A stretch of 64,000 nt of DNA, taken from the NCBI GenBank assembly GCA_004431415.1, contig QPMI01000533.1:1-64000 (forward strand). Reading direction: 5' to 3'. The DNA is from Cyanophora paradoxa CCMP329 (lineage: Eukaryota > Plantae > Glaucophyta). This document shows, in pieces, positions 1 to 64,000 of this stretch; position 1 is the stretch's first letter; the number at the start of each line of letters is the position of its first letter. The notes beneath the pieces were generated by a model. The model was not told the origin of the DNA and ran no database searches. It saw only the letters and a program-made list of their open reading frames with translations. The position numbers were made by a program, and so were the translations under genes.

Positions 1-3000
1 GGGGGCGGCGCCGGGGCCGGGGCGGCGCGATCGCGAAGCCAGCTAAGCGATCGCGCTTCGCCCTTCCTGGGCTTCCCTCTTCTCGGGCGAGGCGGCGAAG
101 GCGGGAGGCCATGCGGAAGAGGGGGAAAGGGGGGCGGAGGGAGGGGTGGGGTGGGGGTGGGGAGGCGGGCGGGTGCCGAGCCGGGGCGCTCTTTTCGGCG
201 GCGTCGGCGCGGGCCCAGAGATAAATAGCCTCGGGATAGCCTAAGGATAGCCCAGGGTGCCTTCCTATAAGCCTTTCTAGATAGCCTTAGGCGGCCTGCA
301 AAGATAGCCTGAAAGCCTAGGAGGGGGGCGGGGCGCGCTTCGGGCGGGGGAGCTCAAGAGCCTAGGATGGCCTAAAGATAGCCTAACAATAGCCTCGGAG
401 GCGGCCGGGGCGAGCGCACTTCTTTGCGGCGTCGGCGCGGGCCTTTGCGTCCTGCTCCGCGAGCGTCTTCACGCGCGCCTCCTCCTTGCCCATCTCGCCC
501 TCCGCCTGCCCCGGGGTGAGGCGCGGCGGGCCCAAAGGAAGGCGGAGGGAGGCGGAGGCAGAGGCGGAGCGGCGGGCGGGCGGTTCAGCTAAGGACGCCT
601 TTTCTTAAAGATGGAGCTGGAGATTATAGATCGGCAGAGGGCTGAAAAGCTATGGCTCGGCGGGGCGAGCGGGGCGGAGCGGCTTTGGGCGCGAGCCGCG
701 AGCGGCCAGGTCTCGAGAGCTTAGGCTCAGCCAGGCGAGGCGAGGCGGGAGGGGCGGGGCGGAGGGGGAGCGGGGGGGGGGGGGGGGGGGGGGTGGGGGG
801 GTGGGGGGGGGGGGGGGGGGGGGGGGCGGAAGCGCACGCGGTCGCGGGCGGCGATGGCGGCGTTGAGCTCCGCCTCGACCGCCCGCACCGCCGCCTCCTG
901 CGCGCCGCGTTCAGAAGAGGGCGTTAAGAAGAGAGGCGGTGAGGGGAGGCCGTGGGGGAGGGGCATGAGGTCCTAGCTCGAAGACCCCAGGTCCAGTTCT
1001 GCTTAAGTCGGTGCGGGGGCGGGAGCGGGGGGGGAGGGGGCGGGCCTGGTTGCCGGCGTCGATCTCCTTGAGGCGCGTCCTCGCCTGCTGCAGCTCCCCG
1101 TCCGCCTGGGGGGAGGAGAAGGCTCAGATCAGATCAGATCAGATCAGATCAGATCAGATCAAATTGCGCCCCCGCCCCCCGCGCACCTTCTCGAGGGCGG
1201 CCTTCAGCTTCATGACGGAGACCGCCGCCTGTCGCGAACGAAGTCATCGGATCAAATTCGAGATCAAATCTGAGATCAAATCCGGGATCAAATCGCGCTC
1301 GCCTGCTTGCGGACGCGCTCGAGCTCCTCCTTGGCCGCGTCGCGCGCCTCGCCGAACAGGTCCCGCTCCCCGGTCACCTGAGCGGAGGGGGGGGTACGGC
1401 ACGGTGAGCGGGGGGGCGGGAGGAAAAGCGGAGAGAGGGAGGCCGGCGGCCCTCGGGGCGGGAGGAGGGCGGGCGAGCGAGCGCGGTGGGGGGAGCCTCG
1501 CCAGAGCCCCCCTACCTAACTTACCCCTACCCGCCCCCCTAGCCCCCCTAGAGCCCCGCCCCGCCCCGCCCCGCCCCGCTCCGCCTCGCCCAGCTTTGCC
1601 CAGCTCCGCCCCACTCCGCCCCCGGCGGACCTTGGCCAGGTTCGCCTCCGTGGCGCCGAGGTGGTCCTCCAGCTGCTTCGCCCGCCTCGTGAGCTGCGGG
1701 GGGTGCGGCTTCAGAGGGGTAGGAGGGGGAGAAGAGATGGGGGGGGGAGATGGGAGGGGGGGTAGGGCGCGCCTCCCGCGCCTGGGCCTCCGCCGCGGCG
1801 CCCGCCTCCGCCTTCCCCTCCAGCTCCTTGACCTGCGTACCCGCCCCCGCCCGTTCAGGGGTACGGAATCCGGGCCGGGCGGGGAGGGGGTACGGGGCAC
1901 GCGCCTTCTTCTCGAGGTCCTCGCGGGAGAGTGCGGTGGTGTCCACGTGCTCGACCGGCGCGGCCGCCTGCGGGTACGGGCTTGGCCCCAGAGGAGGGCA
2001 CGGGATTCAAGGGCGAGGGGGGTACGGGGCGCACGGCGGCCTCCGCGCCCGCGGCCAGGGCGACCGCGCCGCCCTTCTCCAGAGCCGCGCACTTGTCCTG
2101 CGCGAGGGTGGTGAGCGGGCTTTGGACAGTTCGCCGTACCCCCCTCCCGGAAGCGGGTCCCACCTGCCAGTCGCGGAGCTCGCGTGCAGCAGCCGACTTC
2201 TCCAGCGTCCGCTCCACGCGGAGCGCGTCCAGCGCCTGGGTACGCAAGCGGGCTCGATGGGGGTACGCGAGCGTCGGGATGGGGGTACCCCCGCACCTGC
2301 TGGAGGGCCTCCTTCTGCCGCTCGAGCTCGATGAAGGCCTTCTGGAAGTCGGGACTGTACCCCCCGAAGGTAACGGTGAGCTCGGTACCCCCCTTTCGGC
2401 GCAGGCGTGGAAAAAAAGGAACGCGCCTGCACCCCTCCAGGAGGGCCATCGCGTCCTTGAGGCGCTTGGCGACTAGCTCGTCCTGCGTACCCTGGAGCCT
2501 CGCAATCTCCGCCTGCGGGGGGGTACGCCATCAACGACGAGGGGGAAGGAGCCGGCGGGGGGTACGGCCTCCGAGGCACCTTGAGGTGCTCTACGTGGCC
2601 CCGGGAGACGTCCAAGTCACGGGAGGCGGCGCTGAGCTCCTCGGCGGCCTTGCCGGCCGCCATCATCGACAGCGGCACGCCTGCAATGAGTGAGAGGTAG
2701 CAAAGAGGGGGACAGGAAAGGGGCCCGGCGGGATTCGAACCGGACATGGATCCCGAGCGGACGACCGACCCCGAGCGGGAGACGCGGCGGCTGCCCGTGC
2801 GGGGCACGGCGCCGCCCGCGCGGAACTTCTCGAGCTCCTCGAGGCTCTGAGGCGAGGCTCTCAGGAGAGGGGGGTACAGGAGGGAGCTTCGTGCGCGCCT
2901 CCTTGTGCTCGGTCTCGAGCTTGGCGGCGGCCTCCTGCGCCTCTGCAAGCTTCGTTCGCAGCTCCTCGTGCTCCTTCTGCAGCGCAGCCAACTGCTCCTC

Positions 3001-5001
3001 CACCGCGGACTGGGGGTACAGGGTACAGGGGGGAAGAAGTCGGCGGGGGGTAGAGGCGCTCGAGAGGGGCCGCGCGGGAGGCTCTGGAGGGCGCACCTTC
3101 GCGGCCAGGTCCGCCAACGCCGCCTCCTTGTCCCGCTGCGATGCGAATTCGAAGAGGCGGATTGGGGGGGGGGGGGGGAGATGGGCGGAGGGGGGTACGG
3201 CACGCACCACGAGGGCGTCGCGTTCGTCGACGGCGGCCTTGGCGGCGCGGCTCAGCTCCTTCGCCTGCTCCAGCAGCGTGTCCCTCTCCGCCGCGACCTG
3301 AAGCAACGTGTACCCCGGGTCACTTCAACCCGGCCGCCCGGCCGCCCCCGCCCTCTGCCCGCCCTGCGCACCGTCGCGAGCTCCGCATGCGCGTTGCCGC
3401 GCTCGGCAGAGAGCGCAGCGATGGCGGCCTCGTCTGCGGCGCGCGCCAGACGGATCAAATTCCGCAGATCGAACTCGGATCGAATCGGATTCGATCCGCG
3501 CACGCTGGATCTTGAGGCCGGAGAGGTGTTCGTTGATGGCGAGCTGCGCGGGTTCGAATCGGATCCGGGACATTGTTTCCGGCCCCGGTTCGAATCCGGG
3601 CGGACCTGGATCCTGTTGACCTCGTCCTCCGCCTCTTCGTTCGTCTGCTGCCGCAGCCTCCGGATCTCCTTCTCCTGTACCCCCCAAACCAAACACGGCG
3701 CGGGTCAGCCGCCGGCGCAATCTCGTACCCCCGACCCGCCCGCCGCGCGGCGCACGTATCGCTCCTTGACGCTCTCGACGAACTTGTCCTGCGCGCGTAC
3801 CCCCCGCCACCGCACCTCAGAACCGAGCCAAGCCTCGCTGCACGTCCGCCAGACCGCACCGTCTCGCCGCGCTCGTTGCGGACGGTCTCGAGGAGAGATT
3901 CGTTCTCGGCCATCAGGTCAGCCACCTGCGCGCGCGGGGCGGGGCGGGGCGGGGCGGGGCGGGCGCGGGTCAGAACCCCGGCCCGCCCGTTCGCATATCG
4001 CGTCGCGCGCCTTCTGGCGGAGGGTCTGCGGCGCGAACGTTCGCGTCAGCGCCGCAAAGCTAGCCACGGCGCCCCGGTGTGGGGGCAGGCGCGGGCGCCC
4101 GCTCGCACCGCGTTGGTGGCGTCGGTGCCCGCCTTGAGCGAGCGAAGGTTGCCGATCTCCGCCTCCTGCATGGCGAGCTGCACGCGGAACTGCTGCGCCC
4201 GCTCCTTCGCCTTGTCCCGCATCTCCTTGATGAACTCGATGAAGTAGGCCTAAGTCAAGTTAAGGCGGAGTCAGCGGCAGATTCGAATGGGAGAAGCAGC
4301 CAGAGGGACTGCGCTGCGTGCCTGCGTCTCGTTCTCGATCATGTTGAACGTTTGCTCGATCTGCGAGACGGTTTCCACGTGGGTCTTCTTCATGATCTCC
4401 ATCTCGCCGACGATCTGCGGGCGCGGGCGTGGTGCGCGTCGTCAGGCCAGCTGGCGGCCCGCGGACGCGGCGCGGCCGCTGCGGCAGTGGCGGCCTCGCC
4501 TCCGTAAGCTTCTGCTTCACCAGCTCCAGCGGCACGAACGCTTCCTCATTGACCTCCAGCGGCGGCGGAGGCGGCGGCAAGCGGACTGGGTTCGGCGTGT
4601 AGCCGGCGACCGCCTGCGTGGCAGCGGGGGCCAGCTAAGCGCTTGGAGCGCTTCGCGGCGCGTACGGCGAGCTCACCAAGTCGGAGGCATTCAATGCTGC
4701 GCGGGGGCAAGCGGACTGACGTTAGCACGCGCCCGCCAGTTCGCGCTGGCTATGCACCTGTCCGAGTGTTGAGGTTCGGCTTCCCGCTGGGCGTGGGCGG
4801 CTTTGTGGATGGGGTTGCAGGAGGTTGAGGGGTTTGGGGTGGCAGTGTTGGCGTGGGCGCTTTCGGCCCTGGTGTCGCGCTGGTCGGCCTTGAGAGGCCC
4901 ACTTCCGGATCGGGCTCTGGCTGCGGCGGCAGCTCCGGTGCGATAGCTCCAGCACTGGCATCACCCGAGCCGGAGAGCCGGCGGGTTATCGATGCCAGCA
5001 T
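1..5001 (-). CDS. Multi-exon long coiled-coil protein with Pro-rich N-terminus; 3' end unresolved, probably beyond window start
   Basis: ATG at 5001 (MLASITRRLSG..). Successive short exons give heptad E/K/A/L-rich peptides (VEEQLAALQKEHEELRTKLAEAQ, LERQKEALQQ, AEGEMGKEEARVKTLAEQDAKAR) separated by GT/GC..AG introns. Confidence 0.75.
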
Positions 5002-5294
5002 CGCGCCTGTCTTGGACACTAGAATTCTGTACCCTCCCAGAAGTTAGCTGCGAAGGAGCGGAGCAGCTCAGCTGTCTTTCGACGGCCGAAAAACAGCCAG
5101 CGCGTCTTTGTGCGACGATTGGGCGCTTCCGAAGGCACCCCGCGCCTTCTTCGGGCATCGCGTTTCTTCGGCCGACGGGCGAAGCTCGAGCGGTGGGCCG
5201 AAGCCTAGCGATCGTTGACGAGTCTCAGCCAGCGATCCAAGAAGACACTCAGCGAAGCTCGGGCCCCGACTCCTGAGCAAGCCTGCCGGATCAG

Positions 5295-6406
5295 ATGTCC
5301 CGTTTCAGCAGTCCGGAGCGCGGCGGAGCGCGTCCTATGCCAGTCTCAATGATGCCGCCCGTCGGCGCGGGCCCCAAGCTACAGTACGAAGGCGGCGGCA
5401 GCTTCGCCGCCGACCCGATGTCCAGCGGCTATGAGGAGGCCCCCAGCGGCATTCCTCTCGATCCCTACAACGCCGACCCCTACGCCTTTGGCCGCCGGAC
5501 CGTCGTCATCCCCTCCGGCCCGTGGTACCGCATCCTAGCGACCATCTCGCAGCTTCTGGAGGGTCCGCGGCGCACGCCCCGGCTTCCCTTGAGTTTCCCA
5601 CGCTGAGAACGGCCTCAGATATGGACCTCGCCGCGTGCTGGTACTTCACGGCCCACATCCTCCAGACCCGCGGAAACAACGATTCGATCTTCGCCGGTGC
5701 GCGCCCCGCGCCGCGCCGCGCCCTAGAGAACGAGGAAAGGATCCGACTGCCCGGCCGCCGCAGCGTCCGTCGCGTTCTCTTCGTTTGCGAGCCTCATGTA
5801 CGTCTTCAAGTTCCTTACGCCCCTCTTCATGCGCCGCGTCGACATCGTACCCGTGCGCACGCATCATCTCCTAACCCCCCCCCCCCCCCCCCCCCCTGGC
5901 GTCTTCGCCCTCTTACCCTTCTTCTTCGGTGCAGGGCGTCGTGCCCATCCTCGCCCCCTTTTTCCTTCTCCACGCCGACGTCGAGCGCGTCGACGACGTC
6001 CGCCGGATCCGCTCCTGGCGAGCCCCCTTTCTCCTTTTTCTCTTCTTTTTTGAGAGGCTTCTCCAGGTACTCGATCATCCTGAAGGTGTTCCAAAGCATC
6101 CCCATGGTTTTCATCACGGGCATCTTCCTCTGTGCGCTGTACCCGTCGTCCCCGTCTCCTCTCCCCGAGAATAACTGTACCCGCAGTCCGCGACGGGGGC
6201 GACCGGTACAACGGCGCCGGCCTCGCGTGCTTCATCATTGGGATCGTGTCCTTCTTCGTATCCGTGAACGAGGTACCCCGGGCCCCTTCCCCCCACTTCC
6301 CCCTCCCCCCCCCCCCCCCCCAATTCAAGTCCGCGCAGGCCCTGCACGTGATCTTGAACGCCCGCGAGAACGTTACCCCCGCCGGCACCGCCGGCCCTAC
6401 GTGTAG
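5295..6406 (+). CDS. Multi-pass membrane protein, 7 exons, copy 1; remote XK-related resemblance
   Basis: Spliced peptides MDLAACWYFTAHIL, SLMYVFKFLTPLF, ILKVFQSIPMVFITGIFL, GLACFIIGIVSFFVSVNE. The last exon has a 1-bp deletion relative to copy 2, possibly a sequencing error. Confidence 0.7.
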
Positions 6407-6930
6407 CCCCTTCGCCCCGGCCCCATGCCACCTTCGATACCGGTACCGTATTACAATGGAGGCTGGCTGGCTGGGGGCGCCCCACGGCCCAAGCTTAAGT
6501 GGTGAGGCGCCCCCACAAGGCCTAGCCGGAGAGGCAGCTGCTCGCTCGTCATTTTTCGTCCGATCTCTGCCTAAGCTTAGTAGCATTTCGATATCGTATA
6601 CGTATTGATGTGCAGTCTGTAGCTATATGATAGTTAGGGTCGTATACGTATGCCCCGTACACCTTGCTTTGCAATTGTCGCCCCCTTCGTAATCGGGGGA
6701 ATCGATACTATGATATACGTATACAGTATACTCGAAATCCGATGATCGAATACAGTATCACTGAGCAGATCAAGATCTTAAGCTTCGGTGTCAGGCCCTG
6801 CATGCGCATGTGCAGCTGCGCGCATGCCGCGCAGGGGCTAGGGCGGGGGCTGGATGTAGCCGCTGCAGCCCGCTGTAGCTTTGTACATAATTAGCCTGTA
6901 GCCGACTACGGTCTTGTGGCCCTACGCCCC

Positions 6931-7055
6931 TCTGGTGAGGGGCGGGTAGGGTCCGGCCGAGCCGCTGGAAACAGCGGCGCGTGGGGAGGGGGGCAACCCC
7001 CTCCCTGCCTGGCCGGACCTATCCGAGCAAATTGTTTTTTCTGGTGAGGGGCGGG
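6931..7055 (+). other. Small structured element: three-way junction with two GNRA-capped hairpins, T6 run and flanking 16-bp direct repeats (copy 1)
   Basis: Stem 6943-6958/7011-7025; hairpin GCCGCTG-GAAA-CAGCGGC at 6961-6978; hairpin GGGAGGGGG-GCAA-CCCCCTCCC at 6984-7005; TTTTTT at 7035-7040; TCTGGTGAGGGGCGGG at 6931 and 7040. Confidence 0.55.
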
Positions 7056-8072
7056 GGCCGTCGAGTAGCACGCCTTGCCAAGTTGGTCGCATAGATAGAT
7101 CTAGAGGTGTGCTTGCAATCGCAATCGACCCGGCCCCGGCGGGGTCCCCTCCTGGAGGTACAGGAACGTTATAATTAACGTCGGGAGAGATCTAGAGGCG
7201 CGCTCCTCAGGCCTAAGAAGGAGTACGTATACTGATGCTCTCTTCCGAAGTTCGGGAAGCTTATAGTTAAGCATGCTTAAAATTAAACAGGGAATATTGC
7301 AGTCGACGTCCGACGGTCAGATCTAGACGGTCAGACGGCGGCCATCGCTAGGGTCAACGTCGGGCTGCGCTGGAGAAAAATGCATGCCTGCTGCCCCACC
7401 GTGGCACAGGTGCAGCTGCGCATGCAGCCTGGCAGGGCCGGGCCGCGCGCGGGGCCGCGCCTTCGAATTCGCGAAAATATTAATGGGCGCTGGCCAGGGA
7501 TCATCGGATCCGGAGGGGGCCCGGGAAGCTCATGATCATGATCATGATTAGCTGGAGGGGTGTTGCCACTGGCCGTTGGCCCGTGGCTACGCGTACGGGC
7601 GCGGGCGACCAAACGGTCCCGCGCGCATGATCTTGATCAGCTGGAGGGCTGCCGCCAGGGCTGTAGCCCTTCCGGCTCCGAGGCCGCCTCCCCCCCAGCG
7701 CAAGGGATCCTGACCCCGGTCCGGGCCCGGGGCGCCCGGCCCCCGCATGGGCCGGGCAGTTCGCGAGGCGCGCGCGGCGCCGCCGCGCCCGCGCGCGGCC
7801 GCCGTCTGGATCTTCCGCTGCGCATGCGAGGGCGGCGCCTTAAAAGCCTGCCCGCCGAAGGCCTTTTGAATTCCCATTCATATTTATATTGCGCCGCTCT
7901 GAATGAATGAAAGACTAGAAAATAACTATTTCGGACCAAAGCTCAAGATGTAGTCGGATACTTCGCTCTGATACATAATACTAGTTGAAAACCTTACATA
8001 CGTATATACTCCGAAGATAAAGCGGCGGCTGAGAAAACCAGCTACAGCCCTCTATTATTTCGCTCCGAGGCT

Positions 8073-10323
8073 CTAGAGGAGGGCGGCGGGGCCGAAGCCG
8101 GCGTCGCCCTCAGCGGCGGGGGAGGCGCCGCCCTCGCAGCCGTTCGCGATCCCGAAGGCACCGGCCGCGGCGTCGTCAGCGTCCGCGGCGAACTGTCCGT
8201 CCCCCTTCGTGCGCGCCTCCTTGTGCTCGGTCTCGAGCTTGGCGGCGGCCTCCTGCGCCTCTGCAAGCTTCGTTCGCAGCTCCTCGTGCTCCTTCTGCAG
8301 CGCAGCCAACTGCTCCTCCACCGCGGACTGGGGGTACAGGGTACAGGGGGGAAGAAGTCGGCGGGGGGTAGAGGCGCTCGAGAGGGGCCGCGCGGGAGGC
8401 TCTGGAGGGCGCACCTTCGCGGCCAGGTCCGCCAACGCCGCCTCCTTGTCCCGCTGCGATGCGAATTCGAAGAGGCGGATTGGGGGGGGGGGGGGGGGGG
8501 ATGGGGGGGGGGGGGTACGGCACGCACCACGAGGGCGTCGCGTTCGTCGACGGCGGCCTTGGCGGCGCGGCTCAGCTCCTTCGCCTGCTCCAGCAGCGTG
8601 TCCCTCTCCGCCGCGACCTGAAGCAACGTGTACCCCGGGTCACTTCAACCCCGGCCGCCCGGCCGCCCCCGCCCTCTGCCCGCCCCTGCGCACCGTCGCG
8701 AGCTCCGCATGCGCGTTGCCGCGCTCGGCAGAGAGCGCAGCGATGGCGGCCTCGTCTGCGGCGCGCGCCAGACGGATCAAATTCCGCAGATCGAACTCGG
8801 ATCGAATCGGATTCGATCCGCGCACGCTGGATCTTGAGGCCGGAGAGGTGTTCGTTGATGGCGAGCTGCGCGGGTTCGAATCGGATCCGGGACATTGTTT
8901 CCGGCCCCGGTTCGAATCCGGGCGGACCTGGATCCTGTTGACCTCGTCCTCCGCCTCTTCGTTCGTCTGCTGCCGCAGCCTCCGGATCTCCTTCTCCTGT
9001 ACCCCCCAAACCAAACACGGCGCGGGTCAGCCGCCGGCGCAATCTCGTACCCCCGACCCGCCCGCCGCGCGGCGCACGTATCGCTCCTTGACGCTCTCGA
9101 CGAACTTGTCCTGCGCGCGTACCCCCCGCCACCGCACCTCAGAACCGAGCCAAGCCTCGCTGCACGTCCGCCAGACCGCACCGTCTCGCCGCGCTCGTTG
9201 CGGACGGTCTCGAGGAGAGATTCGTTCTCGGCCATCAGGTCAGCCACCTGCGCGCGCGGGGCGGGGCGGGGCGGGGCGGGGCGGGCGCGGGTCAGAACCC
9301 CGGCCCGCCCGTTCGCATATCGCGTCGCGCGCCTTCTGGCGGAGGGTCTGCGGCGCGAACGTTCGCGTCAGCGCCGCAAAGCTAGCCACGGCGCCCCGGT
9401 GTGGGGGCAGGCGCGGGCGCCCGCTCGCACCGCGTTGGTGGCGTCGGTGCCCGCCTTGAGCGAGCGAAGGTTGCCGATCTCCGCCTCCTGCATGGCGAGC
9501 TGCACGCGGAACTGCTGCGCCCGCTCCTTCGCCTTGTCCCGCATCTCCTTGATGAACTCGATGAAGTAGGCCTAAGTCAAGTTAAGGCGGAGTCAGCGGC
9601 AGATTCGAATGGGAGAAGCAGCCAGAGGGACTGCGCTGCGTGCCTGCGTCTCGTTCTCGATCATGTTGAACGTTTGCTCGATCTGCGAGACGGTTTCCAC
9701 GTGGGTCTTCTTCATGATCTCCATCTCGCCGACGATCTGCGGGCGCGGGCGTGGTGCGCGTCGTCAGGCCAGCTGGCGGCCCGCGGACGCGGCGCGGCCG
9801 CTGCGGCAGTGGCGGCCTCGCCTCCGTAAGCTTCTGCTTCACCAGCTCCAGCGGCACGAACGCTTCCTCATTGACCTCCAGCGGCGGCGGAGGCGGCGGC
9901 AAGCGGACTGGGTTCGGCGTGTAGCCGGCGACCGCCTGCGTGGCAGCGGGGGCCAGCTAAGCGCTTGGAGCGCTTCGCGGCGCGTACGGCGAGCTCACCA
10001 AGTCGGAGGCATTCAATGCTGCGCGGGGGCAAGCGGACTGACGTTAGCACGCGCCCGCCAGTTCGCGCTGGCTATGCACCTGTCCGAGTGTTGAGGTTCG
10101 GCTTCCCGCTGGGCGTGGGCGGCTTTGTGGATGGGGTTGCAGGAGGTTGAGGGGTTTGGGGTGGCAGTGTTGGCGTGGGCGCTTTCGGCCCTGGTGTCGC
10201 GCTGGTCGGCCTTGAGAGGCCCACTTCCGGATCGGGCTCTGGCTGCGGCGGCAGCTCCGGTGCGATAGCTCCAGCACTGGCATCACCCGAGCCGGAGAGC
10301 CGGCGGGTTATCGATGCCAGCAT
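8073..10323 (-). CDS. Chimeric gene at the duplication junction: 5' half of the coiled-coil gene fused in frame to the last exon of the 13402-14912 gene
   Basis: Reading frame ..LETEHKEARTK|GDGQFAADADDAAAG..PAALL* crosses the junction. Promoter and ATG (10323) come from the duplicated copy. Confidence 0.6.
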
Positions 10324-10615
10324 CGCGCCTGTCTTGGACACTAGAATTCTGTACCCTCCCAGAAGTTAGCTGCGAAGGAGCGGAGCAGCTCAGCTGTCTT
10401 TCGACGGCCGAAAAACAGCCAGCGCGTCTTTGTGCGACGATTGGGCGCTTCCGAAGGCACCCGCGCCTTCTTCGGGCATCGCGTTTCTTCGGCCGACGGG
10501 CGAAGCTCGAGCGGTGGGCCGAAGCCTAGCGATCGTTGACGAGTCTCAGCCAGCGATCCAAGAAGACACTCAGCGAAGCTCGGGCCCCGACTCCTGAGCA
10601 AGCCTGCCGGATCAG

Positions 10616-11736
10616 ATGTCCCGTTTCAGCAGTCCGGAGCGCGGCGGAGCGCGTCCTATGCCAGTCTCAATGATGCCGCCCGTCGGCGCGGGCCCCAAGC
10701 TACAGTACGAAGGCGGCGGCAGCTTCGCCGCCGACCCGATGTCCAGCGGCTATGAGGAGGCCCCCAGCGGCATTCCTCTCGATCCCTACAACGCCGACCC
10801 CTACGCCTTTGGCCGCCGGACCGTCGTCATCCCCTCCGGCCCGTGGTACCGCATCCTAGCGACCATCTCGCAGCTTCTGGAGGGTCCGCGGCGCACGCCC
10901 CCGGCTTCCCTTGAGTTTCCCACGCTGAGAACGGCCTCAGATATGGACCTCGCCGCGTGCTGGTACTTCACGGCCCACATCCTCCAGACCCGCGGAAACA
11001 ACGATTCGATCTTCGCCGGTGCGCGCCCCGCGCCGCGCCGCGCCCTAGAGAACGAGGAAAGGATCCGACTGCCCGGCCGCCGCAGCGTCCGTCGCGTTCT
11101 CTTCGTTTGCGAGCCTCATGTACGTCTTCAAGTTCCTTACGCCCCTCTTCATGCGCCGCGTCGACATCGTACCCGTGCGCACGCATCATCTCCTAACCCC
11201 CCCCCCCCCCCCCCCCCCCCCTGGCGTCTTCGCCCTCTTACCCTTCTTCTTCGGTGCAGGGCGTCGTGCCCATCCTCGCCCCCTTTTTCCTTCTCCACGC
11301 CGACGTCGAGCGCGTCGACGACGTCCGCCGGATCCGCTCCTGGCGAGCCCCCTTTCTCCTTTTTCTCTTCTTTTTTGAGAGGCTTCTCCAGGTACTCGAT
11401 CATCCTGAAGGTGTTCCAAAGCATCCCCATGGTTTTCATCACGGGCATCTTCCTCTGTGCGCTGTACCCGTCGTCCCCGTCTCCTCTCCCCGAGAATAAC
11501 TGTACCCCGCAGTCCGCGACGGGGGCGACCGGTACAACGGCGCCGGCCTCGCGTGCTTCATCATTGGGATCGTGTCCTTCTTCGTATCCGTGAACGAGGT
11601 ACCCCGGGCCCCTTCCCCCCCCCTCCCCCCCCCCCCCCCCCCCCCCCCCCAATTCAAGTCCGCGCAGGCCCTGCACGTGATCTTGAACGCCCGCGAGAAC
11701 GTTACCCCCGCCGGCACCGCCGGCCCCTACGTGTAG
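10616..11736 (+). CDS. Multi-pass membrane protein, copy 2 (clean terminal ..GTAGPYV*)
   Basis: Duplicate of 5295-6406 with the same exon structure; TAG at 11734-11736. Confidence 0.7.
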
Positions 11737-12260
11737 CCCCTTCGCCCCGGCCCCATGCCACCTTCGATACCGGTACCGTATTACAATGGAGGCTGGCTGG
11801 CTGGGGGCGCCCCACGGCCCAAGCTTAAGTGGTGAGGCGCCCCCCACAAGGCCTAGCCGGAGAGGCAGCTGCTCGCTCGTCATTTTTCGTCCGATCTCTG
11901 CCTAAGCTTAGTAGCATTTCGATATCGTATACGTATTGATGTGCAGTCTGTAGCTATATGATAGTTAGGGTCGTATACGTATGCCCCGTACACCTTGCTT
12001 TGCAATTGTCGCCCCCTTCGTAATCGGGGGAATCGATACTATGATATACGTATACAGTATACTCGAAATCCGATGATCGAATACAGTATCACTGAGCAGA
12101 TCAAGATCTTAAGCTTCGGTGTCAGGCCCTGCATGCGCATGTGCAGCTGCGCGCATGCCGCGCAGGGGCTAGGGCGGGGCTGGATGTAGCCGCTGCAGCC
12201 CGCTGTAGCTTTGTACATAATTAGCCTGTAGCCGACTACGGTCTTGTGGCCCTACGCCCC

Positions 12261-12385
12261 TCTGGTGAGGGGCGGGTAGGGTCCGGCCGAGCCGCTGGAA
12301 ACAGCGGCGCGTGGGGAGGGGGGCAACCCCCTCCCTGCCTGGCCGGACCTATCCGAGCAAATTGTTTTTTCTGGTGAGGGGCGGG
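12261..12385 (+). other. Structured three-way-junction element, copy 2
   Basis: Same sequence as 6931-7055, inside the duplicated unit. Confidence 0.55.
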
Positions 12386-13401
12386 GGCCGTCGAGTAGCA
12401 CGCCTTGCCAAGTTGGTCGCATAGATAGATCTAGAGGTGTGCTTGCAATCGCAATCGACCCGGCCCCGGCGGGGTCCCCTCCTGGAGGTACAGGAACGTT
12501 ATAATTAACGTCGGGAGAGATCTAGAGGCGCGCTCCTCAGGCCTAAGAAGGAGTACGTATACTGATGCTCTCTTCCGAAGTTCGGGAAGCTTATAGTTAA
12601 GCATGCTTAAAATTAAACAGGGAATATTGCAGTCGACGTCCGACGGTCAGATCTAGACGGTCAGACGGCGGCCATCGCTAGGGTCAACGTCGGGCTGCGC
12701 TGGAGAAAAATGCATGCCTGCTGCCCCACCGTGGCACAGGTGCAGCTGCGCATGCAGCCTGGCAGGGCCGGGCCGCGCGCGGGCCGCGCCTTCGAATTCG
12801 CGAAAATATTAATGGGCGCTGGCCAGGGATCATCGGATCCGGAGGGGGCCCGGGAAGCTCATGATCATGATCATGATTAGCTGGAGGGGTGTTGCCACTG
12901 GCCGTTGGCCCGTGGCTACGCGTACGGGCGCGGGCGACCAAACGGTCCCGCGCGCATGATCTTGATCAGCTGGAGGGCTGCCGCCAGGGCTGTAGCCCTT
13001 CCGGCTCCGAGGCCGCCTCCCCCCCAGCGCAAGGGATCCTGACCCCGGTCCGGGCCCGGGGCGCCCGGCCCCCGCATGGGCCGGGCAGTTCGCGAGGCGC
13101 GCGCGGCGCCGCCGCGCCCGCGCGCGGCCGCCGTCTGGATCTTCCGCTGCGCATGCGAGGGCGGCGCCTTAAAAGCCTGCCCGCCGAAGGCCTTTTGAAT
13201 TCCCATTCATATTTATATTGCGCCGCTCTGAATGAATGAAAGACTAGAAAATAACTATTTCGGACCAAAGCTCAAGATGTAGTCGGATACTTCGCTCTGA
13301 TACATAATACTAGTTGAAAACCTTACATACGTATATACTCCGAAGATAAAGCGGCGGCTGAGAAAACCAGCTACAGCCCTCTATTATTTCGCTCCGAGGC
13401 T

Positions 13402-14912
13402 CTAGAGGAGGGCGGCGGGGCCGAAGCCGGCGTCGCCCTCAGCGGCGGGGGAGGCGCCGCCCTCGCAGCCGTTCGCGATCCCGAAGGCACCGGCCGCGGC
13501 GTCGTCAGCGTCCGCGGCGAACTGTCCGTCCCCCTCCTGCGCGGGCCGGCGCGAGCGCGAGCGCCCGGGGATCAGGCGCGCTCCTCGGATGGAGAGCCCG
13601 CGCGCGGGACCGGGCCGCGGAGGGGGGGTACACGCACGGCGAAGTCGCCGCCGGCCGCCGCATCGGACTCGAAGAAGTCGCCGGCCGAGTAGGCGGCGAA
13701 CCGCCCGTCGACGCCGGCGTCAGCGCCGTCGTTCTCCTCAGCCGTGTCGGCGGCCTGCGCGTCCGCGTCCTGCTGCCTCTGCCACGGCCACGCGGCCTTC
13801 TTGCCGGCGCCGGCGCCGGAGCGGGCGAGCGCGGCGCCCGAGCGCGCGGCGTTCGGGCCGGCCCTGCCGTGCCCGCCGAGGCCATGGCCCTGGCCCCACC
13901 TCGCGCCCTGGCCGCTCGAGTCCGGCGCGACGTAGGGCCGCTTTAGGTCCATCGCGATCTGACGGGCCTCCTGCACGGACGGGAGGACCCGCGTGCCGTA
14001 CGTCGCCGGCCGCGGCGCCGCCGAGACGATGACGGGGGCGCTGTCCAGATCGGCCTCGGTGACCTGGGGGCGGGCGGGCGAGCGAGCGAGCGTGAGGGCC
14101 ACCCCGCCCCGCCCCGCCCCGCGCAGCCGCCCCCGGGGCGACCCCGAAAGCCTTCGGTCGCACCTTGCAGGCCCCGGCGATGGCTACCATGCGGCCGGCC
14201 TCCTCCTGCATGACCGATTGCTCGTCCTGGCTGAACCCGCCCGCGAACCTGCGGCCCGAAGCTCTGCTGAGCAAGGGAGGGAGGGGAAAGGGGGGGGGGG
14301 GGGAGGGGGGGGGGTAGTGGGTAGGGCGGACTTTGAGACGGCATCGAGGGTACGGAGGCTCTCAGGGACTTGGCCGATCCAGCGCTGGAGGCCCCCTCGT
14401 CAGAAGCTCAGATCAGAATCAGATCAGATCAGACGCCGAAGGCGGCTGGATACCAGACCGGACCCTAAGCGGATCCCTGGCCCGTCGCCGTCGGGCGCTC
14501 GCGCGCGCGCGGCGCACCGGAGTTTGCTGGACGATGTACTTCATCATGGCCCGGAGGTTCTCAGTGATCGGCCGAAAGTCCTTCTCGCCCCTGCGGGCCG
14601 GCCGCAGCACGGGTCAAGGCGGCGATGCATGCTTAAGCATATGCAGGCCCGGAATCGATATCGTGGGATTTGATGTGTTTACGGGGAAGCGCGCCGTGCA
14701 AAGTCCTGCAAAGCGTTGTTGAAGTTCGGTGCCCTGTCGAGGCCCGTGGGGTTCGCGAACGCCTTCCGCGCGTCCTGTGCCGTCTCGGCGCTGATCCGCT
14801 GGCCCTTCATCCCGGGCTCGCCCATGCGGCCCAGCGAGTGAGTGGACGCCTCGCGGCGGATGCCTCGGTCCCGGAGGCTCATCGGGCCGATGCCGCCAAA
14901 GTGGTCCCCCAT
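13402..14912 (-). CDS. Hypothetical low-complexity protein, about 6 exons; start codon uncertain
   Basis: Exons MGDHFGGIGPMSLRDRG.., EKDFRPITENLRAMMKYIVQQ, FSQDEQSVMQEEAGRMVAIAGACK|VTEADLDSAP..GGDFA|EGDGQF..LL*. The last junctions are phase-compatible. Confidence 0.55.
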
Positions 14913-15500
14913 CGGTGCCGGCGCGCTGCGTTGGAAAAGACTGTCAGCTTCTCTTGCTCGTCGCTCCGCGCCACATCGGCAAGATTGAGCTTTCACACGG
15001 CCGCGGGGCGGGAAGCTTGCCAGAATTGAGTTCTAGTCTCTCCAGCGAACCATATGGCAAAGCCAGACCATGGCCAGCGGTCTATATGCACACGGCGAAG
15101 CTAAACCAGCCGGGTGGACGGGCCGGCGTCGCGGGCCGGGCCGCGGGCTGCCGCAGTGCGGCATCGGCGCCTCTGGAGAACAAAGCACGCACATAGACAT
15201 TTCTGGAGCGTAGTGGCGACGAGTCTGAGGGCGAGTCGCCGCGTGCGATGACCAGCTGGTGGAAGCTCGAAGCGTGCGTACCCCTCAAACCAGGACCAGG
15301 ACCACTGGCAGTTACTCGCAGCTAGCATCGAGTCACCGAGCACGCGCGCGCCGCGGCGCGCTTCTTGTCAGAATCTCCTTGCAACAATTGCGCACATCGT
15401 GGCACCTTCTCGTAGCTAGCGCTGCAGCTGAAGACCTAGGCCTTATACATATAATTACGTATACATAGATATCGATAGCTGTAGCTACGCCTTCTCTCAG

Positions 15501-15843
15501 TGTGCCGCCCACTTTCCGACTCCCAGCTAGCCCTGGTCGTCGGCTCTAAGCCGGCAGCTTGCCTTGCCTTGTACCCTTTGTAGCCTGCTATTCCTGGTGC
15601 CACGTTGTTGCCAACTGGCCCGCTTATTTTAGCCCTGGGCCCTCGCTTGCCCTGCGCGGCGCTCGCTTGCTGTCTGTCGACGTCCTTGTTCTCTTGTTCT
15701 CTCTGTCTTACGCTGGCTCTGCGCCTGCTGTGTACGTAATGGCACCCGCTTGCCGCCGCCCTACGGTGCCGTACGGGCCTGTCCCTCTCTGCTTGGGGCG
15801 CCTCTGGGCCTAGCCAACTGCTTAGCGCATCCCGCTCAGCGCA
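15501..15843 (+). repeat. Complete LTR copy (343 bp) in inverted orientation
   Basis: Reverse complement of 18762-19104; begins TG and ends CA. Confidence 0.9.
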
Positions 15844-15844
15844 T

Positions 15845-16153
15845 GCCCAGAGGCGCCCCAAGCAGAGAGGGACAGGCCCGTACGGCACCGTAGGGCGGCG
15901 GCAAGCGGGTGCCATTACGTACACAGCAGGCGCAGAGCCAGCGTAAGACAGAGAGAACAAGAGAACAAGGACGTCGACAGACAGCAAGCGAGCGCCGCGC
16001 AGGGCAAGCGAGGGCCCAGGGCTAAAATAAGCGGGCCAGTTGGCAACAACGTGGCACCAGGAATAGCAGGCTACAAAGGGTACAAGGCAAGGCAAGCTGC
16101 CGGCTTAGAGCCGACGACCAGGGCTAGCTGGGAGTCGGAAAGTGGGCGGCACA
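15845..16153 (-). repeat. 3' LTR lacking its last 34 bp
   Basis: Direct repeat of 18796-19104, preceded on the minus strand by purine-rich TGTAGCGGGAAGCG (16167-16154). Confidence 0.9.
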
Positions 16154-18753
16154 CGCTTCCCGCTACAAAAAGCCGTCCTCGGCGCTACGAGCTAAAGGCT
16201 GAACTAAAGCTGCGTAGGCGAGGCTGAACGGACTACGAGCCAAAAGCCGGCTACCGTCCCTGCACAGAAAGCCGTCCTCGGCGCCACAGCGGGCGGGCCA
16301 GAGGGGCAAATTAAAATCCATCAGGCCGTCGGCACCAGTATGAGGAACTGGGCCCAACAAGGGAAGTTGGGTGAGGGACCCACGACCTGACGCCAGAGCG
16401 CGCGGAGCGCCGCCAGCCAACCGGGGGCAAACCCTCTAAATCCCGCCGGAGGGGAAAACGAGTGCTAGCGCTAGCACTAAGCTCGAATTCGAAACCGGCG
16501 CCGCGCCGCAAGCCGCCGGGCTGCGGCGGCGCCGGGTCGAAAGTTCCACAGTGTAGAAGGTACTTGATGTAGAATGTAGGAGTGTAGGACCGCAGGCTCG
16601 ATCAGCAGAGCCGCAGCGGCAGAGTACGCGTTGCGGGCCAAGCTCGGCGCAGCTTGCCGCATTGCGTTGCCAAGTGACTCGGCCGGCGGAGTCACAAGGC
16701 GGGGCGATCGGACAGCACAGTAGAGTGTGCAGCCGCGTACGCGTAGAGCAGGCAAGCCATGAAGAGTAGAGGCGGCGAGCCAGTCGTACGGGGTCAGGCT
16801 CCGCAGCAGCAGCAGGCCACTGGTCGCATCATACAGACCCATCGCCAAGGATCTTCCACGATCAGACGGGATGGCAAACCACGGACACAGCTATCGAGTC
16901 CGCCGGCGTACGCAGATGCAGCGCGTAGCCAGGGCTTAGGCAGGCCACCATCGCGGGACAGGAGACAGCATCAGCGCGGCCCGGAATGATCATCGGTGCT
17001 CGCGTGATAGTCGTAGGCAAGACGTATGGACCTCTCAGCAGCGGAGAGTCGCAAGCGGAGGCTTGGTCGGAAGCACCCGGACTAGAGCGCCGGTGCGTGC
17101 TGGCTTGGTCAGCGTGGAATCACCCACAGCTAAGCAGACCGAAACAGCGCTGGCGTCCAGCTGGAATCACCCAGCTGCCAGGTTCAACCGAAGCACGGGA
17201 ATCACCCAACGGGCCGACGCAGTCGACGCGCGAACGTGAAGACTGGTCGCGGGGCATCACCCAGTGCTGCTTGCTGACGCTCCTCAACAGACAGGTCCGC
17301 TGTCCGCCGTCCAACTTTAGCTATGGCTGCTCACGTCGTCGTAGGACGTTCCAGAGCGCATCCTTTACGCTTCTGTTGACCTCCGCCCGCCGGACAGGCC
17401 TCGGTCAGACCTCCGCCCGCTGAACAGGCCTCGGTCGCTGATCAAACGCCCACGACAGGAAGAAAACGACAGTTCGCACACGCTTGAGATGTGCGTGAAG
17501 CGACTGACATCTGGCTTGACGAGCTGGACGTCCCGGAGAAGGGCAGCTACGTCGTCGGAGCCAGGGCAAGGTCTTGGCATCTTGTCTGCCGACTAGGTGC
17601 GACAGTGCGCCCGGTAGGCTTGACAACAGATAGATGCGCTTCCTCGCATAGAGATCGCTGTCAAGTGGAGCTGCGCCGGCTTCCACTGACGCGTACGCAA
17701 CCCGCAGAGCCGAGAGAGACGCGGAGCCGCACGTCCTCTGGATGCAGGGTGGAGTCAAGTGGAGTGATCCTCACGAGGGATGCCACTCGCCGCCGCTGAG
17801 CGTGCCTCGGGAGGTCCGCAGGCGCCACAGCAGCCGTCGTAGGTAAGACCTCGGGCGCGTACTGGGGCCATGTTATCCCAGGGGCTTTCACGTCGCAGCG
17901 GTTTGACTCCATGCGTTCTTCAGATACACTCGCCACCATTGAGCGTGCCTCGGGCTAGCCAGAGGTGCCATCGCAGCCGTCGTAGGTGAGACCTCGGGCG
18001 CGTACTGGGGCCATGTTATCCCAGGGCATTCACGTCTTGGCGGGCTGACTCTGTACTTTCTGCAGAGAGAAAAGATTGATTGACCGGCGCTTCATAGCTG
18101 CCTTGCGAGCCTGGCATGTCACGAGCATGCGGGCAACTCGACAAAACAAGACGACGACGAAAAGAAGGTATGTTCATGAAGAATACTCATTCAGAGAGTT
18201 TTTATCATCATATGTCTCACAGTACGTGGACCAGAGAAGAAACGACATGCCACGACGACAAGAAGATCATCATTCGATCGGCGTCAACACGCCATTCGAT
18301 CGTTATGACGACGTGTGTAGATGTAGAGGGTGTTGCTCCACATACAATACATTTAGGAGTACGTTGTGGTGTCGTCCCCGATACAATGCAATACAGTTTC
18401 ATTTGACATGCGCGCGCGCGGGCTGCATCAGCATCTGTTCTTGAGCGCAGCCACGGCACGTTTAGATGACTGTGAGCGCATGCGGCTCAATAGACGGGTT
18501 GGCGGACGCTTCCCACTACAGAAAGAGTGGTGCGCCAGGTCCGTAAGCAAGAAAGGCGCAGTGGCGGGTGGAAAGGCATGAACCATGCGGTTCGTATTGC
18601 TAAGCTCTGCCGCATAGGCGCTTCCCACTACAAGAAAGTGGAGGCCGTACGCGCAAGCCAAGGCAAACGATGGCGTGCTTGTCCAGGGGTTCGGGCAAGA
18701 GCGCAGCGTTCGTCCCCAGGCATACGAGCTAAAAAGTCGAAGCCCAACGCAGC

Positions 18754-18761
18754 AGCCCCCA
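18754..18761 (-). promoter_or_regulatory. Putative primer-binding site, tRNA-Pro-like
   Basis: TGGGGGCT abuts the LTR end and is complementary to the ..AGCCCCCA 3' end typical of eukaryotic tRNA-Pro. The match is only 8 nt. Confidence 0.55.
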
Positions 18762-19104
18762 TGCGCTGAGCGGGATGCGCTAAGCAGTTGGCTAGGCCCA
18801 GAGGCGCCCCAAGCAGAGAGGGACAGGCCCGTACGGCACCGTAGGGCGGCGGCAAGCGGGTGCCATTACGTACACAGCAGGCGCAGAGCCAGCGTAAGAC
18901 AGAGAGAACAAGAGAACAAGGACGTCGACAGACAGCAAGCGAGCGCCGCGCAGGGCAAGCGAGGGCCCAGGGCTAAAATAAGCGGGCCAGTTGGCAACAA
19001 CGTGGCACCAGGAATAGCAGGCTACAAAGGGTACAAGGCAAGGCAAGCTGCCGGCTTAGAGCCGACGACCAGGGCTAGCTGGGAGTCGGAAAGTGGGCGG
19101 CACA
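18762..19104 (-). repeat. 5' LTR (343 bp)
   Basis: TG..CA on the minus strand, immediately followed by TGGGGGCT. Confidence 0.9.
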
Positions 19105-20025
19105 TCAGCTACCATACGCGTAGTATACGTACGTGCTTGTCATCGATTCAATTCAATTTAACATAGGGCCGGTACTAGCTGTGTCCAGATCCTCAGCCAG
19201 CCTTCTCGAATACAGCCAGCGCTAGCGCTATATAGCTAGCGCTAGCCACCGCAGCGCTAGCGGCCGGCCTTCGAGATGCCTGTAGAGGCGAACCCTCCAG
19301 AGATACTATAGCTATGATACAGCGCCGGTTTTCGCTGTCGCACGCGCATGCATTGGCCGCTGCGCGCGCCGGCGCGCGGCCGCGGTGCGTACGCAGTGCA
19401 GTGCGCATGCGAAGCACTACATAAAGCGAGCCCCGAAGCTTGCATGCGCAGCTGACGCGCGGCCGGGCGCGCGCCAGCCGGCGCCCGGCCCGGCGGGGGT
19501 CGGCCGCCGGGCGCCGGCGCGCGCGGCCGCGCCGGGCGCCCGTGCCGGCAACGGGCCGGGCCGCGATATCGAATTCGAAAAGCTTCAGTATCGATCAATC
19601 GATGCCATGATTAGGCCGCGCTATCCTAGTATGCAGTGCTATGCACATGTCTGAGTTCGTGTCCATCGTGATCATATTTACATGTCCAGAAAATTCGAAT
19701 TAATTCTAGACCTCTCCGAAGCGCCAAGGCCGAGCCTCGAACTCGGGCCATGCATGCTACTGGACATATATACGGATCCAGCTCTGGCGAGGGCTCTTAG
19801 TCCGCCCAGGCAGGCGCCGTCTCTTCGGTGGTGCCGCCGGCGCCGGCGCGGCTCCCGCTCTGCAATGCGATCAATTCCGAATTTGATCTCGCATCGCGAT
19901 CGAAAGGAGGTCGAACCGGGGCCTGCTGCGGCTGCGTCGGCGAGCGTCGCGGTTGCTGCTGCTGCTCGGGAGAGCGGCGCATCTCCTTCGGGCGCTCCTG
20001 CGGTCGGGTGGGCGGGCGGGCGGCG

Positions 20026-21485
20026 TCAAAACGGTAAGGTCCTACAATATTTTAATGAAAGACAGGACCGCCGAAGACGCACAAGGCTCGAGCTCTGAGA
20101 GGACTCTGAAACGAAGACGGAACGCACCATCGACTTGTCGATCATCATCTGCGTCGGCGAGCGGCGCGGCGCGACGTTCTCCTGCGCGGATCAAGACTCA
20201 GCTGCAGGCCTAGAATCCCGACTTCCGACGAGTCGCTGCGAAGCGCCCGGCGGCGGGCGAGGCGCGCCGGGTTCGGAGCGGACGCGAAGGCCTCGGCGGT
20301 GCGGCGGCGGAAGTCCTCGTCACGCCGCTGCGCCTCCTGGGGAGGCGCGCCGTCAGGAGAGGCGGGTCAAATCTGGCGACGAATCAGATCTCTACCTCCT
20401 GCACGAGCTGCTGCTGCTGCTGCTGCTGCGGCTGCTGCTGCGGCTGCGGCGGCTGCTGCCGCGGCTGCGGCTGCCCGGGGCCGCCGCCCGTCCAGCGCCG
20501 CCCGCGCTCCTGCTCGCTGCCAGGGAACGAGGAGGATGTCCAGCTGCCGGGGAACTGCGCGGGGGGTTCGAATTCTGGCGGGCCGAGAGACGAGGCCGCA
20601 AGCGGGACGGAAACCGCGCGCCTGCCCCGGGATGCGCTGCGCCTGCTGCCACTCCCCGAGGCGCTCCTGGATGATGCGTCGGGCCAGGTCCTTCGAGAGG
20701 CCCGGCGGCAGGTCAACCTGCAGCGCGGCCTGAGCACTTCGGCACGCGGGCGCGGGCGGGGCGGCGCGACCTCGAGCGTGCGCGTGCTGTCGATGACCTG
20801 GAAGCATCCGCGCATCAGATCGCAGATCAAGAGGGGCGGGGAATCGACGCGCCGTCTCGCGGTTGAGGTCAAGGCGGTCGACCAAGCGGTCCAGGCGGCG
20901 GTTCATTTCCGCGGGGTCCTGCGCCTCGCGGGCGAGGCGATCGACGTGGATCACGTTCGCGCCCCGCGCCTCACGCTGCGAGCGTCGACCGTCGAGGGCG
21001 CGCGGAGAGCTCGGATATCGCGCCGCGGGACGCGCGCGCGCGCCGAGAGCGCCGTGCGGCGAGCGCGTTCGAGACGCACGGACGTGATCGGCGCAGTCTT
21101 CGAGAAAGCGTGATGAAGGCGGGTGAGAGCGTAGTTCACGGCGTCTTCATCGCCGAGGTGCGGCGGAATTACGATGCGCAGGCCACCCTCGGTGTCAAGC
21201 TCCTACGCAGCGGAAAAGTGCGAGCGATCGGACGCATGCGAATAAGCGATGAGCGTTGAGTTGCAGGTCGCGCGGGCGCATGCGCACCAGGAGCTTGTTC
21301 GAGTTGGGATCGTTGTGCGAGCGCACCCACTGCGCGATCTTGCGGTCCTCCTCCGAGCTGGGGCGAAGCCGTAATCAATGCGAGGGGGCGGAAGGCGCCG
21401 CGGAAGGCGCCGAGCCAAGCGCTTACCCGCGGTGGCACGAGCCCGCGACGGCGAAGCGCTCCAAGTTGAAAGGGTGCTGCTGCAT
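20026..21485 (-). CDS. Hypothetical multi-exon protein with a polyQ/P tract; 3' end uncertain
   Basis: MQQHPFNLERFAVAGSCHRG|SEEDRKIAQWVRSHNDPNSNKLL|ELDTEGGLRIVIPPHLG..; the CAG repeat at about 20408-20475 encodes QPQQQPQQQQQQQ. Confidence 0.55.
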
Positions 21486-21620
21486 GACGTTCGGGCGAGA
21501 GAAAGAAGCGAGAGCTCAGAGTCGTCGGGCCAGGTCTGCGGTTTGCGGGGTACACGCGGTCGCAGCATCGGAGAACCACTCCAGCGGCCGGGGCTGCTCT
21601 CTTGGCGTTCGAGAGCGGCC

Positions 21621-24600
21621 ATGGAGCTCGAGAAGCTCTTGTCATGTTGGTGCTGCATGCTCGACCCGAATCAGCAGCCGACCCGGCGGGAGGCGGCGGC
21701 GGCAGTGCCGACGGGACCGGGCGCCGGCTCGGGACAGAGCGTCTTCGATGTCGGTGCGCGGCATTCAGCGCGCTTGTCGTTGGCGCCGCCGATGCCGGCC
21801 GCAGAGACTCTGGACGACACCAAGGACATTTACGCGGTGGACCTGAGCGAGCGCACGGGGCCCGAGTTCACGTTTCTAATTGAGGAAGCTAGCATCGGCG
21901 ACGAGGCCACGCCAAGGCCCCGAGGTGCGCCACCCATCGCCGCTCGAGGGGCGCGGCGTTGATGGGCGCCTGGGAGCAGAGAGCATGTGGCTGCGGAAGA
22001 ACAGCCTGGCGGTCATCGAGACGGTCCGTGGGAAGACCGGACTGCAGCAGCTGATGCTGGAGTTCGTGAAGACGGCGCAGCCGATTGCCGAAGTGCTCGT
22101 GCGCGAGGCGTTCCTCGCGCCGCAGGAGCGGACTCTGGAGCCGTACGGCAGCGGGCAGCAGCCGCTCTCGGACAAGCGCTTCGTGGTGGACGGGATCATG
22201 TTCTCGTTCGCGCTGGCGCGCACGGGCGAAAAGCGGCGCGGGACGATGCGGGACGAGACGGCGATGAAGGCAGCGCTGCAGGAGCTCCGCGGCCTCGCGC
22301 ACTGGTCGCTCGCGTCCGTCGCGGCCGCCAGCAGCGGCGACGCGCCGATCTTCTTCCCGCTGATGGCCGCCTTCGACCTCCGCGGGCTCCGGGTCGTCGC
22401 CACCTCCGTCATCAGCGTCGAGTCCGGGAACGCGCCGCTCTGGGGATCCGTAGACGGCGGCCACACGTTCGCCGGCGACGGCCCGCAGCTCGCGGCGTAC
22501 GTAGAGAAGATCGGGCGCCTCTTGAACCTCAAGGGCGCATTCGTCGGTCCGCCCCGCCCCGCCCCGCCGCGATTCGAAGCCGAGCCGAGAGCTGAGCCGC
22601 CCCCGCAGGAAGCGGAGCGGAACAGGGTCCGGAGAAGCGTCTGACGCACGCCCCGGCGGACATGCAGGCGCGTTCAGCAGGATGGGATGGGAGCGCATCC
22701 CGGGCAGGCCCGACTCACCCTCCCCGCCACTGCAGATCCGGCGCGGCCTTGACGGGCGGTTCTACATGCTGGGCCTTTCCCGCCTGTTCCCCCCGGAGAG
22801 CCCCCACGTGCGTAGCCCCCTTTCTCACCCCCCGCGCCCCCGCCCGCGCGCCCGCCCGCCCGCTCACGCCCGGGGAAACGAACAGGCCCCGCCGGGATTC
22901 GATCCCGTGGATTCCATCATGACGCGGCAGCTCCGCCCAGAGCTGGTGCGTCCGCCCCCCTCCCGCACGCGCCGGAACGGGAATGTAATGCCGTACCCCC
23001 CAGGTGCGGCAGCAGCCGTACCCCCTCGCGCCGGACGCCTTCACGGCGTACCTGCACCCGGAGGAGCGGCGCCGCGCGAACGAAGACGTGAACCGCGCCA
23101 CTGAGCGACTCCTCAACCAGGGTACCCCCGTCCCGCTCCTCCCCGCCTCCGCCGTTTGCTGAGAGTTCCGGCTCACGGCGGCTGCGCCTAGCTGGTCCTA
23201 GCCGCGCCTAGCTAGCCTAGCCGCTCGCCCCGCCCTTCCCCGCCCTTCCCCGCCCCGCCCCGCCCCTGCGCGCTCGCTCACCGCCGGCGCCGCAGTGATC
23301 CCGGAGCTAGCGAGGCGCCTGGATGCGCAGGTACCCGTCCCTTCCCCGCCCCGCCCTCCGCACCGCACCGCACCGCACCGCACCGCACCGCACCGCACCG
23401 CACCGCCCCCGGCCCAGCTCCTGCTTCCAGCTTGCTCCTGGCTCCCCTCCCCGCCTTTATTCCCTCCCCGGCCCACCGCACGGCCCCCGGACCAGCCCCA
23501 TCTTCCACCCAGCTCGCCCCTTCCGCGCTCACTTCGATGGGGCAGGACGTGGCCTTCTCGGCGGAGAACCAGCGGCTCGTCCACATGCTCCACGAGCAGG
23601 TCCGGCCACGCCCCCGCCCGCCCCCGCCCTGCCCTCGTCCAGGCCGCCCTAGAGAGACTCCGTTGGCCTTGGCTTCGAGCCGCTCCGCCCGTGGCCTCTC
23701 TCGCCCCGCGCCGCCCGCCTCGCGCCGCCGACCGACCCCTCCGCGCCGCAGGGCATCTGCGTGAGGCACCTGGGCACCCTCTACCGCTGCGCAAAGGTGC
23801 GCCTCTTCCCCGCTCCCCGCCGCCCCACCGCGGCCCCGCCTCGCTACCGCGGCCCCGCCTCGCGGTTTCGGGCCGCCCCGATAGAACTGCTCCAGATAGC
23901 TCCTAGCCCTCCTTTGGGAACTGCTCCAGATAGCTCCTCAGATAGCGGCTGGCCCTTCCAGGCCCTCCCTCGAGCTCCCCGCCCCCGCCGCGGCGCCGCC
24001 TGAGCGGGCGTGCAGGGGTCGCTGTTCCGGGAGGTCGTCCTCGCCGAGATGATCGCCCGCTGCATCAAGGTCCGCCCGGCCGGGGTTAGGGGCTGGAGTG
24101 CTAGAGAGGGGCGCCCGGTCCGCCCGGTCTGGGCCGTGGGTTGAGGGCCAGAGGCGCATCGGCTAAAGATCGCACGCGGCACCAGGGTCTGTCTAGTCTC
24201 GGGCTCCGCCCCGCTCTGCCCCGTCCCCCCTCGCGCGCTCGCTCCGTCGCTCCACCCCTCCTCGCTTTCGCCCGCTCCGGAGCGGGAGCCGAGCAGTCTG
24301 ACTTGGTTGCGCGCCGCGCCGCAGAACGACATGCGGGCGCGCCTCCGCGAGGCCGGCACCTCCGACGAGGTCCGTTCGCTCCGCCCCGCCCCCGCCTGAA
24401 AGATAGCCTAGGAAAGATAAGAGAGATAGGGAGGATAGCCTTGCTAGCTTCCCGGCCCCGCCCCCGTCCCCATCCCCGCCGGTCAATCCGTTTAACTCCC
24501 CCGCAGGCGGCGCTGGCGCGGATCGCGCTGGCGGAGCTCAACCGCTGCGGCTCCTGCGACGAGGCCGAGTGGAAGCGGGTGCGCGCCCGCCTTTCCCTCC

Positions 24601-27600
24601 GCCCTCTTGTCCGCTTAGCTAGCTTGCCTTTTAGCTCGTTTTATCTAGCTGCTCTCCGCCTCCGCCTCATCCATTTCCTTCGACGCTCTGACGTCTCCCT
24701 CCCTCCTCACCGCGCCCGCCCCACCGCCTTCAGCTAGCGCCCCGCCCCCGCCGCGCCGCCCTGATGTCTTCTGAACTTCTGCTATCTTCCTTCGTTCGCA
24801 GCTGCGGGAGGGCGTGAAGCGGAAGTTCCGCCTCGACGCCATCCCCGCCCTCGACGAGTACGGAGCCTTCGTGCTCACCATGAAGCGCACGGGGTACCTC
24901 GTCTTCCGCCGCGTCCAGGTGCGCCGGGTGGCGTACCCCCCGGGTGGAGGGGGGACGGCGCGGGACCGGGCCCGGGCCCAGCAGCTAGAGGGGCCGAGGG
25001 ATGCATAGCGGCCCGAGTTGCGGCTGCTCGAGGCGCGCCCCGCTGCTGCGGAGGGGCCAAGGGATGCGACGCAGTTGCGGCTGGTCTAGAACAACAAAAG
25101 AGAGCGCAGAGGCGAGCGGCCCGCCCCGAGCCCGGGGGCGGGGGGGGGGCGGGCGCGGGAGCGGGCCAGGGCCCAGCAGCCAGAGGGGCCGAGGGACGCA
25201 CAGCGGCCCGAATCGCGGCTGCTCGAGGCGCGCCCCGAGCCCGGCTCACGCGCGCGCGCGCGCGCGCAGGCGCTCTCTGGGGCCGTCCTCCCCTCCTCCG
25301 GCCCTCGCGCCCAGGTCCGTTTCCCCTCCCCCCCTTCGCCCCCCCCCCCTCCCCCCCCTCCTCCCTCTTGTTCCCCGTCTCTGATCCCCTCTCAGACTAT
25401 CTTGGCCGACCTCGCGAGGCGCCTGGGCGCCGTACCCTCCCCCGGCCCGCACGGGCACAGCTCCTTCCACCCCCCCTCCCGGCCCACCGCCGCCCAGGTA
25501 CCCCCCTTTCGCTTCCTCCCCCCACCTCCCTGTAACGCTGTACCCCCCCGCAGGTCTTCGCCGCCGCCCCCAACGGCCCCAGTGAGATCCTCAACGCCGC
25601 CGACGTCCTCCAGGCGAGCCCGTACCCCCCACCCCGCCCAACATCTGAAGATTAACGTACCCCCAGTTCACAACGATCAGCCGGGCCTACGCCCCGCCCA
25701 GCAGCGTGCTGTACGCCGCGCCGAGGCCGGGGGACGACCCGGCGGTCCGGCCCGCCCTCCCCGCCCCCGTCCTCATTCGGAACGGCGCCCCCATCACGGG
25801 CGCCGGCCCATCTTTCTTCGCCCCGGGCGAGGCCTCGCCCGGCGGGGCCACGCCCCGGACCAGCAACGGGGCGGGCCAGGGCCCGGGCCAAGGCTCAGGC
25901 CCCGGGCTCCACCCCGCCGCCTCCTTCTCGGCTTCCTCGGCGGGCGGGGGTACATGGGGCCCGGCCTCGGGCTCGCCCTCCCAGGCCACCCCCAGCGGCG
26001 GCCTCCGGGCCACGGGCTCCTTCGGGCGGCCCCTCGGCCGGGGCGAGGTCAACGGGCCCAAGATGTGGGCCGACCTCGTCGCCGGAAAGGCGCGTACCCC
26101 TCCCTCCCTCCCTCCCTTACTTACTCGCCCTCCCCTACCCCCTCTGAACCCTGTACCCCCCTTCCCCCCGCAGGCCTTCTTGACGCCGGACGACGTGAAC
26201 GCGCCGCTGACGACCCCGGGGCTCGAGATCGCGTGCTGGGGACACGTGCGCCGGACCGGACTGGATCGGATAGGCCTGGGCTAGGCTGGGATAGTCGGAT
26301 AGTCGGAAAAGATAGGGGGCCGCCGCTCCTATCGCCCAGGAGCCCGCCTCGCGCTACGCGTCCTCAGTGACCGCCACCCCCCTAAGGGCCTCAACCCTTA
26401 TCTCCCCAGGGCTCGCACGCTTCGATCGGATATCGATCCACGCCGAGTTCTCCCTCGCTAGGCTGGAATGCCCGCGCTCAGCGGACCTCGAAGGCGTCCT
26501 AAGATAGAAGGCCGCCGCTCCGCCCAGGAGCCCTAAGATAGAAGGCCGCCACCCCATAAGGCCCTCGACCCTTATCTCCGATCGCGTGCTGGGGACACGT
26601 GCGCTCCTCTCTTTCTCTCTCTCTTCGCCGGCTGGACCGGACCGGACCGGACCGGGTAGTCCTGGGCTAGGCTGGAATCTACGCCGCGCAGCCCCCTTCC
26701 CTTCCCCTCTCCTCGTCCCCCGCGCCCCTCTCCTCGTCCCCTACGCTTCTCCTTCTGACCCCCTTCCCCTCTCCTCGCCACCTGGCCTCCCCCCTCTGAC
26801 CTCCCCCGCCCGCCCGTGGCTAGACTACTAGATTACTGTAGGCTAGACTACTCTGTGCCCCCGCTCCCGCTCCCACTCTCTTTCCCGCCCCTTCGCCGTC
26901 CTCCTTCTCTCGCCTTCTGACCTCCTTTCAGTTCACGGCGGTGATCGCGGAGCGGGAGCCGTGCCCCGAGCTCTGGGACTCGGCCCTCCACAAGTTCAAG
27001 GCCTCCCTCGCCATCCGGCCCCAGCAGGCCCGCCGGCCCTCGCCCCGCCCATAGTGCTCGAGCCAGAAAGCCAGAAAGCTTAGAAAGAATGCTAGACCCT
27101 CGCCATCCGGCCCCTGCAGGCCCGCCGTCCCCCCGCCCCCTTGTAAAGAATGCTAGAGCCGTAGTGCGTTCCTTAGTGCTAGAGCTCGCCATAGTGCTAG
27201 AGCCTCGCCATCCGGCCCCCGCCCTGCCCCGCCCCGCCCCGCCCGGCGTCCGGGCCTAGCGTTCCATCGTGCTTAGAACCATAGCATCCCGCGTCAGAGC
27301 GTCCGCCCGCCCCGCCCTGCCGCCCCGCCCCGCCCCGCCGCCTGGGCCCCCAGAGAGCGAGCGGCGCCCCGCCCGTTCCGCCGCCCCCGCGCCCCCGTGC
27401 CTCTCGGGCCGCGTACCCCCCTGACTTCCTAACAGACGGAGGCGTCGCTGCTGCTGGCGCGGATGCTGGACGCGAAGGGGCGGCGGGAGCCCCCCGCCAT
27501 CGACATCGACGCCGTCCGCGAGAAGGCGAGCTAAGCCGTAGAAGCCTCCGAATGTATCGCATAAGAATAACGCGTCCTAAAGAAAGCAAAGCGAAGCGTC

Positions 27601-27627
27601 TCCATCCCCTACTCCTCCTTCCCTCCT

Positions 27628-27658
<31 letters not shown>

Positions 27659-29598
27659 TTCCCACCCTCCCCGCCTCTCTGAGCCCCCCCCCTTTGCGCG
27701 CAGCGGGCGGCGTGGCTGGAGGACGCCGACATGCTCTTCCGCGCCGCCGAATCCTGCCTCGCCTCCGACCCCTCGATCCGCGACAAGGTGCGCTATATTT
27801 AGCTTAGTTAGTCAAGGCGAACGGGCTGGAAGCGGCTCCCGCCGCCTGCCGCGGTGATTCCTAATGAGATAAGATAGCTAATAATAAGCTAGCAAGGTAG
27901 TTCCTGTGCGACAGGAGACCGCCTCAGCCGCCGCGGCTACGATGGCTAATTAGATGAGATAGATAGCTCGGCGGTCCCTCTCGTCAAGGCTAGAGACCGG
28001 CGCCTCGCCTGACTCCTATTCTGACGCGCGCCGTGCCCCGCCCCGCCGCGCAGGAGGCGGTGAACGCGGTCCTGCAGCGCGCCTGGGGGCTCTCCTCCAT
28101 CCAGTACGCCGCGGTCCTCATCGAGATGGAGCGGTGCGCGCGGGGCCTGTACCCCCACTCCCACCTTTGCGTACCCCCCTTTTGACGCTCTTTCTTGTTA
28201 GGTACGAGGACGCGCTGAGGAGGGCGCGCTCGGCGGCCCAGAAGTGCCCGGACAGGCGAGCGGGCCGGCGCCCGAACCCCTACCCCCCCACATCTTCATC
28301 CCCCCCCCCCTGAGAGTCCTCTCCCTTCGTTCGCAGCTCGGCGGCGTGGATGGTCTTCGCGCAGGCGAACCACAAGCAGGGTACGCCCCGCTCCCCGCGC
28401 CCCTTCTCCCCCTCTCTCATCTCAAACGGCGTACCCCTCCAGGGGCCCGCAACAAGAGCTCGACCCTCTACGGCGCCGCCATCGAGGCCTACGCCAAGGT
28501 CCGCGTTATCCCGTACCCCCCTCCGCGTTCCTCTTCGGTCCTGTACCCTTTCCGCATTCCTCCTCTTCGCGAATCGGGGGGTACGCGCGCAGGCGGCGGA
28601 CCTGAAGGATGGCAAGGACGCCACGACGGACCCGCAGGTGCGCCTAAGAATAGAATCTAAGAATAGAACGGCGGCCGGCGTCCTCGACCGCGCCGCTCCT
28701 CCCCCACGGCCCCAGTAAGAATAGAATCTAAGAATAGAACGTCGGCGGGCGCTCTGCTCCCCCCTTCCTGGGCCCTGCCCCTCTGAACGCTTCCTTTTTC
28801 GCGCCCCAGGACATCTACTTCCACTGGGGCTCCGCCCTGCTGGAGTGCGCGTGCCTGGAGACCGCCGGCGTGAAGCGCAAGCAGTTCGTCGCCCTCTGCA
28901 CATACGCCGTGCGCCCCGCCCCGCCTTGCCCCCTCTTTAGCTATGCGAGCTATGAGCTCTTAAGACAACCACCACCCGCCAGTCTGCTCCCGTCTGCCCC
29001 CGCCCCCCCCGCCGACGCCCGACGCCCCCCCGCTCCTCTCCTGACCCGCCCCGCCCGCATCTTGACGAGAGCTCGAGCTCAAGCCCTGAGCTTCAAGCCG
29101 AACACCGCTTCGCCCCCGGGCTGCGCCCTCGCGTGCCGCCCCTGTGCCGACGCCATGTACCCCCCGCAGATCCGGAAGCTGAACACAGTGCTGGAGATGA
29201 ACCCCAACCACGTCCTCGCCCGCCAGGTACCCCCCCTCCCGCCCCGTACCCCCGCCGGGGCCCCACCTCTGCAGCCGCCTTGAGCCCCAAGTTAGCGCGC
29301 GCTTCGCGGGTCCCGCCGCCTGACCGAATCCCGTACCCCAGATGCTCGCCCAAGCCAAGAGCCTCATGGCCGGCGCCTCGAACGGCGAGGTCGAGGTGAG
29401 ACGGCGTACCCCCCTTTCTTTTTTCCTCAAATTTGATCCGGGGGGGCGGCGCAGGAGGACCCGCTGGCGAAGTCGTACGGGTCGTCGGGGTCGCTGCACG
29501 CGACGCCGAGCATGCAGTCCGAGGCCTCCTCGTACTCGGCCGGCGCCACGCCGCGGAGCGGCTCGCACAAGGAGAAAAAAAAGGACAAGAAGCGATGA
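21621..29598 (+). CDS. Clu (clustered mitochondria)-domain protein with C-terminal TPR-like helices
   Basis: Clu-type motifs AMKAALQELRGL, FPLMAAFDLRGLRVVA, LWGSVDGG, LNLKG, GLDGRFYMLGLSRLFPPE, LRPELV, LHEQGICVRHLG, EMIARCIK; TPR-like LYGAAIEAYAK and VLEMNPNH; ends KKKDKKR*. Confidence 0.8.
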
Positions 29599-30080
29599 CG
29601 GGCCAGGCTAGCTAGCGAGTTATAATTAGCTCCAGGCAGGGCTCGCTTAGCCGCAGCTGCGAGGCGGCGCGGCCCGAGTCGCGTGTTTCTTTTTCTCCTA
29701 TCATTCGTACATGCAGTCAGTTTTTACTACGACGCCCGTCACACATACGCTATAGCCGCCTCTAGTTCTTTGCATTTTCTTGAGTTTATGTCATGCGCAT
29801 TCTCTATTCTGATCGCACGCTGGCAAAAAGAGAGAACGCGACTTCGAGGGCTCAGTATACGTACCGCACTAAACTGAGCCCTCGAGGCCTCGGGCTCAGA
29901 TCCAGCTGATCATGACTCATGATCAGTGATCATGAGCGCTAGCGCCGACTGCGCGCGCACGCGCGTGCGCGTAAGCGTCCGCCCGGCCGGCGCCGTGACG
30001 TCGACGTGTAGCTCGAGCGCAGTCGACGTCGACAATTGCAATTGCTAGTTCTGCGGCGGCGCTGACGCTTGCTGTAGCGT

Positions 30081-30975
30081 TTGCCAGGTGGCGCCGCAGA
30101 GGGGTACGGCTTCTCAGTTACGAAGCAGGTCCGTCCCTTCAAAACGCTCTGCCGTGTGGCACCCCGCTGCCCGTCGCCGCTCCGCCTTGACCCAGACGTG
30201 CTTGTCATCGAGCAGTTCCTCAGCCAGCCTTCTCGAATACAGCCAGCCACCTCAGCAAGACAAAAAGCATGACGCGGGTGCGTCCCTGTCGTCCCCCTGC
30301 TTCCCCGCCCTTCCTAGATCGTTGCTTTTCTCGTTCTTATCATCTGGCACTCGCTGCCGGCCGCCCCGAGTTCAAAAATACGTTTCCCCCGATCCATAGG
30401 GACTTCCGCCCTTGAGACGCGGCGATCGAAGCGTACGGCCTGTGATCTCACTTCTGACACGCGCACTACTTGCAGAGCGGAGCCCACTACGCCGGAGCCA
30501 CTTCCACAGGCTTGTGCGCTGACCATTTTCGAATCGCACACCTGCAGCTGCCGCACAGCTGACCTTCGCTTGCGTAGCAACCCGATCAACGGTGCCGCGG
30601 ACATCGCCGCTGGCTCTCCGAAGGCGGAGGCCCAGGCCGCGCCGCCTCCTCCGGCAGCGCCCCCAGTCTCCCGCGGAAAGAAGGCGGAGCGTGAAATTGC
30701 GGGCAAGATCGGGTCGAGCGCACCTCCCCCGCCTGCCAGCTCAGCCGCCCCTGCGGCCCCCGCACGCGCCGCTCCTGTTGACCCGTCCGGCGCGACGAAC
30801 CCCGTGACCGGTCCGTGCGATTCATACGTAAACGCACGGCCGAAGCGCTAACTTTCGATCTCGCGCAGGGGAGCCTGTCGCTACGCGCGAGTCCCTCGGC
30901 GGCCACGGGCGCAAGACGCGGCTCACGAACGATGCGAACGCGTCTGGCTTCAACATCTTGACGGGCACCGCGTAG
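30081..30975 (+). pseudogene. 3' portion of a spliced gene with NP(I/V)xG/NILTG motifs; no convincing start
   Basis: Last exons NPINGAADI..TNPVT|GEPVATRESLGGHGRKTRL..FNILTGTA* are phase-compatible. Upstream sequence is palindromic filler. Confidence 0.45.
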
Positions 30976-31305
30976 ACGCGAGCCACGCGTACACCTGCTC
31001 GCTCATTGACCCGCTTTTTGATAGCTTGTTGCAGTTCTCGCCTCTGCAGTTCTGTGTACATAGTATATACGTAGCCCACGTCGTACGAGTGTACAGCCTC
31101 GAGCTCCTCCCCTTTCTTGGACATGTACATGTGCTTGAAATTTTACGACAGAACCCAACCTTGAAAGAACGCTGCATTCTAAGGGACACGTTGATGTAAA
31201 GCTCTACTACTAGGCCAGACTGGATGTAGATCTAGATCTAGATCTCGGCATGCGCAGCTGAGGCAGCGCTGCAGCTGGCTGAGCTGTGCGTCTGATCTGA
31301 TCTGA

Positions 31306-32949
31306 TCAGGCTGTCTCGGCGCCCTGGCCGGCGCCCTGGCCCCAAGCCTCCAGAAACCTGTCGTGAAGCCCCTGAAGGTGCGGCAGGCTCGAGCTCGAGG
31401 CGGCCCTCAGGCGCTCGCCCTCCTGGAGGGCCTTCTCCCGAAGCGCGCGCGCTTCCGGGAGCTCCGGCGCTGCCTCGACGACGCTGCAGGGCCGGGCCGC
31501 GTCAGCTTGAGATTTGGCAAGGAGGGGCACGTGTACGAACGCGGAGCAGTCGTCGGCGAAGCCTAGGAGGCAAGCCGCGAATGCGTTGGGGTGCAAGACG
31601 CGTTCAATCAGGACGCCGATCAGCACTCCGAAGTGACCTGCTTGCAAATGGCGCCTCGGCATGGGGCGGCCATGGGACGGCGGGCGTCGCGGCGGGGTAC
31701 GCACGGCCCAAGTCCTCCGCCGCGCGCGGGAGAAGGGATTTCACACGCGCCGCGAACGCAGCGCCGTGCTCTGCGGGGTACGCTTATTAGATGAAGCGTC
31801 CTGCGGGGGGGGGGGGGAGGGGGAGGGGGGGGGGGGGGGGGCACCAGCATGACCCCCCGTGAGCGTCTTCAGCATCAGCGCTGTCGTGTAAAGCGCGACG
31901 CAGGCTGCGAGCGACGGCGCGTTAGAGAAGCCTGAAGAGGGGTACGGCGGCGGCAGCGGCGGGGCGCACCCCGCTCCGGAGGGGTGGATAAGCATTCAGG
32001 GTGCGTCGCGAACGTGACCTCACGACCACGACCAGGCGGACGCTCGTACGGCCCTTGCCATGAGACGACAGCGCGAAGGACTGAGAGCACGAAGTCCAAG
32101 CGCGGCCCGCTGATGAGCTCGAACGTTTCATCCTGTTCCAGCGGAGTTAATGCTACCGTGTCCAGCAGCTCACCCTGCCGATATCGAGAGATAAACCGTA
32201 CGTCACGCAACCAAAGCGAGCAGAACGCGCACGAGCATCTTGGCATCGGGGGGCAAGGCTTGCCACGCGTCCAGCGCAGCGTCCAAGACGCCCGCGGCGA
32301 TCTTCTTGCGATCGGCATGGAAGATGCGGTGCTTCACGTGCGGATCTACATTCGACGCCATAATGCAGTGCAGGAGCTGCGCGGCGGATCGCGGTGAGCG
32401 CGCAGCAACGCCGGGAGCGGGAACTTGGACCGACCTGGCCGGCCTGTGCTCGAACCAAGCGGCCCACCCACTCCGCTTGAGATTGTTCCGCGAGCACTTG
32501 GGCACACGTGATGTGGTGCTCGCCCGAAACGAGCGCTGTGAGCGCCTCGAAGCCTCCGGAGCGCGAGAGCTGGCGCAGGACGTCGGACTCCGACGCGAGT
32601 GCGACGAAAGGCATCGACGCACCTGAAAAAGTGCATCCCTGCTCGTGCAGTTGCCGAGGAAGATCGCGAGCGCGCTGTTCACGGCGAGCGGCTTCGCCTC
32701 CGGCGACTGCAGGACGTAGATAAGCTCCTTCATTCCGAACTCATGATCCGCCCCTTGCTGTCGTGCGGATGGTGAGCGGCGAACAGCCCAGCGCACCAGG
32801 CGAACGCGCACCTCGAACCAAGGTGGAGGATGCAAGCTGAAGAAGTTCGCGAGGATCATACCAATAACGGGTCCGCCAGGTTGGCCATGTTCGTCTTCGC
32901 TGGCCGGCCGCGGCGCCTCGCTCCGCGGGCTGGCTCCAGGCGCGACCAT
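31306..32949 (-). CDS. Hypothetical helical (ARM-like) protein, possibly 5'-truncated
   Basis: Leu-rich spliced peptides GMKELIYVLQSPEAKPLAVNSALAIFLGNC, VLRQLSRSGGFEALTALV, LDFVLSVLRAVV, ..LHDRFLEAWGQGAGQGAETA*. The frame runs upstream into a patchwork of copied fragments. Confidence 0.5.
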
Positions 32950-32964
32950 GGCGGCAAGCAATAT

Positions 32965-33092
32965 GTGTACCCCTTTCGCCGACCCACACTGTCTTCGAAT
33001 TCGAGGCTCCGTGCATGTCACGAGGTAGTGGATATGGAGGACGACGAGGAAGAGGCGCCGGCCGCGGCCGCGGCCGCCTGATCCCCGCGCCG
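32965..33092. repeat. Patchwork of two locally copied fragments
   Basis: 32965-33017 is a direct copy of 36342-36393; 33021-33092 is an inverted copy of 33395-33466. Confidence 0.85.
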
Positions 33093-33405
33093 CCCTTCGC
33101 CGACACAGTTTCACCAAATTAATTGAACTAGCTTCGAATTCGGCATGCGCACGTATACGTACGCGCACGTATACGCGTACGCGTGAGCCCCCTTCAGCTT
33201 ACCGGCCAGCACGTCAGCTAGCGTCACCGCGCTGGCATCAACTGGGCGCTGGCATCATTGATACTGGCACCCAGCGGCAAATTAATACCATGATCAATTG
33301 CAAAGCTTGAAAAATCGCGGGGGGAGAAATTGGCGAAGCCGGCGGCAGATCAGGGGGAGGGAAAAATAACCAGGGGGAGGGATTGAGGGATTGCCGGCGC
33401 GGGGA

Positions 33406-36056
33406 TCAGGCGGCCGCGGCCGCGGCCGGCGCCTCGTCCTCGTCGTCCTCCATATCCACCACCTCGCCCTCGACGTCGTCGTACCCGTCGTCGTCCTCCT
33501 CCCCCCCGCTCTCGCTCTCGCTCGCGCTCCCGTCCGTGACGGTCTCCACGTCTGCCTGATCCTCCTCCTCCTCGTCCTCCTCCTCCTCGTCCTCTCCGTC
33601 GTTGACGTCAACGAGCAGGCGCACGCGGGGAAACAGAAGCTGTGCGCCGGAACGAGGTCAGGTCAGGTCGCGTGCGGTTGCGAGCTCAAGCTCAAGCTTC
33701 AGGGCACCTGCAGGGCGGCCCGGTCGTCCGGGTAGCTGTGCGCGTCCCCTTCCCCCTTCAGCACGAGGTCGAAGGCCGCCGCCTCTGTCTGCGAGGTGCG
33801 AGTGAGCGAGAGAGGCGGGGGCGTAGTGCCGATCTCGCTCGCGCGCGGCGCACCCGCTCGTCGAGGCCGCGGGCCGCGAGGAGCTGGTTGGCGTCAGGCA
33901 GGGGGGACCACGAGACCAATTTCCGGAGGGAAGGGACTTCGGTCGCCAGCCGCTGCGCGCTCGCGTTAGAACGCGGAAGGTAAGGACGTGTATGAGTTGC
34001 ATGGGGCTCGCCATCAGGACCCCGTGCTCGAGTGGAATGAGCGGCGAGGTCGAAGAGCGAAGCTCCACCCGGCGAAGCGAAGTCCACCTGGCAAATCCAT
34101 TCGAAAGAAATTCGAATGCAGAGAGACGAAGAACGGGATGGCGAGCGTACCCCCCGAGGCTCTTCTCCGCCAGCGTCCAGAAGGCGTCTGAAGGGAGGCG
34201 GAGCTCGAGAGCCTGCGTGAGCACCGGAAGCGTCGGCAAGAGGGGGGGAGGGGGGGGAGGAGAGAGGGGGGGGGCAGGAGGGCAGGGGGGGGGGGGAAGA
34301 AAGAAGAAGGGGGACCCTCCCGCCCTTCTCTCTACCCCCCTCCCCTAGGGAAGGGGGGGAGGAGGGGAGCAGGTGTACGTACCTCGAGGGACGGGAGCGC
34401 GAAGAGGTGCTCGGAAAGGTTGGCATGCCCCTGCGCGTCAGGTGAGCCTCAGGTGAGCCTGAGCTAAGGCGTCGGGGGCGGGCGCGCTCAGGCAGGCAGG
34501 CAGGCGGGCAGGCACCTGGCGAAGGCGGAGAGACTTCAGGGTTGAGGCGCGCGAAGCGAGGGGCGCCGCGACCGCTTCGGCGTGGAGCTTGAGGCTCAGC
34601 GCCTTTCGTTCAGATCAGATGAGATGAGATCAGATCAGACGGAGACGACCACGGGGGGGGGGGGGAAAGGGGGGAGTAGAGGGCGCACGGACAGCTTCGG
34701 CATCTGCCTGAGGAAGTCGATCGACACGAACTCGCAGCCGACGTCGAGCGCTGCCAGCGCCACACGGTGATCGTCAGTGCGTGTCTAAACTAAACAAGGG
34801 CGGACAGCTTAGAAGCGATAGCAGGTAGAGGCTCACTCACCCTCCATGGCTGTGAGGCGGGCGAGGAAGCCAGACTCGTACCTGCCGCAGGCGGGCCAGA
34901 TCTTCTTCTCGGGCTGCACGCCCTCGTCGACCTCCCTCCAGAAGCCGACCCCGAGCCGCTTCAGCCCTGCCGCCACGCCATGCCACGCCACGCCTTTTCA
35001 GAAGGGCGCGAGCAAGCGAGCGAGCGAGCAAGCAAAGGGCGGGCGGCGCGCACCGGTGAGCGCCGCCACTTTGGAGAGGACGGGCGCCGCCGACTCGGAG
35101 ATGACGTCGACGAAGAGGGCCTCGAGCGAGGGGGCGAGGGCGGGGAGGTCCACCGCGACGAAGTGCTCCAGGCCCAGCGGGATGCTGCCGGGGCGAGTGA
35201 GCGAGCGTTCAGAAGCGATCGGGAGGCGGGCGGCGCGGGCGAGCGAGCGAGCGAGCAAGCGAGCGCACTTGCTGAGGTCGAGCTGGCGGAGGCCCCGGGC
35301 CTGCTGAGTGGCGGGGTCGACGGCCGGAGAGCGCCAGGCGGGGCTGGCGAGGACGGGGAGGGAGCGGCGGAAGTCGTCGTCGGCCGTGTCGAACTTCGCC
35401 GGCGATTTGACGCGGAAGGCGACGGAGCGGAGGTTGGGGAAGAGGGCGAGGTTCGCGATGGAGTTGTCCCGTCCGCCGTCCCACACCACGTCGATGTGCG
35501 TGACTTTGGGGAAGAGCTCGCCGAGGCGGGCGAGGCGCTGCGGGTACAGGTCGAAGGTCTCCACGCGCAGGCGGCGCGTCCCGAGCCGCGCGGCTGCTGA
35601 GGCTGGCCAGCTGCAGCCGTCGAGCACCCGTTCCTGCCTGCAGTTGGCCACCCCCAGCTGCAGCGCCACCCGCTCCCACGCGCCAGGGTCCTCGACGAGC
35701 ATCCGGAAGCGGCGGGATACGCCGCGGAGCAGCCGGAGACGCCGCGGGACGGCTTCCGGCTCATCGCGCTCACAGTCGCCGCCGCCGGCGAGCTCCGGCC
35801 AGCAGCACGGGGGACGCAGCGCCGGCAAATCGTCGGAGCGCGCAGCGAAGACCAGGATGCGCTGAACCAGCTCGTCGGGAAGGGGGCCGAACGGGGTCAA
35901 ATCCGGCCCTTCCACTGCACCCGGCGCCGGCGCCGGCGCCGGCGACGGCAACGGCGCCGACATCCCGGGCGCTACTATTGTCTCTGCCGCATCTTCCAGC
36001 TGCATCGGCGCAGGCTCCTCCACGGCTTTCGCTGCTGCTGCGTTGGCTGACTGCAT
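33406..36056 (-). CDS. F-box / LRR-like protein with acidic C-terminal tail
   Basis: F-box LPDELVQRILVF..LRGVSRRFRMLVEDPGAW; LRR-like LFPNLRSV, LRQLDLSK, LRRVELR, PSLRKL; tail EDEEEEDEEEED..AAAAAA*. Confidence 0.8.
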
Positions 36057-36409
36057 CGGCGCCTCTTCAAGGAAACTCTGGCAGCCAACCGAGCGGGCAC
36101 GCTTCGTCGAGATCGACGCATCTTCCTCGGCCGCCTCGCCACCTTCGCGCGAGCTCGAGGTCAGCGCGCAGGGAGCGCGGTGAAATTCGAATCCATCGGC
36201 GCGCACCGTGGCCCCGAGGCTGCTCAGGCTGCTCGGCCCGTGCGCGCTTGTCGGTCGGTGAGCTCATGGGAGCCCTGCACGTCTGGGCGTCTGGCCGGAC
36301 GAGTGCGATTCAAACAGCTCCACCCCCCTGCCGATCGTCCGGTGTACCCCTTTCGCCGACCCACACTACCTTGTTTTCGAGGCTCCGTGCATGCCAGCAC
36401 GCGAGGCGC

Positions 36410-39400
36410 ATGTGTAGGCGAGCGGCAACGCTCTGGCTCCTGTGCTTGACGCTCCTCCAAGGTGGGGTTGCCAGCTAGCATTAGCGCTGCCGCCCGTCAC
36501 CCGCCCGCAGTTGCGCTCGCTGTGGACCCGTTCGGCTTCTCTGTTGGCATCTGGACTCCGCTCAACTCGACGGGCGGCGGCCCGCAACCGAGCGCCAGGC
36601 GATGGCACTCGATCACAGCCCTGGACTCCGGTAGCTTCGTCCTCTTCGGCGGGCGGGAGGACGGCTTCACCTCCGCGAGCAACGGCAGCACATCGACCAC
36701 GCAAACGACGCGCTACTTGAACGACGTGTGGCTCTTCACGTTCAGTGCGCCCGCGTCTCCGTCCTCGCCGCGGGCCGCTGCCCTCGCCGGCCCTCACCGC
36801 GCCCAGGCGCGGGCCGCAAGATCGAATGGAAGGAGCTGGTGAAGCAGGAGGATGACCTGTTGATCCCCTCGGGCCGGCCGGCCGCGCGGTACGCGCACTC
36901 AGCCATCGTCCGGCGCTCGGGCGGTGCGCTCGGTGCCCGGGGGCGGCGGCGCGGGCCGGCGGCTCACGTCCGCGCAGGTAAGCAGTTTCTCGTCATCTAC
37001 GGCGGCTACAGCCCGCTCTGCGGCGACTACTGCTCCGACATGTGGGAGCTCGACATCGGTGCGGGGCGCCGCCCCGCCCCGCCAAGACCCGCCCCGCCCC
37101 GCCCGGCGCGGCGCTGAGAAGCGACGCAGAGGCGAAGACCTGGAAGCAGTGGACCAAATACAGCGGAAGCGCGGCGGCGGCGGATCCATACACGCTCAAG
37201 TGCAGCCCAGACAAGTGGATCGGGCGGCGCTGGCGCCACGTCGCAGAAGCTTACGGGCCCTACATGCTCGTATTCGGAGGCTTCCGGTCCTGGCAGGTGC
37301 GGCGCGGCGCCCGTACCCCCCGGCGCCTCCGCCCCGTCGGGCAGCGGGGCTCATTCCCGTACCCCCCTCGTCCAGGACCCGGACGAAAGCTCCGTCGGCT
37401 TCTTGAATGACCTCTGGGAGATCGATTTCGGCGCGCTCGTACCCCCCTCCTCCCACACGCGTACCCCCTGACCGGGCGGTCATCCCGGGGGGTAGAGGCG
37501 CGAACGGCCACGCGGCTCCAGCCGGCGGTCTCGGGGTCCTTCTCGCTGTCGGACCTCTCCCGCGTATCCCCCGGCAGCGTCCTGAACCCCGGCAGGTGCG
37601 GTACCCCCCTCTCCGCCCTCCCCCGATCCCGTACCCCTCGTAAACGGGCTGCAGCGGGAGCGGGAAGACGGGGACGCTGTTCGTGTTCGGGGGGTACCGC
37701 AGCAACTCGGCGACCCCCGCCGATGGCGTCTGGCTGAACGACCTGTACAGGTGCCCGGAGGGGTACCCAATTTCTCCCTAAAACGCTCTTCCAACGCTTT
37801 CGCGAGCAGCTACAACCACCTGGCCAACGAGTGGAAGCTCGAGACGTTCGCGAATCCCGCGGGCCGGTCGACGCCCATACCATCCGAGCGCTACGGGCCC
37901 ACCATGTTCGCCTACGCCGAGGTACCCCCTCCCTTCTTCAACCTCCCTCCCCTCCCCGACTCTCTCTGACCGCGTACCCCCCTTCACCCCCCTATCCCCT
38001 CCCTTCTTCAACCCCCCCCCCCGACTCTCTCTGACCGCGTACCCCCCCCCCTTTTCCTCCAGGTTCTGGGGATCTTCGGGGGCCGGGACTCGAACAACGC
38101 CGACCTTGGGGACGTCTGGATGTTCAACACGAGTCCGTCCTCCCCGTACCCCTCAGCCCTAACTTCCACCCCTCCCCCCCTCCCCAACAGCTATAGCGTT
38201 CTCTATCACCCCCCGTATCCCCGCACCCGCCCGCCCAGCTCGGCTGCGCCTCCCGCTCACCCCCCCCCCTAACTTCGTTCGCAGCGAGCCGCTACTGGAC
38301 CGAGTTCGAGTACAAGCAGCTGGTGACGAGCGCGGGGCTCTGGCCGGCCGGCCGCTCCCGGCACGCCGGCGCCTCCATGGGCGACTCCCGGTGCGCGCGC
38401 ACCCTCTTCTAAGCTTCTAAGAGAGTCTTGAGAGAGCGAAGAGAGCAGCAGGGCAAGAGACGTCTAGAGCGCTTGGAAGAAGAGGAATCCCGCCTCTTAA
38501 CAGCCGTCCTCTTCTAAGAGAGTCTCGAGAGAGCGAAGAGAGCAGCCGGGGGCGACGCACGCGCCCTGAGGGCTTTCTGGGCGACCGGTGGCGTGCCCTA
38601 GGGCGAGATGCGTCCAAAGCCTTCAGCGCGGCCGGCCTTTAGTCGCCTTCGAGCGCGGCCGGTCTTTAGAGCCTTTAGAGCCTTTAGAGCCTTAAGAGCC
38701 TTTAGAGCCTTTAGTAGAGCTCAGGAAAGTTCACGTTTCGCCCCGCAGGGTCGTCGTCTTCGGTGGCTCCTCGGAGGGCCCGAACATCGCCGACCCCTGG
38801 CTCCTCGACCTCGGTCCGTTCTTTCTTCTTTTGTTTGTTTCCGGGACGGCTAGAGGGAGGGGAGGGAGGGGACACGCCTATAGCTAGCGCTCTCCACTGC
38901 CCTTTCACCTTAATATCTCGTCCGGCTCCTCGAGCTCGGTCCGTTCTTTCTGTTGTTTGGTGTTTGTTGTTTGTTGTAGCCCCCTCCGCCTTCTTCTTCT
39001 TCGCGGGGGTTGGTCGCCCGGGCCGACCGTTGAACGTCTGCGCGCGCGCACGCAGACCGGTGCAAGGCGGACTGCAGCGGGCACGGTGCGTGCGTCCGGG
39101 GGTACTGCGTCTGCGACCCCGGCTTCTTCGGCCCCGACTGCTCCGGCCGTGCGCCTGTACTCCCGGTCCCGTACCCGTCAACGTGCCCCCGAACCCACGC
39201 CCTTGCCTGCGTGCAGGGTACTGCCCGGACAGCACCTGCACGTACGACTACGTCCTGCACAAGCAGGCGAGGGGGCTGTCTCTCTTTATATAGAAAAAGC
39301 TTCACGTTATAAGCTTCTTTACGTAATAGTCTGACTTCAACTTTGTTCGCTGCAGACGTGCGCGCACTGCAGCTCGCGGGGGTCGTGCGACGGCTCTGTG

Positions 39401-41310
39401 GTGGACGCGGCCGGCAAGGGCCTGTGCGTCTGCAGGGAGCCCAGCACGGGGTACAAGTGCGAGCTCAGTGCGCTTCCCGTACCCCCCCTTTCTTCTTCCC
39501 TGCAAACGCTGAGCCCTCGCCCGGCGGCAGCGCTCTGCCCCCAGAACTGCACCGTCAAAGCCTCCGTCAACTCTCTTGGCGGGGGTACGCCTTCCCCTCC
39601 TTCCCTTCCTCCCCCCCCCCCCCCCCCCCCCCCTTATCTTGGAGCTCGCCCCCTCACTTGCGCCGCGCCGCAGGGGCCTCTATCCCGCAGGGCACGGCCC
39701 CTTTCATCCTCCAGTACGGCCGCATCGAGAGGTACCCCCCCCCCCCCCGCCTCTCCCCCCCGATGCCTCCTCTACCTCCCGCCGAACCCTCTACCCCCCC
39801 ATTCCCCCTTCGCCTCCACTCCAGCTGGGACTTCAACGCGTACGAACCCTACGCGAACGGCCTCTGCAACGCGAACGGCACTTGCACGTGCTACGATCCG
39901 TTCCGCGGCACCGACTGCTCCCTCCGCTCGTGCGCGGTACCCCCCGCCCCGCGCTCAGATCTCACCTGAGCCGGGCCCTCCCCCCAGCGGCTGCAAGGAC
40001 GTCACGGCGGACAACTACGACGCGGAGGCGACCGTGTCGCTCGACATCTGCAAGCACGCCTGTGCGCCTGCCTTTGAATGACGTGCCGGACCGTGTTTAT
40101 TAGTTTCGGAGGAGCCTAGTTGAAGCGGGAACTTCCCTTCCGTCCCCATCCCCCTCTCTCCCTCGCCCAACGCACCCCGCCCCCCTTTGAATGACATGCT
40201 GGACCGTGTTAAGCTTAGATTTGGAGGACCCCAGCTAGTATGAGGGGGAACTTTCTCCCCGCCTCCATCCCTTTCGCTCCCTTGTCCGACGCCCCTCCTT
40301 CCCCGCCCCGCAGCGGTGGTGGTCCTACCCCGCTCGACGGTGACCCTCGTATTCAACATCTCGTGCACAGTCTTCCTGTCCGAGGCCCGCCGTACCCCCC
40401 GCGGCCTCCTCCCATCCCCGCCCTCCCTCACCGTACCCCCCAGAACCTGGCCGAGAACGTCACGGAGGCGTTCAACGAGGCCTTCAAGTGCACCAACTGC
40501 TACATCTCCGACGTGCGCGTACCCCCTCCCCGCGAACCACGTACCCCTTGCTCGTCCGACGGGTACCCCCTTCCCGCGCAGATCAAGTGCGGCTCGACGA
40601 TCGTGACGATGGTGATCGGTGACACCCTGTGCGGAACTTCTTTTGGCGGCCCTACCTGCATCACCTTCCCCGTACCCCCCGGCTCATCATCACGTACGCC
40701 CCGCCCCGCAGCAAGGCGAGCAGCGCCGCGGGCCTGGCGGGCATCGCAGCGGACCCGTCGTCGGCCGTCAACGTCGCCGCCACCGTCTTCGTGCGCGGGC
40801 CCCGTACCCCCCTGACCGGCGAGTTTCGAATCACCGTACCCCGCGCGCCTGAACGACGGCCCCCTGGGCGACGCAGCTCTACATGCAGAACCAGGAGCGC
40901 CTGCAGGCATTCAAGGCTAGCTCCTTCTTGCTCTCTTGAAGTTGTTCGAATTTGCAAACATTTGATCTCCTCGTTCGGGCAGGACATGCTGAAGAACATC
41001 AACGTGGTGTACGAGGACTTGATCATAGACGGCACGTACAAGCCGAGGACGGTTCTCCCGGACACGCCCGAGCAGCGGCAGGCCCTCACGAAGCAAAAGG
41101 CACGAAGCGGCGCCTTGAGTTTCTATGTACCCCCCTTCTACTGGGTAACGCGGACGTACCCCCGCACCGCAGCTCGCGGCGCAGACGACGGGCTCTACGA
41201 CGACCGCGAAGAAGGAGGAGCCGACGAGCTATTTGTGGGTTTTCGGGCTCGTCTGGCTGGGCGCGTACCCCCCTACGCTTCACCCCCCCTCTTTCTTCAT
41301 CTCCAGCTGA
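36410..41310 (+). CDS. Secreted Kelch-repeat/EGF-like protein (attractin/MEGF8-like architecture) with a SEA-like C-terminal module
   Basis: Signal peptide MCRRAATLWLLCLTLLQVALA; Kelch motifs FVLFGG..YLNDVW, LVIYGG..SDMW, MLVFGG..LNDLW, LFVFGG..LNDLY; EGF motifs DCSGHG..CVCDPGFFGPDC and CNANGTCTCYDPFRGTDC; GCKDVTADNYD; CGSTIV. Confidence 0.8.
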
Positions 41311-41842
41311 GTTTCGCGCGCAGCCGTCTTCATCATACCGTAGCTATAGGGCAAGCACGCGTCTATGGAGTATTATATGAGGACCGGCGATCAAGTTCGG
41401 TCCTCGAGCTTAGATTAAGTAGGCGCTCTGGATTTGATTCCGTGAGCTAAAGCTTTAGCTATGTGTTCGTCTCGCGCGCGCGCCTCGCGCACATGTATAG
41501 GCGCTCGCTATCGTATTATGTTTGTAATTTAATCATCGAACACAATCAACTTGTAAAGACTTCGCGAGGTAAGTGCGTCCGCAGCCGAGCCTCGGAGGTC
41601 AATTCCCCGCCCTCCCCCCCCCTCCCCCACCGCCCCCACCCCCGGCCCTTCCCCTCCCCGGCCCCTGCCGCCCTCCATCGATATCTTCCGCCGCAGCGGT
41701 AGCTCAGTATGAGCCTACGAATAAGATTGCCGTGAGCAATGTAAAATATGTACAGGTGGCAAGATTCGCTAAAGCGAGCTCCGAGCTCGAGCTCGATGCA
41801 AGTTGTCATTTGCGGGCCCCGGGCCGGAAAGTGGGGTACGCG

Positions 41843-43827
41843 TTAAACGTTCGCGCCCGTGCGCTCCTCCACGACGGCGACGGTGCACGTGCTCGGAAGG
41901 AGCTCGCCCGAATCCTCGGGGGGCGCGAGGCAGTCGTCGCTCCCGACGATGTCGTCTGCGGCCGCGGGCATCGATATCGATATCGTCCAGCGTTTCAAAC
42001 ACGACGCCAAGAGAAAAGAAAGTTGACGTGCTCGCACCGTAGCTCCGGGTGACGCGCAGGATGAGCGACGGGGCGGAGGGACCGGAGACGGTCCCGGGCG
42101 TGTCGGCCCCGAACCCTCCCTCGGCGGGGCGGCGGAGGAAGCGCGCCGTGCATGCGTAGCGGTCGCCCACGTTCCACGACGGAATCGCCGCGACGGACGC
42201 CTTCTCATAGAAGGGAAGCCCCCAGGGAAGCGCCTGAAGACCAGGAAGATCGATGCCTTCTGCGGAGGAATAAATTATAATTAAATAGATATCGAGCTCA
42301 TGGTCGTGATCATCCTTGCTCAAAAAATGCAACTTTTGAGTGAGAACGCACCGGCCGTCGGGATAAGAAGAAGGGCGACGAACTCGGCGTAGGGTTCGTA
42401 CGGGGTGGTGCTGTAGTTGAAGCTCATGAAGACGGTGGCGTTGAAGCCCGGCCCCGAGGCGAGGCTGCGGCACTGGAGGGCCCCCTTGTTGCCCGAGAGG
42501 TTGGTGTCGGCGATGTCGTCCGGGGCCACAGTGGCGCGGAGGACGACGCGGACGAGGGCGCTCCGCCCGAGGTCGACGCCGCCCATCTCGCCCCAGACCG
42601 CGTTGATGGGGCCCCGACCGACCAGGCTCGCGAAGCGGACGTTGTCTGCGCACATGTACACCAACAAACGTGTGAGCTCATGAAAAAACCCTTCGAATTC
42701 GCGATCGCGCGCGAAATTAAAAGCTTAATGATCCGGATCCGGAATCACACCGATATCGATATCAGCGCTCGCGCACGCGCACCTTGTGGATTTAGCGCTC
42801 GAGGGGGGTTCGAGTCCGGGCGCTCTTCCACGACGGCCGCCGGGCGGCAATGCACTCGGGGGCGTAGAAGTCCGGCCTGCCGAACTTGCAGTTCGGGTTC
42901 CCGAATATGTCGGCTGCGCATGCGGGCACCGATCACGAATTCGAAGGCGGAACGTAATGATCAAAGATGCGAATTATAATGATAAGGGGAACCAGCTGAT
43001 ATCTAGAGCGCGCTCGAGCTCGCACCGTAGCTCTGCGTGACGCGCAGGAAGAGCGGCGGGGCGGAGGGGCCCGAGACGGTCCCGTCGGGGCGTACGACGC
43101 GCGCGGCGCAGGCGTAGCGGTCGCCCACGTTCCACGAGGGAACCACCGAAACGCTCGAAAAAGCTTGAAGACGAGCAACGTCGATGCCGTCTGCGAGGAC
43201 AATTGCAAATAGAAATCAGCTGCAGATCTCGCTGCCACCGCGCGCGTGGCCGCGAGGCCCGGGGGAAACGTACCAGCCGTCGGAACGAGAAGAAAGTTGA
43301 CAAACTCGGCGCCCACGGCTTTGAAAAACAGCCAATTAGGGCTGCGATAGTCAAACATCGGGGCGCTGGCGATGAAGCCGGGCTTCGAGCCGAGGCTGCA
43401 CTCCAGAGTCGCCGAGTAGCCCGCGAAGTCGACGCCGGCGGCGTCCTGGAGGGACACGGAGGCACGGAGCCAGACGAGGACCGCGACGCTCTGCTGGAGA
43501 CTGACGCCGGCCAGCTCTCCCCAGCCCGCGGGGTTGAGCCCGCGGGGATGATCCGGTGCAAGTTCCGCGAAGTGGATGCCTGCGACGTCGACGCGTAAGT
43601 ACACACAATTAGAACGCTCAGAAGCCTTGATGGAAGTCGTCGCGGCGCGTGCGCATTCTAAGGTCGGAGGCGGGGATTTTGGAAGCGCGATCGCGCGAAC
43701 CGTTGTTAACGTTGGCAGGCATGGGAGTCGTGCGGGCGGGGCTTGCGACCGCGCACGAGGCGAGGGCGAGGACGGCTGCGACGGCGCCGAGAATTCGAAG
43801 GGCGACGGCGCGGTCCGCGGCCGCCAT
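41843..43827 (-). CDS. Secreted orphan protein with two tandem copies of a Cys-containing domain; possible frameshifts in the first copy
   Basis: Signal peptide MAAADRAVALRILGAVAAVLALASCAVA; repeated blocks WGE(L/M)xGVxL, L(E/Q)C..PGF, AEFVxxLL(V/I)PTAG, SWNVGDRYAC, LRVTxSY, AVVEER with matching intron positions. Confidence 0.65.
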
Positions 43828-44222
43828 CGTAATCGAGGTTCGATCGGAGATGGCCATGGGAGTGCTGCGAAGAGAGAGATGCGAGTGATGCGCGAGCGAG
43901 AGCGCGAAACCGTTGAACCGCTTAAGCTTTGCGCTCGAAACGGTCCGCGAAAAATGGTTCTTCGGTGACGTCGACGTCTCGCGCGAAACGGCGGCTCAAT
44001 GAACTCGAAAGCTCATTCGAAAGCTCGCACATGGGGTCCGTCCGTGAGGAGCCTGAAATCCGTCTAGATCTAGATCTGCGCCTCTTCCAGACCGGTCGCG
44101 GGGCGAGTTGGAGGGGACAGATCTAGACCGCCGCTTGATCGAAATCATGAACTGGTTTTGAAATCTAGACCGCCGAACTCGGAATTAAATATTGGTGAAT
44201 TGCCGGCGCCGGCCGCCGGGGC

Positions 44223-44446
44223 CCGCCATCGTAATCGAGGTTCGAGATGAGAACTAGAGTGCTGCGAAGATAGAAATGCGAGTGACTCAGTGACTCAGTG
44301 ATGCGCGAGTGAGAGCGCAAAACCGGTTTAATTTGCGCTCGACTGGCGCCGCGGCGATCGGTGACTCGGCGAAACCGTTGAACCGTTGAACGGTCCGCGA
44401 AAAATTGGTTTTTAATTAGGTACGTTTCGCGCGAAACGGCGACTCA
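44223..44446. repeat. Degenerate direct copy of the start codon and upstream region (43821-43998) of the adjacent gene
   Basis: Shared blocks CCGCCATCGTAATCGAGGTTCGA, GAGTGCTGCGAAGA, CGGTCCGCGAAAAA and TCGCGCGAAACGGCG in the same order. Confidence 0.75.
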
Positions 44447-47159
44447 TGATCAATCAAGTTGATCAATAATCAAGTTCTAGAGGCGACTCGGCAGCGAGGG
44501 GGGCTCGCGATCGGGTCGCCCTCGCGTGTACGTAGGATTCCCCCTATAGCTAGCCTGTACTGCAGCACTAGACCTGCTGGCCATGGTCTAGCCCCCGGGG
44601 TAGCTATAGCCTCTCCAGCTATTTACACATCATGGCATCCGAGCTCCACCCGGTCCGATGTCCGAAAGGCTTAGTCCCGTATATATACTATGATACGTAG
44701 GCTCATCTCTCTTAGTCCCGTAGGGTCATCTCTTCATTTAACTTCTATCTCTAGCCATTTGTCTCGGTGTGTGCGAATTCATTTAAGATAACTCGCGATA
44801 TCGATCGGGACTCCGGGGCCTTGAGCTCGGGCAGCACGCTGGGGTGGGGTCCGCGCGCGCTGCAAGCAGCATCAGATCTAGACGAGCGAATCGCGCTCAG
44901 CCTCGTTCGCTGGCGCGTTGCGGCCCAGCGGCGGCATCTCGATATCGATCCCGGCCAGCTCCAACTCATGATCATGACCTGATGGCAACACCGGCCGTCT
45001 TGGAAGCTTAAGGTGCCTCATTCCGTCGGCCGCCTTCTCTGCTGAATGAGGTCAGGAGGGGGGGGGGGGGGGGGGGTACGGCTCTCGTGGATGGGGAGGG
45101 GCACCGCCGAAGCGCGCGTCGGCGCATGCACTGCTCGTCCTCGCCACGGTACCCCCGAAAGCCCGTCAGCGGCGGGGCGCGAGGCGGGGGGGCTGCTGCG
45201 GGCGCGGACCCCGGGGCCCGGATCGCAGGACGACTGCAGGGGGTACAAGGGACACGCGAGACGGGTGCAGGCCCTGCAGTCCACGAGAGGCGGGGGACAA
45301 TACCACGATCGCGACCACGGCGGCGGCGGAGGGGGGGGGGGGGGGGGGGGAGGGCTAGAGGATAGGGCCCAGGCCCGCCATCGCGGGCGGGCACTCGCCC
45401 CTGCCTTCGGGCACGCCTCGCTGAGCCGCGGGCCCGCCCCGCCCGCTCCGCCCCGTCCTCTGCCCCGTCGCCGAGGCCCGGCCCGCTGCCGCCAGCTGCC
45501 GGGGCCTTGCGCCCGGCCGCAGCTTCCCAGCGCGCCCGCCGCCGCGGTCCTGAGCGAGCCCGACTGCGGCGCAGGCGGCGCAGCGTCGAGGCGGCTGCCG
45601 AGGCCCGTCCGACGGTCTGGTGCCCGTGCTGCGCGCGCAGCCGTCAGCCGCTGGCACGCACGTGCCCGTCTCAATCCGGCAGCGCGCTCCAGCTCACCGA
45701 TCGCGGCCTCTTGACCGCTGGTCCAGAGCCGCCGAGCGCCTGGCGCCGGGCGGCGACGCGATGCAGCGACTCGGCGACCCCTGCACAGCAAGAATCAGCT
45801 CGGGTTGAGCTCGAGTAAAACCCGAGATAGCATCTTTGCGAATTTCCAATGCAAGAATGAGCCCGAAATACCATTTAAGCTCATCTCGGCAGGCATTTAA
45901 GCTTATTAAAGCTTATCTCGCAGGCCTGTGACCGGAGCACCCGTGCACCCGCGCCGCGCGCCCACCCGGGTGACCAGCGAGCAGCCAATCTCGATTGCAC
46001 TCACTCTCTAGCTAGCTAGCTAGCTATCAGATGCCTATGGTCTCGCTAGCTAGCTAGCTACAGCTACATCGCGCCTCGTTGACCAACTCTTCGCTAGCTC
46101 GCAGCGCCATCCGCGCAGCGCCATCGCCCACTTGTCCCAGCCGCCGGCGCCGCTCCATGTGCTCCACCACATCCGCGGCGCCTCGTTGCGCGTGCCGCGG
46201 TTGCCAGGCGCCTGCACGCGCGAAGTCAAGGCAAGGCGCGGCGCCCAAAGCTCAGCGCGGGACGGGAAGCTACAGGATGGACCGGCCTGGCGCGCTTGCT
46301 AGCAAGCATTGCGCATGCTAGCTAACGTGGCGCAGCCTGGGGCGCGCGCGTACCTGGTGCCAGAGGGACCGCGGAACGCGGAACGCAGGGAGACCACCGA
46401 GGGCTCCTGCACGGAGTAGTCAGATCACTTAGCAAATCCGATGGCAGGACGGTTTCTTGGGCACTTGTTCGAACCTGTCATCGCGTCTCGGTCCAGAGCG
46501 TCGGAATTCGCGTCTCGGTGCTCGGAAGGGTTGCTGTCCGCCCTCAAGAGCTAGTTAGCCAGCGTGGCACCGAGTGGACGGCGGGAGACCGACCGCGGCG
46601 GGTGTCCGTTAGTCCGACATGTGCGTGAACAGGACAGTCTGCGCATGAACAAGATGCAAAAGCACTAGGAATCGCGGCTCTGCGCTGCTGCTCGGGCGCT
46701 GGCCAGCCCGGTCGAGAAAGCCAGCCTGCAGTGCCGTTGACGAAGGTCTTTTGGATGTGTACCCCGGTTTGATTGCGTACCCAACTGCCGCAACTGCCGC
46801 AACTGCCGCAACCGCCGCACTACTGCACTACCACTAAATCAGCCGCGCGCAGTTGCGGGAAGCATGCAGAGCCCAAGGACACGAAGAACTGGCGCGGCGC
46901 GATATGGCGAGAGGCAACCGATACACAGCCCGAGCCGCTAGCGAGCGAAAAGCCTCGTGCGTGCAAATTCTAGTACAATGTCTCCTACGAGTCCCCAGGG
47001 CTGAGTACTCCGCGGCGCAGGGCGACTCGGCGACGCAGCGCAGATGCTGACGCGGCGCGATCCATGCGGGGACCCGCCCCTCCGGCAAGCGATATGAACA
47101 GTTCGTACCACGCTTAGACGTGTTCTCATAGACAAGTCATGGGGCCGCCGCATAGGGCC

Positions 47160-48480
47160 GAGGCGCGGCCAGGCGGAGCGGAGGCGCGGCGGCGCGGCTC
47201 GCCGGGCGGGGCGGAGGCGCGGCGGGCGGCGGCGAGGCTCGCCGGGCGGGGCAGAGGCGCAGCGGGCGGCTGGGCACTCTCGCCGGGCGGCGCGGGAGGT
47301 GCGGCGGGAGGCGGCGCGGCTCTCCGGGCGGGCGGAGGCGCAGCTGGCGGCGGCGAGGCTCGCCGCACGGAGCGGGAGGTGCGGCGGAGGCGCGGCGGGC
47401 GGCGGCGCGGCGGGCGGCGGCGCGGCGGGCGGCGACGAGGCTCGCCGCACGCGGCGGAGGCGCGGCGGGCGGCGGGGCATCTCGCCGGGCGGTACGCGAG
47501 GCGCAGCGAGCGGCGACGAGGCTCGCCGCACGCGGCGGAGGCGAGGCAGGCGGCGACGAGGCTCGCCGCACGCGGCGGAGGCGAGGCGGGCGGCGGGGCA
47601 TCTCGCCGGGCGGTGCGCGAGGCCCGGCGGGCGGCGACGAGGCTCGCCGCACGCGGCGGAGGCGCGGCGGGCGGCGGGGCATCTCGCCGGGCGGTGCGCG
47701 AGGCGCGGCGGGCGGCGACGAGGCTCGCCGCACGCGGCGGAGGCGCGGCGGGCGGCGGGCATCTCGCCGGGCGGTGCGCGAGGCGCGGCGGGCGGCGACG
47801 AGGCTCGCCGCACGCGGCGGAGGCGCGGCGGGCGGCGTCGAGGCTCACCGGGCGGGGCAGAGGCGAGGCGGGCGGCGGGCATCTCGGCGGGCGGCGCGGG
47901 AGGCGCGGCGGGCGGCGACGAGGCTCGCCGCACGCGGCGGAGGCGCGTCGGGCGGCGGCGAGGCTCTCTGGGCGGGGCGGAGGCGCGGCGGGCGGCGGAG
48001 CATCTCGCCGGGAGGTGCGCGAGGCCCGGCGGGCGGCGACGAGGCTCGCCGCACGCGGCGGAGGCGCGGCAGGCGGCGCGAGGCTCTCCGGGCGGGGCGG
48101 AGGCGCAGCTGGCGGCGGGGCATCTCGGCGGGCGGCGCGGGAGGCGCGGCGGGCGGCGGGGAGGCGCGGCGGGCGGCGACGAGGCTCGCCGCACGCGGCG
48201 GAGGCGCGGCGGGCGGCGACGAGGCTCTCCGGGCGGGGCGGAGGCGCGGCGGGCAGCGGGGCATCTCGGCGGGCGGCGCGGGAGGCGCGGCGGGCGGCGG
48301 GGAGGCGCGGCGGGCGGCGACGAGGCTCGCCGCACGCGGCGGAGGCGCGGCGGGCGGAGGCGCGGCGGGCCGCGGGGCATCTCGCCGGGCGGTGCGGGAG
48401 GCGCGGGCGGGCGGCGGCGAGGCTCGCCGCACGCGGCGGAGGCGCGGCGGGCGGAGGCGCGGCGGGCGGCGGCGGGCGGC
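47160..48480. repeat. G-rich minisatellite of ~40-bp monomers, two variants often alternating as an ~81-bp dimer
   Basis: GAGGCGCGGCGGGCGGCGACGAGGCTCGCCGCACGCGGCG alternates with GAGGCGCGGCGGGCGGCGGGGCATCTCGCCGGGCGGTGCGC. Confidence 0.92.
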
Positions 48481-49056
48481 CCCGCCTGGCTGCTGCGCCT
48501 GCCGCTTGACTGCAGGTATACGTACTTATTTATAATATCAGCTAGCTAGCTGCTAGTGGCAGCCGCGGGGCGGGGTGGGGCGGGGCGGGGCAGCCGCGGG
48601 GCGGGGCGGGGCGGCCGCGGCGCCGGCCCGGCGACTTTAGCTGCTGGGCTTCCCCGAGGCGATAGCCGCGTGAAGTCGCATGTTTTCCTTCTTTAGGACG
48701 TTTGTGCGCCCTCAGGACTCCGGGACGCGCCCCGTTCAGAGCTCCACCCGCGGCACGCGGCGAAGTACGCCTAGGTGCCCTCCGGCGGGGATCCGTTTAT
48801 CACGGCGTACCGCCGCGGCGGTCGGGCCGCGGACCTTGCTCAGCCTCAGACGGAAGGTTAACCCGCACTAGCACCGGTTTTTCACTCAAGCGTAATGGGC
48901 CGGGCCCGCGCGCACGGGGGGGAAGCCCGGAGCCTGCGGCTCGAGCTTGCCCGGCTGCTCAAAGACGCAGTACTCCCAGCAACTTCGAATTCCCGCTTTG
49001 GGATCAAGATGTACGTAGTCTAAATACTTCATTTTTATTCAAATACCAAGCTTTGC

Positions 49057-49181
49057 CGAACGTTCCGGACGATGAGCAGCGCTGATCGATGTTGAAGTAG
49101 AATCGAAGATAAACTTAGAGAAGTCATGTCTAGTACTCTGGTCTAAAGACTCATGTTAACTTGGATCGTCCGGAACGTTCG
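49057..49181. mobile_element. Possible MITE-like mini-element with 17-bp perfect inverted repeats
   Basis: CGAACGTTCCGGACGAT (49057-49073) and ATCGTCCGGAACGTTCG (49165-49181); no clear TSD. Confidence 0.35.
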
Positions 49182-49350
49182 CGCTCGCCGCGAAAATCGG
49201 TGCACACACTCTTAAGATACTATTATTTCGGAATGTCACTCATTTATATCGAGATGAAGCTCTGCTTGCTCGCTCTGTGTCGCGATCGATCGGCGTGACC
49301 ATCAACCAAGGGGCCCCGGCGAAGGCGCGGCACCCAGGCGCGCGGCACAG

Positions 49351-50240
49351 GCGGCCCCGGCTCACCTTATAGAAACTGAATCCCAATGTAATAGATGTTG
49401 TTTCTCAGGGCTCGGATGCAGGCGCGGGGCCCGCCCTGGGGAGGACGGGCGTGGTTCCGGGGGCCCATCATTCTCAGGTGCCCCCCTCACTCCCTCGAGG
49501 CGATTCTTCTGTGTCGCGCCCGGCGGCCCCGGCTCACCTTATAGAAACTGAATCCCAATGTAATAGATGTTGTTTCTCAGGGCTCGGATGCAGGCGCGGG
49601 GCCCGCCCTGGGGAGGACGGGCGTGGTTCCGGGGGCCCATCATTCTCAGGTGCCCCCCTCACTCCCTCGAGGCGATTCTTCTGTGTCGCGCCCGGCGGCC
49701 CCGGCTCACCTTATAGAAACTGAATCCCAATGTAATAGATGTTGTTTCTCAGGGCTCGGATGCAGGCGCGGGGCCCGCCCTGGGGAGGACGGGCGTGGTT
49801 CCGCGGGCCCATCATTCTCAGGTGCCCCCTCACTCCCTCGAGGCGATTCTTCTGTGTCGCGCCCGGCGGCCCCGGCTCACCTTATAGAAACTGAATCCCA
49901 ATGTAATAGATGTTGTTTCTCAGGGCTCGGATGCAGGCGCGGGGCCCGCCCTGGGGAGGACGGGCGTGGTTCCGGGGGCCCATCATTCTCAGGTGCCCCC
50001 CTCACTCCCTCGAGGCGATTCTTCTGTGTCGCGCCCGGCGGCCCCGGCTCACCTTATAGAAACTGAATCCCAATGTAATAGATGTTGTTTCTCAGGGCTC
50101 GGATGCAGGCGCGGGGCCGGGCCCGCCCTGGGGAGGACGGGCGTGGTTCCGGGGGCCCATCATTCTCAGGTGCCCCCCTCACTCCCTCGAGGCGATTCTT
50201 CTGTGTACATGTCGCGCCCGGCGGCCCCGGCTCACCTTAT
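49351..50240. repeat. Tandem array of a 172-bp unit, about 5.1 copies, nearly identical
   Basis: Units start at 49351, 49523, 49695, 49866, 50038 and 50221 (partial). Confidence 0.95.
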
Positions 50241-50668
50241 ATTAGAGTAATAGTATCAGCTTCTGGAATGCCCGGATGTATTAACTTGGCCTTCGCGGCC
50301 CGCTTTATAGCTAGCTAACTGTAGTGAATTCTGGACATTGTCTTGAGATTGTGCGTATATTCCATGGGAAATGTCGACATTCGAGGAGATAATGGGAATA
50401 ATGTCAAAACCGGGGCCCCGGCTCATTTCACCAGAATTTCGCCAGAATCTTCGTGATTCTCGAGATTGTGTGCGAATTCGGGGGAAAATGTCAAAATCGG
50501 CAAACGCTTTGGCCCGGCCCCGAGTTCCAATTCTCTCCCAAAATTTTATCGCCGGCCTCGCCGAGTCGCTCGTCGCGATTTTTCGCTCTCGCTCTTCTGT
50601 ATTTTCTGTACATGTATTTCTGTAGTGTATGTGCTCGAGTGTGGTTTTCAAGAAGGACAGGGATGCAA

Positions 50669-51563
50669 GGCGGGGCGCGCCGCGGCGGGGCGGGGCGGGC
50701 AGGGGCCGGCGCGGGGCGCGATCCGGCCTGCGCGCGGGCGTCAGCGCGGCTCGCGGCGGGCGGGGAGGCGGCGGGGGCGGCGCGGACCTGGCCTCAGCCC
50801 CGTCGGCGAGGCGGGGCGCGCAGCGGCGGGGCGGGGCGGGCAGGGGCCGGCGCGGGGCGCGATCCGGCCTGCGCGCGGGCGTCAGCGCGGCTCGCGGCGG
50901 GCGGGGAGGCGGCGGGGGCGGCGCGGACCTGGCCTCAGCCCGTCGGCGAGGCGGGGCGCGCAGCGGCGGGGCGGGGCGGGCAGGGGCCGGCGCGGGGCGC
51001 GATCCGGCCTGCGCGCGGGCGTCAGCGCGGCTCGCGGCGGGCGGGAGGCGGCGGGGCGGCGCGGACCTGGCCTCAGCCCCGTCGGCGAGGCGGGGCGCGC
51101 AGCGGCGGGGCGGGGCGGGCAGGGGCCGGCGCGGGGCGCGATCCGGCCTGTGCGCGGGCGTCAGCGCGGCTCGCGGCGGGCGGGAGGCGGCGGGGGCGGC
51201 GCGGACCTGGCCTCAGCCCGTCGGCGAGGCGGGGCGCGCCGCGGCGGGGCGGGGCGGGCAGGGGCCGGCGCGGGGCGCGATCCGGCCTGTGCGCGTGCGT
51301 CAGCGCGGCTCGCGGCGGGCGGGGAGGCGGTGGGGCGGCGCGGACCTGGCCGGCGCCTCAGCCCCGTCGGCGAGGCGCGCGGGGCGCGCCGCGGCGGGGC
51401 GGGGCGGGCAGGGGCCGGCGCGGGCGCGATCCGGCCTGTGCGCGGGCGTCAGCGCGCGCGGCTCGCGGCGGGCGGGAAGGCGGCGAGGGCGGCGCGAACC
51501 TGGCCTTAGCCCCGTCTGCGCGCGCGAGGCGGGGCGCGCAGCGGCAGGGCGGGGCGGGCGGGG
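50669..51563. repeat. G-rich tandem array of a ~140-bp unit, about 6 copies
   Basis: GATCCGGCCTG recurs at about 50720, 50861, 51001, 51140, 51279 and 51428. Confidence 0.92.
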
Positions 51564-52740
51564 CATGATGTGCCTAGATAGCGCGCTATACAGCTGCAGC
51601 TGTAGGCCATCGGCTCCAGTGAGCAACTACCGCAGTATCACGAGCGAGCGCGGCTAGGCTAGGACGAAAGCACTTCTCCGAAGCTTTTGCATGTCTTCTG
51701 ACGGGCTAGCTTGCGCGGAGCGACACGTTGTAGGGCGATCGTACTCGCGCCACTGGTGCCGGTGCGCGAGGGCACAGACAACGTTGAAACTGCTTCCAGA
51801 ACATAGCTGTCGCTACGCCTCGCCTCCTACGCCTCCGCTTCTATGTCCGACGGCGCCTGCTATCTGGAGCTGATTTCGGCGGGGGATAGCTCATTTCGGC
51901 ATTCGCCGAAATCGTACCCGAAATGATTCTCGCTGTGCTGCATGCGCAGCTGAGAGCAGCCGCAGTCGCCGCGCAGCTCCTCGGCCGATCCAGCGCCCTG
52001 CTCGGCCAGAGTTCATTGTTCACCTAGCATGCACTTGCCGCCGTACGCGTCCATCGGAGCGCACGCCCCAGAACGCATATATGCATTAACCCGGATCGGA
52101 GCAGAAGCGGCAAAATCTCCTCGCACGGCCGTGCCAAGCACATGTACAGCACAGCCTAAAAAGGTTCAACGGTTCAGAGGAGGTGGGCCGGGGCGTGCAG
52201 GGGCTCGCGCCCCGGACGCGTTCAGGCGCGAGCTCGGAGGAGCCCGGCCGGCGCCGCGCGCGGCTTGTGGACTTGCGGCTTGTGGGCTTGTGGGCCTGGC
52301 CCGCCGCGGTCGCTCCAGGCCGGCGCCGCGGCCGGGCTTGGACGGCAGGAGCCTCGAGCTCGGAGCAGGTAGTTAACGTTCCGGATCCAAGTTAACGTTT
52401 AAGCTTAAGCACCAGGAGAAAGCACCAGGCCAGGCCAGTGTCACCGAGTCACATGCGCATGCGCGTCTGAGCCTCGAGCTCGGAGCTCTCGAATTTAAAT
52501 CCCAGGCTGGCAGACTGCTTCAGCAAAATTTGAAGGACATGGTAGTTACAAATTTTGCAAGTCACGATCGAGAAAAATGTACCGATCGAAGGCCTGCAAA
52601 ACAGCGCGACTGCAAGAATATAGCATGATGCAGAGTAGCAGGAAATTATACAAATAAAGCGAAGCTTAGGAAATAAACGAGGTCTCTGTAGCTATGGTAC
52701 ACCGCAGCCGGGAACCGATTCCGAAGGGCGGTCCCCCACT

Positions 52741-54382
52741 CTACGCGGAGATGGCAGGATAGGGGACCTGGTACACCAGGTCGGTCCCGGCGATGCCCGC
52801 GTGCAAGTTCTCAGCGGCGCATGCCGACATCTCCATGCGCGTGTCGACGGTCGCCGAGCCGATGTGCGGCCTGCGGCGCGGCGCGACGCAGAGCGTCAGA
52901 CCTCGCTTCGGGACGGCAAGGACCGGGCGCGGCACGCACAGGATCACGCAGTTGTTGAGCGTGAGGAGCTTATGGGTGGTCGGGAGGGGCTCAGGGTCGG
53001 TGACTGCGGCCGGCGGGATCAAATCATGGCCGGCGGCCGTTTCGCTCGCGGCGGGCAGAGCGAACCGTCCAGCCCGGCCGCGCCGATCACGCCCGTCGAG
53101 AGCGCCTCGTACAATGCGTCCTGATCCACGAAGCCGCCGCGCGCAGTGTTGAGGAAGATTGCGTTCCTGCGGCGGGCGCGCCGTGCCGTCAGCGAGAATT
53201 CAAATCTGCGCGGGCCCCGGGCGAAGCCGCGCACTTCTTGAACTTCGCGAACATCTCCTTGTTGAACATGCGGTACCGGTCCTTGTGGAACGGGCAGTGG
53301 AGCGTCACCTGCAAGGCAGCGGCCCGCGGTCAGCGGTGCGCTGCGCGGGCGGAGGGCACGGGCGGTCCGCGCACGATGTCGCACTGCGGGAGCATGTCGT
53401 CGAGATTCGGCACAAACGTCGCGTTCAGAGCCTTCTCGATCTCGGGGGCCACGGGGCGGTTGCCAGTGTACAGAATCTGCGCACAAGGTCAGCACGGCCG
53501 AGACCGCGCGCAGACAGAGGTAGAAAGAAGGAACCTTGCAGTCAAAGCCGCCGGCAAGGCGCTTGGCTGCGGGTGAGGACGCGGAAAAGGAGCGAAAAGG
53601 TCAGCGGCGAAGGGCGCAGGAGAGAGCGGGTGCGCACCGACGGCCTGCCCTATCCTGCCGAGCCCCAGGATGCCAACCGTCTTCCCGTACACGTCCCAGC
53701 CCGTGAGCCTGCGATAGCGCGTTCAGGGATGCGTGCGGGGCTCGGGTGACACGGCGCGGACCAGAACGGCTTCCAAGACGACCACTCGCCCGTCTTGACG
53801 GCGTTCACGCCCTCCGGGACGCGGCGCGCGACGGACATGAGGAGTGCAAGGGTAAGATCCGCGGTCGCCTGAGTCAGGATCTCCGGCGTGTAGCCGACGG
53901 CGATCTTCCGCTTGGCGCACTCCTGCATGTCGATGTGGTCGTAGCCTGCGGCGCGCGCACGCGCTCTGAGCCTCCCAACTCGCGTGCAGAGATGGTCTTA
54001 TATGCACGAACCGACGCTGAGGGTGGAGACGGCCTTGAGGGACGGACCGGCCTTATCCATGACCTCCTTGTCGATCTGGCCGCGAGCGCGGGTCAGATCG
54101 CGCGCTGGTTGAGCGATGCGCATGCAAAAATACCTTGTCGGAGAGCATGCACAAGATGCCCATGGCGCCAGGCTGCGGAGGGCGGGGCCGCCGGCGCGTA
54201 TCATCAGTGGGGAGACACTCGAAGCGCACAGCGCCCGTTCGTACCGCCCACTCAAGGAGCTTGTCCCGGGGCATAGGCTCGTCTGAATCCCACATTTTGA
54301 CATCGTATCCGACCGTCTTCAGCTTTGTGAGGGTCGACTCCGGCAGCTTGCGGGTAACAACTACGCGCGCCGAGGGCGCCAT
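52741..54382 (-). CDS. GRHPR: Glyoxylate/hydroxypyruvate reductase (D-2-hydroxyacid dehydrogenase family)
   Basis: [20 protein letters not shown]|[53 protein letters not shown]|[15 protein letters not shown]. Confidence 0.92.
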
Positions 54383-54547
54383 GGCTGCTGATGGAGGCGT
54401 TGTGAAGCTGGTGGCTGAACCGGCGGATAGAAAGCTTTGCGGTATGATGGCACCGCAAGCGAAGTCAATGATGTCGAGAAACGCGCACTGTACCCGGCTC
54501 GAAGTCGCCCCCGCGTGCCATCAGCTCGAAAGCGACCTCGCCTAACC

Positions 54548-54849
54548 ATGATCCGGCTGCGGCTTTTGTTCTTTGCGCGGAGCCGGGAGCTCGCAGGCAA
54601 GCGGCCCGCGCCCGCGCCCTGGCCCGACCCCCATGACCCGCCACCGCAGGCTGCAAGGAGACCGAGCTCGAGGTGCCCGCCGGGTCGGACAGCAGCGTGC
54701 TCTCTACGGCTATCGTGGCTGCGTTCCCGGCGCTCCGGGAGCTGCTAGGCCACTCCGTGATCTCGGTGAACCAGGAATACGTCGGCAAGCCCGTGCTGCT
54801 GCACAACAATGACGAGATCGCTGTTATTCCTCCGATATCGGGCGGCTGA
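54548..54849 (+). CDS. MOCS2A: Molybdopterin synthase sulfur-carrier subunit (MoaD/CNX7), 2 exons, GC-AG intron 54597-54649
   Basis: MIRLRLLFFARSRELAG|CKETELEV..SVNQEYV..DEIAVIPPISGG*, ending in the diagnostic C-terminal GG. Confidence 0.93.
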
Positions 54850-55610
54850 TAGCGCGTGCGACGACCTGTAGCTTCTTCCCAACCCGGCCCGTCAGCGTCC
54901 ACCAGCGCGACGCGGCCGCGACCGCCAGCGCCGCAAGCACTTCGATCCCTGCAGCAGCCTCGCTAAGGCTCAAATCGCTTAGCTATGCGCCTCGACGGCC
55001 TTCGCCGCGTGTGCGGCACTTGCAATTGTCCGGCCTAAACAAGCATATGTAAACGTTGTACACGTATCTGCAGTTGCCGCAGTGCTTCATTCGAATACGC
55101 AAAACTCAAATTCATCCCGTGAAGCTTGTACACGGCCCCAGGTTCCTGTTCGAAAGATCGGCCTAGCCTATACTAGTGGTGGGCCATCACTCATGATCAC
55201 CTCGGCCGGCGCCACAAGGCTACAATTGCAAGGCCTCGCGACCCCATGATCAAAGAAGTAACCTCGCTAGAAATATTAATGCAACTTTACACTACGGCAC
55301 TGGGCCCGCTTGGATCCGGACGGCTCATGCAGCCTGCCGCAGTGCAGCTGCACTGCGGCAGCGGTACTAGTACTAGTACTCGTGATGCCCCCTCACAGGG
55401 CCTTCGATGCCATGATGGCCATACGTGCCTCGCGCGGAAACTGGGAAAGCTCGACTCTTGCAGGTAATCGGATTCGCTAGACATGGGCTACTTACACGCT
55501 AAAAAAAGGGAAGCTATAAGCGGCAAAATTACATAGAACTAGTGCTGGACAATAAGCTAGAGCGACATGAATCGAGTGAAAGGAGAGAGAGGCGCTCGCA
55601 GGAGCCCGCC

Positions 55611-57352
55611 TCAGCTGTCGGCGGGCAGGGCGCGGAAATTGGTCGTGAGCGGGCGGTGATCCGAGATGGAGAAGCGCGCGGGCCAGACCTGCGAGCGAAG
55701 GGGATCGCCCGGGATTGGATCCCAGAGGCGCGGGGGGGTACGGGCACGCACGTCGTCGGGGATCTCGCGAGGCAGGAGCATCGACTCGGTCGGCTGCAGC
55801 TGGATCGGACTCCGGCCGTGCGCGGGCGTGCGGACCCAGATGTAGTCGACGGGGACTGCGGGGTACGGGATCGCACTTTTTGGGGGGGAGGGAAATGGTG
55901 CAGGTTATCACGTACCCTCTTCATCACGGTGTGTGATGTGGGTCACGAAGGGCTCGCGGTCATGGATTAGCTTGAAAGAAGACTCGAAACGGTTCTCTTG
56001 CATGTGCTGCGCCGCGAGGGGGTCGGGTCGGGATCGGCGATTCCGGCGGGATACTCGATTCGTGGGGGAGGGGGTATGGCACCTTGTACACGTCGTCGTT
56101 GAAATCGTTGAAATCGCCGGCGACGAACACCGGCAGGTTCTCGGTACCCGGGCGCCTGAGGGGGGTACTCGAACGCGAGCTGGGGCGAGGTTCCAGAAAG
56201 TACTGGGGGGTACGCACGACGCGACGTAGCTGTCGATGAAGCTCGTGACCGAGCGGACCTCGCCCAACCGGCGCTCCCGGTAGTAGCTGCGCCGGGTGCG
56301 CCCGTCAGGCGAGACCGTACCCCGGGCGGCTTGTCGGAGGAGAGGTACGCCGCACTCATCGTGGGGGAAAGTGAGGTGGACGTTCACAGCCAGGAACTCG
56401 ACGTTCTGCGAGGGGCGAGGGAGGCGGGTTCGCGGGCGGGTGAGCGAGGCGCGCGGAGGGGGCGCCGGGGGTACGCGCACCGGCTTGGAGACCGAATCGG
56501 ACTCCTGGCGGACGTGGAGAAGCAGGGCAACGCGGTCGCCCGGGTCCAGGTACGCGTGAGCCTCGTCCACGACTTCGAGGTCCCGCGCGATGAAAGTGCA
56601 GAGGCCGCTGCGGATGGCGGGCGTCGACGTCGCGGCACGTCAGGACTCCGGAGAACGCGTCGAACAGCGCCGCGCAGAGCGCTCACTCCTGTTTGTCCTC
56701 TGGCCTTTTGAGGTAGAAAGCTTTGTGTGTGCACATGTAGTTCTCGTACTTCCTCTTAATCGCATCCTGGAACCAGAACTCCTGCAGGAATATGACGTGC
56801 GCATCCGATTCCTTGAGCAGGTCTAGGATCTTCTCGTGGCGCCTGCGTCCCAGGGCAGACCGTGAGAAACGGGCGCGGGCGGCGAGGGCGGGCCGGTCTG
56901 CCCGTCGGCGCCGGGGGATTGCGCACATCTCCCTCGTCGCTTCGAAGCGTTCTTCGCTCTCTCGTCGCTGTTGCAAGGTCTTCTCAAGGTTATCTGCGCG
57001 GCGATGCGGATCGGCCAATCTGTCCTTCGCGGGCAGCGAGCGGCGGCGAACCGAAGTACTTGACGCGCTTGTAGCACGACGCCAGAGTGTTAAACGTCAA
57101 GAAGCGCACGTCAACCGCGACGCCCTCCGCGCTGCCGGCCCGCGGCCGCGACTCCACCACTGTTTGCTTCTCCGCGAGGGCGCTTATCCCAGGCTTTGCG
57201 GCCGCAAAAAAGATGCAAGCGCTGGAGGCTGCCGCGAGGTGCTTGCTAGGCCGGATCGCAACCCGGCCGGCGACGTCCCCGCGCAAGAATCGGGAGCGCA
57301 GTTGCGGCGCCCAGCACTGCCCCGGGAGGGGCACGTGCACGGCGAAGAACAT
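55611..57352 (-). CDS. Endonuclease/exonuclease/phosphatase (EEP, DNase I-like, CCR4-related) protein, probably plastid-targeted
   Basis: FLTFNTLASCYKR, VIFLQEFW, VNVHLTFPH, VAGDFND, VDYIW, SDHRPL; long basic/Ala-rich leader starting MFFAV. Confidence 0.88.
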
Positions 57353-57477
57353 CGGGCCGGGCTGAGGCTGCTGAGCCGCTGCTCCGCTCCGCGGGTATGA
57401 TTTGCGAGCGCTTCACGCCCCCTACCCCCCTCCCCCCCCCAAAAGCGCGCGCACCCGGCCCGCGGATCAGCGGATCG
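57353..57477. promoter_or_regulatory. 125-bp divergent (bidirectional) promoter region
   Basis: Spacing between the ATGs of the EEP gene (-) and the AK-NADK gene (+). Confidence 0.6.
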
Positions 57478-60400
57478 ATGGCGGCGTTCTGTACGGGACT
57501 TCCTGGACTGGCGTTGACGCCCGGCCGCGTTGTCGTTCCGCGGCCCTCGGTCGATCTGGATCGGCCACGGCCGCTGAGCCGTATCCCGAAGGTACCGCCC
57601 CCGGCTCGCGACGCCGTGCCGACGTCTGATCTCTCCGCATTCGCGTCGTTTATCCTTGCCTACAGTTCCATGGCCTTCGCGCCGCCTCCAAACTTGAGGG
57701 CCTCGGCCAGCGGCGGTTCCAGCACAGCAGCCAGCAGCGCTTCGTACGTTCCTGCGGCTTCGAGCATGCCAGCGTCGTCCGTGCAATGGCAGTGGGCCCC
57801 GACGGCGTCGACGACGAGGCGTTGCAGGCGATGGAAGGGAAGAAGTGCACGCCGGGGATTCGCGTGCTTCTGATCGGCCCGCCCGGCTGCGGCAAGGGCA
57901 CGCAGGCGGAGAACCTGGCCCGCAAGTACGGCCTCATCCACGTCCACCCGGGAACGCTCCTCAAAGAGAACATCGAGCGCGCTTCGACCCTCGGCAAGAC
58001 CGCCGAGCCGTGCGCGGCGCCGCCGCCCTGGCCGCCGCCCGCAGCCGACGCGGTGGTCGCAGGTACGTGCAGCGCGGCGAGCTCGTGCCCGACGACATCG
58101 TCATCCAAATGGTCCAGAAGCGTCTCGCGGAGGCCGACTGCAAGCGGAACGGCTGGGTCCTCGACAGCTTCCCGGCGACGCTCAAGCAGGCGGAGAACCT
58201 CGAGGCGGATGTCTGCATCGTCTTCAACATGGGTGACGACAAGGCGCGCGCTGGCCCCGCTCCCCAACGCCCCGCCCCGCCCCGCTCCGCCACTGATCGC
58301 CACCCTCAGGTCATGGAACGCGTCCTGGGGCGGCGGTACGACCCGTTGACCGGCCGAGTGTACCACAAGGTTTTCAACAAGCCCGAGTTCGAGGAGGTAC
58401 CGCAATTCCGCGCCCGGATCCGAAGTAACGCCAGTGACGCCGTACCCAGGTCTCCCTCCGCCTGGTCTCCCACACGGACGACACGCCCGAGAAGACCGCC
58501 ACCAAGCTCGCCGCGTGCGTACCCCCTGCCCCCCCCCCCCACCCCGCGCGGCCCTGATCCGGTACCCCCTCCCAGGTACCGGGCCACGTCCGCGGAGGTT
58601 CTGCAGGCCCTGAAGGACAAGGTCGTCGTGGCCGGGCAGGCGAGCCCCGTACCCCTCCCAGATATTATTAGAGATAGATCGCAGGACTGCTCCCCACGCC
58701 CCTCCTCTCCCCTCCCCCTGCTTCCAACCGCGTTCGCCGTTCATCTGAGCTTCCCCCTCCCCTCTCTCTTAGGTCGTCGAGGTTGAAGCGGACCGCCCGA
58801 TCGAGGAGGTCCTGACGCAGGTGCGAAGCCTCGCCCGAGGCCTCGGGCCGGCCGGGATCGCATGCCCCCTCCTCCTCCTCCGCGCCTCTCTGACGAGGGA
58901 CGCCTTCTTTCGCAGGTCGAGCGCGTCATCTTGGAGGTTACGCCAGAGGGCATCTCCGGTCCGCCCCGCCCCGCCCCTCCCCAGCCCGACCCGACCCGCC
59001 CCCGCAAGAGAATCTAGCCGCGCGGCCCGCCCCGCCCCGCCCGTTCCGCTCGCTTGGCTAGGCACAGCGCAAGCAGTCTTCCGCCCCGCCCTGCCCCTCG
59101 CCCGCCCCCGCAAGAGAGTCTGGCCGCCCGTCCCTCCCCCTCGCCCCGCCTGTCCGGCGGCGCCCACCCGTCTCCTCCCCGCCCTCCTCCTCCTCCTCGT
59201 CCCCTGACTCGCCCCCGCCGCAGCGCCGTGCCCGCAAGCCTTCCCCAAATCGGACATCTTCCTCATCAAGTCCAACGGCTTCATCTGCGAGCGCGAGCAG
59301 GCGAGTCGGCCGGCCAGCCGGCCTGGGCCCGAAGAAAGAGGGAGAGGGGGATAGATAGTTGGTTAGGGGGGCCGCAGAGCTTGCTTGGCCCCAAGCAAGG
59401 GGGGCCGGCCCCCTGTCCTACGATTCCAGGCAGGCCGATTCCGTCTCACGCCGTACCCCCGGGCAGGTCGACGACGCCAAGATCCAGTTCAAGGCCCCCG
59501 CCACCGAGCAGGCCCGCCCGCCCTCCTCCCGCCCCGCCCCGCCCCGCTCCGCTGTGTTGTGCCCTGTCTATGTTCCTCCTCCTCCTCCTAGGCCCGCCCC
59601 GCCCTCCTCCTCCCGCCGCGCCCCGCTCCGCTTGCTTGTGCTCTATCTATGTTTTGCTGACGGCTTTGGGGCGGGCGCAGGTGCACCTGACGTGGAAGGG
59701 ACGCCCCCGCAACGTCCTCGTCCTCAAGAAGGTGCGTTGGGAGGGGGGTAGGGGGACAGGGGCGGGGCTTGGAACAAGAGGACTACACCTAGGATCAGGA
59801 AACGAGGGACTTGGACTAGAAAGGGCCCGACTAGAGAGGGCGCCACTACGGCGCCCTCGCGCGCCCCGCGCCCCGCGCCTCGCGCCTCCCCGCCCGCGCC
59901 CCGCGCCTCCCGCCCCGCGCTAACGAGCGGGGGGTGCTCAGCGGGGCCCCGAGCTGGCGCCCATCCTCGACGAGGTGGCCAAGTACCTCGAGGAGGTCCG
60001 ACCCCGCGCCCGCGCCCCCGACCCCGCCCCCAGACCACTAGAGAAAGATGGAGGATGGATCAGAACCCGTCCGCCCCGAGCCTTGTGGCCTGTCTGGACC
60101 ACTGGGGCCTGTCTAGACCACTCGACCATCGGCCGCCTAGTCGCGCCCTCGCCCGAGCGCGCCCGCGCCTGCGCCCCCGCCCGAGCCTCGGGGCCTGTCT
60201 ATACCACTCGACCATCCGTCCGCCATGTCGCGCCCGCGCCCGAGCGCGCCCGCGCCCCGCCCCCGCCCGCGCTCGCCCGGCTTCACGTAGCGAGGGCGCT
60301 CGAGCAGCCGCTCCCGCCCTCGGCGGCCTAGCTCGCTAGACCATCATTCCGCCTGTCTAGATCGCGGGACCATCAGCCTGCCCAGTCTCTGACCTCCTCC

Positions 60401-62920
60401 TTCGTCTTCTCGCTCGCTCGCCCGCGCAGGAGGAGAACCTGAACGTCTTCGTTGAGCCGGCGGTCGCACGCGAGCTCTCGCACCTCACCCCCTACGCCCA
60501 GTGTGCGTGTAGCCCCCTCCCCTCCTCCCTCCCACCCCTTCTCCCACCCACCACCCCATCCCCGATCCCCCTCCCCCGATCCCCCCCCCCCCCCCCCCCC
60601 CCCCTCCCACCCCGCCCATCCCCCTTCCTCCTCCGACGCCCCCCGCAGCGCAGGAGAAGGAGCTGGACGGGATGATCGACTTCGTCGTGTGCCTCGGCGG
60701 CGACGGCCTCATCCTCCACGTCTCCCAGGTGCGCCCCGCCCTAGATACCCTATTCCATAGGCCGTTCCTCCCATAGCATAGGCCTCATCCTCCACGTCTC
60801 CCAGGTGATCGAATCCCAATCTAGGCCCAGCACAGCGCAGCGCAGCGATCGATCCTCTGCCCGCCCGCCCCCGTCTCCCCGCCCGCCCCCGACTCGCCCT
60901 GACTCGCCCCCGCCCCCGCCCGCCCGGCAGCTGTTCAAGAACGCGGTGCCGCCGGTGCTCTCCTTCGCCCTCGGCTCCCTCGGCTTCCTCACCATGTTCG
61001 GTGCGTCTGGAGGGGGTTGGATTGGAGGGGGGTTTGGAGGGAGGGGCTTTGCCGCTGGGGCGTCTGGAGGGGGGACGCATAGAGTCCACAATCGCCCGCC
61101 CGCCCGAGGATTGAATTGGATTGGAGGGGGCGGTGGGAGGCCGGGGCGGAGGGGGGCTTGGAGAGGGGAGGCTTGGACGCGGGGGCGGGGCCCGGGAAGC
61201 TTCGCCTGCTTGCTCGCTAAGGGATAAGAAGGCCCATGAGAGCGTTCGGCCCCCTCTCAAAGCTTCCCGAGGCAGAGCCCGCCGGGCTCTGCCCGGCTCC
61301 GCCCGCGCCTGACAGGCGCGCCCGCGCCCAGCCGCGTCTGCCGCGGTCTGATCCTTTAATACAAGACCTTTTAATACGTCTGCCGCGCCGTTTATACCTC
61401 TAATCCAAGACCTTTCACATCAAGCGTATGCATTAACGCGGCCCGCGCGCCCCGCGCGCGCGCAGACATCAAGGACTACAAGGAGCGGATCCGGCAGGTC
61501 ATCGAGGGCGACTTCGGCCTCTCCCTCCGCATGCGCCTCTTCTGCCAGGTCCGCCCGCCCTCCCTCCCCTCCTCGCCCCAGATCCAAATGGCCTCGTGCA
61601 TAGAACCCGCTGCCCCTCGCCCCTCCCCACTTCGCTTTCCTTCCCCCAGTCTCTTACCGCTCGCTTTCTCGGCCGCAGCTGTACCGCGACGGGCAGCCCG
61701 TCCCCGGGAAGAATATCCTTCAGCCCGCTTGCCCCCGCCCCCTCCTCCTTCTCCGCTCTATGTACCCCCTCCTTGACCCTCCTCCGCACCCTTCAGCGCG
61801 CTGAACGAGGTGGTGATCGACCGCGGCTCGTCGCCCTTCCTCTGCAACCTCCTCACCTTCGTGGACGGCCAGTTCGTCACCACCGTCCAGGCCGACGGGT
61901 GCGCCGAGGGCGCTCAGATCAGATCAGATCAGATCCAGCGTCTTCTCTTCGGCTAGCTTCTTTTTTAGGAACTCTTCCTGTGGAAACCTTCTATGCGCGG
62001 CTCTTTCTATAGAAACGTCCCTGGCCTAGCCGAGGCGCTAGAGCTTGAGCTAGCCTCACTTTATGGCGAGCTTGACTTGGAGGGCAGCTTGACTTAGAGG
62101 GCAGCGCGCCATCGCTAGAGCCTGCCCCTGGGCTAGCCGTCGCACTCTCTCTCTCTCTCTCTCTCCGCGCTCCCCGTCTCCGCCGCGCCTCGCCCGCTGA
62201 CCTCGCCCCCGCCAGCTTGATCCTGGCCACGCCCACCGGCTCCACGGCCTACTCCATGTCGGCCGGCGGCGCCATGCTCCACCCCAGGTACCTCCGTACC
62301 CCTAGGGGAGGGTACGGCGTTGTTTGACGGGCGTGCGTGCGCACCCCCCGCAGCGTCCCCGCGATCCTCTTCACCCCGCTGTGCCCCCACTCGCTCTCCT
62401 TCCGCCCCGCCGTCTTCCCCGACTCGGCCGTCATCGAAATCCGGGTACCCCCCTCCCGCGAACCCGGTTTCGCGTACCCCGGCCGACAGGGGGACGCCCC
62501 TCCCGCAGGTCCCGGAGGGCAGCCGCGCGCTCGCGTGGGCGTCCTTCGACGGGAAGCAGCGCACGAAGCTTAACCGGGGGGAGTCCATCGTCGTCCGGAT
62601 GTACGAGTACCCCATCCCGAGTTCGCGAATCCCGTACCCCCCACCTCCACAATTTCGAGTACCCTGACGGACCCCGTGCCGGCGCGCGCAGCGGTGAACA
62701 AGACGGACAACACGAGCGACTGGTTCGACTCGCTGGCTCGCTGCCTCAACTGGAACGAGCGCGTGGGGCAGAAGCCGCTCTCGGGCATCGCCAACGCGGG
62801 CCCCCCGCAGCCCTCCATCAAGCCCGGGGTACGCTGCGCTTCGTTCGCGCTCCTTCGAGGGGTACTGACGGCCTTCTTCGTTCGCAGGGCCTCCCCGCGG
62901 CGGCCGCCGCCGAGAAGTGA
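57478..62920 (+). CDS. NADK: Plastid-targeted fusion: degenerate adenylate kinase domain plus NADK2-type NAD kinase, about 23 exons
   Basis: Leader [10 protein letters not shown]..; AK motifs [33 protein letters not shown]; NADK motifs [61 protein letters not shown]; in-frame linker across intron 58959-59223. Confidence 0.9.
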
Positions 62921-63514
62921 ACGGAGCCGGCGCTAGCTTGCGGCGCTCCTTCTAGGAGTCTTTCCGCCTATGCATAATGTGTAAAACGGTTTCCTGGGGT
63001 TGGGGTCCTTGTTTCCTTATCATGATCATGATCAGACCACTAGATTGTTACAGGCAGATCAGTGTTTGTTTGCCGACCGAGTACATACACCAGATGTCCG
63101 CATCCTGCAGGTCGCCGCCGCATGCTCCGGGCGCGGGGCCGGCCCCCGGGCCCAACTGGTGGCTGAACTGGGCACACTGTGACTTAAAGCCCGGCCCGGC
63201 ACATCCAGAGCGAGCCTCGGAGATTGAAAGGTGAAGAGCGCGTTTCTACGCGATGCAAATTAATTAAAGACAACGCGAAGAAGACAGAATGCAGTAAAAT
63301 CAGAAACTCATGAAAAAAGTAGCCTACATGCTACACTGTCCGGGGCCAGGCCAGGCAGGGAGGGGGTCCGCGCTGTCCCCCAACACGGGGAGTGCGGGAC
63401 GCTCCCACATCGGGCATCAAAAACGGCCGCTCAAATCCATCCGCGCGCCGAAAGCACGCGCAAGCAAAGCCAAACGCTACAGTATGTGGTGTGCCTGCGA
63501 CTCGAAGGGAAAGC

Positions 63515-64000
63515 TCATTGCCAGAAGCGGGTGAAGAGGTCGAGGGCCGCTAAGGACGGTGATGCGGTGCGCATACAGATCGCCGTCGACCGCCACTCGT
63601 ACGCCCGGGACACGCCCGTGAAGAAGCAGAGCCAGGCGGGGACCGAGATGGTGTGGAAGAGCTGGTGCGAGTGCAGCCAGATGTCGAACTTGCCGGGCCA
63701 GAAGCGCTCCGGGAACCGCATCGCGAAGAGCGCCGTGCCGGTCGCGTACAGCAGCGCCGAGTAGAGGTACCACGGGAGCGCGCGCGTCGTCTCCTCGTGG
63801 CTGAACCCGTACGCGACGATCTTGTGGAAGTAAGGGGCCGCAAAGGCCGAGCCCAGCGTCAGGAAGACCGTCGCGCGGATCCACCGGTACTCGGGCCGGT
63901 CGAAGCGGTCGCAGCTGCAGGCGGCGAGGATGCCCAGCGCCGCGCCCAGGTACAGCAGGGTGTAGAACAGCCGCAGGTTCTCGTCGCAGTAGAACTCATA
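63515..64000 (-). CDS. PAQR / adiponectin receptor-like (haemolysin III family) membrane protein, 3' part only
   Basis: RFPERFWPGKFDIWLHSHQLFH motif preceded by hydrophobic helices; runs off the window end. Confidence 0.88.
   Translation of the reverse strand, partial: YEFYCDENLRLFYTLLYLGAALGILAACSCDRFDRPEYRWIRATVFLTLGSAFAAPYFHKIVAYGFSHEETTRALPWYLYSALLYATGTALFAMRFPERFWPGKFDIWLHSHQLFHTISVPAWLCFFTGVSRAYEWRSTAICMRTASPSLAALDLFTRFWQ

Follow-up and report, generated by a model that had tools for sequence, protein, structure and literature searches.

Why would a plastid NAD kinase (NADK) carry, at its N-terminus, an adenylate kinase (AK) that seems unable to catalyse? The question is raised by the locus 57478..62920 of the window, i.e. 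the whole 64,000-nucleotide stretch of Cyanophora paradoxa DNA that we analysed. A preliminary description had proposed that the gene encodes an apparently dead AK domain fused to NADK, as a candidate built-in ATP sensor. The matter is of some interest, as linear photosynthetic electron flow has NADP+ as its final acceptor. A 2019 review describes plastid NADK as light-regulated by a mechanism that is still open, and states that the role of the N-terminal extension of NADK2 is unknown (PMC6676473).

The locus corresponds to tig00021036_g17291 (exon 2 is 100% identical to the database protein P0001). The two halves belong to a single transcript: AK and NADK exons lie together on one contig of about 2.29 kb (2.25-2.29 kb) in runs X1, X2 and X6, which come from three studies. 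These are assembled contigs whose cDNA nature is shown by the splicing pattern; they start around position 57430, extend past 63000 and skip introns with GT/GC..AG ends. The GT..AG joint 58958/59224, which links AK to NADK and for which the preliminary description had called for spanning reads, is present in the three runs and was not found in the DNA-like run X17. The seven positions of the model that we checked against the X1 contig all agree. The 23-exon model starts at ATG 57478 and has its sole stop at codon 689 (62918-62920), with no Met between residues 216 and 423. The frame thus runs uninterrupted for 688 codons from the leader through the AK into the NADK, and the linker has neither a stop nor a second ATG, just as described. 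In the public model P0001 (512 aa), splicing goes wrong beyond residue 315. Homology searches were made with single exons or with P0001, and the joined 688-aa model served only for frame, stops and codon positions. Minor introns, of which this gene has a candidate (Table 1), were previously described in C. paradoxa (PMC10639083). Neither this intron nor the 74-nt one within the leader figured in the preliminary description.

Trivial explanations do not hold. A pair of neighbouring genes, or a wrongly joined model, is incompatible with the spliced contigs and with red algal genes that hold both parts in one frame in genomic DNA. Sequencing errors at the substituted codons can be discarded: the contigs agree base for base, and an earlier gene model, made independently (2015 supplement), carries these substituted residues too. 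Linkage to the upstream phosphatase-like gene showed no conservation in the four red algae examined.

Table 1. Features of the C. paradoxa AK-NADK gene (window coordinates; residue pairs are E. coli AK, then C. paradoxa)
Feature	Position	Strand	Basis
Entire coding region (688 aa in 23 exons) for transit peptide, AK-like domain and subfamily II NAD kinase	57478..62920	+	spliced contigs
Leader resembling a cyanelle transit peptide (about aa 1-78), interrupted by a 74-nt intron (57592-57665)	57478..57785	+	Phe, charge
AK-like domain of the short-LID plastid type (aa 103-308, exons 2-8)	57858..58936	+	Pfam ADK, 1ZAK, pLDDT
Intact P-loop, K13 = K115	57876..57902	+	residue comparison
AMP-site substitutions T31 to P133, R36 to K138 (T and R in most red orthologs)	57948..57965	+	residue comparison
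D84 and Q92 kept; G85 to S188, R88 to A191	58163..58189	+	residue comparison
ATP-side arginines R119, R123, R124 kept = R217, R221, R222	58319..58336	+	residue comparison
Catalytic LID arginines lost, R156 to H250 and R167 to K261; D158, D159 kept	58471..58506	+	residue comparison
265-nt GT-AG intron at the AK/NADK junction, in-frame splice	58959..59223	+	joint in X1, X2, X6
Subfamily II signature segment, exons 9-11	59224..59731	+	exon-by-exon scores
NADK GGDG motif, intact	60696..60707	+	motif check
77-nt U12-type AT-AC intron (5' ATATCCTT, branch-like TCCTTGAC)	61713..61789	+	joint inferred from contig positions
NADK NE and Gly-rich/TGSTAYS motifs, intact, exons 18-20	61790..62444	+	motif check

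The plastid location, part of the earlier claim, has two lines of evidence. The leader has a Phe at position 4 and 13 R+K for 4 D+E; a Phe near the N-terminus is a hallmark of cyanelle transit peptides (PMC4510345). The AK part of the protein was also quantified in purified cyanelles, under a 'truncated' adenylate kinase model whose entry covers this part only, at a low abundance of about 0.7 on the table's scale, compared with a mean of 14 fmol (PMC4510345 supplements). Hence, the C. paradoxa gene is real, expressed and its product plastid-located.

The N-terminal half is an AK in its fold. Its match to Pfam ADK (PF00406; 1.5e-34) is above the cut-off, with CORE, NMP and LID regions and a P-loop, and it is predicted as a complete AK fold (pLDDT 93). 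The maize chloroplast AK (1ZAK) is both its best match by fold (TM 0.80) and its best single-domain match by sequence (150 bits). Both have a short LID, but 1ZAK is a free enzyme with all five catalytic arginines. In E. coli numbering, the Cyanophora domain retains K13, G14, T15, D84, Q92, R119, R123, D158 and D159 and carries the changes T31P, R36K, G85S, R88A, R156H and R167K. Only R123 is left among the catalytic arginines R36, R88, R123, R156 and R167, and only Q92 among the AMP-specificity residues T31, G85 and Q92, which are mostly kept in red orthologs. The motifs quoted in the preliminary description, an intact P-loop and GRR amid substituted AK motifs, were all recovered (K115, R221-R222, P133, K138, S188, A191, H250, K261).

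These losses extend well beyond Cyanophora. Among the matches listed, 52 other non-redundant proteins have the AK+NADK architecture. All those assigned to an organism come from red algae (Cyanidioschyzon, Cyanidium, Galdieria, Porphyridium, Rhodosorus, Hildenbrandia, Gracilaria, Eucheuma) and the remainder cluster with them. One is CmNADK2 (BAM83146.1) of C. merolae, whose NADK-AK gene is one uninterrupted frame. Atlas searches gave no AK-NADK fusion cluster, and no ortholog from another glaucophyte was among the matches listed, a weak negative given the limited length and candidate range. R156 is gone from the 52 red fusions and from Cyanophora (53/53), and R167 persists in only 3 of the 52, whereas the 119 free AKs used as controls all keep R156, R167 and the other compared residues. 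The survey suggested in the preliminary description thus finds the loss of R156 conserved across all 53 fusions and that of R167 across about 50 (0/119 in free AKs for either), and the crippled AK with its P-loop retained is a property of the group. Red fusions otherwise keep the ligand-contacting residues from Cyanidiales to Florideophyceae: K13 in 38/40, D84 in 50/50, R88 in 48/49, Q92 in 49/49, R119 in 52/52, R123 in 51/52, and R36 in most. Since loss of R156 and R167 is common to the fusions and the AMP site of red algae is intact, the shared lesion is the catalytic LID pair. Only the Cyanophora domain lacks the AMP site, red orthologs retaining R36, G85, R88 and Q92. A specifically ATP-sensing role, as originally put forward, therefore does not follow; a sensor of ATP/ADP(/AMP) is the better description. 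Red algal subfamily II NADKs (CmNADK2, the Galdieria NADK) share domain order, signature segment and R156 loss with Cyanophora, which has a shorter linker. Cyanophora and red AK domains have degenerated differently, a counterpoint to reading them all as sensors.

Within the short-LID subfamily as a whole, R156 is found in 42/50 and R167 in 45/50 domains, so dead-looking AK domains recur in multi-AK proteins. The vertebrate axonemal AK8 (PDB 9FQR) is a flagellar protein with tandem AK domains. Like the Cyanophora domain, both its short-LID domains lack R156 and have a Lys at R167, yet according to a review (PMC10056885) both are active, which is another counterpoint to a sensor and the main caution here. 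Derivation of the fused domain from AK8, considered on account of these shared substitutions, is disfavoured, as 1ZAK outscores AK8 per domain for Cyanophora (150 against 112 bits) and for one red domain; from this score comparison, we prefer convergence.

What would such substitutions do to an AK? In E. coli, R88A, R123A, R156K and R167A leave less than 1% activity with an ATP KM of 52-120 uM, for 71 uM as reference, and R36A leaves 17%. Single changes at R156 or R167 cost more than 99% of activity, and more than 99.9% in AK1, whereas human AK1 R44A and R97A keep around 20% (PMC8297476). Loss of LID arginines with retention of the ATP site is therefore a pattern expected to stop catalysis and spare binding. 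Judging from these residues, the AK domain of the fusions is very probably catalytically dead or severely impaired, and it probably still binds nucleotide. The E. coli enzyme binds ADP (9 uM) more tightly than ATP (53 uM) (PMC8297476), and by analogy ADP, as well as ATP, should be accepted by an intact P-loop site. The red algal domains probably also bind AMP or ADP at the second site.

The C-terminal half belongs to the NAD kinase family by exon-wise Pfam matches and motifs. The segment encoded by exons 9-11 also occurs in NADK2 of red algae and plants but is weak or missing in NADKs of animals and fungi, which places the C. paradoxa kinase in subfamily II. Summed exon scores agree (about 890-1040 for red and plant NADK2 against 706-855 for other eukaryotes), and the likeness to plant NADK2 noted at the outset is thus confirmed. 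The protein is a cyanelle NAD kinase of subfamily II, with NAD+ phosphorylation as its predicted activity. NADKs already take ATP as a substrate, so that an extra sensor is not obviously needed, and this too is a counterpoint. Chloroplast NADK2 of plants (Arabidopsis At1g21640 type) resembles the Cyanophora protein in its subfamily II kinase, signature segment, plastid location and a dead-looking N-terminal phosphate-handling domain. Yet, that domain is PTP-like (PF22741) in plants and AK-like in Cyanophora. Its catalytic Cys is replaced by Ser in 7/7 plant sequences checked, so in both branches of subfamily II this position is apparently occupied by a phosphate-handling enzyme that is dead.

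The caveat that the fusion might be known already was justified. AK+NADK is among the subfamily II architectures given by Li et al. 2014, who called ADK an additional 'catalytic' domain, placed the origin of the fusions later than the glaucophyte split and excluded one incomplete Cyanophora fragment, CpNADK2, which may or may not be the present gene (PMC4072752). In the literature covered, mostly outside subscription journals, no other paper on this combination came up; we met with no reference to the pseudo-enzyme state or to a glaucophyte fusion, and with nothing relevant on precedents for AK-like sensors. The pseudo-enzyme reading was presented as the novel part, and within that scope it apparently is. 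Hence, the AK-NADK fusion is known; the conserved catalytic lesion and the glaucophyte gene are apparently new.

The best explanation, to which we give about an even chance, is that cyanelle NADK is adjusted by adenylates through an AK-derived, nucleotide-binding pseudo-enzyme module, on the indirect grounds of the residues retained and of a predicted docking. Having lost most or all phosphotransfer and kept ATP/ADP binding, as the enzymology suggests, the module would open and close with nucleotide while packed on the kinase, and this movement would match NADP+ synthesis to stromal energy charge, e.g. at dark-light transitions. Packing is suggested by an AlphaFold prediction for a red ortholog (592 aa) whose linker is disordered: since its pTM of 0.84 exceeds a computed ceiling of about 0.6 for undocked domains, the AK domain may dock on the kinase via a defined interface, although this is one value for a red algal monomer of a normally oligomeric enzyme.

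A fixed docking would also suit a dead AK domain that serves in oligomer assembly, stability or tethering, with bound nucleotide as a constant cofactor instead of a signal. Red fusions, unlike free AKs, conserve around ten positions at the surface or in the fold, as such a structural module might require, and Bangiales put an unrelated acidic extension in its place. But red algae retain both nucleotide sites (R36, R88, Q92, R119, R123), more than a scaffold needs, and we regard this as rather improbable. Still less probable is a domain with low but useful activity that recycles the ADP made by NADK (2 ADP to ATP + AMP) near the active site. The reported activity of AK8 despite similar substitutions and the residual activity of the AK1 mutants speak for it, and the C. 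paradoxa AK part is the only AMP-kinase-annotated protein that we found in the 2015 cyanelle proteome tables. Yet, four of the five arginines are gone from Cyanophora, as are T31 and G85, single LID changes are already nearly fatal in true AKs, and the protein is scarce in cyanelles.

The ligand could also be another adenine compound (NADPH, NADP+ or a dinucleoside polyphosphate) bound for feedback control. AKs do bind di-adenosine ligands such as Ap5A, the second site has been remodelled in a lineage-specific way, and feedback by pyridine nucleotides is common among NADKs; the canonical ATP-site residues make this very unlikely all the same. Finally, the domain might be the decaying, functionless remnant of a once active fusion. 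Its long branch in Cyanophora, its loss in Bangiales and its erosion in some Galdieria models would all be understandable then, but 41 of 219 AK-domain columns are at least 90% conserved among 12 red proteins of several classes, and every fusion examined retains the full fold and the reading frame. We consider decay the least probable of these readings. The adenylate-binding regulatory module is the one we favour.

When did the fusion arise? The fused red AK domains form one clade (support 100/99). In a tree without plant plastid AKs, the Cyanophora domain falls elsewhere, on a long branch and with no strong support; one clade of glaucophyte and red fused domains is not rejected (AU test, p = 0.46). 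Both one fusion and independent fusions in the two lineages are compatible with this outcome. In Bangiales (Porphyra, Pyropia) the orthologous kinase has no AK domain and is nested among fused red proteins, which points to a secondary loss; the domain is thus dispensable there, and this, too, counts against a sensor. The glaucophyte fusion challenges the 2014 model of a fusion after the glaucophyte split. One might speculate, and we hold it possible though doubtful, that the ancestral plastid NADK of Archaeplastida had an AK-derived energy-charge sensor, kept by glaucophytes and red algae, swapped for a pseudo-phosphatase in green plants and lost in Bangiales. On this view, the N-terminal extension of plastid NADKs would serve as a general socket for regulation, its AK version being a new class of ATP/ADP/AMP-sensing allosteric module gating the supply of NADP+ to photosynthesis.

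The annotation of red algal fusions as 'adenylate kinase' is probably misleading. How light switches plastid NADK and what its extension does have been named as open questions (PMC6676473). To these, a conserved dead AK domain brings a concrete hypothesis at the level of ligands and residues, and one that can be tested in C. merolae. This alga is genetically tractable. The plastid NADK of Cyanophora and of most red algae apparently carries a switched-off AK domain, through which the supply of NADP+ may be tuned to the energy state of the chloroplast.

Plant NADK2 carries another enzyme-like N-terminal domain in the same subfamily, and this domain is probably a pseudo-phosphatase, since in its PTP-like fold serine replaces the catalytic cysteine (about aa 340-365) in all seven sequences compared (P0332, P0335, P0339, P0349, P0366, P0371 and P0377). 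The loss of catalytic residues must be interpreted with care for the adenylate kinase (AK) domain of the fused NAD kinases. In AK8 (PDB 9FQR, chain G8), the equivalent of R156 (E. coli AK numbering) is missing and lysine stands at R167 in both AK domains. Yet this protein is reported to be active (review PMC10056885).

In the Bangiales (Porphyra and Pyropia), the place of the AK domain in NADK2 is taken by an acidic, helical-looking extension (P0525, P0184, P0191). Seven of the 193 positions conserved among the fused kinases are altered in all four Bangiales sequences, which represent a single loss event. These seven kinase positions are candidate interface residues. A further subfamily II NADK lacking the fusion, L002 (P0347, 442 aa), comes from a eukaryote transcriptome and is placed as sister of the red clade.

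Four of the 22 introns of the Cyanophora gene have GC donors, which are probably part of the reason for its mis-annotation. Another intron is of the U12 type, has the only such 5' site detected in the window by pattern scan, and is absent from the public gene model.

Features of the window
Feature	Position	Strand	Basis
Glyoxylate/hydroxypyruvate reductase-like gene, start	about 54380 downward	minus	translations, by eye
EEP/CCR4-like neighbour gene	57352 to about 55611	minus	transcript contigs, motifs, weak Pfam match
GC donors of NADK-gene introns	58244, 58640, 59301, 59512	plus	
U12-type AT-AC intron	61713-61789	plus	pattern scan
Adiponectin-receptor/PAQR-type membrane protein-like gene, 3' end	about 63550-64000	minus	translation, by eye only

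The NADK gene and its EEP/CCR4-like neighbour are divergent, lying head-to-head with 126 bp between their start codons, and the neighbour's transcript contigs extend to about 57411. The neighbour protein has a leader that includes Phe and shows EEP/CCR4-superfamily motifs, with a weak match to Pfam PF03372 (E 0.0019). It presumably resembles Arabidopsis At1g02270/At5g54130 (CCR4H/I). Linkage of NADK and CCR4-like genes was not found in any of the four red algae examined. Because a relative, CCR4C, is the chloroplast NADP(H) phosphatase (PMC12557515), one lead is that a single promoter may serve genes for both the synthesis and the breakdown of NADP in Cyanophora.
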